From the IMG/VR virus record IMGVR_UViG_3300010392_000295: a stretch of DNA of 37,804 nucleotides. One strand, 5' to 3'. The position numbers and the translations under genes were made by a program. This stretch comes from a virus. Positions within the stretch are counted from its first letter, which is position 1, and every line of letters begins with the position of its first letter. Under the pieces are notes generated by a model. That model was not told where the DNA came from. It was given only the letters and a program-made list of their open reading frames with translations, and made no database searches. Shown here in pieces: positions 1 to 37,804 of the stretch.

Positions 1-127
1 GCAACGAAAAGTACAAAGATACGCTATCAGAAGCAAAGAAGTTTTTTGATGGCAGAAGCATTACAAAGCAAAGAGCAATTACAGCCGTTGTTTGCGCATT
101 TTGTATAGCGGTAGGCGCTAAAGCTCC
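1..127. repeat. 127-bp terminal direct repeat, identical to 37678..37804 (circular-assembly overlap or terminal redundancy)
   Basis: I compared the two ends base by base. gcaacgaaaagtacaaagatacgc...ggcgctaaagctcc occurs at both ends of the window. Confidence 0.95.
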
Positions 128-152
128 AGACGTATTAAAATTATTTATGTGA
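1..152 (+). CDS. 3' end of the junction-spanning ORF that begins at 37440: coiled-coil protein with a C-terminal hydrophobic anchor
   Basis: The reading frame continues from the window end: ...KQRAITAVVCAFCIAVGAKAPDVLKLFM, stop TGA at 150..152. Positions 1..127 duplicate 37678..37804. Confidence 0.6.
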   Translation, partial: NEKYKDTLSEAKKFFDGRSITKQRAITAVVCAFCIAVGAKAPDVLKLFM

Positions 153-167
153 TTAAACCCGACAAGA

Positions 168-194
168 CCAAAGGCCATTAGTTTGGCTTTTTTT
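168..194 (+). terminator. possible rho-independent terminator
   Basis: ccaaa (168..172) pairs with tttgg (182..186) and is followed by c plus a T-run. The stem is short and the loop is 9 nt. Confidence 0.45.
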
Positions 195-262
195 ATATCT
201 GTGCTAATATGATTACACAGCAATTCACTCTAATTGTTTTTGTTGATTCATAATTCACATCG

Positions 263-293
263 AAGCCCAATTTTCACAAGTTGGGCTTTTTTT
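263..293 (+). terminator. rho-independent terminator
   Basis: 8-bp stem, aagcccaa (263..270) with ttgggctt (281..288), followed by a T-run. Confidence 0.8.
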
Positions 294-354
294 ATGCCTA
301 TGTTAAAATATACAAAAGAACTGAGTTCAAACATTTATCTGATAGGGTTAGATA

Positions 355-495
355 ATGGCTAAAGTTGAAATACCAATCAATATAAAAGACATAGAAGAAT
401 TCAAAGAGTTAATCAAATCTCTTTCTGATAATTTCGATTACCTTCCATTCGATGTAAAGCAGGCATTATTTAAGTTTGTCGAGAAAGAGGGTTAA
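355..495 (+). CDS. small hypothetical protein (46 aa) directly upstream of terminase
   Basis: ATG at 355, stop TAA at 493..495, directly abutting the TerS ATG at 496. The product is acidic: MAKVEIPINIKDIEEFKELIKSL... Confidence 0.5.
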   Translation: MAKVEIPINIKDIEEFKELIKSLSDNFDYLPFDVKQALFKFVEKEG

Positions 496-888
496 ATGAT
501 GAAATTAACCAACAAGCAAGACGCATTTGTTAAGGCTTATTTGCTAAATGGTTTCAATGCAACACAGGCAGCTATAGAGGCAGGCTATTCAGAAAAGACC
601 GCGTATTCTATAGGTAATGAAAACCTGAGCAAACCTGAAATCAAGAAAGCAATAGAAGAACACCAAAAAAAATCAAACGAAAACTTCGTATGGTCTAAGC
701 AGAAGAAACTGGAAATGCTTGAGCGCGTAGCCATTCAATGCTCACACGATAGTGAAGAAAAGGGCATGTTAAACGCCCAGGCTGTTATAGCTGCAATTAA
801 GGAGCATAACTTAATGCAGGGTGATAACGCTCCAACACAAACCGAAAACACCCACAAGATTATCCCAGCTGACGATACTGAATGGTAG
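496..888 (+). CDS. terS: terminase small subunit (Terminase_2 / P27-like)
   Basis: N-terminal LTNKQDAFVKAYLLNGFNATQAAIEAGYSEKTAYSIGNENLSKPEI is the typical HTH motif of this TerS family. It overlaps TerL by 7 nt. Confidence 0.9.
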   Translation: MMKLTNKQDAFVKAYLLNGFNATQAAIEAGYSEKTAYSIGNENLSKPEIKKAIEEHQKKSNENFVWSKQKKLEMLERVAIQCSHDSEEKGMLNAQAVIAAIKEHNLMQGDNAPTQTENTHKIIPADDTEW

Positions 889-2120
889 ACCTTCGCAAGT
901 TTCAGCAACACGTAAAAGACAAGTCGCCGGCATTTGTTCCGCTATTCACTCATAAGCACAGATATGAAGTCGCATGGGGTGGTGCTGGTAGCGGTAAGTC
1001 TCACATTGTTGCCAGAAAGTTGCTTTATAGGATGCTTCAAGAGTCGCACGTAAAGCACAACATTCTAATTATCCGTAAAGTTGACCGCACTATTAAAAAG
1101 TCAACATGGACGCTAATGAAAAACATTATTAGCAAATGGGGATTGACTGACCAGTTTCACTTTAACCAAACTGACCGCACTATGATATGGAAAGAGAATG
1201 GCTCTCAATTTATGTTTAGCGGCTTGGATGATGTTGAAAAGTTAAAATCAATCGAGGGCGTTACCAGCATCTGGTGTGAAGAAGCTACCGAGCTTTTGCA
1301 AGAGGACTTTGAGCAGCTTGATTTACGTCTACGTGGTGAGCATGGGTGCTTAAAGCAAATTACCCTAACGCTTAACCCGATTAGCGAGCAGCACTGGATT
1401 AAAAAAATATTCTTTGATGATCCAATTGATGATGTATTTACGCTCAAGACAACTTACCTGGACAATTCATTCATTGATGATGAATACAAACTGGTAATGG
1501 AAAACAAGAAGAAATCGAATCCTCGCTATTACAATATTTACGCTTTGGGAAATTGGGGTACAGCAGAAGGCCTTATATTCAACAATGTTACTCAGCGATT
1601 AATCAAAGAGGATGAACTTATTGGGCTTGACTGTATACAGGGTTTGGACTTTGGTTACACTAACGACCCTACATCATTCAATCTTAGCTACATTGACAGG
1701 AAGAATAAGAGGCTATTTGTGTATGACGGATTCTATGAGAAAGGAATGAGCAACGAGCGCATTGCCGAGAGAATGAAAGAAAAGCTTGTTCATAGACACA
1801 TGACCACGGCAGATAGCGCAGAGCCAAAATCAATCGACAGCTTAAAGAGTAAAGGCATAAGAATTGAAGCTGCCAAAAAAGGAAAAGACTCAATTAATAC
1901 CGGTATCGACTTCTTAACTGAATACGAAATAATCATAAATGCTCACCTGGTTGAATTTATGACCGAGGCTCTAAACTATACTTGGGATGTTGACAAGAAA
2001 ACCAATAAGCCAACAAATAAACCGGTTGATGACTTTAACCATTTTTGGGATTCACTTAGATATGCAACCGAAAAGTATCACGCTCGCGGAAATACTCGCA
2101 GGTTTGCTATGCGTAACTAA
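882..2120 (+). CDS. terL: terminase large subunit (PBSX/XtmB-like)
   Basis: Walker A motif GGAGSGKSH is near the N-terminus. Size is 412 aa, and it lies downstream of TerS and upstream of the portal. Confidence 0.9.
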   Translation: MVDLRKFQQHVKDKSPAFVPLFTHKHRYEVAWGGAGSGKSHIVARKLLYRMLQESHVKHNILIIRKVDRTIKKSTWTLMKNIISKWGLTDQFHFNQTDRTMIWKENGSQFMFSGLDDVEKLKSIEGVTSIWCEEATELLQEDFEQLDLRLRGEHGCLKQITLTLNPISEQHWIKKIFFDDPIDDVFTLKTTYLDNSFIDDEYKLVMENKKKSNPRYYNIYALGNWGTAEGLIFNNVTQRLIKEDELIGLDCIQGLDFGYTNDPTSFNLSYIDRKNKRLFVYDGFYEKGMSNERIAERMKEKLVHRHMTTADSAEPKSIDSLKSKGIRIEAAKKGKDSINTGIDFLTEYEIIINAHLVEFMTEALNYTWDVDKKTNKPTNKPVDDFNHFWDSLRYATEKYHARGNTRRFAMRN

Positions 2121-2161
2121 GGTGTTAAAATGAACAATATTATAGTATCGGACTTTTAAAA

Positions 2162-3700
2162 ATGGCTACAGAATTAAGCAAAGGCAAGCTAAGCGAGCCA
2201 GATTCAAATTATTGCGAACAGTCTTATTTGTGGAAGCAGGTAAGGGCATGTATTGCTGGTAAGTATGAAGTTGATAAGTTAAAGACGTGCCTTCCGCAGC
2301 CATACGACACAGGGCTTTATATTTATAGCGGCATGACTGATGAGCAAATCAATCACGCGAAACGATGCCAGCAAATAAATATTAACAAGTCGGCAGCTTA
2401 TTGGAATAGAGCGCGATTTTTTAACGCTACAGGTAGAACTTTTGAATCGCTTGGTGGTATGATTTGGTCGCAAGAGCCAGAGGTCGAGTTGGATGCAAGC
2501 GTTGCCTACCTTGAGAAAAACGCTAATGGCTCAGGTATGGGTTTGCGTGATGTTGCACAGTGCATTACTGATGAAAACGTTTCACTCGGTAGGCTTGGCG
2601 CTCTTGCTGATATGCCGAAAAATAAAAGAGCTTTAACTCGCAAGCAAATGGAGAGCGGAGAAAATGCAGCTCGCATTGTCATGTATAAAGCTGAAAGCAT
2701 TGTTTACTCACGCACAGATAAAAGTGGTAATCTTGTTGAAGTTAGACTTGTCGAGGTTCACCAAGAAGAAAAGCCAATGGGCGAAGGCGCTCTTACTTAC
2801 TGCATAAACACAGAAAACGTTATTTATACTAGGCAATTAGTGATGATTGACGGTGTTTATCACAACCGACTGTTTAATGATAAAGATGAGTTGATTTCGG
2901 ATGTAATTCCGCTTGCTAACCGTGTGGCGTTTAATTTTATCCCGTTTCAGTTTTTTGGTGCTGATAAGAACACGCCCGAATTCGGCAAGGTTCCGCTTTA
3001 CGACCTGGCTAGTCAAAATATAGGTCATTATGGGTATGATGCAGATAATAGGACTCATCTGCACTATTGGGCTTCCGGTATAACAAACGTATTTACAAGC
3101 ATGGATGCAATGCAATTTTACGAGCTTAACCCTAACGGATTGGATTGCAGTCCTGGCGGCTCAAATCAGCTTGGCTCTGATGATAGGGTTGAATACTTAC
3201 AAAGCACATCAGATGGCGCAGTTTCTAGCGAAATGGAAAAAGATGAGAGGCGTATGATTATGCTTGGCGCTCAATTGGTACAAGAAGCCAATGCTAATCA
3301 AACGTTGGGCGCTAAAGAAATGGAGTTTGGCGCAAGCGTATCGACACTAAAGCGCATCGCTCACAATTGCTCTAAAGGCATTGAGAATTTAATTAACTGG
3401 TGTGCGATGTTTATGGGTTCAAATGGTGAGTCAACTTACAAATTAAACACTGACTTTGTAACTGACAACATGACTCCAGAAATGATTAACGCTCACTTTG
3501 CACTTGTTCAAGGTGGTGTGCTGCCAGTTGAAACAATTTACGAGACAGCGCGAAAGGCTGAGTTAACAAAGCTTGATAATCAAGAAATTGCCGACTTAGC
3601 ACGCGAATCTGATTTGGGCATGAATGGCGAGTCAGAAGAAGTTGCGCGACTACGAGCTGAAAACGAAGCATTACGCGAGCAATTAAATGGCGCTGAATGA
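2162..3700 (+). CDS. portal protein
   Basis: 512-aa ORF between TerL and the Mu-F-like minor head gene. It has an acidic coiled-coil C-terminus and overlaps the next gene. Confidence 0.8.
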   Translation: MATELSKGKLSEPDSNYCEQSYLWKQVRACIAGKYEVDKLKTCLPQPYDTGLYIYSGMTDEQINHAKRCQQININKSAAYWNRARFFNATGRTFESLGGMIWSQEPEVELDASVAYLEKNANGSGMGLRDVAQCITDENVSLGRLGALADMPKNKRALTRKQMESGENAARIVMYKAESIVYSRTDKSGNLVEVRLVEVHQEEKPMGEGALTYCINTENVIYTRQLVMIDGVYHNRLFNDKDELISDVIPLANRVAFNFIPFQFFGADKNTPEFGKVPLYDLASQNIGHYGYDADNRTHLHYWASGITNVFTSMDAMQFYELNPNGLDCSPGGSNQLGSDDRVEYLQSTSDGAVSSEMEKDERRMIMLGAQLVQEANANQTLGAKEMEFGASVSTLKRIAHNCSKGIENLINWCAMFMGSNGESTYKLNTDFVTDNMTPEMINAHFALVQGGVLPVETIYETARKAELTKLDNQEIADLARESDLGMNGESEEVARLRAENEALREQLNGAE

Positions 3701-4805
3701 TGATTTAGTTGCGATTTACTCGCAGCATCAAATCTATTTACAGAAGGTTGCGGCTAAATACGGCAATGATGTCGTTCCGCATCTTGAGCGAATTCAATCT
3801 GGCGTTAATGACATATTCGAGCATTACCGCGGAATGAACTTAACACCGAAGCGCGAGGAAAGGATTAAGGCTCAAATTAACGAGCTTACGCGCTTGGAGT
3901 TGCAAGATTATATTAAGAATCTAAAGTCCGATACTAAAGGTGTTGGTGAATACGAAGCTCAATTTGCAGCGCGCACTCTTGATGACATTATTGAATCAGA
4001 TGATTTTAACTCTGCAGTGCCAACTGCTACACAAGTAAACACCCTGGCAATAGCATCACCAATAAAGCTAGGTGAAAACAATTTTATTACGTATAACACG
4101 ATGATGCGTAACTATTGGCAGAAATGGACTGATGAAATTGACGCTATTGTGCAGCAGGGATTTTTAGCTGGTGGCACAATACAAGATATTCAATCAAGAG
4201 TAATGCAAGCCATACAGTTAGAAGGTGAGGTTTCTAAAACAGCACTGTCACGAGCTAGACGCTCAGCAAGAACAATTGCTATAACTGGCATTAATCATTA
4301 CTCAAACCAAGCTACAGTGGCTTTTGTTGGCGCTAACGATGATGCGCTAGTTGGATATGAATTTGTCGCCGTGCTTGACTCTAGAACCAGTCAGCAATGC
4401 AGAGGCTTTGATGGTAGAACATTTAAAGCTGACGACCCAAGACTAGGCGCAGTAACTCCACCATTGCACCCTAATTGCCGTAGTAGACTTGTTTATGAGG
4501 TGGCAGACAAGTACAGATTTGATGACGAAGATTTACAACGCTCATCAAATTTTAGGGTTGATGGTAAACTAGACCCGAAATCGGTTAAGAGTGGTCAGCG
4601 ATACTATGATTACATGGCTAAGCTATCAGCTAAAGACCAGGACGCGATACTTGGGCCAACTTTAGGCAAGGCGTTTAGAAAACTGAATGACCCAGACAAG
4701 TTTGCCAAGCTAACAGTTGATTCGCTTGGTAATCCGCTAACTATCACAGAATTAAAGAAGCGCGACAACGAATTAAGTCGCATACTTAAACAACAGAAAG
4801 GCTGA
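3687..4805 (+). CDS. minor head / head morphogenesis protein (Phage_Mu_F, SPP1 gp7-like)
   Basis: The motif TPPLHPNCRSRL matches the conserved PPxHxNCRC signature of the Mu F / SPP1 gp7 family. It sits right after the portal. Confidence 0.85.
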   Translation: MALNDDLVAIYSQHQIYLQKVAAKYGNDVVPHLERIQSGVNDIFEHYRGMNLTPKREERIKAQINELTRLELQDYIKNLKSDTKGVGEYEAQFAARTLDDIIESDDFNSAVPTATQVNTLAIASPIKLGENNFITYNTMMRNYWQKWTDEIDAIVQQGFLAGGTIQDIQSRVMQAIQLEGEVSKTALSRARRSARTIAITGINHYSNQATVAFVGANDDALVGYEFVAVLDSRTSQQCRGFDGRTFKADDPRLGAVTPPLHPNCRSRLVYEVADKYRFDDEDLQRSSNFRVDGKLDPKSVKSGQRYYDYMAKLSAKDQDAILGPTLGKAFRKLNDPDKFAKLTVDSLGNPLTITELKKRDNELSRILKQQKG

Positions 4806-4834
4806 GCCTTTTTAAATACCTAGAGGGTAGTACT

Positions 4835-5479
4835 ATGACATTTGATTTATCTAAAATTGAAGGTTTAACAGAAGAACAGCAAGCAGCAATCAAGGCTATG
4901 CACGAAACCGAAACGCAAGGATTGGTAAGCAAAACGCAAGAGCTGTTAAGCGAAACCAAAACAGCAAAGGCAACAGCCAGTGAACAAGCGCAAGCATTAG
5001 AGCAAGCTCGCCAAGCAGCAGTAAAGGCAGAAGAAGAAAAACTGCTAGCAGAAGGTAAATATAAAGAAGCTCAAGAGCTGCGAGAGCAAGAGCGCGCACA
5101 GCTTGTTGCAGAAGCTGAAAGCAAGGCGAAAATGGCGCAGGAAAACCTTGAAAAGTATCACAAAAGCACAGCTTTAAATGGTGCTTTATCACTGATTCAC
5201 GACGACTTTAAAGACGTGTCAAGCGCTTTATTGGATTCAATGATTAAAATTGATTATAATGAACAAGGCGAAGCATTAACAAAATTTATGAAAGATGGTA
5301 ATGTTGTTGCTAATAGCGTTGATGAGTTCAAAAGCTGGGCTGCTGAACAAGATTCATTTAAGCGCATTATGAATGGTGTTAACTCTAGCGGAGCTGGTTC
5401 TTCTAACGCCAACGGTAGCGCTGGTGCTACAAATGATTCAGCTTATGAGCTTCGCTTGAAACAAGCAGGCTTAATTTAA
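4835..5479 (+). CDS. scaffolding protein
   Basis: Coiled-coil sequence rich in A, E, K and Q, lying between the minor head protein and the major capsid gene. RBS-like gagggtag lies upstream. Confidence 0.7.
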   Translation: MTFDLSKIEGLTEEQQAAIKAMHETETQGLVSKTQELLSETKTAKATASEQAQALEQARQAAVKAEEEKLLAEGKYKEAQELREQERAQLVAEAESKAKMAQENLEKYHKSTALNGALSLIHDDFKDVSSALLDSMIKIDYNEQGEALTKFMKDGNVVANSVDEFKSWAAEQDSFKRIMNGVNSSGAGSSNANGSAGATNDSAYELRLKQAGLI

Positions 5480-5498
5480 ATAAAAGAGAGATACTATT

Positions 5499-6479
5499 AT
5501 GGCATTAGCTAACATGCAAGTGTATAACGAGCAAATTCGTTTACGTACTATTGAACTGATTGGCCAGCAATTGCAGGCGTTTAACGCAGCTTCTGGCAAC
5601 ACTATTATTTTAAGTGCTGACGGTTTTATGGGTGACTTCTCAAAAGAGTCATTTTACAACACATTAGCGGCAGCTCAGCGTCGCGTTGACCGATACGCTG
5701 CAAATGGCGCAGCATCATCAACAGCGCTTTCTGAGTCTGAAATGGTCGGCGTTAAAGTTGCTGGCGGCTTTGGCCCAGTAATCTTTGAGCCAGCTCAAAT
5801 GACTTATTTGCAATCAAATCCAGCAGAAGCTATCAACGTAATTGCGCAAGGTTTTGCTGATGCGTTACTAGCAGACCAGCTAAATACTTCGGTAGGCTCG
5901 GCTGTTGCTGCTGTTGAAAATCAGGCGGCTCTAGTTAATGATGTGTCAGCCTTAACTGCTGGCGCAGGTGCGTTAACTCAGTCTGTTTTAAACAGCTCAC
6001 ACGCTAAATTTGGCGATATGTCTGGCTTGCTTCGCGCTGACATTATGACAGGTGCGGCTTATCATAAGTTGCTAGAGAAAGGACTTGCGAACGGCGAGCG
6101 TTTATTTGAAAGCACTAACGTAACAGTGCAGTCAATCCTTGGTAAAATCTTTGTTGTTTCGGATATTCCTGCGCTTTCAGTTGCTGGTACGCCAAACAAA
6201 ACAAAGGTGCTATCACTTGTTGATCGCGGTATCGTTGTTGATAACACATCTGACATTGTGACAAACCTTGATACCACTAACGGTAACGAGCGAATTGAAA
6301 CAACATGGCAGGCAGATTACACGTTTGGTGTGAAAATCAAGGGTTACGCTTGGGATATTGCGAATGGTGGCAAGTCACCACTTGATGCTGAGCTGTTTAC
6401 AGGTTCTAACTGGGATCTGGTTATGTCAAGCGTTAAGCATACTGCTGGCACTCTTGCTATCGCTGACATCGACCAGTAA
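5499..6479 (+). CDS. major capsid protein
   Basis: 326-aa ORF after the scaffold with a strong RBS (aaagagag). A terminator follows about 150 nt downstream (6629..6651), after the small ORF 6490..6642. The position is typical of an MCP. Confidence 0.8.
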   Translation: MALANMQVYNEQIRLRTIELIGQQLQAFNAASGNTIILSADGFMGDFSKESFYNTLAAAQRRVDRYAANGAASSTALSESEMVGVKVAGGFGPVIFEPAQMTYLQSNPAEAINVIAQGFADALLADQLNTSVGSAVAAVENQAALVNDVSALTAGAGALTQSVLNSSHAKFGDMSGLLRADIMTGAAYHKLLEKGLANGERLFESTNVTVQSILGKIFVVSDIPALSVAGTPNKTKVLSLVDRGIVVDNTSDIVTNLDTTNGNERIETTWQADYTFGVKIKGYAWDIANGGKSPLDAELFTGSNWDLVMSSVKHTAGTLAIADIDQ

Positions 6480-6489
6480 GAGGTGACGC

Positions 6490-6642
6490 ATGGATAAAGT
6501 AAAGTATTTACCTCATCCATGCTCTACTGAGACTAAAAAGGAATGGAATGCAAAAGGCTATCGAGTTTTAGATGAGCGTTTTAATCCAGAACCAGTAGAG
6601 CAATACAAACCAAAACGTAAACAAAAAAAAGCCGCTGAATAG
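6490..6642 (+). CDS. small lysine-rich hypothetical protein (50 aa)
   Basis: RBS gaggtga precedes the ATG at 6490. Product is MDKVKYLPHPCSTETKKEWNAKGYRVLDERFNPEPVEQYKPKRKQKKAAE. The stop lies inside the terminator hairpin. Confidence 0.5.
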   Translation: MDKVKYLPHPCSTETKKEWNAKGYRVLDERFNPEPVEQYKPKRKQKKAAE

Positions 6643-6651
6643 TGGCTTTTT
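6629..6651 (+). terminator. rho-independent terminator after the capsid gene block
   Basis: aagccgc (6629..6635) pairs with gtggctt (6642..6648) and is followed by a T-run. Confidence 0.75.
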
Positions 6652-6671
6652 ACTTATGCGGGCATTAGAAC

Positions 6672-7322
6672 ATGAGTAATACAAGAAACGGGATATTAGC
6701 TCAAATTGTTATCGCGCTAGGCGGTACAGTGAGAAACCCTGACAACAGAAATATGTTGCTAGAAGATTGGCGTGACGCTGTTGGTGGGGGTGGCCCAGCA
6801 ACTAGAGAGGTGTTTAACTTCAACGCTGTTAATCAGTGGATTTCGCTCGGTGGAAACATACTCGTACCAGCAGGACAATCTATAGAAATGATGGTTAGAG
6901 TAAATAACACGGCAACAGGTTCAAATCAGTACCTAATGGATTCGGCACTTGATACAGACCCGAACAGAACTGCTGTTTTCGTTACATCGACTGGTACTTA
7001 CTTGGATGGAGATTTTGACTCTGAGCTTGACGGTCAGCCGTTTGCAAATGGAAGTCAATGGCCTGATAGTGAATTTCATCATTTAAAGTTAACTGCTGTC
7101 ACAAATACAAATGTAGGAACTTTGGCTGCTAGAGCTAACGGTAGCGGAGCCAACTTCTTGGGCGGTGTAATTTACAACATTAAGTTTAATGGCGGCTCAG
7201 TTAATAACTACCCAGTCGATGATGGATGGAGTAACAATCCAATTATCAGGAATACTGGAAGCGGAGCTGATGCCACACTAATTAATGGGTTGGAATCTGG
7301 ATGGGAGACAATACCAGTATGA
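6672..7322 (+). CDS. hypothetical virion-associated protein with a LamG / concanavalin-like lectin domain (tentative)
   Basis: 216 aa. The N-terminus carries two copies of an RN-x-LL-type motif (TRNGILAQIVIALGGT, NRNMLLEDWRDAVGGG). The rest resembles a jelly-roll/lectin domain (beta-rich, ...HHLKLTAV...LGGVIYNIKFNGG). The fold call is by eye only. Confidence 0.4.
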   Translation: MSNTRNGILAQIVIALGGTVRNPDNRNMLLEDWRDAVGGGGPATREVFNFNAVNQWISLGGNILVPAGQSIEMMVRVNNTATGSNQYLMDSALDTDPNRTAVFVTSTGTYLDGDFDSELDGQPFANGSQWPDSEFHHLKLTAVTNTNVGTLAARANGSGANFLGGVIYNIKFNGGSVNNYPVDDGWSNNPIIRNTGSGADATLINGLESGWETIPV

Positions 7323-7618
7323 GTGGACTAATAAATAGATTTGCTTTTATCCCCATTTCAGCATGGGAAGGAGTTAAAGATACATTTCCAAACGCTGTAA
7401 GTTATGGGGAATCAAAGGTGATAGGTTACGACTCGCCAAAGGAGAGTTTAGAAATGATAAGCCTAGTTGAGTCAAGCGGGCTAGAGCTTGTTCATCACTC
7501 AGAATCTAACGCGCAGATGATTATCGAAGCAATAGAAAGCGGAATTGATAAGGTTTACAACTGTGACCACGATGTCGCAATCGTTGTAGCTTCTCACTTT
7601 GGAGGTGTTGACGAATGA
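7319..7618 (+). CDS. hypothetical protein (99 aa)
   Basis: The ATG at 7319 overlaps the previous stop (ATGA), and its own stop overlaps the next ATG. It is translationally coupled on both sides. Confidence 0.55.
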   Translation: MSGLINRFAFIPISAWEGVKDTFPNAVSYGESKVIGYDSPKESLEMISLVESSGLELVHHSESNAQMIIEAIESGIDKVYNCDHDVAIVVASHFGGVDE

Positions 7619-7788
7619 CGCGCAACGAGCTTTTAAATCTCATTGGCATTGCATACGGCTTACCAGATGATGACTGTTGGAGAAACTGCGAGCTAGACGG
7701 AATTATAAATATTCTATCTGGCGGCACTGTTACACCATCAGTCACAATGAACGGCAAGCTTCGACAGATTCTTGCTTTAACTGTATAA
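7615..7788 (+). CDS. small hypothetical protein (57 aa) made of RN-x-LL-type motif repeats
   Basis: ATGA overlap with the upstream ORF. Product is MTRNELLNLIGIAYGLPDDDCWRNCELDGIINILSGGTVTPSVTMNGKLRQILALTV. It falls below the ORF-track length cutoff. Confidence 0.5.
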   Translation: MTRNELLNLIGIAYGLPDDDCWRNCELDGIINILSGGTVTPSVTMNGKLRQILALTV

Positions 7789-7793
7789 TGATT

Positions 7794-7900
7794 TTGCGGT
7801 TGCCTTGGCAGGGCCGCAACTAGGGAGCGCTCCCGACCTTACTGCCATAACTGCCAATCACTAAGGAATAACGCTCAAAGGATGAGCTTGCCTGCCAGAA
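7794..7900 (+). other. visibly GC-rich structured intergenic element (possible RNA structure or regulatory element)
   Basis: Hairpin ttgcgg (7794..7799) with ccgcaa (7814..7819). Perfect 12-bp palindrome gggagcgctccc (7823..7834). ctgcca occurs three times (7842, 7851, 7892) and its complement tggcag once (7806). Confidence 0.4.
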
Positions 7901-7925
7901 TTATTTGACATTGGAGAAATGACAA

Positions 7926-9179
7926 ATGTCTATTAGAAATAAATTACTTGAAGAAATATTGTCAGCAATACAATCAGGCTCTGGGTTGGTTGGTAGAGTT
8001 AATGTGACTAGTGCTGCTGACTTATCTGGTACGCTGGATTCAACCAAAGAATACTTTATTGATGGCGTTATTGATATGGGTAGCCAATCAATAGAGGTGC
8101 CTGCTGGCGGCTTGTATTTATCTGGCTACAATTTCGATACATCAAAATTAATTTCAAGCGCAGATAATTACACAATGTTTACATCGCCTATTGGTGGTAG
8201 CGGGAACGTTATCGGCAAAGATTACGCTGTTGAGGTAAGCGGAGCATCATCAAAGGTGTATGATTTAACGTCAGCTACAGGGTTTGATGCTTTTGAGTTT
8301 TCAAGGATAAATTACAATAACTGCGAGTCTCTAGGTGAAATTAACGGATACCGACAAGGCTTTGAGTCTGGTACTGGTAGATTTGGAGGTAAGCCTGAGT
8401 TGGCACTATCTGGTACTTGGGTTGGTGGTTATTTCATAGATGCTTCAATTGTTAGAAGTCTTGCTGATGGTGCTTACTCATTGTTTAAGGCTGGCGCTGG
8501 ATTTAGCATGGCTTCGCGCTTTAGGACAAATATGAACTTGGACTTACCAGCTAGCGCGTCATTCTTTGATTTTGCCCCGGTAAACTTTCCAAACCCTTCA
8601 ACAGTACAGGTTGATGGCGCGATAGTAACAAGGCAAGGTGTGCAAGATGCAACAGATACAAACTACACGCCAAATATAACCGCTGGAAATTTAGCATGCT
8701 CTTGGTCTAACAATATCGGGATGCCAAATACCTTTGAAGGCGGCGCTATTGGCATTGCCGCAGAAGCCGCAACAATAATCAACGCAGTTGATACATTTGA
8801 GGATGTCAACGCTGTAGCGTGGAATGTAACCGACTTGCAGCACTTTGACAGCCCCGTAGGCGGGCAGTTAAGGCATATAGGCATAAATCCAAGAGAATAT
8901 AAGGTTGTTGCGTCAATGGCGGCATCATCAACAGCAAACAACGTTCTAACTTTGAGGGTGTTAAAGTGGGATGACTCAGCCTCATCATTTGTGACGGTTT
9001 TAGATCAAGTTAGGCCAGTTAATAATTTCACCGGCGCAAGGGATGTGGCTTTTTTTAATGTGAACATAAATGCGACTCTAGACCAAAATGACTACATAAA
9101 ACTACAGGTAGCAAACAACACAGCCATAAACAACGTTACATTTGAAACTGACGGATATTACTTGGTGGAGGAAAGATAA
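7926..9179 (+). CDS. hypothetical fibre/spike-like protein, possibly beta-helix (depolymerase-like)
   Basis: 417 aa. The N-terminus MSIRNKLLEEILSAIQSGSG shares the motif of the two upstream ORFs. The body is a long repetitive beta-type sequence rich in G, S, N and T. The fold call is tentative. Confidence 0.4.
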   Translation: MSIRNKLLEEILSAIQSGSGLVGRVNVTSAADLSGTLDSTKEYFIDGVIDMGSQSIEVPAGGLYLSGYNFDTSKLISSADNYTMFTSPIGGSGNVIGKDYAVEVSGASSKVYDLTSATGFDAFEFSRINYNNCESLGEINGYRQGFESGTGRFGGKPELALSGTWVGGYFIDASIVRSLADGAYSLFKAGAGFSMASRFRTNMNLDLPASASFFDFAPVNFPNPSTVQVDGAIVTRQGVQDATDTNYTPNITAGNLACSWSNNIGMPNTFEGGAIGIAAEAATIINAVDTFEDVNAVAWNVTDLQHFDSPVGGQLRHIGINPREYKVVASMAASSTANNVLTLRVLKWDDSASSFVTVLDQVRPVNNFTGARDVAFFNVNINATLDQNDYIKLQVANNTAINNVTFETDGYYLVEER

Positions 9180-9198
9180 GGCGCATTAAACGCCTTTT
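9178..9198. terminator. hairpin between convergent genes (bidirectional terminator candidate)
   Basis: aaggcg (9178..9183) pairs with cgcctt (9191..9196), with a 7-nt loop and a T-run on the + strand. Confidence 0.6.
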
Positions 9199-9299
9199 AC
9201 CACCATAAAAACAGAAACCCAAAAAGCAAAGCACATACCAAAAGCGATAAGCCAAATTATCGCTTTTTCAACCTTACAAAATGGTTTTAAATCTTTCAT
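9186..9299 (-). CDS. small membrane peptide (37 aa)
   Basis: Product MKDLKPFCKVEKAIIWLIAFGMCFAFWVSVFMVVKGV has one TM segment. Its ATG overlaps the upstream gene's stop (ATGA). Confidence 0.45.
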   Translation of the reverse strand: MKDLKPFCKVEKAIIWLIAFGMCFAFWVSVFMVVKGV

Positions 9300-9475
9300 T
9301 TAACCGCCTTAAATTTATCAAAATCAGCCTTACTAACTCGATCGCCGTTAACGCGATAAGTCACCTGTTTTTCTTTTGCGTTGTTACGCGCTGCAATATT
9401 CCAGATAGTATCTGTTTTAATACCTGTGTTACCGCCCACGAAGTTTGAGCCGCCTGCTATACCGTTGTTAATCAT
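9296..9475 (-). CDS. small hypothetical protein (59 aa)
   Basis: Product begins MINNGIAGGSNFVGGNTGIKTDTIWNIAARNN... It is preceded by the conserved GGTGATTTATG initiation region. Confidence 0.5.
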   Translation of the reverse strand: MINNGIAGGSNFVGGNTGIKTDTIWNIAARNNAKEKQVTYRVNGDRVSKADFDKFKAVK

Positions 9476-9485
9476 AAATCACCTT

Positions 9486-9707
9486 TTAATCTTCGTTAGA
9501 ATTTTCAAGTAAATATTTATATTCATTAAACCTATATTTATTTCCTTCATGCTTTATGTAGCAGGAATCAAAGATAAAATATTCAGTTTCTTTTCCAGTT
9601 ACAGACTCATAATTGCTGCAAATCCTGTATTCGATACAGCTAATTACAAGAGATCCAATCAAAATAATTAAAGCCAAATCAATCAGAAAATCTCTGTAAA
9701 GATTCAT
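9486..9707 (-). CDS. small membrane-anchored protein (73 aa)
   Basis: N-terminal TM segment FLIDLALIILIGSLVISCI. Preceded by GGTGATTTATG. Its start overlaps the stop of the upstream gene. Confidence 0.6.
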   Translation of the reverse strand: MNLYRDFLIDLALIILIGSLVISCIEYRICSNYESVTGKETEYFIFDSCYIKHEGNKYRFNEYKYLLENSNED

Positions 9708-10372
9708 AAATCACCATAAAAAAGTTTAGTTAAAAGTTCGTTTATTTTTTCTTTGCAGTCAGCAGCAACATAAGCATCAGCGGCACGAGCAGCATCAGCA
9801 GCATCAGCAGCATAAGCAGCAGCATAAGCAGCAGCATAAGCAGCATCAGCAGCATCAGCAGCATCAGCGGCACGAGCAGCAGCATAAGCATCAGCAGCAT
9901 CAGCAGCATCAGCGGCACGAGCAGCAGCATAAGCAGCATAAGCATCAGCAGCATCAGCGGCACGAGCAGCAGCATAAGCAGCATAAGCAGCAGCATAAGC
10001 AGCAGCGTCAGCAGCAGCATCAGCAGCATCAGCGGCACGAGCAGCATCAGCATCAGCGGCACGAGCAGCATCAGCAGCAGTAACAGTAGATGTGTGTGTA
10101 TTGTTTAGAAAGTCAACAATTAAATCATACTTATCTGTGTAAGCCTTTATCGACTCAATGTTAATAAGTGCAACATCGCAAGCGAACCTTGCAATTTTAT
10201 CTTTTGGCAGTTTTTTGCCAGCCAACCATAGCAAGTCGGACGGGGTGCTTTTCCCTCCAATAAGCGATAACACTTCAACAGGCTCATCCGTGTTATTCGT
10301 TTGCTCGATAAATCTATCGAACCCTTCTTTGCAAGCTTTTAACTCAATCAACTCTTGTTTGCTAATTTTCAT
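9704..10372 (-). CDS. Ala/Asp/Tyr/Arg repeat protein with a Cys-containing N-terminal domain (reminiscent of Imm5-like AAxAA repeat proteins)
   Basis: 222 aa. The N-terminal roughly 95 aa are globular (ELKACKEGFDRF..., LLWLAGKKL, RFACDVALINIE). About 110 aa then consist almost only of A, D, R and Y (AARAADAADAAYAAAYAA...). Preceded by GGTGATTTATG. Confidence 0.75.
   Translation of the reverse strand: MKISKQELIELKACKEGFDRFIEQTNNTDEPVEVLSLIGGKSTPSDLLWLAGKKLPKDKIARFACDVALINIESIKAYTDKYDLIVDFLNNTHTSTVTAADAARAADADAARAADAADAAADAAAYAAAYAAYAAARAADAADAYAAYAAARAADAADAADAYAAARAADAADAADAAYAAAYAAAYAADAADAARAADAYVAADCKEKINELLTKLFYGDL
9761..10080. repeat. about 320 bp of imperfect tandem repeats with 3/6/9-nt periodicity (gcagca / gcatca / gcataa / gcggcacga units)
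   Basis: Seen directly in the sequence. The higher-order unit gcatcagcggcacgagcagc recurs six times with variable numbers of short units between copies. Confidence 0.9.
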
Positions 10373-10375
10373 AAA

Positions 10376-10516
10376 TCACCACATCAAATTAATAATAATA
10401 TCTAAAACTTTTGGCCCAGCTAAAACATACCCAACAGCAAAGCCAATCACCAAACACAATAAAGCATAAGTTGCGTATTCAAAAGCAAAATCAATCATCT
10501 TCATTAGATTTTCCAT
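10376..10516 (-). CDS. small membrane peptide (46 aa)
   Basis: Product MENLMKMIDFAFEYATYALLCLVIGFAVGYVLAGPKVLDIIINLMW has one TM segment and overlaps the upstream ORF. Confidence 0.45.
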   Translation of the reverse strand: MENLMKMIDFAFEYATYALLCLVIGFAVGYVLAGPKVLDIIINLMW

Positions 10517-10643
10517 CGCTTTCCAATCCTTCAAAGTATTTCATTTTTAATTCAAAGCCGGTTTTATACCCTTCTTCTTCCGCTCGCTTTGTCGCGTGAT
10601 ACGCTATTAAGTAATAACGTTCATCTAAATCTAAATCACTCAT
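10491..10643 (-). CDS. small acidic hypothetical protein (50 aa)
   Basis: Product is MSDLDLDERYYLIAYHATKRAEEEGYKTGFELKMKYFEGLESDGKSNEDD. It overlaps ORFs on both sides. Confidence 0.45.
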   Translation of the reverse strand: MSDLDLDERYYLIAYHATKRAEEEGYKTGFELKMKYFEGLESDGKSNEDD

Positions 10644-10722
10644 AATATTTACTCATAGATAAAAAGTTAAACCAATTTCGTGTAGCGCGCCTATCTCTTA
10701 ACTTCTGTTTTTGTATCTTCAT
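10636..10722 (-). CDS. very small basic leader ORF (28 aa), first in the minus-strand operon
   Basis: Product is MKIQKQKLRDRRATRNWFNFLSMSKYYE, preceded by GGTGATTTATG. It is very short, so uncertain. Confidence 0.3.
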   Translation of the reverse strand: MKIQKQKLRDRRATRNWFNFLSMSKYYE

Positions 10723-10746
10723 AAATCACCTCGTTTGTTTTTTATC

Positions 10747-10775
10747 ACTATAAACACGTATAAATTAAAAATCAA
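10747..10775 (-). promoter_or_regulatory. sigma70-like promoter for the minus-strand cassette
   Basis: On the minus strand: TTGATT, 17 nt, TATAGT, about 25 nt upstream of the first minus-strand start. Confidence 0.6.
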
Positions 10776-10777
10776 TA

Positions 10778-10806
10778 TTGAAATGATATTATTTTAATAT
10801 TATAGT
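10778..10806 (+). promoter_or_regulatory. sigma70-like promoter for the RHH / endonuclease-like genes
   Basis: TTGAAA (10778..10783), 17 nt, TATAGT (10801..10806). It lies back to back with the minus-strand promoter, and AT-rich inverted repeats (aatat...atatt) overlap it. Confidence 0.6.
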
Positions 10807-10830
10807 TAAGAAAAATTACAGGAGATATTT

Positions 10831-10959
10831 ATGTTAAAGCAAATGCCAATCGGCTTTACTGATAAGCAAAAAGAGTATTTAGAGCAACGCGCAAAAGAAG
10901 AAAGCAATTCAATTGCTGCTATTGTGCGCCAGTTAGTTAATAAAGAAATGAGTAAATAG
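10831..10959 (+). CDS. ribbon-helix-helix (CopG/Arc-like) small DNA-binding protein (42 aa)
   Basis: RBS aggag lies upstream. MLKQMPIGFTDKQKEYLEQRAKEESNSIAAIVRQLVNKEMSK fits a beta-strand, helix, helix RHH pattern. Confidence 0.6.
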   Translation: MLKQMPIGFTDKQKEYLEQRAKEESNSIAAIVRQLVNKEMSK

Positions 10960-10968
10960 AGGTGCATT

Positions 10969-11642
10969 ATGGGTTCAGTAAAGAAGGGAATGATTTTCAA
11001 GACTTCAAACTGCGGTGAAATAGAGGTTTTAACGGATGTAGTCAATGGGCATTCTTTGGTTAAATTCATAGAAACAGGATTTGAAAAAAAGCAAGCGTAA
11101 GAAGCATAAAAAGCGGAATGATAAAAGACAGAATGAAGCCAGTTAGGTATGGAGTTGGATTTATAGGTGTTGGAATGTTTAAATCTTATGAAAATGGAGT
11201 AATGACAAAAGAGTATAAAGCTTGGTCTGCAATGTTAAAAAGGTGTTATTGCAAAAAGACCCATGAAAAACAACCAACATACAAAGAGTGTGAAGTTTGT
11301 GATGACTGGCTTGATTTTCAGTTGTTTGCAGATTGGTACAGCAAATCATCAAGAGGGAGAGTGGATCTGGAGGTTGACAAAGACATAAGCGTTAAAAACA
11401 ACAAGGTTTACTCTCCAGAAACTTGCAAGTTAGTAACAAAGAAAGAAAACTTATCAGCTAGGGGAGTTAATTCGGATCCGGTATTTTTTGAAAATAAAGA
11501 TGGCAGAATAGAAGAAGTAAGAAATGTTAACAACTTTTGTAGAGATGAAGGGTTAACGCAAAGTGCAATGTCAAGAGTCGCTAGAGGTAAAATGAAATCG
11601 CACAAAGGATGGTTTTTGTGTGATTTCCAAAGTGTAAAATAA
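10969..11642 (+). pseudogene. homing-endonuclease-like gene split by a frame change at an A7 run (paralog of 30592..31245)
   Basis: The 10969..11100 product MGSVKKGMIFKTSNCGEIEVLTDVVNGHSLVKFIETGFEKK aligns with the N-terminus of the intact paralog. The -1 frame from 11085 onward (KKASVRSIKSGMIKDRMKPVRYGVGFIGVG...) continues colinearly. The junction is A_AAA_AAG at 11085..11091. Confidence 0.75.
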
Positions 11643-11683
11643 GGTGCTAAAATGAAGTCAAGTTCAACCGCTTGGCTTTTTTT

Positions 11684-12226
11684 ATGCCTTTAATTGTAGA
11701 AGATGGAACAGTTGTTCCTAACGCTGATAGTTTTTTATCTTTAGTTGATGCTAGAGCGCTGGCGGCAAACTATGGAATTACACTACCAGATGATGACACC
11801 GATGCAGAAGTTAAACTGCGCCTTGGTTATAATTATTTATTGACACAAGAGTCGCAACTATCTGGCCAAAGAGTAAGCTCAGAGCAAACCGGTATTTATC
11901 CGCGTCAAAATGCTTACGCAAATTGTTTTCTTATTGACAGCGATGTAATACCGCAAGAGGTTAAACTAGCTCAGCTATACAGTGCAGACGCAATTAATTC
12001 TGGTTTAGATGTAAATGAAACCAGCGACGGAAGCCAGTTAGAGTCATTTGAGGTTGTTGACGTTTACAAAGAGTCATACAAAACATCATCCAGCACAAGT
12101 TTCAACACTCGCATCAAGGGCGCTGTTAATGCGCTAAATCCACTAACAAAAAGCTACTTATCTAAAGTTTGCGGCCTTGGCTCTGGCGGCGGTTTATATC
12201 GCGGTAGTATGGGGTATTTACCGTAA
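11684..12226 (+). CDS. head-tail adaptor / connector protein (DnaT-like N-terminal domain type)
   Basis: MPLIVEDGTVVPNADSFLSLVDARALAANYG is the typical N-terminus of this phage head-tail adaptor family. I prefer the ATG at 11684 to the TTG at 11672. Confidence 0.65.
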   Translation: MPLIVEDGTVVPNADSFLSLVDARALAANYGITLPDDDTDAEVKLRLGYNYLLTQESQLSGQRVSSEQTGIYPRQNAYANCFLIDSDVIPQEVKLAQLYSADAINSGLDVNETSDGSQLESFEVVDVYKESYKTSSSTSFNTRIKGAVNALNPLTKSYLSKVCGLGSGGGLYRGSMGYLP

Positions 12227-12606
12227 TGGCTAGTAGTGATATTCGCGCAAAGATTGCGAAAGGCTTAAAAAAAGCAGTAGCAAAAACTGGTTCTGCAAGT
12301 AGCGAGCCCGTTTATCTTGTGCAAAAAACTGCTGTACCTGGCAACCCTTTATCACCTGGAGCTGTAACATCAAATGATGTTTTGCTAAAAGATGCAATAT
12401 TTAAGTCATACGATAAAAATTTAAATGACTCGAACATCAAAACGGGTGACAGGCAGCTAGTTTCGCAATACGACGTACCAATTAAGACTGGCGATGTTAT
12501 AAAGCAGGGCGCAACGACTTACCTAGTTATAAGTGTCGATGAGCGAGCGCCAACAAGTGATACTCTGATTTATTTTGCACAATGCAGGGTGGGTGGCAAT
12601 GCTTAA
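12226..12606 (+). CDS. head-tail joining / head closure protein (by position)
   Basis: 126 aa, coupled to the upstream gene by a TAATG overlap, and located in the connector gene block. Confidence 0.45.
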   Translation: MASSDIRAKIAKGLKKAVAKTGSASSEPVYLVQKTAVPGNPLSPGAVTSNDVLLKDAIFKSYDKNLNDSNIKTGDRQLVSQYDVPIKTGDVIKQGATTYLVISVDERAPTSDTLIYFAQCRVGGNA

Positions 12607-13033
12607 GGGTAGAAAGCGGCTAGATTCTGCAATAAAAGAGCGTATAGAGGCGCTTAATATTGGTGTTAAGTCTATTTACTTTGAGACACTTAAAGCAATT
12701 GTTAAAGCGACGCCAGAAGATACGGGGCGAGCAATCCAAGGTTGGTTTTTAACTGTCGCAAACCCATCAAGCGCCCTAGCTGGTGGTGGTGTTGCTCAGC
12801 TATCAAAGATGCCAAAAAACGTTCTTGGAAAAAAAATATTCTTTACTAACAGTACACCATACATTAACAAGCTTGAGTATGGCGGCTTTCCTAGCCCTGT
12901 AGAGAAGGGTAGCTGGGATAAGATAAGCAAAAGTTATGTTAAACTTTCTGCTAACGGATTTAGCAAACAAGCTCCAAACGGCTTTGTAAGAGTTAACTTA
13001 AAACGTGCACAAATGAAGATTAAGCAATTATGA
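12599..13033 (+). CDS. head-tail joining protein (HK97 gp10-like, by position)
   Basis: The ATG at 12599 overlaps the previous stop. The product is about 144 aa and lies between the connector and tail genes. Confidence 0.45.
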   Translation: MLKGRKRLDSAIKERIEALNIGVKSIYFETLKAIVKATPEDTGRAIQGWFLTVANPSSALAGGGVAQLSKMPKNVLGKKIFFTNSTPYINKLEYGGFPSPVEKGSWDKISKSYVKLSANGFSKQAPNGFVRVNLKRAQMKIKQL

Positions 13034-13476
13034 GCCATAAAGCGATTAGAGATACAATTTTAAATCATGCACTAACTAACTTGCCTGTTGGAATAACAGA
13101 TCAAGATGTTGTGTTTGATGGTGACTCGCTTGATACGCAGCTTGGTAAATCTAAGTTTCTTGCGTTTTACTATGCGCCAGTTGATGCGCCTAGAACTGCA
13201 AAAAACATTGAAAGCTCAAAGCAAAATGAGGGCTTTTTTCAGATTTCATGCTACACAGCTAGAAACGACTCAGCAGGCGGTGTAACAAATTACGACAATG
13301 ATTTACTAGCCTTGGTTGACTCAATACAGTCAACATTCGACCAAGTTAACAGTATTAGTTATAATGGTCAGGAAGTAAGCATAACAGATGTAAGAGCTAA
13401 TCAAATGCAATATGACGACTCTTACATTAAACAAGATGTAACAATTGATTTTATAGCATATACAGCGAGGATTTAA
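13030..13476 (+). CDS. tail terminator / tail completion protein (by position)
   Basis: 148 aa, with an ATGA overlap, immediately upstream of the major tail protein. Confidence 0.45.
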   Translation: MSHKAIRDTILNHALTNLPVGITDQDVVFDGDSLDTQLGKSKFLAFYYAPVDAPRTAKNIESSKQNEGFFQISCYTARNDSAGGVTNYDNDLLALVDSIQSTFDQVNSISYNGQEVSITDVRANQMQYDDSYIKQDVTIDFIAYTARI

Positions 13477-13477
13477 C

Positions 13478-13885
13478 ATGGCTGGCGAACAAAATGGTAC
13501 TACGGTAATTATTCAAAAGGGCTCACCAGGCGCTGACATTGTTGGTCAGGGTGAGTTTACAGTAACTTACGGCGGCGAACCAATTACTTACGAAAATAAA
13601 AGCGCTGGCGATTGGGTTTTGCGCCTTGATGGTGAGTTGTCAGGAAAAGAGTTGGTAATTTCTGGAACTCTAACTTACAACAGCGATACAGTTTACCGAG
13701 ACGTCAAGGCCGATGCTTTAGCAGGCACTCAAGACACTTACACTTTAACTTTCCCTGACGGGCAAGCTGCAACAGCCACAATGATGCCGCACGGAATGAG
13801 TGACACACTTCCGCGAGGCGGAGCAATTACAACATCCATTACATTCTCATCTAATGGTGCAGTAAATCATACACCGGCTACATAA
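13478..13885 (+). CDS. major tail (tube) protein
   Basis: 135-aa beta-rich protein immediately upstream of the G/GT chaperone pair and the tape measure. Confidence 0.65.
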   Translation: MAGEQNGTTVIIQKGSPGADIVGQGEFTVTYGGEPITYENKSAGDWVLRLDGELSGKELVISGTLTYNSDTVYRDVKADALAGTQDTYTLTFPDGQAATATMMPHGMSDTLPRGGAITTSITFSSNGAVNHTPAT

Positions 13886-14283
13886 TGCAGATTACGCTTT
13901 GCTATAAAGAATATCCTTGCAAGCTTAGTTTATCGGCTTGCAAGTACTTCTACGAAAAAACCGGTAAAGACATTAATCATGTGTTAATGCGATTTATCGC
14001 AAGCGCTCCACCAATTGAAAATGAAACATTGCTTAGTCGCTTTGAAAGGTTATTTAGTGTTGAATCTGCGCAAACAGTAGCATATTTAATTCACGCTGTA
14101 ACGCGAGAAGAAAATAGCTGCGTGCAGTTGCATGAGATTGAAGATGCAATGTTTAGAGTTGGCTGGATACCTAACAATGATGAAGATAGTGAGCTTTGCC
14201 AGCCTTGGCCTTATGTTGTTTTAGATTTAGCAACTCAGGTAAACGAGTATTACGCTTCAACTAAAAAAAAAGCGGGTTCGTAG
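13885..14283 (+). CDS. tail assembly chaperone (gpG-like)
   Basis: Acidic 132-aa ORF directly upstream of the tape measure. It ends just after a run of 9 A residues. Confidence 0.85.
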   Translation: MQITLCYKEYPCKLSLSACKYFYEKTGKDINHVLMRFIASAPPIENETLLSRFERLFSVESAQTVAYLIHAVTREENSCVQLHEIEDAMFRVGWIPNNDEDSELCQPWPYVVLDLATQVNEYYASTKKKAGS

Positions 14284-14519
14284 GCGGCCTACCAAAACCA
14301 GTTGAGGAATTTAAGCTCGATTACTGGTCATACTGGCGCTATTGTGTAAGGCAGTTGCAAATATCACCATCAGAAGCTTGGAAGCTCGATATAATGGAGA
14401 TACAAGCTCTATCTGACGACAATGCAAGGGATACGGATTTATCATTAATGCTCAACTTTGAACGCAAGCGAAATGGCGCTAAACAGCAATGGCTAGAGGA
14501 AACAGCGAATGGCAACTGA
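13885..14519 (+). CDS. tail assembly chaperone, -1 frameshift fusion product (gpGT-like)
   Basis: The -1 frame is open from 14265 to TGA at 14517..14519 (KKKSGFVGGLPKPVEEFKLDYWSYW...EAWKLDIMEIQAL...). Its end overlaps the tape measure start. Confidence 0.75.
14263..14271 (+). promoter_or_regulatory. slippery A9 tract for the programmed -1 frameshift (G/GT)
   Basis: act aaa aaa aaa gcg in the G frame. TAA in the -1 frame at 14262..14264 marks the start of the open -1 window. Confidence 0.75.
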
Positions 14520-16044
14520 AAGATTAATTGTAGAGCTGGACGCTAAAACACAAAAGCTTGAAGCGGCACTAGCGCGAACAGACAAAAAGCTTGATAAAGT
14601 CGAGCGAAACGCAAGAAAAACAACCAAGTCATTTAAAGATATTGGCAAGCAAGGTGCTATGGCTGCGGCGGCTCTTGGTGTTGCTGTTGGCGCTATGGTG
14701 CAGCACGCATCAACACTTGAGCGAGAATTAAGAATCGCAGCTCAGCGCTCTGGTGAGTCAGTTGAGTCACTTCAATCATTAGCATTTGCAACTAACACAG
14801 TCGGTATATCACTAGAAAAATTAGGCGACATTTCAAAAGACACTAACGAGCGTATAGGTGAATTCCTTGCAACTGGTGGCGGAACATTTAAAGACTTTGT
14901 CGATGTTATGAAGCTATCAGAAATGGAGGCTTCCGCGCTTGCTGAGACATTTAAAACAATGTCTGGCCCTGATATTTTGCAGCAAATGGTTAAAATGATG
15001 GAAGATGCTGGGGTATCTGGCAAGCAAATGTCATTTGCTCTTGAGGGTATGGCTAGTGATGCTCAAGACTTACTACCACTTTTAACAGATAACGCAGACG
15101 CCTTAAAGAATTTGCGTACTGAGTTTGACGATTTAAATATTACCATTTCTGAGGCTGATTTAGAAAAGGTTAGACAGGTTGGTGAAGAATTTTCAAAACT
15201 AAAATCAACATTTAGCCAAGAGGCGACTCAGCTTGTTGCTGATTACTCTGAGGAAATCATAAACGCTATTAATGTTACTGGCTTTATTGTTCAAAAGACA
15301 ATTGACGGATTTAACATTATAGCAACTGGTTGGGGCAACTTAATCGAGTTAGCTCAGTCAGCATTAACAGATTTTGTTAATGGAACAGATACATTATCAC
15401 AGACGCTAATGGAAAGGTCTGAAGAGTCAGCAGAGGAACTTAACGAGTTCTTTGGTACGCAATGGTTTGATTTTGGTAAAAACGCTGGTGAAAATTTTAT
15501 ATCTGGAATGGAGGAGGAGCTTGATGGATTAAGAAAGCCGCTAGAAATAGTTGTAACTGGCGGGAAAAAAATATCAGACTGGGATAAGTTAGATAAAAAA
15601 CAAAAAATAGGTGTTTATCAAAACTACATAAAAGCCGCTTCAACTCTTTCAAATGAATTTCTAGAGGATAACAAGGCTTTGAATGCTGGATTGGTTGTTG
15701 CTGATACTGCTGCTGGTATAATGATGGCGTTTAGAAGTGCAACGAACCCTTACGAGGCTTATGGAAATGCAGCGGTAATAGCTGCAACAGGTATTGTTCA
15801 GCTTAGTAACGTTTTGTCATCCTCAAAAGGTGGTGGTTCTATATCTGCCGGCACATCAGGCTCATCATCTAGCGCACCACAACAACAAGATTTTCAACCA
15901 GAAACAAGCGCTCTTGAAGTAACAGAGCAAGTTGCTGGCGAGGGCGTTACAACTCAACGCATAATCATAAGCACAGATGATGGTGAGGATATATTCTCGG
16001 GCATCGCTCGCGGCTTAGAAGATAGACGCGCAAGAGGTTTATAA
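14509..16044 (+). CDS. tail tape measure protein
   Basis: 511 aa with an N-terminal coiled coil, a Gly/Ala-rich hydrophobic segment and a Ser/Gly-rich C-terminus, lying after the G/GT pair. Confidence 0.85.
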   Translation: MATERLIVELDAKTQKLEAALARTDKKLDKVERNARKTTKSFKDIGKQGAMAAAALGVAVGAMVQHASTLERELRIAAQRSGESVESLQSLAFATNTVGISLEKLGDISKDTNERIGEFLATGGGTFKDFVDVMKLSEMEASALAETFKTMSGPDILQQMVKMMEDAGVSGKQMSFALEGMASDAQDLLPLLTDNADALKNLRTEFDDLNITISEADLEKVRQVGEEFSKLKSTFSQEATQLVADYSEEIINAINVTGFIVQKTIDGFNIIATGWGNLIELAQSALTDFVNGTDTLSQTLMERSEESAEELNEFFGTQWFDFGKNAGENFISGMEEELDGLRKPLEIVVTGGKKISDWDKLDKKQKIGVYQNYIKAASTLSNEFLEDNKALNAGLVVADTAAGIMMAFRSATNPYEAYGNAAVIAATGIVQLSNVLSSSKGGGSISAGTSGSSSSAPQQQDFQPETSALEVTEQVAGEGVTTQRIIISTDDGEDIFSGIARGLEDRRARGL

Positions 16045-16811
16045 TGATTATAACTTATACTAACGTGTTAAAAGGTGTGATTCCAAGCGTTGTTGTTGGG
16101 GCTGGAACTGACTTGCCGCAGAACTTAACTAACGATGACTTTAGCACCACATATGAAGCATCATCGCCAAACTCTATGCAAGTCAGCTTTGGTTCAACTG
16201 GTACTATAAATTATTTTGCCTGTGCCGGAATTGAATTAGCATCACCAGATACCACCAATGCTTTTATTAGAGTATTCGATGGGCCAGAATCAAGCGCCAA
16301 TCTTGTTGCTAGTGTAGAATTTAATCGAAATAGGCCTGTTGTTGTAACATTTGAGGCTCGTTCGTTTACTGACTTGCGAGTCAAATTTGAATCACGCATA
16401 GGTAATCCGCTAGTAACATATTGCGCGGCTGGCATGTCGTTTGAAGTGCCTAACAACGGTGAAAACGCTGGGTATTCACGTGCGCCATATCGTCGCGGAG
16501 TGAAGCAGAGAACAACAGTTAACAGCATTGCAGCCCCAATAAGCACACTATCAAAAGCTGTACCACTAAAAGGCTCGTTATCACTTTCAAATATGAAAAA
16601 CGACTTTACATTTGGCGTATGGCAAGATTTCTTAGATTTTGCTGCTGCTGGAAATTATTGGTTTGTGCAAGAGCGAGCATCAGAAAGCGACTTAAGCAAT
16701 AATTCCGCTTATATGTGTTACAATCTCAAAGGCAATGATGTTAAAGCTCACCCGCAAACGCGCACATTGAACAATATTAATGCTACTTGGGATGTATTCA
16801 ACGGTTTATGA
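16044..16811 (+). CDS. distal tail protein-like minor tail protein (by position)
   Basis: 255 aa, TAATG-coupled to the tape measure gene. Confidence 0.5.
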   Translation: MIITYTNVLKGVIPSVVVGAGTDLPQNLTNDDFSTTYEASSPNSMQVSFGSTGTINYFACAGIELASPDTTNAFIRVFDGPESSANLVASVEFNRNRPVVVTFEARSFTDLRVKFESRIGNPLVTYCAAGMSFEVPNNGENAGYSRAPYRRGVKQRTTVNSIAAPISTLSKAVPLKGSLSLSNMKNDFTFGVWQDFLDFAAAGNYWFVQERASESDLSNNSAYMCYNLKGNDVKAHPQTRTLNNINATWDVFNGL

Positions 16812-19129
16812 CAGCTAAACGACACTATACAATTGTAGAATTGCAGCTACCAAAATCAAATAGCGGCTTTGGCACTCCAAAAAGCGGCAATGGAACAGCG
16901 TCCGGCACAAATGTTTACATGTTTACAAGCTACAATAAACCGCTACGCAAAAGTTTTATTGAGAGTATTAGTGACACAGGGCAAATTCCGATTGGCGGAG
17001 TTAAAAAATGCTTGCTAAATGTAAGCGAAAATACAACAAAATTACAACCAGAAGTCGGACTTGCTATTCGCGGCTCTGGTTCAGTTCAGTTAGCTGACTC
17101 TGTTAACTTTGGCGATCCAAATCCGTTTGCTCCTGATGTAGATGAGGAAGTATCGGCGCAAGGCACTTTCCTACAAAAGCTAAAAGCAAGAAATTACTTT
17201 GCGAATAATCCTGTTAAAATACATAACTTTTGCGAGATTGATGGTCATTATGAAACGCGACACTATTTAACCGATGGTTTCAACAGTGACGGCAAAGGCA
17301 AGTGGACTTTAAAGCTAAAAAGCGAGCTAAGCCGTGTTGACATTGGTGAAGCAGTTTGGCCGAAAGAAGAATACGGATATTTGCGCCAAGACATCGACGA
17401 AACAACCACAACTTTATTGGTTGATCCTGATTTAAATTATTCAATTAACGATGTAATCCGCATCGGTGATGAGCTTTTAAAGATTACAAATACATCGAAT
17501 ATCGGGACTGGCACAGCTGAAATTACAGTGCAGAGCAGAGGCTCAGCAATTCAGTTTTCTGGTGATACATACTCAAGAACAAGAGCTGAAAGCCATGGAG
17601 GCGGCGACCAGATATTTAAATGTTATGTAGCGAAAAACCAACACATAGGCGATTTACTTTACAATGTGCTTTCAGATGTTGGCATTCCTACTTCAAGGCT
17701 ACCACTTTTAGAGTGGAAGGCTGAGATAGACACTTGGCTTGCTGGTGTAACTGTAAAAACAATATTTTACGAAAGCATGAGCGTTGACGCTGCTTTAAAA
17801 ATGTTTTTAGAGCCTTACATGCTTAACACTTGGTATGATGAGGTTGAAAGAAAAGTTAAAGTTTCTGCTGTTAACGTTTGGAAAGAATCGGACGTTGTTT
17901 TGACAGAAGGAAACGAGATTGACTTTGAAAGCATCAAGGTAAAAGACGAAGAAAGCCTTAGAAATACGCGCTCTGTAATTGTTTACAACAAGGATTACTT
18001 AACAGATCCAGAAGAAATACCAAGCTACAAAAACGCATCAACATTTATAAAGCCAGAACTTGAGCTTGAATCAGCCTTTGGTGAGTCAAAAATAAAAGAT
18101 TTTGGCTTTAATTACATCATAAGTAATACAGCGGCCGACCTGCTTGTTAATAGAACAACTAACAGATTTTCAGACCCGCGCAGATTTACGTGGAAAACGC
18201 AGGAAGTTAAGCTTAACTACAAGGTCGGTGACGTGGCAACAATAAACACAGAATCAATTGTTGATTTTAACGGATTGCCAAGCACCATTTCTCGCGCTCA
18301 AATATTACAGATTAAACCAAAATATTCCGATTTCGGCAGGGAATATCAAGTTGAGGCGCTTAGCTATGAACCATCATTTGCAGACAATACTGAAATAGTT
18401 ATCTCTGGCTCAGTGTCGAATATAAACCTTTACACTCAGTATGCTGGAGCGCCTGCCGGAGCTGTAACGATTACATTTATATTTGATAACGTCAAAGCAT
18501 CAAGTAACACAACATCGACACCATCTATTGTTGCTGGTAATTTTGCCGCAGGCTCTAAGATAATTATAATAATGGCTAACGGTAGTGAGTTAATGTCGAA
18601 GGGTGGTAATGGTGCTCAGGGCGAAAAAGCTAGCTATGACTATGAGTTTAACAACTGGCGCTTGACTCCAGTGTTACCAGGCGAAAATGGCGGCACTGTT
18701 TATGATGCTCAAGGAGTTGACACAGATATTTACTTTAGTGGTACAACACCAAGCGCAGCCTACCCAACAGCTAACGGTTATATTATTGCTCCAAGCGGCG
18801 GCGATGGCGGATTTAAAAACACAATACCAGATTTAACAAGCGATTCGCTAGATGGTGTTATTGCTGCTGATGGTGGTGATGGTGGTGATGGTAGCTCTCC
18901 TGGTGTTGGCGGTGCAAATGGTCAGGCAATATCGCAGCAGGGCGGAAAAATTGGCTCTAACGGTAAAACCGGAACAAGTGATAGATTATCTGGTAGCTTT
19001 GGGCAAAATGGTAAAGATAATGATTCCCAAGGCGGTATAGCTGGTAAGGGTGTCATTGATAACGGAGCTACAGTCCAATTCTTTGGCTCTAACTCGATTA
19101 GATATATAAACGGTACAGGAGATCATTAA
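16808..19129 (+). CDS. tail tip / host-specificity-type protein with a glycine-rich C-terminus
   Basis: About 773 aa starting from the ATG at 16808 (ATGA overlap). The C-terminal part is Gly-rich: SGGDGGFKN...ADGGDGGDGSSPGVGGANGQ...GKIGSNGKTG. Confidence 0.6.
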   Translation: MTAKRHYTIVELQLPKSNSGFGTPKSGNGTASGTNVYMFTSYNKPLRKSFIESISDTGQIPIGGVKKCLLNVSENTTKLQPEVGLAIRGSGSVQLADSVNFGDPNPFAPDVDEEVSAQGTFLQKLKARNYFANNPVKIHNFCEIDGHYETRHYLTDGFNSDGKGKWTLKLKSELSRVDIGEAVWPKEEYGYLRQDIDETTTTLLVDPDLNYSINDVIRIGDELLKITNTSNIGTGTAEITVQSRGSAIQFSGDTYSRTRAESHGGGDQIFKCYVAKNQHIGDLLYNVLSDVGIPTSRLPLLEWKAEIDTWLAGVTVKTIFYESMSVDAALKMFLEPYMLNTWYDEVERKVKVSAVNVWKESDVVLTEGNEIDFESIKVKDEESLRNTRSVIVYNKDYLTDPEEIPSYKNASTFIKPELELESAFGESKIKDFGFNYIISNTAADLLVNRTTNRFSDPRRFTWKTQEVKLNYKVGDVATINTESIVDFNGLPSTISRAQILQIKPKYSDFGREYQVEALSYEPSFADNTEIVISGSVSNINLYTQYAGAPAGAVTITFIFDNVKASSNTTSTPSIVAGNFAAGSKIIIIMANGSELMSKGGNGAQGEKASYDYEFNNWRLTPVLPGENGGTVYDAQGVDTDIYFSGTTPSAAYPTANGYIIAPSGGDGGFKNTIPDLTSDSLDGVIAADGGDGGDGSSPGVGGANGQAISQQGGKIGSNGKTGTSDRLSGSFGQNGKDNDSQGGIAGKGVIDNGATVQFFGSNSIRYINGTGDH

Positions 19130-19488
19130 TGTGCGTACCTACTGATTCACCCTGCATGATTGGCGGTTGCGAATGGTACTATGATTTGCAGCTACTAGAC
19201 GCAGATGAGAATCCTGTCGATTTATTCGGCTCAACAGTGGCTTTAACATTGAGGCCGGTAAAATTCCCAGAGGGAGCTGGAATCCTAGATGGTTATCCTG
19301 TTGACTTGAGATTCCCTCCAGATTCGCAGGGTAATATACCGTTTTACTTGACTAAAACAACAAGCGGCTTAATGACTCCGATTGACGGCGATTACACCTA
19401 TGAAGGTGATGTTATTGTCACTTACTCTGATGGCACTTGCGAAGTTATACTAAATGTAAATTTAACAGCCAGAAAGGTTAAAGACTGA
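19129..19488 (+). CDS. hypothetical tail-associated protein
   Basis: 119 aa, translationally coupled on both sides (TAATG, TGATG) within the tail tip block. Confidence 0.5.
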   Translation: MCVPTDSPCMIGGCEWYYDLQLLDADENPVDLFGSTVALTLRPVKFPEGAGILDGYPVDLRFPPDSQGNIPFYLTKTTSGLMTPIDGDYTYEGDVIVTYSDGTCEVILNVNLTARKVKD

Positions 19489-21158
19489 TGCGGATTGTTA
19501 ACAAATTAATAGGCAGGCTTGGCACTGATGGTGCTAATGGTTTAAGCGGTGTTAGTGTTAGTGATTTTGATTATTTACAAATGACATCACCAATGAGCGC
19601 GCATTTTTTGCCAAATAAGCTTGCTAAATACGTAGATAAAGCCGTTAACTGGAGCAGGGCGCGACCTGCAACTGATACTGATAGATACGGAAATCTGTAC
19701 GCTGTAGGCGGCGACTCAATTGACAACAGATTGATTTATTCCGAAGATTTTAGCCAATGGCAAGACCCAACATTGGCATGGAGTATATTTGCAACTGGAA
19801 TATCTGACCCTCTTGGCGGTTCAAACGCAACAAGAATTAATATAGACCAAGATGTTGGCTCGATTTTCATGGGCCTACCCTACAACGTACCAGTACCTGG
19901 AAGTTACAACGGCTCATTTTGGATTAGAGAAAGCTCAGGAACAGTCACAGAGATTTCAATTCAAAAAGATGGAAGCTCGCCGATACAAGTAATACCAGTT
20001 ACAGTGACAACAAGCTGGCAACGCGTAAGCTTGCCTTATGTTGAGGATTTTGGCGGCACTTTTTACATAAATGTACGCGGCGCTCCAGGAACTAAATTTG
20101 ATATTTTTGGCGCACAGGTAAATACTGGCTCAGCGACAACTGATTATATCTCGACATCTGGCACAGTTGGCAGCGCAGCAAACCCTGATCAATTTTACCG
20201 GGCAAATGAGCTTGGTTACTTAATAGAGCTAGAAAAAGAAAACTTTTCGCCATGGAGTGAGGATTTATCACAATCAACATGGGCCATTGCTGATGCTGAT
20301 TTAGTTGCTTATACCGGAGCTGATCCGCTAGGCAATATAAACCAAAACATACAACTTAATACTACTGGGCAAAATCCAGTAATTAAAAATGACGTTGCTG
20401 TGACTCAAGGTCAAATATATACAGTTTCATTTTTTGCAAAACTATTGAGCGGAAATGTAGAGTCGATTAACGCTACATGCGGAGGTTCTGCAAGTGTTGA
20501 GGTTGAAGGAGTTATAACATCTGAATGGCAACGATTTAGCGCAGAAATTGAGGCTGGCGCAGCTCAAGAGCTTAGCATAATATTTTCTAACAATAATAAC
20601 TCATCGTTTTTGGTTTTTGGTGTTCAATGCGAATTAGGCTCGCTATCTAGCTATATACCAACAGCGCTAACACCAGTAACTCGTGATGCGGATATTGTCT
20701 CAATAGATGTGTTGAATAACATGCAAAGCTTATCAAATAAAGGCTCTGTTATTATGTCTTTCGGTGGCAACTTAGCAACTGCTAGCGGCACAATATTAAC
20801 AAACGGATTAACTGGAGCTAGTGAATTTACAGTCTCTGTATCTGATGGAAGTCTTTTTGTTAAAGTTGGAGAAACAACACGCGACGCTATTATTGATGGT
20901 GATTTTTTATCTCTTTCGTGGTCGGTTTCTGAATTTACAGGCTCTTTGACTGTAACTTACTTTCCACGCACTGAAAGCTCATCTCTTAACTTCGCATCAT
21001 CAATAGACACTATTAATGATACAATCTACATAGGCAGTAATAACGGCTCTGATAATCTTAGCGTTAGAGTTAAAAACTTTTATTTTTACCCATCCGAAAC
21101 ATTTATAAATTCGGTTAGAGCATTTATAGGATCTGATTATGACAACGCAAATAGCTAG
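19488..21158 (+). CDS. tail fibre / receptor-binding protein with two CBM-like jelly-roll modules
   Basis: Two internal modules share a pattern: IYSEDFSQWQDP...DPLGGSNATRI...TSWQRVSL and ENFSPWSEDLSQSTW...DPLGNINQNIQ...TSEWQRFSA. Confidence 0.6.
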   Translation: MRIVNKLIGRLGTDGANGLSGVSVSDFDYLQMTSPMSAHFLPNKLAKYVDKAVNWSRARPATDTDRYGNLYAVGGDSIDNRLIYSEDFSQWQDPTLAWSIFATGISDPLGGSNATRINIDQDVGSIFMGLPYNVPVPGSYNGSFWIRESSGTVTEISIQKDGSSPIQVIPVTVTTSWQRVSLPYVEDFGGTFYINVRGAPGTKFDIFGAQVNTGSATTDYISTSGTVGSAANPDQFYRANELGYLIELEKENFSPWSEDLSQSTWAIADADLVAYTGADPLGNINQNIQLNTTGQNPVIKNDVAVTQGQIYTVSFFAKLLSGNVESINATCGGSASVEVEGVITSEWQRFSAEIEAGAAQELSIIFSNNNNSSFLVFGVQCELGSLSSYIPTALTPVTRDADIVSIDVLNNMQSLSNKGSVIMSFGGNLATASGTILTNGLTGASEFTVSVSDGSLFVKVGETTRDAIIDGDFLSLSWSVSEFTGSLTVTYFPRTESSSLNFASSIDTINDTIYIGSNNGSDNLSVRVKNFYFYPSETFINSVRAFIGSDYDNANS

Positions 21159-22446
21159 CGCATCCGGCAATCCGATTGAAGTCAAAGTAAAGTATGTTGG
21201 CGGACGCGGAGAACCAGGTCAAGACGGCACTAACGGAAGTGGCCTAAACGACATTAGGTTTGTTGATATAATCAACCCAATGCTTTCTATTTTCAAAAAA
21301 ACTCAAATCGCTGATGTTGTCGCGCCTAGTAATAGTAATTCTGATGTTGTCTGCGTTAGAGCCACAACAAAATCTTATATTGATTTGTATGGCATATTGC
21401 GCGCAGCGGCAGTGAATGAAATTGCAATTGAGAAAGATGGCGCATTGATAGAAATGGCTTCAACCAATAAGTGTCTGTATAGCGAGCAATACGATAACGC
21501 TGCTTGGAGTAAGTCGGGCGTGACGGTAACAGCAAATAGTACGACAGCGCCCGACTTAACAACAAATGCTGACGCTCTGGCTTTTGGGGCTAGCGCAACA
21601 ATAGATCAGGCAATATCAATTACAGGATCTGGCCAAAACATAACATACAGCGTTTTTGTTAAAGACAGCGGCATTGGCTCATTTACAATGCGCTGGATTA
21701 CAACAGGCGGAACAACGCAAGATTACTCAAATGTTTTTGATTTTTCGCTTGGTGATTTTAGCTCAGTAGATCCAAACTGCACAACAGAGGTTATACCGCT
21801 AAGCAATGATTGGTATCGCATATGTGTAACAGCAACTGAAAATGGAAGCGGAAGTACTGCCTTTAGGCCAAGATTCTTTTCGCTTGCAGGCGGTAACATG
21901 TATTCGTTCGGCTCGCAAGTCGAAGAACAAAAATCATGCACTAGCTACATCAAAACAACGACAACATCTGTAACTCGTAACGCTGACAATATTGAAGTTC
22001 AGTTTTACAACAATGTAACTTTTAACGGTGAATGGACGTTCTTTGCTAACGTAAAGCTTTATGATAGAGCTTCAAACGCTGCAATATGGGGTGTCGAGCC
22101 TATACCAGCCGCAAACAACCCAAGATTACTTGTAACATCAACAGGCTCGCTTCTTTTGGTTGATTCGACAGGTACAACAAAGACAATCGCAAGTGCTGGA
22201 GTAATACCAAACAATGAAGTTGTCAGAATTGCAGTTAGATCTACAATAGGTGGAAATATTGATGCAGTTATTAATGGTGTGCCACAGCTAGCGCCACAAG
22301 TAGCAGATATAAACAATATATCTACAGGGAACATGAAGATAGGCGAAACAGGACTTGCTGCTGAGCAAAAACGGGTAAACATTGACAACTTCACATGGTA
22401 CGATAAACTTTTAACAGATGTTGAAATTGAATACTTATCAAATTAA
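21139..22446 (+). CDS. tail fibre protein (short collagen-like stretch, CBM-like module, LamG-like C-terminus)
   Basis: It contains GGRGEPGQDGTNGSG, then the module LYSEQYDNAAWSKSGVTV...APDLTTNADAL...YSVFVK...DWYRICV, and ends ...NIDNFTWYDKLLTDVEIEYLSN, as LamG-type domains do. Confidence 0.6.
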   Translation: MTTQIASASGNPIEVKVKYVGGRGEPGQDGTNGSGLNDIRFVDIINPMLSIFKKTQIADVVAPSNSNSDVVCVRATTKSYIDLYGILRAAAVNEIAIEKDGALIEMASTNKCLYSEQYDNAAWSKSGVTVTANSTTAPDLTTNADALAFGASATIDQAISITGSGQNITYSVFVKDSGIGSFTMRWITTGGTTQDYSNVFDFSLGDFSSVDPNCTTEVIPLSNDWYRICVTATENGSGSTAFRPRFFSLAGGNMYSFGSQVEEQKSCTSYIKTTTTSVTRNADNIEVQFYNNVTFNGEWTFFANVKLYDRASNAAIWGVEPIPAANNPRLLVTSTGSLLLVDSTGTTKTIASAGVIPNNEVVRIAVRSTIGGNIDAVINGVPQLAPQVADINNISTGNMKIGETGLAAEQKRVNIDNFTWYDKLLTDVEIEYLSN

Positions 22447-22467
22447 CTGCCACAGGAGCATTTAAAA

Positions 22468-23451
22468 ATGAAATATATACTGCCATTATTATTTATATCA
22501 TTTATGAGTATAGCTGACACTTACGAGCGTTTTGACTTGCCGTTTAAGGTTCAGCATTCTATGTCTAAAAGCATTCCAGTCAAAGCTGAGATTGGCTCAC
22601 AACTTAATTTTAAGCTCGACGGCGTTGATTACAGTGACTTATCAATAAGCTTTAGCCATGGATTCCATGTTAATACAATTCGAGAAATAATCACCGTTGA
22701 ATTTGATAAAGAGGCAAGTATTAACGAGCCTTTTTACATCACATTTACTGGGCACATTACTGGTGACGTAACTTACAGCGCAATCAGCTTGACCGTTGAT
22801 GAAATTGCTTTTGAATTCCTAGACTCAAGTCTTGAAATCAAAGGTGTTGATACTATCAGTGCCAGCGCATCGAATGGATATTTGGAAATTAACTCTAAAG
22901 CCGATTACTTTTCTAAAGACGAAAAAACGCTAGATTTTACAATTAGTGACCGCTCAAATCAGGTTAGATACGGTAATTATAACGACACATATTTTATGTC
23001 AAAGCTTAGTGATGATTTCAATTACAAATCACAACTATTAAAAGTAACTGTAAACGGTGTTCAAGTTCCAATCGAAAATGATGTTATTTATGACAACTCA
23101 AAAGATTACAAAAAATACAGCATTGATTATGTTTATCATATAAATAGTTCGGAATGGAGAAGTGTTTTCAAGATAAACAACGAGCTAAATGCTGCGGCTT
23201 ATTTAAAAGTTGAAGTTAAGTTAACTCCTATAGCTAGCGGTAATCATCAGTATGAAATCTATGAGTTTGATTATATTCAAATGATGCCAAGCAGCGCTTT
23301 AAACGTTACATTGAGCGATATATTAAACGAAGGTCAAATTGACACTACAAAAGATTATCATGCAAAGATTATCTTTTATTCACAAACTGACATTAGTATA
23401 GCAAGCCAAAACGTATCGCCAAGCGGTAGGACAGTTAATATTGTTAAATGA
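22468..23451 (+). CDS. secreted hypothetical protein with an N-terminal signal peptide
   Basis: MKYILPLLFISFMSIADTYERF is a signal-peptide-like N-terminus. RBS aggag lies upstream. It is the last gene before the convergent terminator. Confidence 0.6.
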   Translation: MKYILPLLFISFMSIADTYERFDLPFKVQHSMSKSIPVKAEIGSQLNFKLDGVDYSDLSISFSHGFHVNTIREIITVEFDKEASINEPFYITFTGHITGDVTYSAISLTVDEIAFEFLDSSLEIKGVDTISASASNGYLEINSKADYFSKDEKTLDFTISDRSNQVRYGNYNDTYFMSKLSDDFNYKSQLLKVTVNGVQVPIENDVIYDNSKDYKKYSIDYVYHINSSEWRSVFKINNELNAAAYLKVEVKLTPIASGNHQYEIYEFDYIQMMPSSALNVTLSDILNEGQIDTTKDYHAKIIFYSQTDISIASQNVSPSGRTVNIVK

Positions 23452-23454
23452 AAA

Positions 23455-23472
23455 AAGGGGCTTTCGCCCCTT
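23455..23472. terminator. bidirectional terminator hairpin between convergent operons
   Basis: aaggggc, loop tttc, gcccctt. An A6 run upstream supplies a T-run for the minus-strand transcript. Confidence 0.8.
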
Positions 23473-23506
23473 GGTTGGTATACCGCATCCATGCTATTTT
23501 AAACTG

Positions 23507-24490
23507 TTAAAAATTAGAGTTTACAAAAAGTATGTCACCAGCTGCAATAGCATTGCAAATTAAAATAGCTTGCTCTTTTGTTACGCCTGCAACATCAACC
23601 ATTTTCTTTGCAGCCTCATTGCGGTTTTTAGTGCGAGTTTGACGGGCTTTTTGTTCAGCCTCCATCTTTTCTTTCGCAATGCGCTCAGCTTCCTCCTTTG
23701 CTTTTTGCTCCACTTCAATTCGCTCGCGCTCTTGCTTTTCAGCTAGCGCCTTCATTTCTTCTGCGTGCTTTTCTTCTGCTTCTTTACGCTCGATTTCTCG
23801 CTGCTTTTCAAGCTCAAGCATTTCAATTCTTCTTTTTTCTTGCGCAGCTTCAAATTCAGCCTTTTCTTTTGCTTCTTGAATTTCGCGCTGCTGGCGCTCT
23901 ATTTCGCGCTGCTTAGCTTCCATTTCTTCTTGCTGCTTTTTCATTTGCTCAAATTGAATCTTCTGAGTTAATGACGATGACAGCTGAGATATTGTAACGT
24001 TAAGCTTGTCGATATAGCTATCCAATCGCGCACCAAAGAAGTCAGGGCAAACATCGGCGTCTTGAAGGGAGTCGATAACACCTTGAATTGAATCTGAGTT
24101 AACATCAGGGTTTGCGCTATAAATCAAATACTGATCAAGTTCGTCAAATTTATTTTGAACAGCTTGTGCTGCTTCTTCTTTTTTTCGCTTGATTTCTGCA
24201 TCGTGGCTTTTGTATGCGTCTTTGTGAGGCTTTTCAACTGCCTCAATTAAAGTTAAAAGCTCTTTCTTTTTGCCGTCCAGAAACTTGCAAGCATCCCAAA
24301 AAGGTTGTTTTATTTCCTTGTGCGCAGACTCCAAAGCTTTGCGCATTGGCATTGTATTATCAAGGACAAAGCGCTTTGATGCGTTATATCCTTCTTTTGT
24401 TGACATATCCGGTATGAAGTTGCCAAGTTCTGCAACATCATTAACATCAGACATTACCTTATCAAATTTTGCTAAATCGTAGTTTTCCAT
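23507..24490 (-). CDS. E/K-rich coiled-coil protein, possibly DUF1351-like recombination-associated
   Basis: 327 aa, downstream of the annealase in the same operon. The central region is rich in E, K, Q and R. The family assignment is tentative. Confidence 0.4.
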   Translation of the reverse strand: MENYDLAKFDKVMSDVNDVAELGNFIPDMSTKEGYNASKRFVLDNTMPMRKALESAHKEIKQPFWDACKFLDGKKKELLTLIEAVEKPHKDAYKSHDAEIKRKKEEAAQAVQNKFDELDQYLIYSANPDVNSDSIQGVIDSLQDADVCPDFFGARLDSYIDKLNVTISQLSSSLTQKIQFEQMKKQQEEMEAKQREIERQQREIQEAKEKAEFEAAQEKRRIEMLELEKQREIERKEAEEKHAEEMKALAEKQERERIEVEQKAKEEAERIAKEKMEAEQKARQTRTKNRNEAAKKMVDVAGVTKEQAILICNAIAAGDILFVNSNF

Positions 24491-24497
24491 AAATCAC

Positions 24498-25214
24498 CTA
24501 TTTATTGTTTAGTTTATCGATTGTTTCTTGCGCTACAGTATAAAGCTTTTTCTGTAGCTCGCTCTTAGCATCATCGCTAACATTTAGTATTGATAGCTTC
24601 TGCATAAGTCTGTTATCAGTGCTGTTTGTTACGGTTGTAACAACATTCGCATTTGTAAGGCTTGCTATCGCTGAAATTTCTCTATCAAGCCATGATTGAC
24701 ACTCGGTAAGTTTTATATCAATCTCTTTCTGTTTATTTTCTGAATGTTCAATTTGAGATTCCATGTGACGAATATTTTTATAGTCATGATCATCAAAAAG
24801 ACCCATAAACACGTCAGCATTAAACCCTAGTTCAGAAAGCGCTTTGCTTACTGCTGATGTTCTTACTTTTTTATCAGCCTCATCATCAATCTTTAAATAT
24901 CCTTTACCACCCTTAGTTATATAACAAAGCGTTTCTGTTGCACCCATTGGTATCTCACCTCGCTCACCATTGTATACATAGAAAAGCACAGCTTTATATA
25001 TTAAAAGCGTTGTTGTACCGATTTCCTTGTATTCAAACGTTTCGCTACCTGGAACTGTTCCCCAACCTTGGCCGCGAGGGCCAAAAACATCAGTAGCCTT
25101 CATTTGCTGATATGTTGGTATAATGCTTGTAAAAGTACGACCGTTAACAGTTGCTGGCTTAGTGTATTTAGTATCGGTCTTTTCGACCTTTTTCCATAAA
25201 TCTAAATTACTCAT
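24498..25214 (-). CDS. single-strand annealing protein (Rad52/Sak-like)
   Basis: The motif ...DDEADKKVRTSAVSKALSELGFNADVFMGLFDDHDY resembles the conserved Rad52-type annealase motif. The gene sits in an early operon. Confidence 0.6.
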   Translation of the reverse strand: MSNLDLWKKVEKTDTKYTKPATVNGRTFTSIIPTYQQMKATDVFGPRGQGWGTVPGSETFEYKEIGTTTLLIYKAVLFYVYNGERGEIPMGATETLCYITKGGKGYLKIDDEADKKVRTSAVSKALSELGFNADVFMGLFDDHDYKNIRHMESQIEHSENKQKEIDIKLTECQSWLDREISAIASLTNANVVTTVTNSTDNRLMQKLSILNVSDDAKSELQKKLYTVAQETIDKLNNK

Positions 25215-25217
25215 AAA

Positions 25218-25424
25218 TCACCCGTTAATTGTATATTTCAATTCTTTACCAAATGCCCTAAATATTTCCGCGATAACAACACAGCTAACACCGCGACCTT
25301 GATAATAGCTATTTACTGTTGTTGGGTTAAACTTGACGCCCTTAGCGCATAAAAACTTATGCAACTGCACAGCGCTAGTAATACCGTTTAATTCGCATTG
25401 CTCTCTTAATAATTCTAAATACAT
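25218..25424 (-). CDS. small HTH DNA-binding regulator (68 aa)
   Basis: It is the first gene of the leftward operon, next to divergent promoters. NGITSAVQLHKFLCAKGVKFNPTTVNSYYQG looks HTH-like. Confidence 0.55.
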   Translation of the reverse strand: MYLELLREQCELNGITSAVQLHKFLCAKGVKFNPTTVNSYYQGRGVSCVVIAEIFRAFGKELKYTING

Positions 25425-25450
25425 ATAAACCTCGCTTGTTTGTGTTGCTA

Positions 25451-25479
25451 AATTTAGTACTTATAAAAACCAGTGTCAA
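25451..25479 (-). promoter_or_regulatory. leftward early promoter
   Basis: On the minus strand: TTGACA, 17 nt, TAAATT. Confidence 0.6.
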
Positions 25480-25487
25480 CCACTTTT

Positions 25488-25514
25488 TTAATAAATTAAT
25501 TATTTAATAAATTA
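25488..25514. promoter_or_regulatory. two direct 11-bp repeats, ttaataaatta (operator candidates)
   Basis: Copies at 25488..25498 and 25504..25514, lying between the divergent -35 boxes. Confidence 0.45.
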
Positions 25515-25515
25515 G

Positions 25516-25543
25516 TTGACTTTGTTTTTATATATCTTATATT
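25516..25543 (+). promoter_or_regulatory. rightward early promoter
   Basis: TTGACT (25516..25521), 16 nt, TATATT (25538..25543). Confidence 0.6.
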
Positions 25544-25634
25544 CGTACTTGAACATTAACTAATAGAGCAAATTAGTTTTTGTTATGTCGATTAGCCGCA
25601 GCTTACATAGTGCGGCATTTTTTAAGGTGAAATT

Positions 25635-25940
25635 ATGATTTTAAAAGTTCAACAAGTTACAGAAGAACAAATAGAAAGCCTAGCAAATCAGGTTATCTGC
25701 GATGGCGCAATATTGATGGTTATTAAAAATCATCTTGGCGTACCGGCAAAAGTATGTGAATTCGTTCGCAATGACGCTATAGGCGAGACCATTCACGAGG
25801 ATTTTGCAACCGAAGTTTTGCGCGGCGTTATGGATTACAGAATAGACATTCGCGCATCATACGAAGCCAGTTTAATTGATCACACAATAGAGCGTATTAA
25901 CGACTGGTTAAATGACGGTTATCAATTGGAGGTTAAGTGA
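25635..25940 (+). CDS. hypothetical early protein (101 aa)
   Basis: RBS aaggtga lies upstream. It is the first gene of the rightward operon and is acidic. Confidence 0.6.
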   Translation: MILKVQQVTEEQIESLANQVICDGAILMVIKNHLGVPAKVCEFVRNDAIGETIHEDFATEVLRGVMDYRIDIRASYEASLIDHTIERINDWLNDGYQLEVK

Positions 25941-26038
25941 TGGAATTTTTAGTTTATTTGGTAATTGGTTTTGCATCATCACTTATTTTTCAGTGGTTCT
26001 TATTCTTTTTGTTTAAAAAAACAAAAGGCGATAACTAA
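25940..26038 (+). CDS. small membrane peptide (32 aa)
   Basis: TGATG overlap with the upstream gene. Product is MEFLVYLVIGFASSLIFQWFLFFLFKKTKGDN. Confidence 0.4.
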   Translation: MEFLVYLVIGFASSLIFQWFLFFLFKKTKGDN

Positions 26039-26193
26039 TGGACTTGCACGGCCTAGAAACAGGCACTTTCACAATGCTTTGCTGGTGGATTGGATTGCTA
26101 ACTATATACAACTCACTAGCAAGCTTTAATTTAACCGCTGGCGCTATCAGTGCGCTAGCTTATGTTTTTATAACTTGGAAATGGATGTATTGA
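26038..26193 (+). CDS. small membrane protein (51 aa)
   Basis: TAATG overlap with the upstream gene. Product is MDLHGLETGTFTMLCWWIGLLTIYNSLASFNLTAGAISALAYVFITWKWMY. Confidence 0.4.
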   Translation: MDLHGLETGTFTMLCWWIGLLTIYNSLASFNLTAGAISALAYVFITWKWMY

Positions 26194-26196
26194 ATT

Positions 26197-26562
26197 ATGA
26201 ATCTAACAGATGAACAAATTGCAGAGATAGCGCCTTCGTGGGCTACTCATTATTACTACCACCTTGATTACATAGCTTTTGTGAGTGATGAGGTTTTTTG
26301 CAAATATAGATTTAACAGATTTTCTGAGGCATCAAAAATGGTTTGCAGTATCTCTGACCTTGGGGGGATTGAGATAAAGAGAAAGCAATTTGACATTACC
26401 GAACATGAATTTAGTGATATTTACAATGACACAGAAAAAGTAGATCCATCAATTTTAGATGTTAAATTCTGGCTTGCTGATAGGGAAGATTTAACCCTAA
26501 ATAAAAAAGACGCAATAGCATTAGCAAAGCATTTTAAGCTAACTGAGGATGACTTGAAATGA
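26197..26562 (+). CDS. hypothetical protein (121 aa)
   Basis: ORF from the six-frame track, tightly packed in the operon. I recognised no family. Confidence 0.55.
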   Translation: MNLTDEQIAEIAPSWATHYYYHLDYIAFVSDEVFCKYRFNRFSEASKMVCSISDLGGIEIKRKQFDITEHEFSDIYNDTEKVDPSILDVKFWLADREDLTLNKKDAIALAKHFKLTEDDLK

Positions 26563-26762
26563 ATCTAACAATACCAAACGCTGAAAAGCTATCTTTATTC
26601 GAGCTACAGGCTTGTGTAAGCGCATTTAAAACATCAGTTAAGGCAAAGACACCAAGAGGCGGTAAAAAGCTTTATAAGCGCGGTAAGGACTTTCAGCATG
26701 AATGTGATGTATTAATTAAACGAACTACAGAACGTGGTAATTATATAGCGGAGGTTAAGTGA
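26559..26762 (+). CDS. hypothetical basic protein (67 aa)
   Basis: ATGA overlap with the upstream ORF. Confidence 0.5.
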   Translation: MNLTIPNAEKLSLFELQACVSAFKTSVKAKTPRGGKKLYKRGKDFQHECDVLIKRTTERGNYIAEVK

Positions 26763-27001
26763 TGTTTGAATTTTACGGAATGATTGTTTTATGTTCGTTG
26801 CTTTGGTTTTTAGTGGTTGGCCCAGGAATATTTGGAATAATATTTGATGTAAATAAATTCACAGACGCAATAAAGTTAAACGCTTTAATTTGTGTAATTG
26901 TATTGGCTGTTGCTATGTTTGTTTTTTTGCTTGTTATGTGTATAAATTTCTTATCTGGCGATCCGCAACCAATAACAACTTTTATCCAGAATCTTAAATA
27001 A
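26762..27001 (+). CDS. membrane protein (79 aa, two TM segments)
   Basis: The ATG at 26762 overlaps the previous TGA. Hydrophobic segments are IVLCSLLWFLVVGPGIFGIIF and ALICVIVLAVAMFVFLLVMCINFL. Confidence 0.55.
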   Translation: MFEFYGMIVLCSLLWFLVVGPGIFGIIFDVNKFTDAIKLNALICVIVLAVAMFVFLLVMCINFLSGDPQPITTFIQNLK

Positions 27002-27005
27002 ACAA

Positions 27006-27028
27006 AAGGCGCATAACAGCGCCTTTTT
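27006..27028 (+). terminator. rho-independent terminator
   Basis: aaggcgc, loop ataaca, gcgcctt, followed by a T-run. Confidence 0.85.
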
Positions 27029-27155
27029 ACTATCCGTTCACCTTGCTCATGTTTCACAACATTAGCTCAGTATTTGCTACTTAACGGTGTAGCCCGAGAT
27101 TTATCACCAAACCTTAGTAACTAACTTCATTTCTGAATTGCCGTTATTGGCAAAT

Positions 27156-27449
27156 TTAATTATATACCTTAATCACATCAGAGCAATCAACAAAATACAT
27201 CTTTTTCGATCTTGGGTTGTAAACTCTAATTTTGTGTGACTTCTTAACAACCCCAACAATAACACCGCTAATTACTATTTTCTTATTAAAATTAAAGTCT
27301 ATATTACAATCGGACTCCTTAATTCTTTTAGGTATTTTGTGGTAATCATCACCTTTAAAATCAATAAACCCAAACAAATTACCAAGGTAACTTAAAAGAT
27401 CGTCCGATGCTAATTTATACTTATCAAGTAAAAAGTTTATTCTTTCCAT
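27156..27449 (-). CDS. hypothetical protein (97 aa)
   Basis: ORF from the six-frame track. It overlaps the upstream minus-strand ORF by 13 nt. I recognised no family. Confidence 0.5.
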   Translation of the reverse strand: MERINFLLDKYKLASDDLLSYLGNLFGFIDFKGDDYHKIPKRIKESDCNIDFNFNKKIVISGVIVGVVKKSHKIRVYNPRSKKMYFVDCSDVIKVYN

Positions 27450-27784
27450 TGATAAATAACCTCAAACAAATCATCTTCATGTTTCTTGGCTAGAGCGTCA
27501 ACAACTTGGAATAGCTTTCCAATTTTATAACTTTCAGAGTTCTTATCATCAGTACTGTAAACAAAATCTTGATCCATTTCAGCCATACATTTTGCATTCC
27601 AACCTGAGACAATAAGAGCCAAAGCAAGCTCTGGTGTGTCATCAAATTTTTTGCTAATTGAGTTTATTTCTTCACTTATCTTTACGGCCAAATCAAAATC
27701 AAAACCATGATGTTTTAAGTCTTTTCGTGCGGCATCAACATCAAGACCGTATCGTGTATATGCTGTGGTTTTATCGTAATTCAT
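27437..27784 (-). CDS. hypothetical acidic protein (115 aa)
   Basis: ORF from the six-frame track with RBS-like agaggg upstream on the minus strand. Visibly rich in D and E. Confidence 0.55.
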   Translation of the reverse strand: MNYDKTTAYTRYGLDVDAARKDLKHHGFDFDLAVKISEEINSISKKFDDTPELALALIVSGWNAKCMAEMDQDFVYSTDDKNSESYKIGKLFQVVDALAKKHEDDLFEVIYQWKE

Positions 27785-27915
27785 TTGTAAATACCCTCTT
27801 TCAATTTGAAGTTATATTCTACCAACAATAGGAATAATCAACTATTTGTAAATTGTAACAAGATATTTCAAAGCTAATTTTATATATACCTCTTGCATAA
27901 AATAACAAATAAAGC

Positions 27916-27952
27916 TTGCGTGGACACGATAATAGACTTATACTGTGGACAC
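27916..27952 (+). promoter_or_regulatory. promoter bracketed by two GTGGACAC direct repeats
   Basis: TTGCGT (27916..27921), 17 nt, TATACT (27939..27944). gtggacac occurs at 27920..27927 and 27945..27952. Confidence 0.55.
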
Positions 27953-27974
27953 AACTTAACTAAAGGATATTGAA

Positions 27975-28172
27975 ATGGAAAAGTTAAACGTTAGATTCCC
28001 TGACACAACAAAGTTAAAAATCAATGACATTGGCGAAGCGTTGGATTTGTTTAACTCAGATGTTGCTCGAGCTGCTTTGATGATTGGCCTAGAAAAAATA
28101 CAGGCGCTTGGTTCGCGTGATAAGCAAGAGGCTATTAATTTAGTTATCAGCAAGAACCTAAAGTGCAAATAA
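27975..28172 (+). CDS. small DNA-binding regulator candidate (RHH-like, 65 aa)
   Basis: MEKLNVRFPDTTKLKINDIGEALDLFNSDVARAALMIGL fits a beta-strand plus two helices. It is the first gene after the promoter, with RBS aaagga upstream. Confidence 0.45.
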   Translation: MEKLNVRFPDTTKLKINDIGEALDLFNSDVARAALMIGLEKIQALGSRDKQEAINLVISKNLKCK

Positions 28173-28223
28173 AAAAGCCAGTGGGTCAAACTGGCAATTT
28201 AAACAAGTAACGAGGTAATTATA

Positions 28224-28937
28224 ATGTCAATGACTTTAATGGTCAAAGCTTTAAAGACAAAGGTTGGTAATCCATTGAGAAAATTAGTTCTTCTAAAGCT
28301 TGCCGACAACGCAAACGACCAAGGGGAGTGCTGGCCTAGCTATCAGTACATTGCAGACCAATGTGAAATGAGTAAGCGCTCAGTTATGATCCATATATCA
28401 AAGTTGATTGAAGATGGTTTTTTGCGAAAAGAACATAGGATTGGCGGGGAAAAGAAAAACAAATCCAACTTGTACACCCTAATGATTGGTGTAGGAGATT
28501 CTCTAGGGGTGGTGCAGGAGATTCACCACACTAGTGCAGGAGATTCACTAGGTGGTGGTGCAGGAGATTCACCCAGAACCTATCACTCTTTAGAACCTAT
28601 CAATAAACCCTTAGTCAAGGCTACGCCTGACAAGAAATTTAATTTTAATCAAGACCACTTTAATTTTGCGAATGGCATGTTTGATAAAATCAAATTAGTA
28701 GCTCCAGCAGTTAAAAGCGTAAATATTGAACGTTGGGCGAACGATATACGCTTACTTTGTGAAAATGACGGCGTGAACATTAATGATGCGTGGAAAGTGT
28801 TTAAATGGGCTAACTCCGATTCATTTTGGCAAACAAACATATTAAGCGCTGCAAAATTCAGAAAGCAATACGCACAGCTAAGCGCTAAAATGCCAAAGCA
28901 GCAACCGCAAAGAACAATAAAAGAATTTAAGGTGTAA
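28224..28937 (+). CDS. replication initiator with an N-terminal winged-helix/HTH domain
   Basis: LRKLVLLKLADNANDQGECWPSYQYIADQCEMSKRSVMIHISKLIEDGFLRKEHR is a typical phage/plasmid replication-protein HTH. The gene contains iterons and lies directly upstream of DnaB. Confidence 0.7.
   Translation: MSMTLMVKALKTKVGNPLRKLVLLKLADNANDQGECWPSYQYIADQCEMSKRSVMIHISKLIEDGFLRKEHRIGGEKKNKSNLYTLMIGVGDSLGVVQEIHHTSAGDSLGGGAGDSPRTYHSLEPINKPLVKATPDKKFNFNQDHFNFANGMFDKIKLVAPAVKSVNIERWANDIRLLCENDGVNINDAWKVFKWANSDSFWQTNILSAAKFRKQYAQLSAKMPKQQPQRTIKEFKV
28491..28602. repeat. putative replication origin: four iterons plus two 11-bp repeats inside the initiator gene
   Basis: g(t/c)aggagattc(t/a)c starts at 28491, 28514, 28536 and 28560, spaced 22 to 24 bp apart. 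agaacctatca occurs at 28575..28585 and 28592..28602. Confidence 0.7.
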
Positions 28938-28939
28938 TT

Positions 28940-30265
28940 ATGATTGAAGATATTCTAGAACAGGAAGCGCTATTGATTGGCTCGCTAATGCAAAACAGCG
29001 AAAGGATTGATATTTGCGATTTAACGCCAGAAGATTTTTCAAGCGTCGAGCATCGTCAATACATGGAGTGCATAAACGAGTGCGCAGCACAGCAGAACTT
29101 AAACCCATTTGCTGTTAAAGAGTCTTTTATTAACGAGACTGGCGTTCGAGATAACTTGCTGCTTGACTACGCAACAAGAGGGTTGCATGTTACCGAATAC
29201 CAGTTTAAGCAGTACGCAGAACGCATCAAAAGAGAGTCACTTAAAAACAAGGCGCTATCAATCACAAGTGAACTGATTGAAAATTTAAACACAGGTAAAA
29301 CTGATTTTATTGGCGCGGCAATTAGCAAGCTAATGAATATTGATAAATCTGGTGCGAAGTACGACCACAGTTTTGCAGACGTGGCAGACGTGGCGCTTGC
29401 ATCCCTTGAAAGAATTTATAGCGGCAAAAGCGACAGCATCAAAACAGGATTCAAGGACATTGATAATTGTATTGGTGGCTGGCATAACTCAGATTTAATT
29501 ATCATTCCAGCTCGACCAGCTATGGGTAAAACTGCTTTTATGGTTAACTCATTTCTAAAGTGTGATGCAAAGGTTGGTGTTATTTCTGGCGAGCAAGGGC
29601 ACGAGCAAATTGGTGTAAGATCAATTTGTATTGATGGCGGAATAAGTCACCAGAACTTTAGACGCGCACAACTTAGCGATGACGAGCATAAAAGATTAGA
29701 AGTTGCATCAAAAGAGTTTTCACTTGCTAATGGTCGCATTTATGACAAGCCAGCGCCTACAATTCTTGATGTTGAAAAAATCGCTAGGCAATGGGTGCAC
29801 AAGCGCGGAGTTCAGATTTTATTTATTGATTACGCACAGCGTTTAGACCACGAAAATAAAAAGCTATCTCGACTAGATAAGATGAGCGACATTGCAATGC
29901 GCCTTAAAGAGCTTGCAAGGACTTTAAACATTCCAGTTATAGCTTTGGCGCAGGTAAACCGAAACTGCGAACAAAGACCAGATAAGCGCCCAATGATGAG
30001 CGATATTGCAGACGCTTCCGCATTTGAGAAAGAGGCGGACATAATTTTTACACTGTACCGCGATGAAGTTTACAACGAAGACACAACAGATAAAGGAATC
30101 ATCGAAGCAAACTTTGAAAAGAACCGCCACGGCTCAACTGGTAGAGTTAAGTTAAGTTGGAAAGGTCAAACCATGCAAGTCGGAGACTTTACAGGTTACG
30201 AGCAAAGCTACGAATCAAAAGATGATTACGTTGCATATCAATCTGACGGATTTTTACCACAATGA
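28940..30265 (+). CDS. dnaB: DnaB-type replicative helicase
   Basis: Walker A PARPAMGKTAF, LFIDYAQ, SRLDKMSDIAMRLKELARTLNIPVIALAQVNR and RPMMSDI are typical DnaB motifs. Confidence 0.9.
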   Translation: MIEDILEQEALLIGSLMQNSERIDICDLTPEDFSSVEHRQYMECINECAAQQNLNPFAVKESFINETGVRDNLLLDYATRGLHVTEYQFKQYAERIKRESLKNKALSITSELIENLNTGKTDFIGAAISKLMNIDKSGAKYDHSFADVADVALASLERIYSGKSDSIKTGFKDIDNCIGGWHNSDLIIIPARPAMGKTAFMVNSFLKCDAKVGVISGEQGHEQIGVRSICIDGGISHQNFRRAQLSDDEHKRLEVASKEFSLANGRIYDKPAPTILDVEKIARQWVHKRGVQILFIDYAQRLDHENKKLSRLDKMSDIAMRLKELARTLNIPVIALAQVNRNCEQRPDKRPMMSDIADASAFEKEADIIFTLYRDEVYNEDTTDKGIIEANFEKNRHGSTGRVKLSWKGQTMQVGDFTGYEQSYESKDDYVAYQSDGFLPQ

Positions 30266-30585
30266 ATGATAAGGCACAACAAGAGTTTGAAAAACACTGT
30301 AGCGAATGGCTAAACATGGATGCTCACTTACAGTCAGCACAAAGCGCTTACTGGAAAGCTTTTAATTCGGAGGAGACAGAGCATAAAAAGAAAAACGCAG
30401 GGCAAAGAGCTTTAAACCTATACTTGCTAAACGAGCTTAAAAAAATAAATGCTCACGTTTGGAGGCAAGATAAAAAGCAAGAGCAAAAGCCTGTTAGCAT
30501 GGTGAACATAAAAAATGCTGACACCAGTGTTGTAACTTATAAAGGGCGAGGTTTGCGCCCTCCGCATATTAAAATAGAGTTGTGA
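30262..30585 (+). CDS. hypothetical protein (107 aa)
   Basis: ATGA-coupled to the helicase gene. I recognised no family. Confidence 0.55.
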   Translation: MNDKAQQEFEKHCSEWLNMDAHLQSAQSAYWKAFNSEETEHKKKNAGQRALNLYLLNELKKINAHVWRQDKKQEQKPVSMVNIKNADTSVVTYKGRGLRPPHIKIEL

Positions 30586-30591
30586 GGAATT

Positions 30592-31245
30592 ATGTCAAAA
30601 GTTTTAATTAATGAAATTTACAGATCAAACTCAAGCGGCGAGTTCATTGTTTTATGCAAACTTCCAGGCTATAGGTCTATAGTTCAATTTTTAAAAACAG
30701 GTTTTACAAAAAACGTTAGAACAAACAAAGTTTTAACTGGTGAAATATCTGACCCATTAAGAAGATCCGTTTATGGCATTGGTTTTTTCGGGATTGGCAA
30801 ACACGTATCAAGTAGGAACGGTGTTGAACTAAATAAATACACAGCATGGAGCAATATGCTTGAAAGGTGCTATTCAGAATCATTCCATAAAAACAGACCC
30901 AAATACAGCGATTGCTTTGTTTGTGATGAATGGCTTAATTATCAAAATTTCGCTGACTGGTATGAAGAAAATTATATTGAAGGTATGCACGTTGAAAAAG
31001 ATATACTTATAGATGGTAATAGGTGTTACAGTCCAGGTACATGTTCATTTAAAAGCTGTCAAGAAAATAACGAAAAGGCATTTTCTAAAAATTACAAAGT
31101 TATATCACCACACGGCGAAGTTTTTAAAGTTTACAACATGAATAAATTTTGCAGAGAAAACGGGTTAACAAGCAGTGCAATGTACAACGTTGCAAATGGA
31201 AAGCAAAGAAATCACAAAGGGTGGTCACTAGACCAAAACATTTAA
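30592..31245 (+). CDS. homing-endonuclease-like protein (intact paralog of 10969..11642)
   Basis: YTAWSNMLERCY...CFVCDEWLNYQNFADWY and C-terminal GLTSSAMYNVANGKQRNHKGW (an HTH of the kind seen in free-standing phage endonucleases). It is colinear with the split copy. The exact nuclease family is not identified. Confidence 0.55.
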   Translation: MSKVLINEIYRSNSSGEFIVLCKLPGYRSIVQFLKTGFTKNVRTNKVLTGEISDPLRRSVYGIGFFGIGKHVSSRNGVELNKYTAWSNMLERCYSESFHKNRPKYSDCFVCDEWLNYQNFADWYEENYIEGMHVEKDILIDGNRCYSPGTCSFKSCQENNEKAFSKNYKVISPHGEVFKVYNMNKFCRENGLTSSAMYNVANGKQRNHKGWSLDQNI

Positions 31246-31268
31246 CAATAGATTTATAGGTGAATAAG

Positions 31269-31901
31269 ATGAAACAAGCAAAGCAAAAGAAGTGCAAGCA
31301 ATGTAAATCACCATTCACACCATTCAACTCAATGCAAAAAGTTTGTGGCGCTCAGTGCGCCCAGGCTTTTGCTGTAGCAGAGCGTGAAAAGAAAGAAGCC
31401 AAAGCAAAAAGCGATGAAGTTAAGCGAGTGCGCCAGAAGTTAAAGCAGCTAGACAAGAAATCATTGCCATGGCAGCACAAGCAGACACAAAAAGCATTCA
31501 ACAAGATGCGAAAGCTGCAAGAGCTACTTTGGTTTAAAGAAAGAGGATTGGAGCCTGAATGTATATCATGCGGCAAAACAAAAATGGATTGGTGTTGCGG
31601 TCACTTTAAGACTGTAGGGGCTCATAGCGAGCTAAGATACGATAAAGTTAACACTTACCTACAATGTAACAGGTATTGCAACAAGGGGCTTTCTGGAAAT
31701 ATTAACGGAAACAAAACAACAAGAGGATATATCCAAGGTTTAAAGGATAGATTTGGTGAAGAAAAAGCTAGCGAGATAATTAATTATTGCGAATCAGCTA
31801 AATCAAAAAAATGGACTTGGCAGGAGGTTGAGTCGATCAGAAAGAATTGCAATGAAGAAATAAGAAAAATTGAAAAGCGCTTGACTCTAACATGTAGATG
31901 A
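31269..31901 (+). CDS. ninG: NinG/Rap-family recombination endonuclease
   Basis: KKCKQCKSPFTPFNSMQKVCGAQC..., a K/E-rich linker, then CISCGKT...CGHF...LQCNRYCNKGLSGN mirrors the lambda NinG architecture. I prefer the ATG at 31269, after aggtga. Confidence 0.85.
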   Translation: MKQAKQKKCKQCKSPFTPFNSMQKVCGAQCAQAFAVAEREKKEAKAKSDEVKRVRQKLKQLDKKSLPWQHKQTQKAFNKMRKLQELLWFKERGLEPECISCGKTKMDWCCGHFKTVGAHSELRYDKVNTYLQCNRYCNKGLSGNINGNKTTRGYIQGLKDRFGEEKASEIINYCESAKSKKWTWQEVESIRKNCNEEIRKIEKRLTLTCR

Positions 31902-31928
31902 ACTATGCTTTGCATATTGGAGGTATAA

Positions 31929-32099
31929 ATGAAAGCAAAGAAAGAAATAAACTTTTTAGATGTTGAGTTAGTAAAAGCAATCCAGCTTTACGCTGACGAA
32001 AACACAGAAGGTAATTTTAATTTAGCGGTTCGCCAGTTGTGTAAAAATGGCGTTGGTTTTAACAAGAAATGCCGGTCACGTTGTCCTGTTGGTAAATAA
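31929..32099 (+). CDS. small hypothetical protein (56 aa)
   Basis: RBS ggaggt, then ATG at 31929. Product begins MKAKKEINFLDVELVKAIQLYADENTEGNFNLAVRQLCKNG... Confidence 0.5.
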   Translation: MKAKKEINFLDVELVKAIQLYADENTEGNFNLAVRQLCKNGVGFNKKCRSRCPVGK

Positions 32100-32111
32100 A
32101 TAGGTGAATGT

Positions 32112-32252
32112 ATGAGTGATGAAATAAAAATTAAAGCAGTAAAGGGTGTTTTTTGCTTAATTCTACTAGCTGTTGCTGCTACTTTGATTGACAACTGGTT
32201 TATTTTTGGCGGTGTGTTTTTGATGCTTTGGTCAAATAACATTGGCCGTTAA
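32112..32252 (+). CDS. small membrane peptide (46 aa)
   Basis: RBS aggtga, then ATG at 32112. Hydrophobic core is GVFCLILLAVAATLIDNWFIFGGVFLMLW. Confidence 0.45.
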   Translation: MSDEIKIKAVKGVFCLILLAVAATLIDNWFIFGGVFLMLWSNNIGR

Positions 32253-32293
32253 AGACTTCAAACTAACACAAGCTATGCTACCTGAGTTAAACA

Positions 32294-32731
32294 ATGGCTA
32301 AATACAACTTAACAAAAAATGCTGGCGGAGTTTTTACGCCAGCAAGCGACCTAGAAGCTAAGCGCCTAGAGCGGTTAAAAACTGGTTGCGTGTTTGAGGT
32401 TGAGATAGTCCAGCGTAGGAATCCAAGGTTTCACGGTAAAGTGTTTGCTTTTTTTAACTACGTTTTTGAATGTTGGCATCAAGGTCATGAGTTCCAAGAT
32501 GAAGATAAGCAATTTAACGAGTTTAGAAAGCAATTAACGATACTGGCAGGTTTTTACGATGAGCTTTACGATATTGGTGGGAATCTAAAGTTAGAAGCGA
32601 AATCACTTGCTTTTGATAATATGGAGCAAGAAGAATTTGAGCAATGCTATAACGCATTAATACGAGCTGCAATTGTTAATGTTCCAGCGGTTGCAGATGA
32701 CGAAAACAGATTATTATCATTTTTTAATTAG
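32294..32731 (+). CDS. hypothetical protein, possibly DUF1367-like
   Basis: 145 aa. RRNPRFHGKVFAFFNYVFECW resembles a motif of a lambdoid-phage conserved family. The assignment is tentative. Confidence 0.35.
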   Translation: MAKYNLTKNAGGVFTPASDLEAKRLERLKTGCVFEVEIVQRRNPRFHGKVFAFFNYVFECWHQGHEFQDEDKQFNEFRKQLTILAGFYDELYDIGGNLKLEAKSLAFDNMEQEEFEQCYNALIRAAIVNVPAVADDENRLLSFFN

Positions 32732-32739
32732 GAAATAAA

Positions 32740-33096
32740 ATGGCACAAAAATTATATGATTTAGTGGTAAAGGTTGGTGAGTACCAAAACGCGCAAGGTG
32801 AGACAAAGGCGCGTTATGAGAATATTGGCTCAGTAATGCAAGGTGATAACGGTCAATTTGCAATCATGAAGCGCACATTTAATCCAGCTGGAGTACCGAA
32901 TCCAGACGGTAAAGATTCAATTATTGTTAGTATGTTTGAGCCGCAAAACAATCAACAGCAAAACCAAAACATGCAGCAGCAACATGGCGGCTTTAATAAC
33001 CAGCAGCAAAACCAAGGCTTCAATAACCAACAAAATCAAGGCTTTCAACAGCAGGGTGGATTTGCCCCACAGCAATCAGGCGGGTTCAATCAGTAA
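32740..33096 (+). CDS. ssb: SSB-like protein with a Q/N/G-rich linker; its canonical acidic tail lies out of frame downstream (to 33133)
   Basis: A compact N-terminal domain is followed by NNQQQNQNMQQQHGGFNNQQQNQGF.... The stop is at 33094..33096. The +1 frame continues ...NPPIDFDDDIPF, stopping at 33131..33133. Confidence 0.6.
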   Translation: MAQKLYDLVVKVGEYQNAQGETKARYENIGSVMQGDNGQFAIMKRTFNPAGVPNPDGKDSIIVSMFEPQNNQQQNQNMQQQHGGFNNQQQNQGFNNQQNQGFQQQGGFAPQQSGGFNQ

Positions 33097-33138
33097 TCCG
33101 CCGATAGATTTTGATGACGATATACCTTTTTAATTAAC

Positions 33139-33152
33139 GCGCCTTCGGGCGC
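33139..33152 (+). other. GC stem with UUCG tetraloop (RNA stability, processing or weak terminator element)
   Basis: gcgcc, ttcg, ggcgc. There is no T-run, and it lies immediately upstream of the next RBS. Confidence 0.4.
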
Positions 33153-33164
33153 AACAGGTGAATT

Positions 33165-33773
33165 ATGAAACTAACAAAACAGGAAATTGTAGAAAAATTA
33201 AAAACAGTAAATAAAGAATTTACAGAAGAAAAGCTTAATTGCTTGCTTGATACATTTTTCAATGTTGAAAACAGGCCAGCGATTAACAGCAAGACATTCA
33301 CAGTAATGCGAGAGGCTACAGGTTTAAAATTCAACGGAAAATACATCCCTCGCGAAATTGATGCCTTAGTAATGCTTGGTTTTGAGCTTGCGCCAACTAA
33401 AAATGAAAAGACCACCAAGCGCTACATGGTAGAACAGGTTACAAGCCAGGTTAGAGCAAGTAAGCAGGTAATACTAAAAGTTTACGATAACTTGATACAC
33501 CCTTACAGAATCACCGCTGATGCATTGCATAGAAAATTACCATCAATGATTGGTGAAGGAGCGCATCCGCAAACAATCAAGAAAATAGAAGGTTTATTTA
33601 CTGATATGGGCGCAAAAGTTAAGCCTGTATACATAAGAACCGGCGGCGGTGGCGGTGGCACAAAAGGCATGAAGTTTAATCAAACAATAGTTATTGATGA
33701 CGGCATCATTCGTTGGAATCCACCTAGCAAGCTAATGCCAGAGCAATTTAAACACCTTGATAATGCGTGGTAG
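33165..33773 (+). CDS. hypothetical protein (202 aa)
   Basis: RBS aggtga lies upstream. It contains a GGGGGG stretch, and the C-terminus is ...RWNPPSKLMPEQFKHLDNAW. Confidence 0.6.
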   Translation: MKLTKQEIVEKLKTVNKEFTEEKLNCLLDTFFNVENRPAINSKTFTVMREATGLKFNGKYIPREIDALVMLGFELAPTKNEKTTKRYMVEQVTSQVRASKQVILKVYDNLIHPYRITADALHRKLPSMIGEGAHPQTIKKIEGLFTDMGAKVKPVYIRTGGGGGGTKGMKFNQTIVIDDGIIRWNPPSKLMPEQFKHLDNAW

Positions 33774-33778
33774 TAATT

Positions 33779-34090
33779 ATGAATCGTTTAGAGGCAATAG
33801 AAAAGGCGGCAGGCAAAAAAGGCAATAAGCTTATAGCTGAATTTGTTTTTGATGTATGCGTTGACCGCCCTGAGCGATTATCAACAGTTGAGATAATAGA
33901 TCGATTAGAGTGCATTGAAGTATTTACCAATCAAAGCACAATCAATAGGTTTATACGCAAGTATATTGAATACGGGTTTTGTGTTGGCGAGCAACCAGAA
34001 ACTAGGGGTAATGATTTTATGGGCGGGTTTAATTGGAGCCCAAAACCATTAGATAAAAATCAATTTAAACATTTAAAAGGAGCTTGGTAG
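33779..34090 (+). CDS. hypothetical protein (103 aa) with the same C-terminal motif as the upstream ORF
   Basis: ATG at 33779. The C-terminus is ...FNWSPKPLDKNQFKHLKGAW. Confidence 0.55.
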   Translation: MNRLEAIEKAAGKKGNKLIAEFVFDVCVDRPERLSTVEIIDRLECIEVFTNQSTINRFIRKYIEYGFCVGEQPETRGNDFMGGFNWSPKPLDKNQFKHLKGAW

Positions 34091-34482
34091 TGAAGCGAAT
34101 AAATATTAAAACTATGCACTTACCAGATTGCACTGTAGGTGTACTGTCTTTTTGCGGCTTAAGGTTATTTACTCTTGAATTACCATGGCTTGATAATGAA
34201 AAAAATGTGAGCTGTATACCGAGAGGAATTTACAGGGCCTATATAAGAAACTCGCCAGCTAACGGTTATGTTTTAGAGTTGCTTGACGTTACCAATAGAA
34301 CTCACATTCAAATTCACGCAGGAAATTTCACGCATCAGATAAAAGGCTGCATACTTGTCGGTGATTCTATTAAAGATATAAATAAAGATGGTGTGCCAGA
34401 CGTAACAAACAGCAAAAATTCACTCGCTAAGCTGTTGAATAAAATTGGCATTGATGAGCAGGTTGAAGTTTGCATTGAGTAG
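34090..34482 (+). CDS. DUF5675-like protein; candidate cell-wall hydrolase (His ... Gly-Cys motif as in YkuD-type folds)
   Basis: The start is uncertain: GTG at 34090 follows aaaggag. Motifs are TLELPWLDNEKNVSCIPRGIY and HIQIHAGNFTHQIKGCILVGD. It lies directly upstream of small TM ORFs. The functional call is an inference. Confidence 0.4.
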   Translation: MKRINIKTMHLPDCTVGVLSFCGLRLFTLELPWLDNEKNVSCIPRGIYRAYIRNSPANGYVLELLDVTNRTHIQIHAGNFTHQIKGCILVGDSIKDINKDGVPDVTNSKNSLAKLLNKIGIDEQVEVCIE

Positions 34483-34501
34483 CTATAAGGAGCGAGAAAA
34501 A

Positions 34502-34624
34502 ATGCTAGTAAAGCAATACAGAAACAAAAAGACAAAGCAGAGTAAGTTTAAGTTTACTTTGTTTTGCATCGCGGCTTTTGTAGTTGTAAGCCTGGTTGTT
34601 TTATTTGGGTTTATGCGGGGTTAA
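34502..34624 (+). CDS. small membrane peptide (40 aa, basic N-terminus plus one TM)
   Basis: RBS aaggag lies upstream. Product is MLVKQYRNKKTKQSKFKFTLFCIAAFVVVSLVVLFGFMRG. Confidence 0.5.
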   Translation: MLVKQYRNKKTKQSKFKFTLFCIAAFVVVSLVVLFGFMRG

Positions 34625-34626
34625 AT

Positions 34627-35004
34627 ATGAATTGGTTTAGCGTATTTGGTAAAGGTGATGTAATCGACAAAGCTGCAAGCGGCATTGATAAGGTTATATT
34701 CACCGATGAAGAAAAGTCTGACTACATGCTAAAGCTGTTAAAAGCTTATGAGCCATTTAAACTTATGCAGCGCTATCTTGCTGTTATGTTTGGCGGAACT
34801 TATCTGCTGGTGTGGATTGCTTGCGCCATCATGTTTATTGTAGGGGCAGTGCTTGGTAATGGCGAGTTAATTCAAGGCTCTGATATGCTGGCGCAAAGAA
34901 ACAATGAAGCGCTTGGAACACCGGTTAGTTTGATTATGTCTCTATACTTCGGTGGCGGAGCTATTGAGGGGATAATTAATGCGAAATGGAATAGCGCTAA
35001 ATAG
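34627..35004 (+). CDS. holin candidate (resembles the 3-TM GTA-type holin family)
   Basis: MNWFSVFGKGDVIDKAASGIDKVIFTDEEKSDYMLKLL, followed by hydrophobic segments. I prefer the ATG at 34627 to the track start. A terminator follows. Confidence 0.5.
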   Translation: MNWFSVFGKGDVIDKAASGIDKVIFTDEEKSDYMLKLLKAYEPFKLMQRYLAVMFGGTYLLVWIACAIMFIVGAVLGNGELIQGSDMLAQRNNEALGTPVSLIMSLYFGGGAIEGIINAKWNSAK

Positions 35005-35014
35005 GCGCTTTTTT
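34993..35014 (+). terminator. rho-independent terminator
   Basis: agcgc (34993..34997) pairs with gcgct (35005..35009), followed by a T6 run. The stop codon lies in the loop. Confidence 0.7.
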
Positions 35015-35094
35015 ATTGTGTAAAATAAACTTGCAATGTTAAATATATAGTTATACACTTAGTAAAAATACACAATAAACAAACAAGGTGATTT

Positions 35095-35490
35095 ATGAGA
35101 GATATTAAGTTTAGAGCATGGGTAACTGATGGTAAGGATTACTCTGAAATGTATCATAACGTTCAAAATCATATTGGTGAAGATTTTGGTTTTGTCCATA
35201 TGTTGCAAAACACTGTGAACGGTCTTGATTGCAAAGTAATGCAATACACCGGTCTAAAAGACAAAAACGGAGTTGAGATTTATGAAGGTGATATTGTTGA
35301 AGTTTGCGACCGGCCATGTGAAAGTGTTGGGATTGTTAAATTCAGCACTAAAAATTACGCCGCATTGCCATCTTTTGGGGTTCACAACAAAAAAGGGGAG
35401 AGCCTTGATTTCTATTATGGTGTTGCTCCTGATTCAGATTGCATAATAATCGGCAACATCTACGAAAACCCTGAGCTATTAGGTGAATAA
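35095..35490 (+). CDS. YopX-family protein
   Basis: MRDIKFRAW..., QYTGLKDKNGVEIYEGDIV and ...IIGNIYENPELL are classic YopX motifs. Preceded by GGTGATTTATG. Confidence 0.85.
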   Translation: MRDIKFRAWVTDGKDYSEMYHNVQNHIGEDFGFVHMLQNTVNGLDCKVMQYTGLKDKNGVEIYEGDIVEVCDRPCESVGIVKFSTKNYAALPSFGVHNKKGESLDFYYGVAPDSDCIIIGNIYENPELLGE

Positions 35491-35667
35491 ATGACACCAT
35501 CACAATACATAAAATCAAAAACCAGTCACCTAAAAGCTAACGTAACAATTCAAATGGTAGCTGATAGCGTAGATAAAAGCCGCCAAACGGTTTCTAACTG
35601 GTTTTATACAAACCGCAAGCTATTAGATGCTTGCATATTAAAAACAATTAAAGATTTAAGTGAGTGA
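35491..35667 (+). CDS. small HTH-like protein (58 aa)
   Basis: TAAATG junction with the YopX gene. TIQMVADSVDKSRQTVSNWFYTNRKLL is HTH-like. Confidence 0.45.
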   Translation: MTPSQYIKSKTSHLKANVTIQMVADSVDKSRQTVSNWFYTNRKLLDACILKTIKDLSE

Positions 35668-35670
35668 ATT

Positions 35671-35913
35671 ATGAGTAATGCTAAGTTTACAAAGGGTGAG
35701 TGGCAGCAAAGTTACGCGCTTGTTGTTTGTGGTGATAAAGTAATAACTGATTGTGAGAGCGATTTTACTAATGATGCTTGTGAATTATTCGCAAACGCTC
35801 ACCTAATAGCAGCAGCGCCAGAAATGTATAAGTTTTTAGATGACCTAGCTAACGGTCGCGGTACTGATTACCCTATCGAGCAGTTACTAGAAAAAGCGCG
35901 TGGTGAATTATGA
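35671..35913 (+). CDS. hypothetical protein (80 aa)
   Basis: ORF from the six-frame track, tightly packed. I recognised no family. Confidence 0.5.
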   Translation: MSNAKFTKGEWQQSYALVVCGDKVITDCESDFTNDACELFANAHLIAAAPEMYKFLDDLANGRGTDYPIEQLLEKARGEL

Positions 35914-35949
35914 TTAACTGGCTAATAACTAATATTTTAATGGGTGGAT

Positions 35950-36144
35950 ATGATGAATAGATATAAAGACCAGTTTACAGAGTGGTCGACAGCTTATCCG
36001 GTGTTTGTGCATCAAAACCCAAAAAGAAAATACGCGCAGCAAGAGTACTTGGATTTTGAGGATTTAAAAAACTCGTCAAAGCAAGCAACTATTAGAACTC
36101 ACCACTTAACAATAAAGGCAATTAAAAAGGCGATGAAATTATGA
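35950..36144 (+). CDS. hypothetical protein (about 64 aa; start ambiguous among 35944, 35950 and 35953)
   Basis: ORF from the six-frame track. Its stop overlaps the next ATG (ATGA). Confidence 0.45.
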   Translation: MMNRYKDQFTEWSTAYPVFVHQNPKRKYAQQEYLDFEDLKNSSKQATIRTHHLTIKAIKKAMKL

Positions 36145-36395
36145 AAAACGCAATTACAGTAATAGACCAAGAGCTTATTGATAGAGTTCAAGTTCTTATT
36201 GATAGCAAATTGCTAGATGAGGATCACTGCGATATTAGGGATTTACTTGAGATGGCTAAAGACCTAATAGAGATTAACGCAGAGTTAACTAAGCGTGAGC
36301 AGAAGGTGTTAAGTTTAATTAATGATGGCTCATGGAATGGATATAACGCAGTTGATGTTATTGATGCTCTATATGTAATTTTAAAAGGTGAATAG
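36141..36395 (+). CDS. hypothetical acidic protein (84 aa)
   Basis: ORF from the six-frame track. It contains INAELTKREQK, a segment shared with the next ORF. Confidence 0.5.
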   Translation: MKNAITVIDQELIDRVQVLIDSKLLDEDHCDIRDLLEMAKDLIEINAELTKREQKVLSLINDGSWNGYNAVDVIDALYVILKGE

Positions 36396-36397
36396 TG

Positions 36398-36802
36398 ATG
36401 GCATATTATAGTTACAAGAGAGTTAGAGATATACTTATTGAGCTTGGCGAGATAATTTACGATGAGGATGATAATTTAACACCAAAGAATAAAGATCTTT
36501 ACGGTGCTGATATAGACAATACTTATCTAGGCAATCTTTATGAAATGATTGCTGACGAGTTTGAAAAACTCCAAGCTGAAAACGCAGAGCTAACTAAGCG
36601 TGATGTTGGCGCTAATCAATGCTTAAAAGTTTGGTCTGATAAGTACGTTAAACTCCAAGCAGAAAACGCAGAGCTTAAAAAGCTAACAGTAAAAGCTTTA
36701 GGTGAAGTAGGTCTTGAACTTGAAGAAGACACAAGAATAGGCAAAAAGGTAATGCCATTTGTAAGAGCTATTGTGTTAAGTAAGATTCAAGAGTTTAAGT
36801 AA
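36398..36802 (+). CDS. hypothetical coiled-coil protein with an internal KLQAENAEL duplication
   Basis: FEKLQAENAELTKRD and YVKLQAENAELKKL are encoded by near-identical DNA segments. Confidence 0.55.
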   Translation: MAYYSYKRVRDILIELGEIIYDEDDNLTPKNKDLYGADIDNTYLGNLYEMIADEFEKLQAENAELTKRDVGANQCLKVWSDKYVKLQAENAELKKLTVKALGEVGLELEEDTRIGKKVMPFVRAIVLSKIQEFK

Positions 36803-36819
36803 GCCCTTAACGGGGCTTT
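36801..36819 (+). terminator. hairpin, weak terminator candidate
   Basis: aagccc (36801..36806) pairs with gggctt (36813..36818). The T-tract is poor. Confidence 0.4.
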
Positions 36820-36852
36820 AACTTTAATATATAATAAAGAGGATTTTAACTA

Positions 36853-37374
36853 ATGGAGTACGAAGCATGGGCACAGGCTCTCAACGTCCTCGTGACGAAG
36901 GTGACAAAGATAAAAAGTAATATCATCAGTGATGATTTAATATTTTACTCGCTCTATGTGCTGGTAATGGCTATTGGGGCGAGGTTTAAAATAGAAACCG
37001 CAAAACCATCAAAAGTACTACCGTTAGTTTTATCCCTTCTATTTTGCCAGCTAGCTTACACGCTAATGCTCAACGAAAAAGAATCAAATTACTACATAAT
37101 AACCACAATGTTTTACGTGCAAGCAATGTTTTACTATTCCAAGGTGAATTTAAAAACAGCAATAGCTTGTGCTATCATGGCGTTATATCTTTTCACCATG
37201 TCACGGGAAGCGGCCTATTATGAGAGTTATGGATCATCCTTTAGCGATGTACTTCACGATTCTTATTGGATGGTTATATTCCTACTTCATTGTATTATCT
37301 GCCTTACCTTTTTTTCTAGACGTGAATACAAGAGAGCTCACATGGGGCTGCGTTCATGTGTACGTCGCACTTAG
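36853..37374 (+). CDS. multi-pass membrane protein (173 aa)
   Basis: Four or five hydrophobic segments. The C-terminal part overlaps an alternative-frame ORF (37169..37471) that is also hydrophobic, so the 3' end is uncertain. Confidence 0.5.
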   Translation: MEYEAWAQALNVLVTKVTKIKSNIISDDLIFYSLYVLVMAIGARFKIETAKPSKVLPLVLSLLFCQLAYTLMLNEKESNYYIITTMFYVQAMFYYSKVNLKTAIACAIMALYLFTMSREAAYYESYGSSFSDVLHDSYWMVIFLLHCIICLTFFSRREYKRAHMGLRSCVRRT

Positions 37375-37439
37375 ATTGATTGAAGGGCTGTATTTGCTAT
37401 ACTACCGTATAAGATACAGACAAATGCTAACTTTTAAAT

Positions 37440-37804
37440 ATGTCGAGCCAGAACGAAATAACAGAACTTAGAAGTGATATTAAAGAGCAAACTAAAGAGA
37501 TTGCTAACTTAACTACAAGCATTACTCAGTTAGTTGAGAGCTATAAATACCACAAAGAAGTAACAGACAGCCACACGCAAGAGATTAAAGTTTTGCATGA
37601 AGCTAATAACAATACTGATGCAAAGTTTAATGAATTCTTACTTGAATATAAGCCAGTTTTAGACCAGGCAAAAGCAAGCAACGAAAAGTACAAAGATACG
37701 CTATCAGAAGCAAAGAAGTTTTTTGATGGCAGAAGCATTACAAAGCAAAGAGCAATTACAGCCGTTGTTTGCGCATTTTGTATAGCGGTAGGCGCTAAAG
37801 CTCC
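37440..37804 (+). CDS. 5' part of the junction-spanning ORF (129 aa in total when joined to 128..152): coiled-coil protein with a C-terminal TM anchor
   Basis: ATG at 37440. Product begins MSSQNEITELRSDIKEQTKEIANLTTSITQLVESYKYHKE... and runs off the window end in frame with 1..152. Confidence 0.6.
   Translation, partial: MSSQNEITELRSDIKEQTKEIANLTTSITQLVESYKYHKEVTDSHTQEIKVLHEANNNTDAKFNEFLLEYKPVLDQAKASNEKYKDTLSEAKKFFDGRSITKQRAITAVVCAFCIAVGAKA
37678..37804. repeat. second copy of the 127-bp terminal repeat
   Basis: Identical to 1..127. Confidence 0.95.

Follow-up and report, generated by a model that had tools for sequence, protein, structure and literature searches.

Morons in the late operons of phages can confer phage resistance, as JBD26 Tab and HK97 gp15 do, for example (PMC10884400), and T4-type phages shuffle genes at conserved regulatory motifs (PMC2839356). 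Proteins of the Imm5 type are predicted to provide immunity to DYW-deaminase and CdiA-CT toxins (PMC3482391); in the literature that we searched, no experimental test of any Imm5, Imm5_like, or DUF6931 member was found. Here, we describe a locus that bears likenesses to each of these. It lies in a 37,804-nucleotide stretch of virus DNA (IMG/VR record IMGVR_UViG_3300010392_000295; the whole stretch is referred to as the window) and consists of seven small open reading frames (ORFs) on the minus strand (positions 9186-10722), bounded by a promoter-like site on one side and a shared hairpin on the other, in a virion operon that is otherwise on the plus strand. Comparison with related loci (designated here by L numbers) suggests that it is a hypervariable array of accessory genes (a moron array) with transcription of its own, for which functions can be proposed from sequence.

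Results

The initial annotation had described seven small minus-strand ORFs, chained by overlaps and set into a plus-strand virion operon, and the ORF list contains all seven at the positions reported. Neighboring ORFs overlap by 8, 26, 4, and 4 nt at four junctions and are separated by short gaps of 3 and 10 nt at the other two. The strand assignment of the block is borne out by ORF orientation (all other non-nested ORFs of at least 80 aa between 496 and 23451 are on the plus strand) and by GC skew, which is negative over 8.5 to 11 kb only. The array also deviates in base composition, a mark of morons, with a GC content of 0.33 to 0.39 across 9.0 to 11.5 kb compared to 0.40 to 0.44 in the flanking virion genes. 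The count of four membrane peptides had to be corrected: a hydrophobic helix is present in the 46-, 73-, and 37-aa products only, and the annotation's own list names three. No nucleotide match to the region was found among isolate phages, and the block is not discussed in the 2017 comparative paper. None of the seven products received a functional label from Pfam, PHROGs, or PADLOC. No integrase or repressor was recognized among the window ORFs scanned, and expression from a prophage is therefore unproven.

Ahead of the first ORF, the minus strand carries a promoter-like site, a leader, a Shine-Dalgarno (SD) sequence, and the first ATG (10720..10775). The hexamers, TTGATT (-35, 10775-10770) and TATAGT (-10, 10752-10747) with a 17-nt spacer, match 9 of 12 consensus positions, a score at which sites occur in the window at chance density (12 found versus 13.2 expected). 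No second copy of the array promoter and leader was found within the window. By blastn, the 46 bp at 10765..10720 are 100% identical in L089 and L090 despite a replaced first gene, and the -10 box, leader, SD sequence, and ATG are near-invariant across six variants that differ in their first gene. It is this conservation in relatives, not the hexamer score, that suggests a genuine minus-strand promoter. Of the sigma70-like promoter ascribed to the block, then, the hexamers and the conserved -10 box and leader stand, but the hexamer match alone is at chance level.

A back-to-back plus-strand promoter had also been claimed, and its hexamers (TTGAAA-17-TATAGT, 10 of 12 matches) are present on the plus strand at 10778-10806. 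A 28-bp imperfect palindrome at 10774-10801 covers both -35 regions. Downstream, at 10831-10959 on the plus strand, lies a 42-aa ORF that is ribbon-helix-helix-like, with weak ribbon-helix-helix and Arc matches (E values of 0.03 to 0.08); divergent promoters with a small ORF of this kind resemble P22 immI. The region 10778..10959 is the variable plus-strand side of the slot: its genes differ among relatives, and a Pfam scan of the relatives' plus-strand slot genes gave no match.

At its other end, the array abuts a GC-rich hairpin (9178-9196, both strands), a candidate bidirectional terminator common to the array and the convergent 417-aa gene, whose product has no PDB match by sequence. Its folding energy is -14.4 kcal/mol for the minus strand (z score of -3.65) and -12.3 kcal/mol for the plus strand; in the window, a weak U-tract follows the hairpin on the minus strand. 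The shared hairpin reported in the initial annotation is thus present, and a hairpin occupies this junction in every relative examined: L005, L086, L089, L001, L003, and L007 have one of different sequence, and that of H105/1 is annotated as a terminator.

A lack of purifying selection in relatives had been put forward as grounds for discarding the proposal. We found the opposite: five core ORFs (o28, o50, o46, o59, and o37, each named for its length in residues) have dN/dS values of 0.08 to 0.49, well below 1, and are therefore coding. The first, o28 (10636-10722, minus strand), is a basic micro-ORF (pI 10.6) that overlaps the next start by 8 nt. Its conserved part is the 20 C-terminal residues, RDRRATRNWFNFLSMSKYYE; an intact counterpart of 23 to 25 aa with synonymous changes occurs in L005, L086, L088, L107, and L104, and dN/dS is 0.15 to 0.19 against L086 and L088. 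The second, o50 (10491-10643, minus strand), encodes an acidic soluble protein (pI 4.5) without a match in Pfam, PHROG, or PADLOC. Its orthologs are 88 to 94% identical (dN/dS of 0.10 to 0.27), and L005, L089, and L105 have other small genes at its position. The invariant core gene o46 (10376-10516 from ATG, minus strand; 52 aa if read from a TTG at 10534) encodes a single-pass membrane peptide with its membrane segment at residues 15-33. Every complete variant has a counterpart of 43 to 47 aa at the same position, mostly 74 to 81% identical (dN/dS of 0.30 to 0.49); that of L101 has diverged to a DNA match of 41 nt only. The other invariant core gene, o59 (9296-9475, minus strand), encodes a basic soluble protein (pI 10.0) with homologs that are 75 to 95% identical and in the same slot in all (dN/dS of 0.08 to 0.34). 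It is weakly linked to phrog_14264, which holds H105/1 gp32 and H103 gp32 (E values of 0.02 to 0.003; motif IWxIAARNN); a metagenome protein scan gave no match to o59. When all seven products were compared by tblastn to the H105/1, HS5, and H103 loci, nothing significant was found apart from a weak o59 match. The last gene, o37 (9186-9299, minus strand), encodes a single-pass membrane peptide (membrane segment at residues 14-32) with orthologs in L086 and L089 (dN/dS of 0.17 to 0.23). It is missing from L088 and L105, and an unrelated 35-aa membrane peptide takes its position in L005.

The slot that holds the array has a fixed position, between the head genes and the head-tail adaptor, in marine siphophages related to Pseudoalteromonas phage H105/1. 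A synteny comparison of the kind the initial annotation had proposed showed that the number of small genes on the minus strand between the adaptor and the 417-aa gene varies from 0 to 8, with eight arrangements behind the same leader. The leader, the 46-aa membrane peptide, and the 59-aa basic protein are constant across complete variants; the other positions are occupied, in changing combinations, by members of a pool of small genes. Between o46 and o59, the window has an 882-bp insertion of its own (9484..10365, minus strand; blastn against L086, L088, L089, and L090) that carries o222 and o73 and is flanked by direct repeats of the 11-mer GGTGATTTATG at 10370-10380 and 9473-9483. The site of this module is empty in L086, L088, L089, and L105 and holds other cargo in L005 and L101. 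Further afield, H105/1, HS5, and H103 have three to four small genes there, unrelated but likewise on the minus strand, and in the slots of these phages, L015, and L018 an o59-like gene (phrog_14264) lies next to a gene for a small membrane protein. Relatives that are about 90% identical in the 417-aa gene have a single, unrelated two-helix membrane gene. In several distant relatives the slot is vacant: in L029 and L034 the 417-aa gene directly adjoins the adaptor, and no minus-strand gene was found in the slot of L020, L027, L043, or L044. Genes present in one phage are thus absent at the same position in close relatives, as is characteristic of morons. The proposal of one undescribed seven-gene system does not hold, since the genes assort independently and o222 and o73 form an insertion from widespread families; the relatives point instead to a mosaic array.

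The largest product, o222 (222 aa; 9704-10372, minus strand), is a divergent Imm5-like protein that matches phrog_21347 at 4.6e-58. Residues 1-95 form a helical domain, residues ~97-206 an acidic repeat rich in alanine (72 Ala, 18 Asp, 10 Tyr, and 6 Arg), and the C terminus a helix. The repeat is encoded by a tandem DNA repeat of period 9 with 36 copies (9759..10079, minus strand; Tandem Repeats Finder), and the version on L085, another assembly of the same phage, is a 130-aa form without 92 of the array residues (P0001). We found 190 homologs, the weaker of which have PF21805, PF14423, or PF22011. When the N-terminal domains alone were compared by hhalign, leaving out the low-complexity repeats, the o222 group aligned with Imm5-type proteins at a probability of 98.3% (E value of 1.6e-14, 67 columns), a profile match that indicates homology; one protein, P0086, bridges the two groups and matches DUF6931 at 2.9e-9. 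By Pfam's own thresholds, o222 falls below the gathering score of Imm5_like, and neither it nor its close homologs P0002, P0045, and P0062 match any Pfam family at an E value of ≤0.1. Structure prediction, recommended in the initial annotation, was run with AlphaFold2 for o222 and o73 and gave pLDDT values of 80 (mean) and 88.5, respectively; residues 1-90 of o222 score above 90. No PDB match to o222 was found by sequence or by fold (Foldseek search of the model). Its neighbors are small phage ORFs and not a polymorphic toxin or poly-immunity locus, and no toxin domain was detected in or beside the array (ORF list, Pfam, and PHROGs). Homologs have a toxin-free context in 9NA, Vibrio phages, and L097 as well: in Salmonella phage 9NA they are part of the early operon, in the Vibrio phages they neighbor replication genes, and one is on the opposite strand within another phage's head module.

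The adjoining o73 (73 aa; 9486-9707, minus strand; phrog_37489 and phrog_26710) begins with a membrane helix, after which comes a small conserved domain; the model of the protein has a long helix and then a small sheet. Cysteines C30 and C49 are near-invariant in the family alignment, and the two-cysteine domain may be periplasmic. The family has 70 cluster representatives at an E value of ≤1e-3, in an alignment too divergent for a locus search. No PDB match was found by sequence or by Foldseek of the model, and the matches in BFVD were uncharacterized phage proteins only. We considered whether o73 is a lipoprotein; the cysteine of the apparent lipobox, C24, is Gly in an 84%-identical homolog and shows no conservation in an alignment of 40 family members, so o73 is not one. 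Nor do o222 and o73 form an obligate pair, as L101 has o73 but no o222, and elsewhere o222 is found with no o73 beside it. Acj61 has an o73 homolog between its regA and gene 43, and phiEap-2 has one in its head module, standing alone on the opposite strand. Both o222 and o73 are members of widespread families of phage accessory proteins that are uncharacterized. Because their homologs occupy varied phage loci, and because the early region of the window encodes a 59%-identical homolog of one H103 slot gene, we take the cargo to come from a general phage accessory pool.

The motif GGTGATTTATG consists of an SD sequence (GGTGAT), a spacer, and an ATG inside one operon. The initial annotation had pointed out an identical initiation sequence at four ORFs, and the motif does lie ahead of four of the seven, but it is not specific to the block: the window has seven exact copies (0.68 expected), including those at 24488, 25212, and 35087. 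It is enriched in the block, at 4 of 7 genes versus 3 of ~55 elsewhere (Fisher P of ~0.002). All variants of the clade have it at module starts, and it is absent from the H105/1, HS5, and H103 loci. Most insertion and replacement breakpoints between variants fall on it, so that, as at PeSL-type sites, a short conserved motif at module boundaries coincides with breakpoints; it is not, as PeSL are, a sigma-70 promoter with a stem-loop terminator.

Discussion

We interpret the block as an accessory moron array, with a probability of about 0.85. The moron or accessory-cassette architecture that the initial annotation had proposed agrees with the variable slot, the AT-rich composition, the conserved -10 box and leader, the junction hairpins, and the purifying selection. 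Host sigma-70 RNA polymerase would transcribe the array independently of the late operon. As a strong translation-initiation sequence, GGTGATTTATG would also act as microhomology for module exchange, which the phage's own recombination genes (exonuclease, NinB, and NinG) could catalyze. The three membrane proteins would act at the inner membrane or periplasm, altering the envelope, for example, to exclude superinfecting phage, and o222 would bind and neutralize a nucleic-acid-targeting toxin or defense effector, as predicted for Imm5 proteins. These specific exclusion and effector-neutralizing functions are put forward tentatively; the overall reading, a blend of moron array and specific functions, is reasonably probable. 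Several observations count against it. The minus-strand hexamers by themselves are at chance level, and the U-tract of the minus-strand terminator is weak. Pfam, PHROGs, and PADLOC, PDB sequence searches with o222 and o73, and fold comparison revealed no resemblance of any product to a characterized protein of exclusion, anti-defense, defense, or lysis, and o222 is under the Imm5_like threshold with no adjacent toxin gene. The motif GGTGATTTATG may simply be a strong SD sequence with good spacing, which is found elsewhere in the genome too, and selection on random recombinants could explain breakpoints at gene boundaries. Finally, the conservation of the o46/o59 pair, and of an o59-like gene in H105/1 and H103, fits a phage-intrinsic role equally well.

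Such a role, in which o46, o59, and the terminal membrane peptide serve, for instance, lysis timing, the entry or exit of DNA at the inner membrane, or a regulatory function and the extra modules alone are cargo, is unlikely in our judgment. It would account for the presence of o46 and o59 in every complete variant under purifying selection, for the o59-like gene beside a small membrane-protein gene in the slots of H105/1, HS5, H103, L015, and L018, and for the failure to recognize a holin or endolysin among the window ORFs scanned. Against it, the slots of the ~90%-identical relatives hold one unrelated membrane gene and those of several others none, and the pair is therefore dispensable across the wider group. 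The link of o59 to phrog_14264 is also weak, and no similarity to holins, antiholins, or spanins was found in Pfam or PHROGs. That the whole block is an opposite-strand lysis cassette of holin, antiholin, and spanin-like small membrane proteins is highly improbable, even though it has three small membrane proteins, one with a possibly periplasmic domain, and no lysis module was identified elsewhere in the scanned ORFs. Single-helix peptides of 37 to 46 aa are smaller than typical holins, the block contains no enzyme-sized gene and no lysis-category PHROG match, no endolysin lies within or beside it, and it is absent or different in relatives, whereas lysis is essential. Candidates for lysis functions lie elsewhere, namely, a DUF5675 protein (34084-34482) and a protein whose sequence suggests several membrane helices (36853-37374).

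Peptides of 37 to 46 aa with a membrane helix are also the size of type I toxins, and the block could be a defense or toxin-antitoxin-like module, borne by a prophage or phage, in which toxic hydrophobic peptides and neutralizing partners cause abortive infection against competing phages. Its own promoter-like site and moron position favor this, as does the precedent of defending late-operon morons (PMC10884400). We nevertheless hold it to be rather improbable: the only PADLOC match is a marginal one for o59 (E value of 0.016); Rfam gave sub-threshold matches only, including a spurious isrG match in the repeat, and no antisense or structured RNA; and the peptides are translationally coupled within a long operon, not in a two-gene module. 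Least credible of all is that the small ORFs are, for the most part, fortuitous reading frames in a noncoding or decaying spacer. Five of the seven are without a protein-family match in Pfam or PHROGs and they are very short, but dN/dS is low for five, five relatives preserve even the frame of the 23- to 28-aa ORF, with synonymous changes, o222 and o73 have their 190 homologs and 70 representatives, and the GC skew, tight packing, and SD sequences fit minus-strand coding.

A bolder extension of the accessory array reading concerns how its modules are exchanged. The slot would be an integrase-free, dedicated cassette array, each gene with a GGTGATTTATG linker and swapped there by phage recombination, serving the clade as a reconfigurable toolkit for host and phage conflict, with o222 as a new anti-defense or toxin-neutralizing family. 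We regard this as doubtful. If it were true, a marine siphophage clade would possess a rapidly reconfigurable toolkit against hosts and other phages, and an Imm5-like alanine/aspartate-repeat family of the o222 type would be common to marine and enteric phages.

The locus offers a natural series, eight arrangements behind one leader, in which the gain and loss of small genes in a virion operon can be followed down to 11-nt junctions. Two widespread uncharacterized families, the Imm5-like alanine-repeat proteins and the two-cysteine membrane-anchored proteins of phrog_37489/26710, become candidates for roles in host conflict. The constant 46-aa and 59-aa pair is singled out as worth testing, and H105/1, HS1, and HS5 are cultivable relatives.

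Among the known systems, the superinfection-exclusion proteins T4 Imm and Sp, T5 Llp, and P22 SieA are likened to the array proteins, as small phage proteins (<100 aa) that carry a membrane helix or anchor at the N terminus. The helices of o46, o73, and o37 predict the membrane or periplasmic location expected of such proteins, and o73 also has a compact, possibly periplasmic domain with a conserved cysteine pair. They differ in that no sequence or fold similarity was found (Pfam, PHROGs, PDB sequence search for o73, and Foldseek against PDB and BFVD returned uncharacterized proteins only) and in that o73 is not a lipoprotein. Imm5 (PF14423), Imm5_like (PF21805), and DUF6931 (PF22011) have in common with o222 an N-terminal domain of the form 'M-I-k..L....aC..g', repeats rich in alanine with Asp, Arg, and Tyr, and a helix at the C terminus. 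Where their middle segment reads 'YPDDKRPR', however, o222 has a different sequence; it is also phage borne, below Pfam thresholds, and without a toxin gene nearby and has relatives in early or accessory regions of other phages. T4-type hyperplastic regions and PeSL (PMC2839356, PMC4122927) likewise have a short conserved regulatory sequence at module boundaries, on which the breakpoints of insertions, deletions, and replacements of small ORFan genes between close relatives fall. Here, that sequence is an 11-nt SD-plus-ATG element inside one operon and not a promoter and stem-loop cassette, the phage is a siphophage with the locus inside its virion operon, and recombination at the motif is proposed from the sequences. 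The late-operon morons (HK97 gp15, JBD26 Tab between terS and terL, and P22 sieA-mnt-arc-ant; Juhala et al. 2000, PMC10884400) are likewise extra genes in a structural operon, patchy among close relatives, with their own promoter-like site and terminator (putative in the array), lower GC content, and small, often membrane-bound products. In contrast to a single gene, the array has 4 to 8 modules with a constant core; none of its products is homologous to a characterized moron protein. By itself, the array reveals no new mechanism; it belongs to a known type, the phage moron regions.

Genome setting of the array

The window is a metagenomic phage contig of 37.8 kb (JGI 3300010430, Ga0118733_100005304). 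By PHROG matches, its plus strand carries, in order, genes for the large terminase, portal, MuF-like protein, scaffold and major head protein, followed downstream by the head-tail adaptor (Ad1) and tail proteins; beyond the tail genes lie a minus-strand exonuclease gene and, back on the plus strand, genes for replication, NinB and NinG. The nearest isolates by protein are Pseudoalteromonas phages H105/1, HS1, HS5 and H103, whose homologues of a 417-aa gene (7926-9179) are ~77% identical to it, and a nucleotide-level search of isolate phages with the window gave no match. We found all seven small minus-strand ORFs that the initial annotation had placed inside the virion operon (9186-10722), named here by length in amino acids and in order o28, o50, o46, o222, o73, o59 and o37. 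The ORFs are tightly packed, with overlaps of 4 to 26 nt and gaps of 3 to 10 nt, and the stretch is the only part of the virion region with negative GC skew, its GC falling to 0.33-0.39. A hydrophobic helix is present in only three products, rather than in the four membrane peptides first counted. The scanned ORFs of the window included no recognisable endolysin or holin; the only lysis candidates seen, both directly upstream of the terminase genes, are a DUF5675 protein (34084-34482, plus strand) and a 173-aa protein (36853-37374, plus strand) for which the sequence suggests several membrane helices.

The 417-aa gene region (7761-9179, plus strand; phrog_16509) shares a hairpin with the array. 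Its product has no Pfam or PDB match, and the gene is equipped with a strong promoter-like site of its own (TCGACA-17-TATAAT, 11 of 12 positions). One relative (L086) has a 192-aa gene in its place and another (L089) a homologue at only about 50% identity, and the gene may be a variable unit in its own right, transcribed autonomously.

Regulatory elements

The hairpin described at the end of the block was recovered, with 9178-9196 folding well on both strands. In all relatives examined the convergent junction has a GC-rich hairpin, whose sequence varies between them and which in several has a better U-tract than in the window; the H105/1 record annotates a terminator at the same junction. The proposed back-to-back promoters fared less evenly: both hexamer pairs are present, but the minus-strand pair matches at only 9 of 12 positions, and matches of this quality occur there no more densely than by chance. 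A 46-bp stretch (10765..10720) comprising the -10 box TATAGT, an A-rich leader, the Shine-Dalgarno (SD) sequence and the ATG is 100% identical in two relatives (L089 and L090) despite a different first gene there, and is nearly invariant across six variants; the -35 region is less conserved. These comparisons are arguments for a genuine promoter/leader and terminator and not proof of their activity.

A 28-bp imperfect palindrome (10774-10801) extends across the -35 regions of the two divergent promoter-like sites. On the plus strand, the first ORF (10831-10959) encodes a 42-aa protein with weak ribbon-helix-helix/Arc-like matches, which could be a local regulator of both sites; relatives have different genes at this position. 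Directly past the block, 43-aa and 174-aa plus-strand ORFs (10969-11642) align to residues 1-40 and 52-213, respectively, of an intact 217-aa HNH endonuclease paralogue (30592-31245, plus strand; phrog_2081). Because the two ORFs align to separate parts of this paralogue, the slot copy has the appearance of a homing endonuclease gene that has been split or frameshifted.

The four reported copies of the 11-nt SD-start sequence GGTGATTTATG were confirmed, ahead of four of the seven ORFs. Since the window holds seven copies against 0.68 expected, GGTGATTTATG is a genome-wide start context, with enrichment in the array (P of about 0.002). In several relatives, the gene that comes first on the divergent, plus-strand side also begins with it; it is absent from the H105/1, HS5 and H103 loci.

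Slot content across relatives

In H105/1, HS5 and H103, the slot between the 417-aa homologue and Ad1 holds three or four small minus-strand hypothetical genes. Their products are unrelated to those of the window except for a weak match to o59, which is weakly related to phrog_14264, a family that includes H105/1 gp32 and H103 gp32, both encoded in the slot. We retrieved 80 metagenomic loci with a 417-aa homologue, 56 of them with at least 1.5 kb of downstream sequence. In closer relatives, whose 417-aa gene shows 72% identity or more, the slot carries small ORFs on the minus strand, from one to several. The adaptor directly follows the 417-aa gene in L029 and L034, and no minus-strand gene was found in the slot of L020, L027, L043 or L044. 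Slot content thus varies, down to none at all. The early region of the window contains an 80-aa gene (35671-35913, plus strand) that is 59% identical to H103 gp31, located in the minus-strand slot of that phage (L003 10386-10640, minus strand), so the same small genes travel between the early region and the slot in the head operon. Short acidic tails (NED, DNE, EESPD, GDEE) end many slot proteins in the window and in L001, L002, L003, L007 and L018; as gene 3' ends contain the SD of the next gene, these tails probably reflect translational coupling and not a shared protein motif.

Variants of the array itself were gathered through o59 homologues, a search with the leader sequence, and L101, an 883-bp viral-metagenome contig with the only close o73 homologue (P0122). 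Eight arrangements lie behind the same leader. The window has o28-o50-o46-[o222-o73]-o59-o37; L086 has o28-o50-o46-o59-o37, and L088 the same without o37; L089 and L108 have 58 aa-o46-o59-o37; L005 has 81 aa-o28-64 aa-55 aa-o46-[70-aa two-helix protein]-o59-35-aa membrane peptide; L105 and L109 have 104 aa-55 aa-o46-o59; L107 begins o28-65 aa-o50; and L101 has o46-like-[o73-70 aa]-o59. The only constant elements are the leader, o46 and o59. Compared with L086, L088, L089 and L090, the window carries a clean 882-bp insertion (9484-10365) that contains exactly o222 and o73 and has direct copies of GGTGATTTATG on both sides; across these variants, GGTGATTTATG stands at the start of the modules compared.

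Products of the array

By the Nei-Gojobori method, dN/dS between window ORFs and their orthologues was 0.08-0.34 for o59, 0.10-0.27 for o50, 0.30-0.49 for o46, 0.17-0.23 for o37 and 0.15-0.19 for o28, in the same direction for all five though from small counts. The frame of o28 (23 to 28 aa) and its conserved part RDRRATRNWFNFLSMSKYYE are kept in five relatives with several synonymous changes, and in every case it runs into the start of the following gene, regardless of which gene that is. The o59 product is basic and soluble, o50 is acidic and without matches, and o46 and o37 are single-helix peptides; PADLOC gave no meaningful match for any of these four.

The alanine-repeat protein o222 matches phrog_21347. 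Over its first 91 residues it shares ~70% identity with hypothetical proteins from Salmonella phage 9NA, Shewanella phages and Vibrio phages. Among its 190 database homologues, weaker ones carry Imm5_like, Imm5 or DUF6931 domains; o222 itself falls under Pfam thresholds. After removal of the alanine repeats, the profile of its N-terminal domain matched that of Imm5_like-bearing proteins at 98.3% probability, and the proteins share an invariant cysteine in that domain and the same build of N-terminal domain, Ala/Asp/Arg/Tyr repeat and C-terminal helix. Imm5 is a predicted immunity protein against deaminase and CdiA-CT toxins (PMC3482391). The o222 model is confident over residues 1-90, forms the repeat (net charge about -12) as two long helices, and has no PDB counterpart. 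Elsewhere among phages, the gene is found in early or accessory regions and, in one case, within a head module but on the opposite strand.

Several further observations concern the repeat. A different assembly of this phage (ENA, 37,410 bp; L085 4001-4393) encodes a 130-aa form that lacks 92 residues of alanine repeat (window 9759-10079); five contigs have the 222-aa form. Either the repeat truly varies in length or it collapsed during assembly. The "CRISPR spacers" annotated inside the homologue of Vibrio phage 2.044.O (MG592661.1; L092 2824-2897) are probably a false call due to the tandem repeat. We rejected a 109-aa Leu/Met-rich ORF in another frame (9742-10071, minus strand) and an Rfam isrG match (9728-9987, minus strand; 22.8 bits against a gathering score of 100) as by-products of the 9-nt tandem repeat.

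For o73 we found one close homologue and 70 distant cluster representatives. Their alignment shows a membrane helix at the N terminus and a conserved domain in which two cysteines are near-invariant; an apparent lipobox cysteine is not conserved. The expected topology of o73 is N-in, C-out, and it would contain a disulfide. The family comprises phrog_37489 and phrog_26710, both of unknown function, and its members occupy classic accessory positions. The model (pLDDT 88.5) consists of a long helix, a three-stranded sheet and a short helix, with fold matches limited to uncharacterised phage proteins. In phage 9NA (NC_025443.1; L091), the alanine-repeat homologue is gp10, and a 69-aa protein has a predicted fold matching o73 (BFVD A0A060D5M9), a hint of a link between the two.

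Interpretation

The observation is real and the general accessory reading is right: its architecture and variability agree with a moron or hyperplastic accessory region, and the function is putative. From the location predictions and the Imm5 relationship, we infer that the array would combine envelope-level exclusion with neutralisation of a toxin or defence effector, the reading we favour. Its main rival assigns a phage-intrinsic role to the constant pair, o46 and o59. A lysis cassette is unlikely, because there is no endolysin, there are no lysis matches and the slot is dispensable.

The cargo of the array comes from the wider phage stock of small accessory genes, and the locus is of a known kind rather than the undescribed system first suggested. 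PeSL-mediated shuffling has been described in T4-type phages (PMC2839356); the array resembles it in that its breakpoints coincide with the identical SD-start sequence, a coincidence that could equally come from selection of viable recombinants at gene boundaries.

Follow-up and report, generated by a model that had tools for sequence, protein, structure and literature searches.

A phage accessory protein with a length-variable alanine-rich tract encoded by a triplet minisatellite

The gene and its operon

The window analysed here is the whole 37,804-nucleotide stretch of viral DNA in IMG/VR virus record IMGVR_UViG_3300010392_000295. On its minus strand lies an ORF for a protein of 222 residues, the third of six ORFs in a leftward operon, which is an insertion with the head module on one side and the HNH/head-tail adaptor genes on the other. 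The ORF listing, the translation and a count of the composition agree with the original prediction on the ORF, on the N-terminal motifs quoted for it and on its tract of Ala, Asp, Tyr and Arg. The features of the operon are:

9186..10643, minus strand: leftward operon of six ORFs (50, 52, 222, 73, 59 and 37 residues), from the ORF listing and profile searches
9704..10372, minus strand: coding sequence of the phage accessory protein, 222 residues, from the ORF listing, the translation and a match to PHROG 21347 (E 4.6e-58)
10376..10380, minus strand: Shine-Dalgarno-like GGTGA, read from the sequence, 3 nt 5' of the ATG
10775-10747 and 10670-10642, minus strand: promoter-like sites, consensus matches only
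9196-9178, minus strand: terminator-like site, a consensus match only

The Shine-Dalgarno-like site shares bases with the stop codon of the ORF upstream, an identical GGTGATTTATG context stands before each of the two genes that follow in the operon, and start and stop codons in the operon overlap (ATGA). Judged from these signals, the 222-residue ORF is a real gene, with a Shine-Dalgarno site, translational coupling in a six-gene operon and membership of PHROG 21347. Three of the small ORFs contain a hydrophobic, TM-like segment. We considered a lysis cassette and rejected this reading, as the profile search found no endolysin-like match in the operon island; the lysis genes of the phage were not found elsewhere either. 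A nucleotide search against 50,697 phage records gave no match to the phage, which would appear to be without a close sequenced relative.

The tract, its repeat DNA and its length variation

The tract spans 108 residues, of which 72 are Ala, 18 Asp, 10 Tyr, 6 Arg, 1 Thr and 1 Val. The features of its DNA are:

9758..10081, minus strand: Ala/Asp/Tyr/Arg tract, residues 98-205, an interrupted (GCT)n triplet minisatellite, from composition, codon use, Tandem Repeats Finder and AlphaFold2
9774..10069, plus strand: span of six exact copies of GCATCAGCGGCACGAGCAGC, which encodes AARAAD on the minus strand (6 found, 0 expected)
10049..10079, minus strand: upstream copy of the 31-bp direct repeat TGCTGCTGATGCTGCTCGTGCCGCTGATGCT, a deletion endpoint, from prefix/suffix comparison with contig L004 and blastn
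9773..9803, minus strand: downstream copy of this 31-bp repeat, where the deletion has its other endpoint, from the same two comparisons
9742..10071, minus strand: L/M-rich ORF of 109 residues in the +1 frame, from the ORF listing, regarded as a by-product of the repeat rather than as a gene

Tandem Repeats Finder reported one array at 9759..10079 with a period of 9, 36 copies and a score of 272. The six exact copies of the 20-mer start at 9774, 9861, 9906, 9951, 10026 and 10050, where 100 shuffles gave an expectation of none, and the spacing is 45 bp at three successive copies. The imperfect tandem array with six AARAAD-encoding units, which had been described from the letters, is thus borne out by both counts. 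Codons are used far more uniformly in the tract than elsewhere in the genome: Ala is encoded by GCT at 66 of 72 positions (45% genome-wide), Tyr by TAT at 10 of 10 (46%) and Arg by CGT at 6 of 6 (10%). This uniformity argues for a recent amplification of the tract at the DNA level. The share of GCT among the tract Ala codons of four distant phages is 66/72, 69/69, 40/42 and 10/13. In one GenBank record, a homologous tract is labelled as CRISPR spacers.

The tract studied here is one of the longest in the PHROG 21347 family, in which lengths range from 11 to 109 residues with a median of 55. Periodicity analysis showed that non-Ala residues recur every 3.4-3.5 residues across the family tracts, while the tract in the window has a period of 3.0 and not 3.5, which has the look of a raw expansion of recent date. 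In the family tracts, Tyr and Arg are common although two mutational steps separate each of them from GCT, while Pro (0.1%), Gly and Ser are rare though each is one step away. The composition is nearly equal in the close set (A.60, D.10, Y.09, R.06) and in the distant set (A.64, Y.11, D.10, R.04), and it is kept together with the 3.4-3.5 period in distant relatives whose N-domains are only about 20% identical. In diverged members, the middle of the protein is a non-repetitive helical segment of comparable length (50-80 residues) without repeat DNA, and a middle region is found in all full-length family members examined.

That the array had expanded and contracted in the past was part of the original prediction, and natural length variants support it. 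In a genome with 99.98-100% identity over 20 kb, exactly 276 bp are missing between the two identical 31-bp repeats, as seen by blastn and by prefix/suffix comparison with contig L004, and the protein there is 92 residues shorter (130 residues). N-domains and C-tails are the same in the isolates 9NA, Solent and Sergei, yet their proteins are of 202, 183 and 149 residues. In the 9NA-like group, all of the tracts differ (23/23) while the N-domains average 95% identity. Near-identical genomes are therefore polymorphic in repeat number, as simple-sequence contingency loci are.

The original prediction had also allowed for an assembly artefact. On this reading, the 320-bp repeat would be mis-assembled and the true gene would have the 130-residue form or some other length. 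The tract shorter by 276 bp was found in a MEGAHIT contig of the same phage, and this deletion variant could itself be a collapse of short-read assembly. We nevertheless consider an artefact in the long form highly improbable. The exact 222-residue product is present on five contigs, and tracts of 46-99 residues occur in cultured, independently sequenced isolates, among them phage 9NA, whose homologous tract derives from Sanger reads of ~660 bp (PMC4153490). Moreover, the identical 31-bp endpoints fit a real deletion or a collapse to the short form, and not an inflation of the long form.

Predicted structure and relationship to Imm5-like proteins

Conservation and AlphaFold2 modelling divide the protein into three parts, in which the tract lies between the following features:

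10082..10372, minus strand: N-terminal globular all-alpha domain, residues 1-97, from AlphaFold2, conservation and hhalign
9902..9916, minus strand: predicted hairpin turn, residues 153-157, at the midpoint of the tract, from DSSP on the AlphaFold2 model
9704..9757, minus strand: conserved C-terminal helix, residues 206-222 (CKEKINELLTKLFYGDL), with the stop codon, from conservation and pLDDT of 88-94

The full-length model has a pLDDT of 85 overall, with 91-98 at residues 1-70 and 85-87 at residues 71-90. In it the tract is an antiparallel two-helix hairpin (helices 99-152 and 158-219, pLDDT about 70-88) and not the alanine-packed solenoid that had been proposed. A compact model, that of the natural short form, reached a pLDDT of 90.4 and a pTM of 0.79, with 93-98 at residues 1-90. 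The models suggest that the N-domain (residues 1-92) and the C-terminal helix (about residues 207-219) pack into a compact helical base (pLDDT >90), from which the Ala-rich hairpin would project; the geometry of the hairpin is an AlphaFold2 prediction on low-complexity sequence. Conserved residues of the N-domain include L8, A13-C14, R20-F21, Q24-T25, W49-L50-A51, F63 and A68-L69. The C-terminal helix carries the family motif (V/I)NxLLxxLF, with L214 and F218 at least 90% conserved, and the motif is kept even in homologues with a non-repetitive middle.

A Foldseek search with the AlphaFold2 model, which had been proposed as a check, found no matching solved structure in the PDB. The top match of the full-length model was the antifreeze protein Maxi (4KE2) at a non-significant E of 4.7, nothing below E 2 was found with the compact high-confidence model, and the family HMM matched none of the PDB sequences. 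Against BFVD, the compact model retrieved its own family and a weak 'Imm-5-like' phage protein only.

By profile search, the protein belongs to PHROG 21347 (197.5 bits; residues 1-142 against profile positions 1-150 of 186), whose members include Salmonella phage 9NA gp10, Sergei gp17 and Shewanella phage 1/4 S14_229. The N-domains of this family are 55-75% identical to ours, and the tract and the C-terminal motif are common to both. With the N-domain alone, 122 cluster representatives were found at E<=1e-3 among 1.84 billion proteins. The protein has no Pfam match even at E<=10. Whole-protein searches of Pfam, NCBIfam, PADLOC and PDB sequences returned compositional noise only, in the form of matches to Plasmodium_HRP and DnaX tau.

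The protein had earlier been likened to bacterial Imm5-like proteins. Imm5_like (PF21805), Imm5 (PF14423) and DUF6931 (PF22011) are predicted immunity-type helical proteins. Imm5 was defined by Zhang et al. 2012, with associations to toxins (DYW deaminase or CdiA-CT) taken from PMC3482391, and has been proposed as a versatile toxin-binding scaffold (PMC3239186, PMC3482391). A literature search on Imm5-like, PF21805, DUF6931, 9NA gp10 and alanine-rich anti-defence proteins gave nothing relevant beyond these original definitions. Our protein does not reach the gathering cut-off of Imm5_like (25 bits), and only one of 67 close relatives reaches E 0.002, still below that cut-off; it matches neither the Imm5 HMM nor DUF6931 (cut-off 27 bits). 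Three of the 67 close relatives do match DUF6931, and these are likely chimeras such as P0086 (37.6 bits).

A relationship independent of composition was found when the Ala tracts were removed. The N-domain profile then matches the N-termini of proteins carrying Imm5_like, Imm5 or DUF6931 (hhalign 98.9%, E 1.9e-17, 72 columns), the aligned region lying mostly N-terminal to the Pfam domain itself. In the chimeras P0086, P0160, P0169 and P0172, the N-domain is joined to a middle of Imm5_like/DUF6931 type. Like our protein, phage-borne members of the three Pfam families have an 'LxxxxxCxxG...W' N-region (Ala or Pro before Cys), an 'FAxxCA' helix, an Ala-rich tract of A/Y/D/R and a C-terminal amphipathic helix. 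The tract composition and the 3.5-residue periodicity are shared between the query family and the Imm5_like group, and composition, periodicity and the AlphaFold2 prediction agree on the Imm5_like arrangement of an Ala-rich Tyr/Asp/Arg helical region followed by a C-terminal helix. What differs is the core. The Imm5_like hallmark 'FExKYPxDxRPRxAIE', which follows the FAxxCA helix, was not found in our protein; IESIKAYTDKYDLIVDFL is aligned there, without the RPR motif, and the query family has 'IExIKPYTDKYDLIVxFL' in its place. The Pfam models are not reached by our protein and 66 of its 67 close relatives, unlike the Imm5_like group, and classical bacterial Imm5_like proteins lack the N-terminal Cys/Trp region and have a non-repetitive Ala-rich part. 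Since there is no Pfam match even at the permissive threshold, we take the protein as a relative and not a member of Imm5_like, and file its family as a putative phage-specific sister branch of the Imm5-like/DUF6931 superfamily. The likeness holds at the level of the superfamily, on the hhalign match and the chimeras, and fails as Pfam membership.

Members of the family are found in both enteric and sea-ice phages. Two short peptide patterns found no relatives in 185,579 species-representative genomes, and the member P0010, labelled Salmonella enterica in NCBI, sits on a phage-sized 53-kb contig; apart from P0010, the close family looks phage-restricted. The gene occupies variable accessory positions among related phages, and tandem paralogues with divergent middles are found in L014 (two copies), L015 (three) and L019 (two). 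There is no conserved neighbour or partner gene at about 14-16 phage loci. Linkage to a polymorphic toxin, as expected of Imm5, was not found: no toxin gene adjoins the gene in the window or at 14 related phage loci, and none of the window's ORFs compared with PHROGs (30) or PADLOC (5) matched a toxin-annotated family. The Imm5_like group also lies in phage early/accessory regions, with no toxin gene annotated in its flanks. In a small sample of bacterial loci, Imm5_like genes had housekeeping neighbours only and no toxin genes beside them, so the 'immunity' label is weak even for the Pfam family.

Possible functions and comparison with known systems

We argue, with a probability of roughly 45%, that the gene encodes a real, soluble, all-alpha phage accessory protein with a slippage-varied hairpin, likely a binder or inhibitor. 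Two Ala-rich helices of ~50-60 residues would project as an antiparallel hairpin from the base formed by the N-domain and the C-terminal helix. As the coding DNA of the hairpin is an interrupted (GCT)n triplet minisatellite of the CTG/CAG type, blocks of codons could be gained or lost by replication slippage or by recombination between internal direct repeats, and since the unit is 3 nt, the tract would always change length in frame. The packing of Ala on Ala between the helices may be independent of register, such that the turn could re-form at a new midpoint with the C-terminal helix still docked on the base. With register-independent packing and a re-forming turn, the arm could change in length and in the pattern of its surface at a much higher rate than the remainder of the gene. 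Our best guess is an orphan immunity-like or anti-defence factor that binds to a protein of the host or of a competitor and blocks it, with the conserved base as scaffold and the variable hairpin as an element of specificity or steric hindrance. Distant homology and genomic behaviour point in this direction, although no characterised homologue and no match in Pfam, PADLOC or the PDB was found in support of a binder function. Neutralisation of a toxin, which had been put forward earlier, would follow from distant homology only. We count in favour of the binder the arms-race flavour of the tandem paralogues with divergent middles, the variable accessory positions and the proposal of Imm5 as a scaffold (PMC3239186, PMC3482391), together with signs that selection acts on the tract at the protein level, namely the 3.4-3.5 periodicity, the common Tyr and Arg, the rare Pro, Gly and Ser and the helical middle of diverged members.

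The main rival is a neutral low-complexity expansion, in which the function lies wholly in the N-domain and the C-terminal helix, and the tract is a near-neutral insertion driven by slippage that confers no specificity. This is possible but on balance unlikely. The 276-bp deletion in an otherwise identical genome and the range of 11 to 109 residues suggest that arm length may matter little, and completely different tracts behind identical N-domains, the extreme codon homogeneity and the non-helical period of 3.0 in the window are what such an expansion would leave. It accounts poorly for a composition and helical period that persist where N-domains are ~20% identical, for the depletion of residues one mutation from GCT, for a middle region in every full-length member examined and for the non-repetitive helical segment retained by diverged ones. 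At the other end, the minisatellite may be a contingency device of the phage, in which in-frame slippage re-sizes and re-patterns the hairpin and binder variants track polymorphic host toxins or defence proteins, as an analogue of diversity-generating retroelements or phase-variable loci, with the tandem paralogues as 'poly-immunity' arrays; we regard this stronger version as improbable. It has also been suggested that the protein is a strongly acidic mimic of nucleic acid. On this reading, the Ala/Asp helices would act as Ocr and ArdA do and titrate DNA-binding defence enzymes, such as those of restriction-modification or BREX. The tract in the window is indeed acidic (pI 4.05, net -12, 18 Asp against 6 Arg; whole protein pI 4.41), its predicted shape is elongated, and Imm5 has been linked to nucleic-acid-targeting toxins (PMC3482391). 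In the family, however, pI spreads from 4.05 to 9.02 (median 4.9; median net charge per residue 0.037), with tracts among them that are net basic, and this spread speaks against a DNA mimic conserved in the family; Tyr and Arg typify the tract to the same degree as Asp does, and searches of Pfam, PADLOC, the PDB and BFVD found no similarity to Ocr, ArdA or any PADLOC model. The acidity thus stands for this tract and not as a family trait, and we consider a mimic very unlikely.

It is even less probable that the repeat acts at the level of DNA or RNA (as iterons, a packaging or recombination site, or mRNA structure) or through the L/M-rich or the antisense S/I-rich ORF, with the Ala frame incidental. 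Three of the six frames are open across the tract, the GCT bias is common to distant phages, and folding of the plus strand as DNA gave a stability slightly above that of shuffles (z = -2.07). As RNA, the tract folds no better than shuffles do (z = -0.98), so that no mRNA structure beyond composition was found in the tract, and the other open frames are the automatic outcome of strings of NNT-G codons. In the +1 frame, GCT GAT G reads CTG ATG, and this frame is also open in the tracts of 9NA, Shewanella phage 1/4 and Vibrio phage 2.044.O, as is the in-phase antisense frame. Being open by construction, as in three unrelated homologues, the L/M-rich ORF is probably an automatic by-product of the repeat, which is consistent with its earlier description as spurious. 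Furthermore, the Ala frame is joined to the conserved N-domain and C-terminal helix in more than 100 clusters, every length change is in frame, and diverged homologues lack any repeat DNA. An SsrA-tag-like decoy is a further idea, suggested by the AANDENYALAA-like composition.

If the variable arm is functional, the binder would represent a simple way for phages to diversify a protein by an in-frame triplet repeat, with no need of a reverse transcriptase, and the large Imm5-like/DUF6931 group would gain a role in the conflict of phage and host that can be tested. Should the tract be neutral, it still offers a natural case of CTG/CAG-type repeat instability in phage genomes and is a source of errors in annotation and assembly, such as the CRISPR-spacer label and the shorter metagenome version. 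Salmonella phage 9NA is tractable and its gp10 belongs to the family, so these readings can be tested directly.

We would finally like to compare the protein with other known systems. Ocr and ArdA are, like our protein, small, helical and acidic accessory proteins of phages and plasmids, but they are dissimilar in sequence and fold, and acidity is not conserved in the query family. Maxi, the hyperactive type I antifreeze protein of winter flounder, is likewise a long Ala-rich two-helix hairpin; the match is driven by composition and not significant (TM about 0.3). Maxi has an 11-residue Thr/Ile periodicity, as against 3.0 in the window's tract and 3.4-3.5 in the family. We therefore rejected an identity as type I antifreeze, and ice binding is unlikely for a family present in enteric phages. 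In genetic behaviour, our gene resembles simple-sequence contingency loci, which share with it the changes of repeat number between near-identical genomes and the deletion endpoints in direct repeats. The repeat is of the (GCT)n = (CTG)n class, as are CTG/CAG triplet repeats, and repeats of this class are unstable in E. coli. Unlike contingency loci that switch frame between ON and OFF, the 3-nt unit allows no such switching here, and it is the length and the surface of a protein arm that vary instead.

Genomic setting of the tract gene

The two ends of the window are identical over 127 bases (1-127 and 37678-37804), which marks the window as the circular assembly of a phage genome of ~37.7 kb that is probably complete. 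Its sequence is that of JGI contig Ga0118733_100005304, and no close sequenced relative was found at the DNA level. The gene order is as follows.

up to 9179 (+): terminase, portal, MuF-like and capsid genes
7926-9179 (+): 417-aa protein closing the head module; sole match PHROG 16509, function unknown, E 1e-173
9186..10643 (-): leftward operon of six ORFs, including the tract gene (9704..10372)
9186-9299, 9486-9707 and 10376-10534 (-): small ORFs of 37, 73 and 52 aa in the operon, each read from sequence as having one hydrophobic TM-like segment
after the operon: HNH endonuclease, head-tail adaptor and tail genes
after the tail genes: exonuclease, O-like replication initiator, DnaB, second HNH endonuclease, NinG and NinB

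The gene of the 417-aa protein converges with the leftward operon, and the two have a terminator-like hairpin (9178-9196) in common. Within the operon, the ATG of the tract gene is preceded at 3 nt by a Shine-Dalgarno sequence (GGTGA) that the stop codon of the upstream gene overlaps, its own stop codon overlaps the start of the next gene (ATGA), and three consecutive genes are preceded by the identical initiation context GGTGATTTATG. In this layout, the genes of the operon are tightly coupled. The operon is bracketed by promoter-like and terminator-like matches that are no more numerous than in shuffled sequence. A PADLOC scan of its five largest ORFs, the tract gene among them, gave no convincing match, the best being one marginal hit (E 0.016), and no endolysin or holin was recognised among the ORFs scanned in the window. 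The two HNH genes, 11118-11642 (+) and 30592-31245 (+), are paralogous (42% identity over 171 aa, both PHROG 2081) and are possibly mobile homing endonucleases; the former directly adjoins the leftward operon, between head and connector genes.

Repeat DNA and length variation of the tract

That the ORF encodes a protein with a tract of Ala, Asp, Tyr and Arg, as originally predicted, is confirmed by translation. The product has 222 aa, the N-terminal motifs quoted in that prediction are present, and residues 98-205 (108 aa) comprise 72 Ala, 18 Asp, 10 Tyr, 6 Arg, 1 Thr and 1 Val. Tandem Repeats Finder reports a single array at 9759..10079 (period 9, 36 copies, score 272), and the higher-order unit said to occur six times was counted as a 20-mer with 6 exact copies, where 0 are expected. 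Codon use in the tract is nearly uniform: GCT accounts for 66/72 Ala codons (45% in large genes of the genome), Tyr is TAT throughout, and Arg is CGT throughout (10% genome-wide). These features identify the array as a recently amplified triplet minisatellite, an interrupted (GCT)n of the CTG/CAG class. The L/M-rich ORF claimed in another frame is also present (+1 frame, 9742..10071), and it is open because strings of NNT-G codons automatically give an open +1 frame; in three unrelated homologues, the +1 frame and the in-phase antisense frame are likewise open across the tracts. In the tracts of four distant phages, GCT makes up 66/72, 69/69, 40/42 and 10/13 of the Ala codons and T occupies ~90% of third codon positions, which indicates that the tract is regenerated continually from a few units. 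In Vibrio phage 2.044.O (L003, MG592661.1), the homologous repeat at 2824-2897 is annotated within the CDS as 'CRISPR spacer 1/2' ncRNA, evidently a false call on a tandem repeat.

Comparison of repeat length among related phages upholds the claim of past expansion and contraction. A MEGAHIT contig in ENA that represents this phage (99.98-100% identity over 20 kb) is without a stretch of exactly 276 bp (92 codons) bounded by two identical copies of a 31-bp direct repeat, so it encodes the 130-aa short form, P0001; either the deletion is real and was mediated by the repeats, or the assembly collapsed there. The general point of tract-length variation is settled by cultured isolates. Phages 9NA, Solent and Sergei encode proteins of 202, 183 and 149 aa with identical N-domains and C-tails, Solent and Sergei share 98.8-99.6% identity in the flanks, and 9NA was sequenced by Sanger reads of ~660 bp (PMC4153490). 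In the 9NA-like group, 23/23 tracts differ (20-83 aa) at a mean N-domain identity of 95%, and groups sharing identical N-domains have unrelated tracts. Across 83 close relatives, tract length ranges from 11 to 109 aa (median 55). The gene and its tract are shown to be real, and the gene family to be hypervariable in length.

Protein family, predicted fold and Imm5-like relatives

The tract protein matches PHROG 21347 (E 5e-58). By tblastn, the N-domain (residues 1-97) is found in 16 phage records at 34-71% identity (54-71% in 14/16), including Salmonella phages 9NA, Solent and Sergei, Escherichia phage PDP46, Shewanella sea-ice phages 1/4 and 1/40, and several Vibrio phages. All close homologues have in common the N-domain, the Ala-rich tract and a C-terminal (V/I)NxLLxxLF helix. 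Among 1.84 billion proteins, the N-domain alone matched 122 cluster representatives. The more diverged members have, as their middle region, a helical segment without repeats whose length is similar. It follows that the low-complexity tract is a real structural element in degenerate, amplified form. No relative turned up in a profile scan of 185,579 species-representative genomes with two short peptide patterns, and the close family looks phage-restricted, apart from one protein (P0010) on a phage-sized 53-kb contig whose NCBI record is labelled Salmonella enterica.

AlphaFold2 modelled the 222-aa form with a mean pLDDT of 85 (67-sequence alignment; 91-98 at residues 1-70 and 85-87 at 71-90). 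In place of the solenoid originally proposed, two long helices (99-152 and 158-219) are predicted to form a hairpin that would bring the conserved C-terminal helix back to the base. The natural 130-aa form was modelled with a pLDDT of 90.4 and a pTM of 0.79. Foldseek against the PDB gave no significant match for either model, the top match of the long form being the Ala-rich Maxi antifreeze protein (E 4.7) and the compact form giving nothing below E 2; a BFVD search returned the protein's own family only, and sequence and HMM searches of the PDB gave no match.

The proposed likeness to Imm5-like proteins holds for the superfamily and fails for Pfam membership. A Pfam search of the tract protein gave no match at E<=10, and of 67 close relatives only one has a match to Imm5_like, below the cut-off, and three match DUF6931; proteins with Imm5_like, Imm5 or DUF6931 appear among the weaker matches when the whole protein is searched. 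N-domain profiles were compared by hhalign after every Ala tract had been removed, to exclude compositional attraction, and gave a probability of 98.9% (E 1.9e-17, 72 columns). Natural chimeras (e.g. P0086, P0160, P0169 and P0172) join family residues 1-68 (~60-70% identity) to a middle region of Imm5_like/DUF6931 type and likewise end in the family's C-terminal helix. Profile comparison and chimeras show the protein to be related to Imm5-like proteins at the level of the superfamily. The Imm5_like hallmark segment 'FExKYPxDxRPRxAIE' is absent, and the protein is therefore treated as a sister branch of the superfamily rather than a Pfam member. Imm5 itself is a predicted immunity protein only, linked to DYW-deaminase and CdiA-CT toxins (PMC3239186, PMC3482391), and a literature search on Imm5_like and its phage members found no paper dealing with either. 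Two bona fide Imm5_like proteins lie on phage-like 44-47 kb contigs amid small early ORFs, and sampled bacterial Imm5_like loci have housekeeping genes and no toxins as neighbours. The 'immunity' label is weak evidence.

Several variants of the family were also observed. In L020, L021 and L022 (each ~4001-4590), four-residue units (SAAW/SAAR/SAAE) replace AAY/AAD/AAR. Many gene calls in 9NA-like or Sashavirus-like phages (P0005, P0011, P0012, P0021, P0049 and L011 2048-2704, with PDP46_0013 annotated likewise) have a conserved N-terminal extension of ~47 aa (MNIVNSLMKDLLISGGWSESCVQMYQHDY...) before the MKITKQELK start; it comes from either another start further upstream or an upstream ORF fused to the gene. 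A Candidatus Poriferihabitaceae MAG chromosome (L027, OZ245025.1, 4854-5501) encodes a full phage-type protein with a PCxxGW N-domain, an Imm5_like 'RPRKAIE' core and a long AAY/AAD tract; this gene may lie within a prophage.

Probable constraint on the tract and possible function

A functional reading has one main rival, in which the tract is an expansion that is neutral and tolerated. Several features of the encoded residues argue for constraint at the protein level. The commonest non-Ala residues are Asp (10%), Tyr (9%) and Arg (6%); Tyr and Arg codons are each two mutations from GCT, and Pro (0.1%), Gly (1%) and Ser (1.3%), each one mutation away, are rare. Family-wide, non-Ala residues recur every 3.4-3.5 residues, as is characteristic of helices that are amphipathic or form coiled coils; the peak of the window's tract is at 3.0 because of its AAD units. 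Tract composition is nearly equal in the close and distant sets. Taken together, the residue bias, the period and the deeply conserved composition suggest constraint towards a helical surface decorated with Asp, Tyr and Arg. The proposal of nucleic acid mimicry agrees with the acidity of the window's tract (pI 4.05, net charge -12; whole protein pI 4.41) and not with the family, in which pI is 4.05-9.02 (median 4.9) and net basic tracts also occur.

We infer that the protein could serve phage-host conflict as a binder or inhibitor, its predicted compact helical base bearing the Ala-coil hairpin as the variable element. Hints of conflict biology come from the shifting gene position, the tandem paralogues and the SAAW-type subgroup. 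The tract gene occupies differing accessory positions among phages, with no conserved neighbour. Three loci of uncultured phages (L014 3419-4498; L015 3435-4513 and 6544-6963; L019 3950-5221) have two or three paralogues in tandem or near-tandem, whose N-domains are similar and whose middle regions are unrelated. Such tandem paralogues are reminiscent of the arrangement of immunity proteins in poly-immunity loci (PMC3482391).
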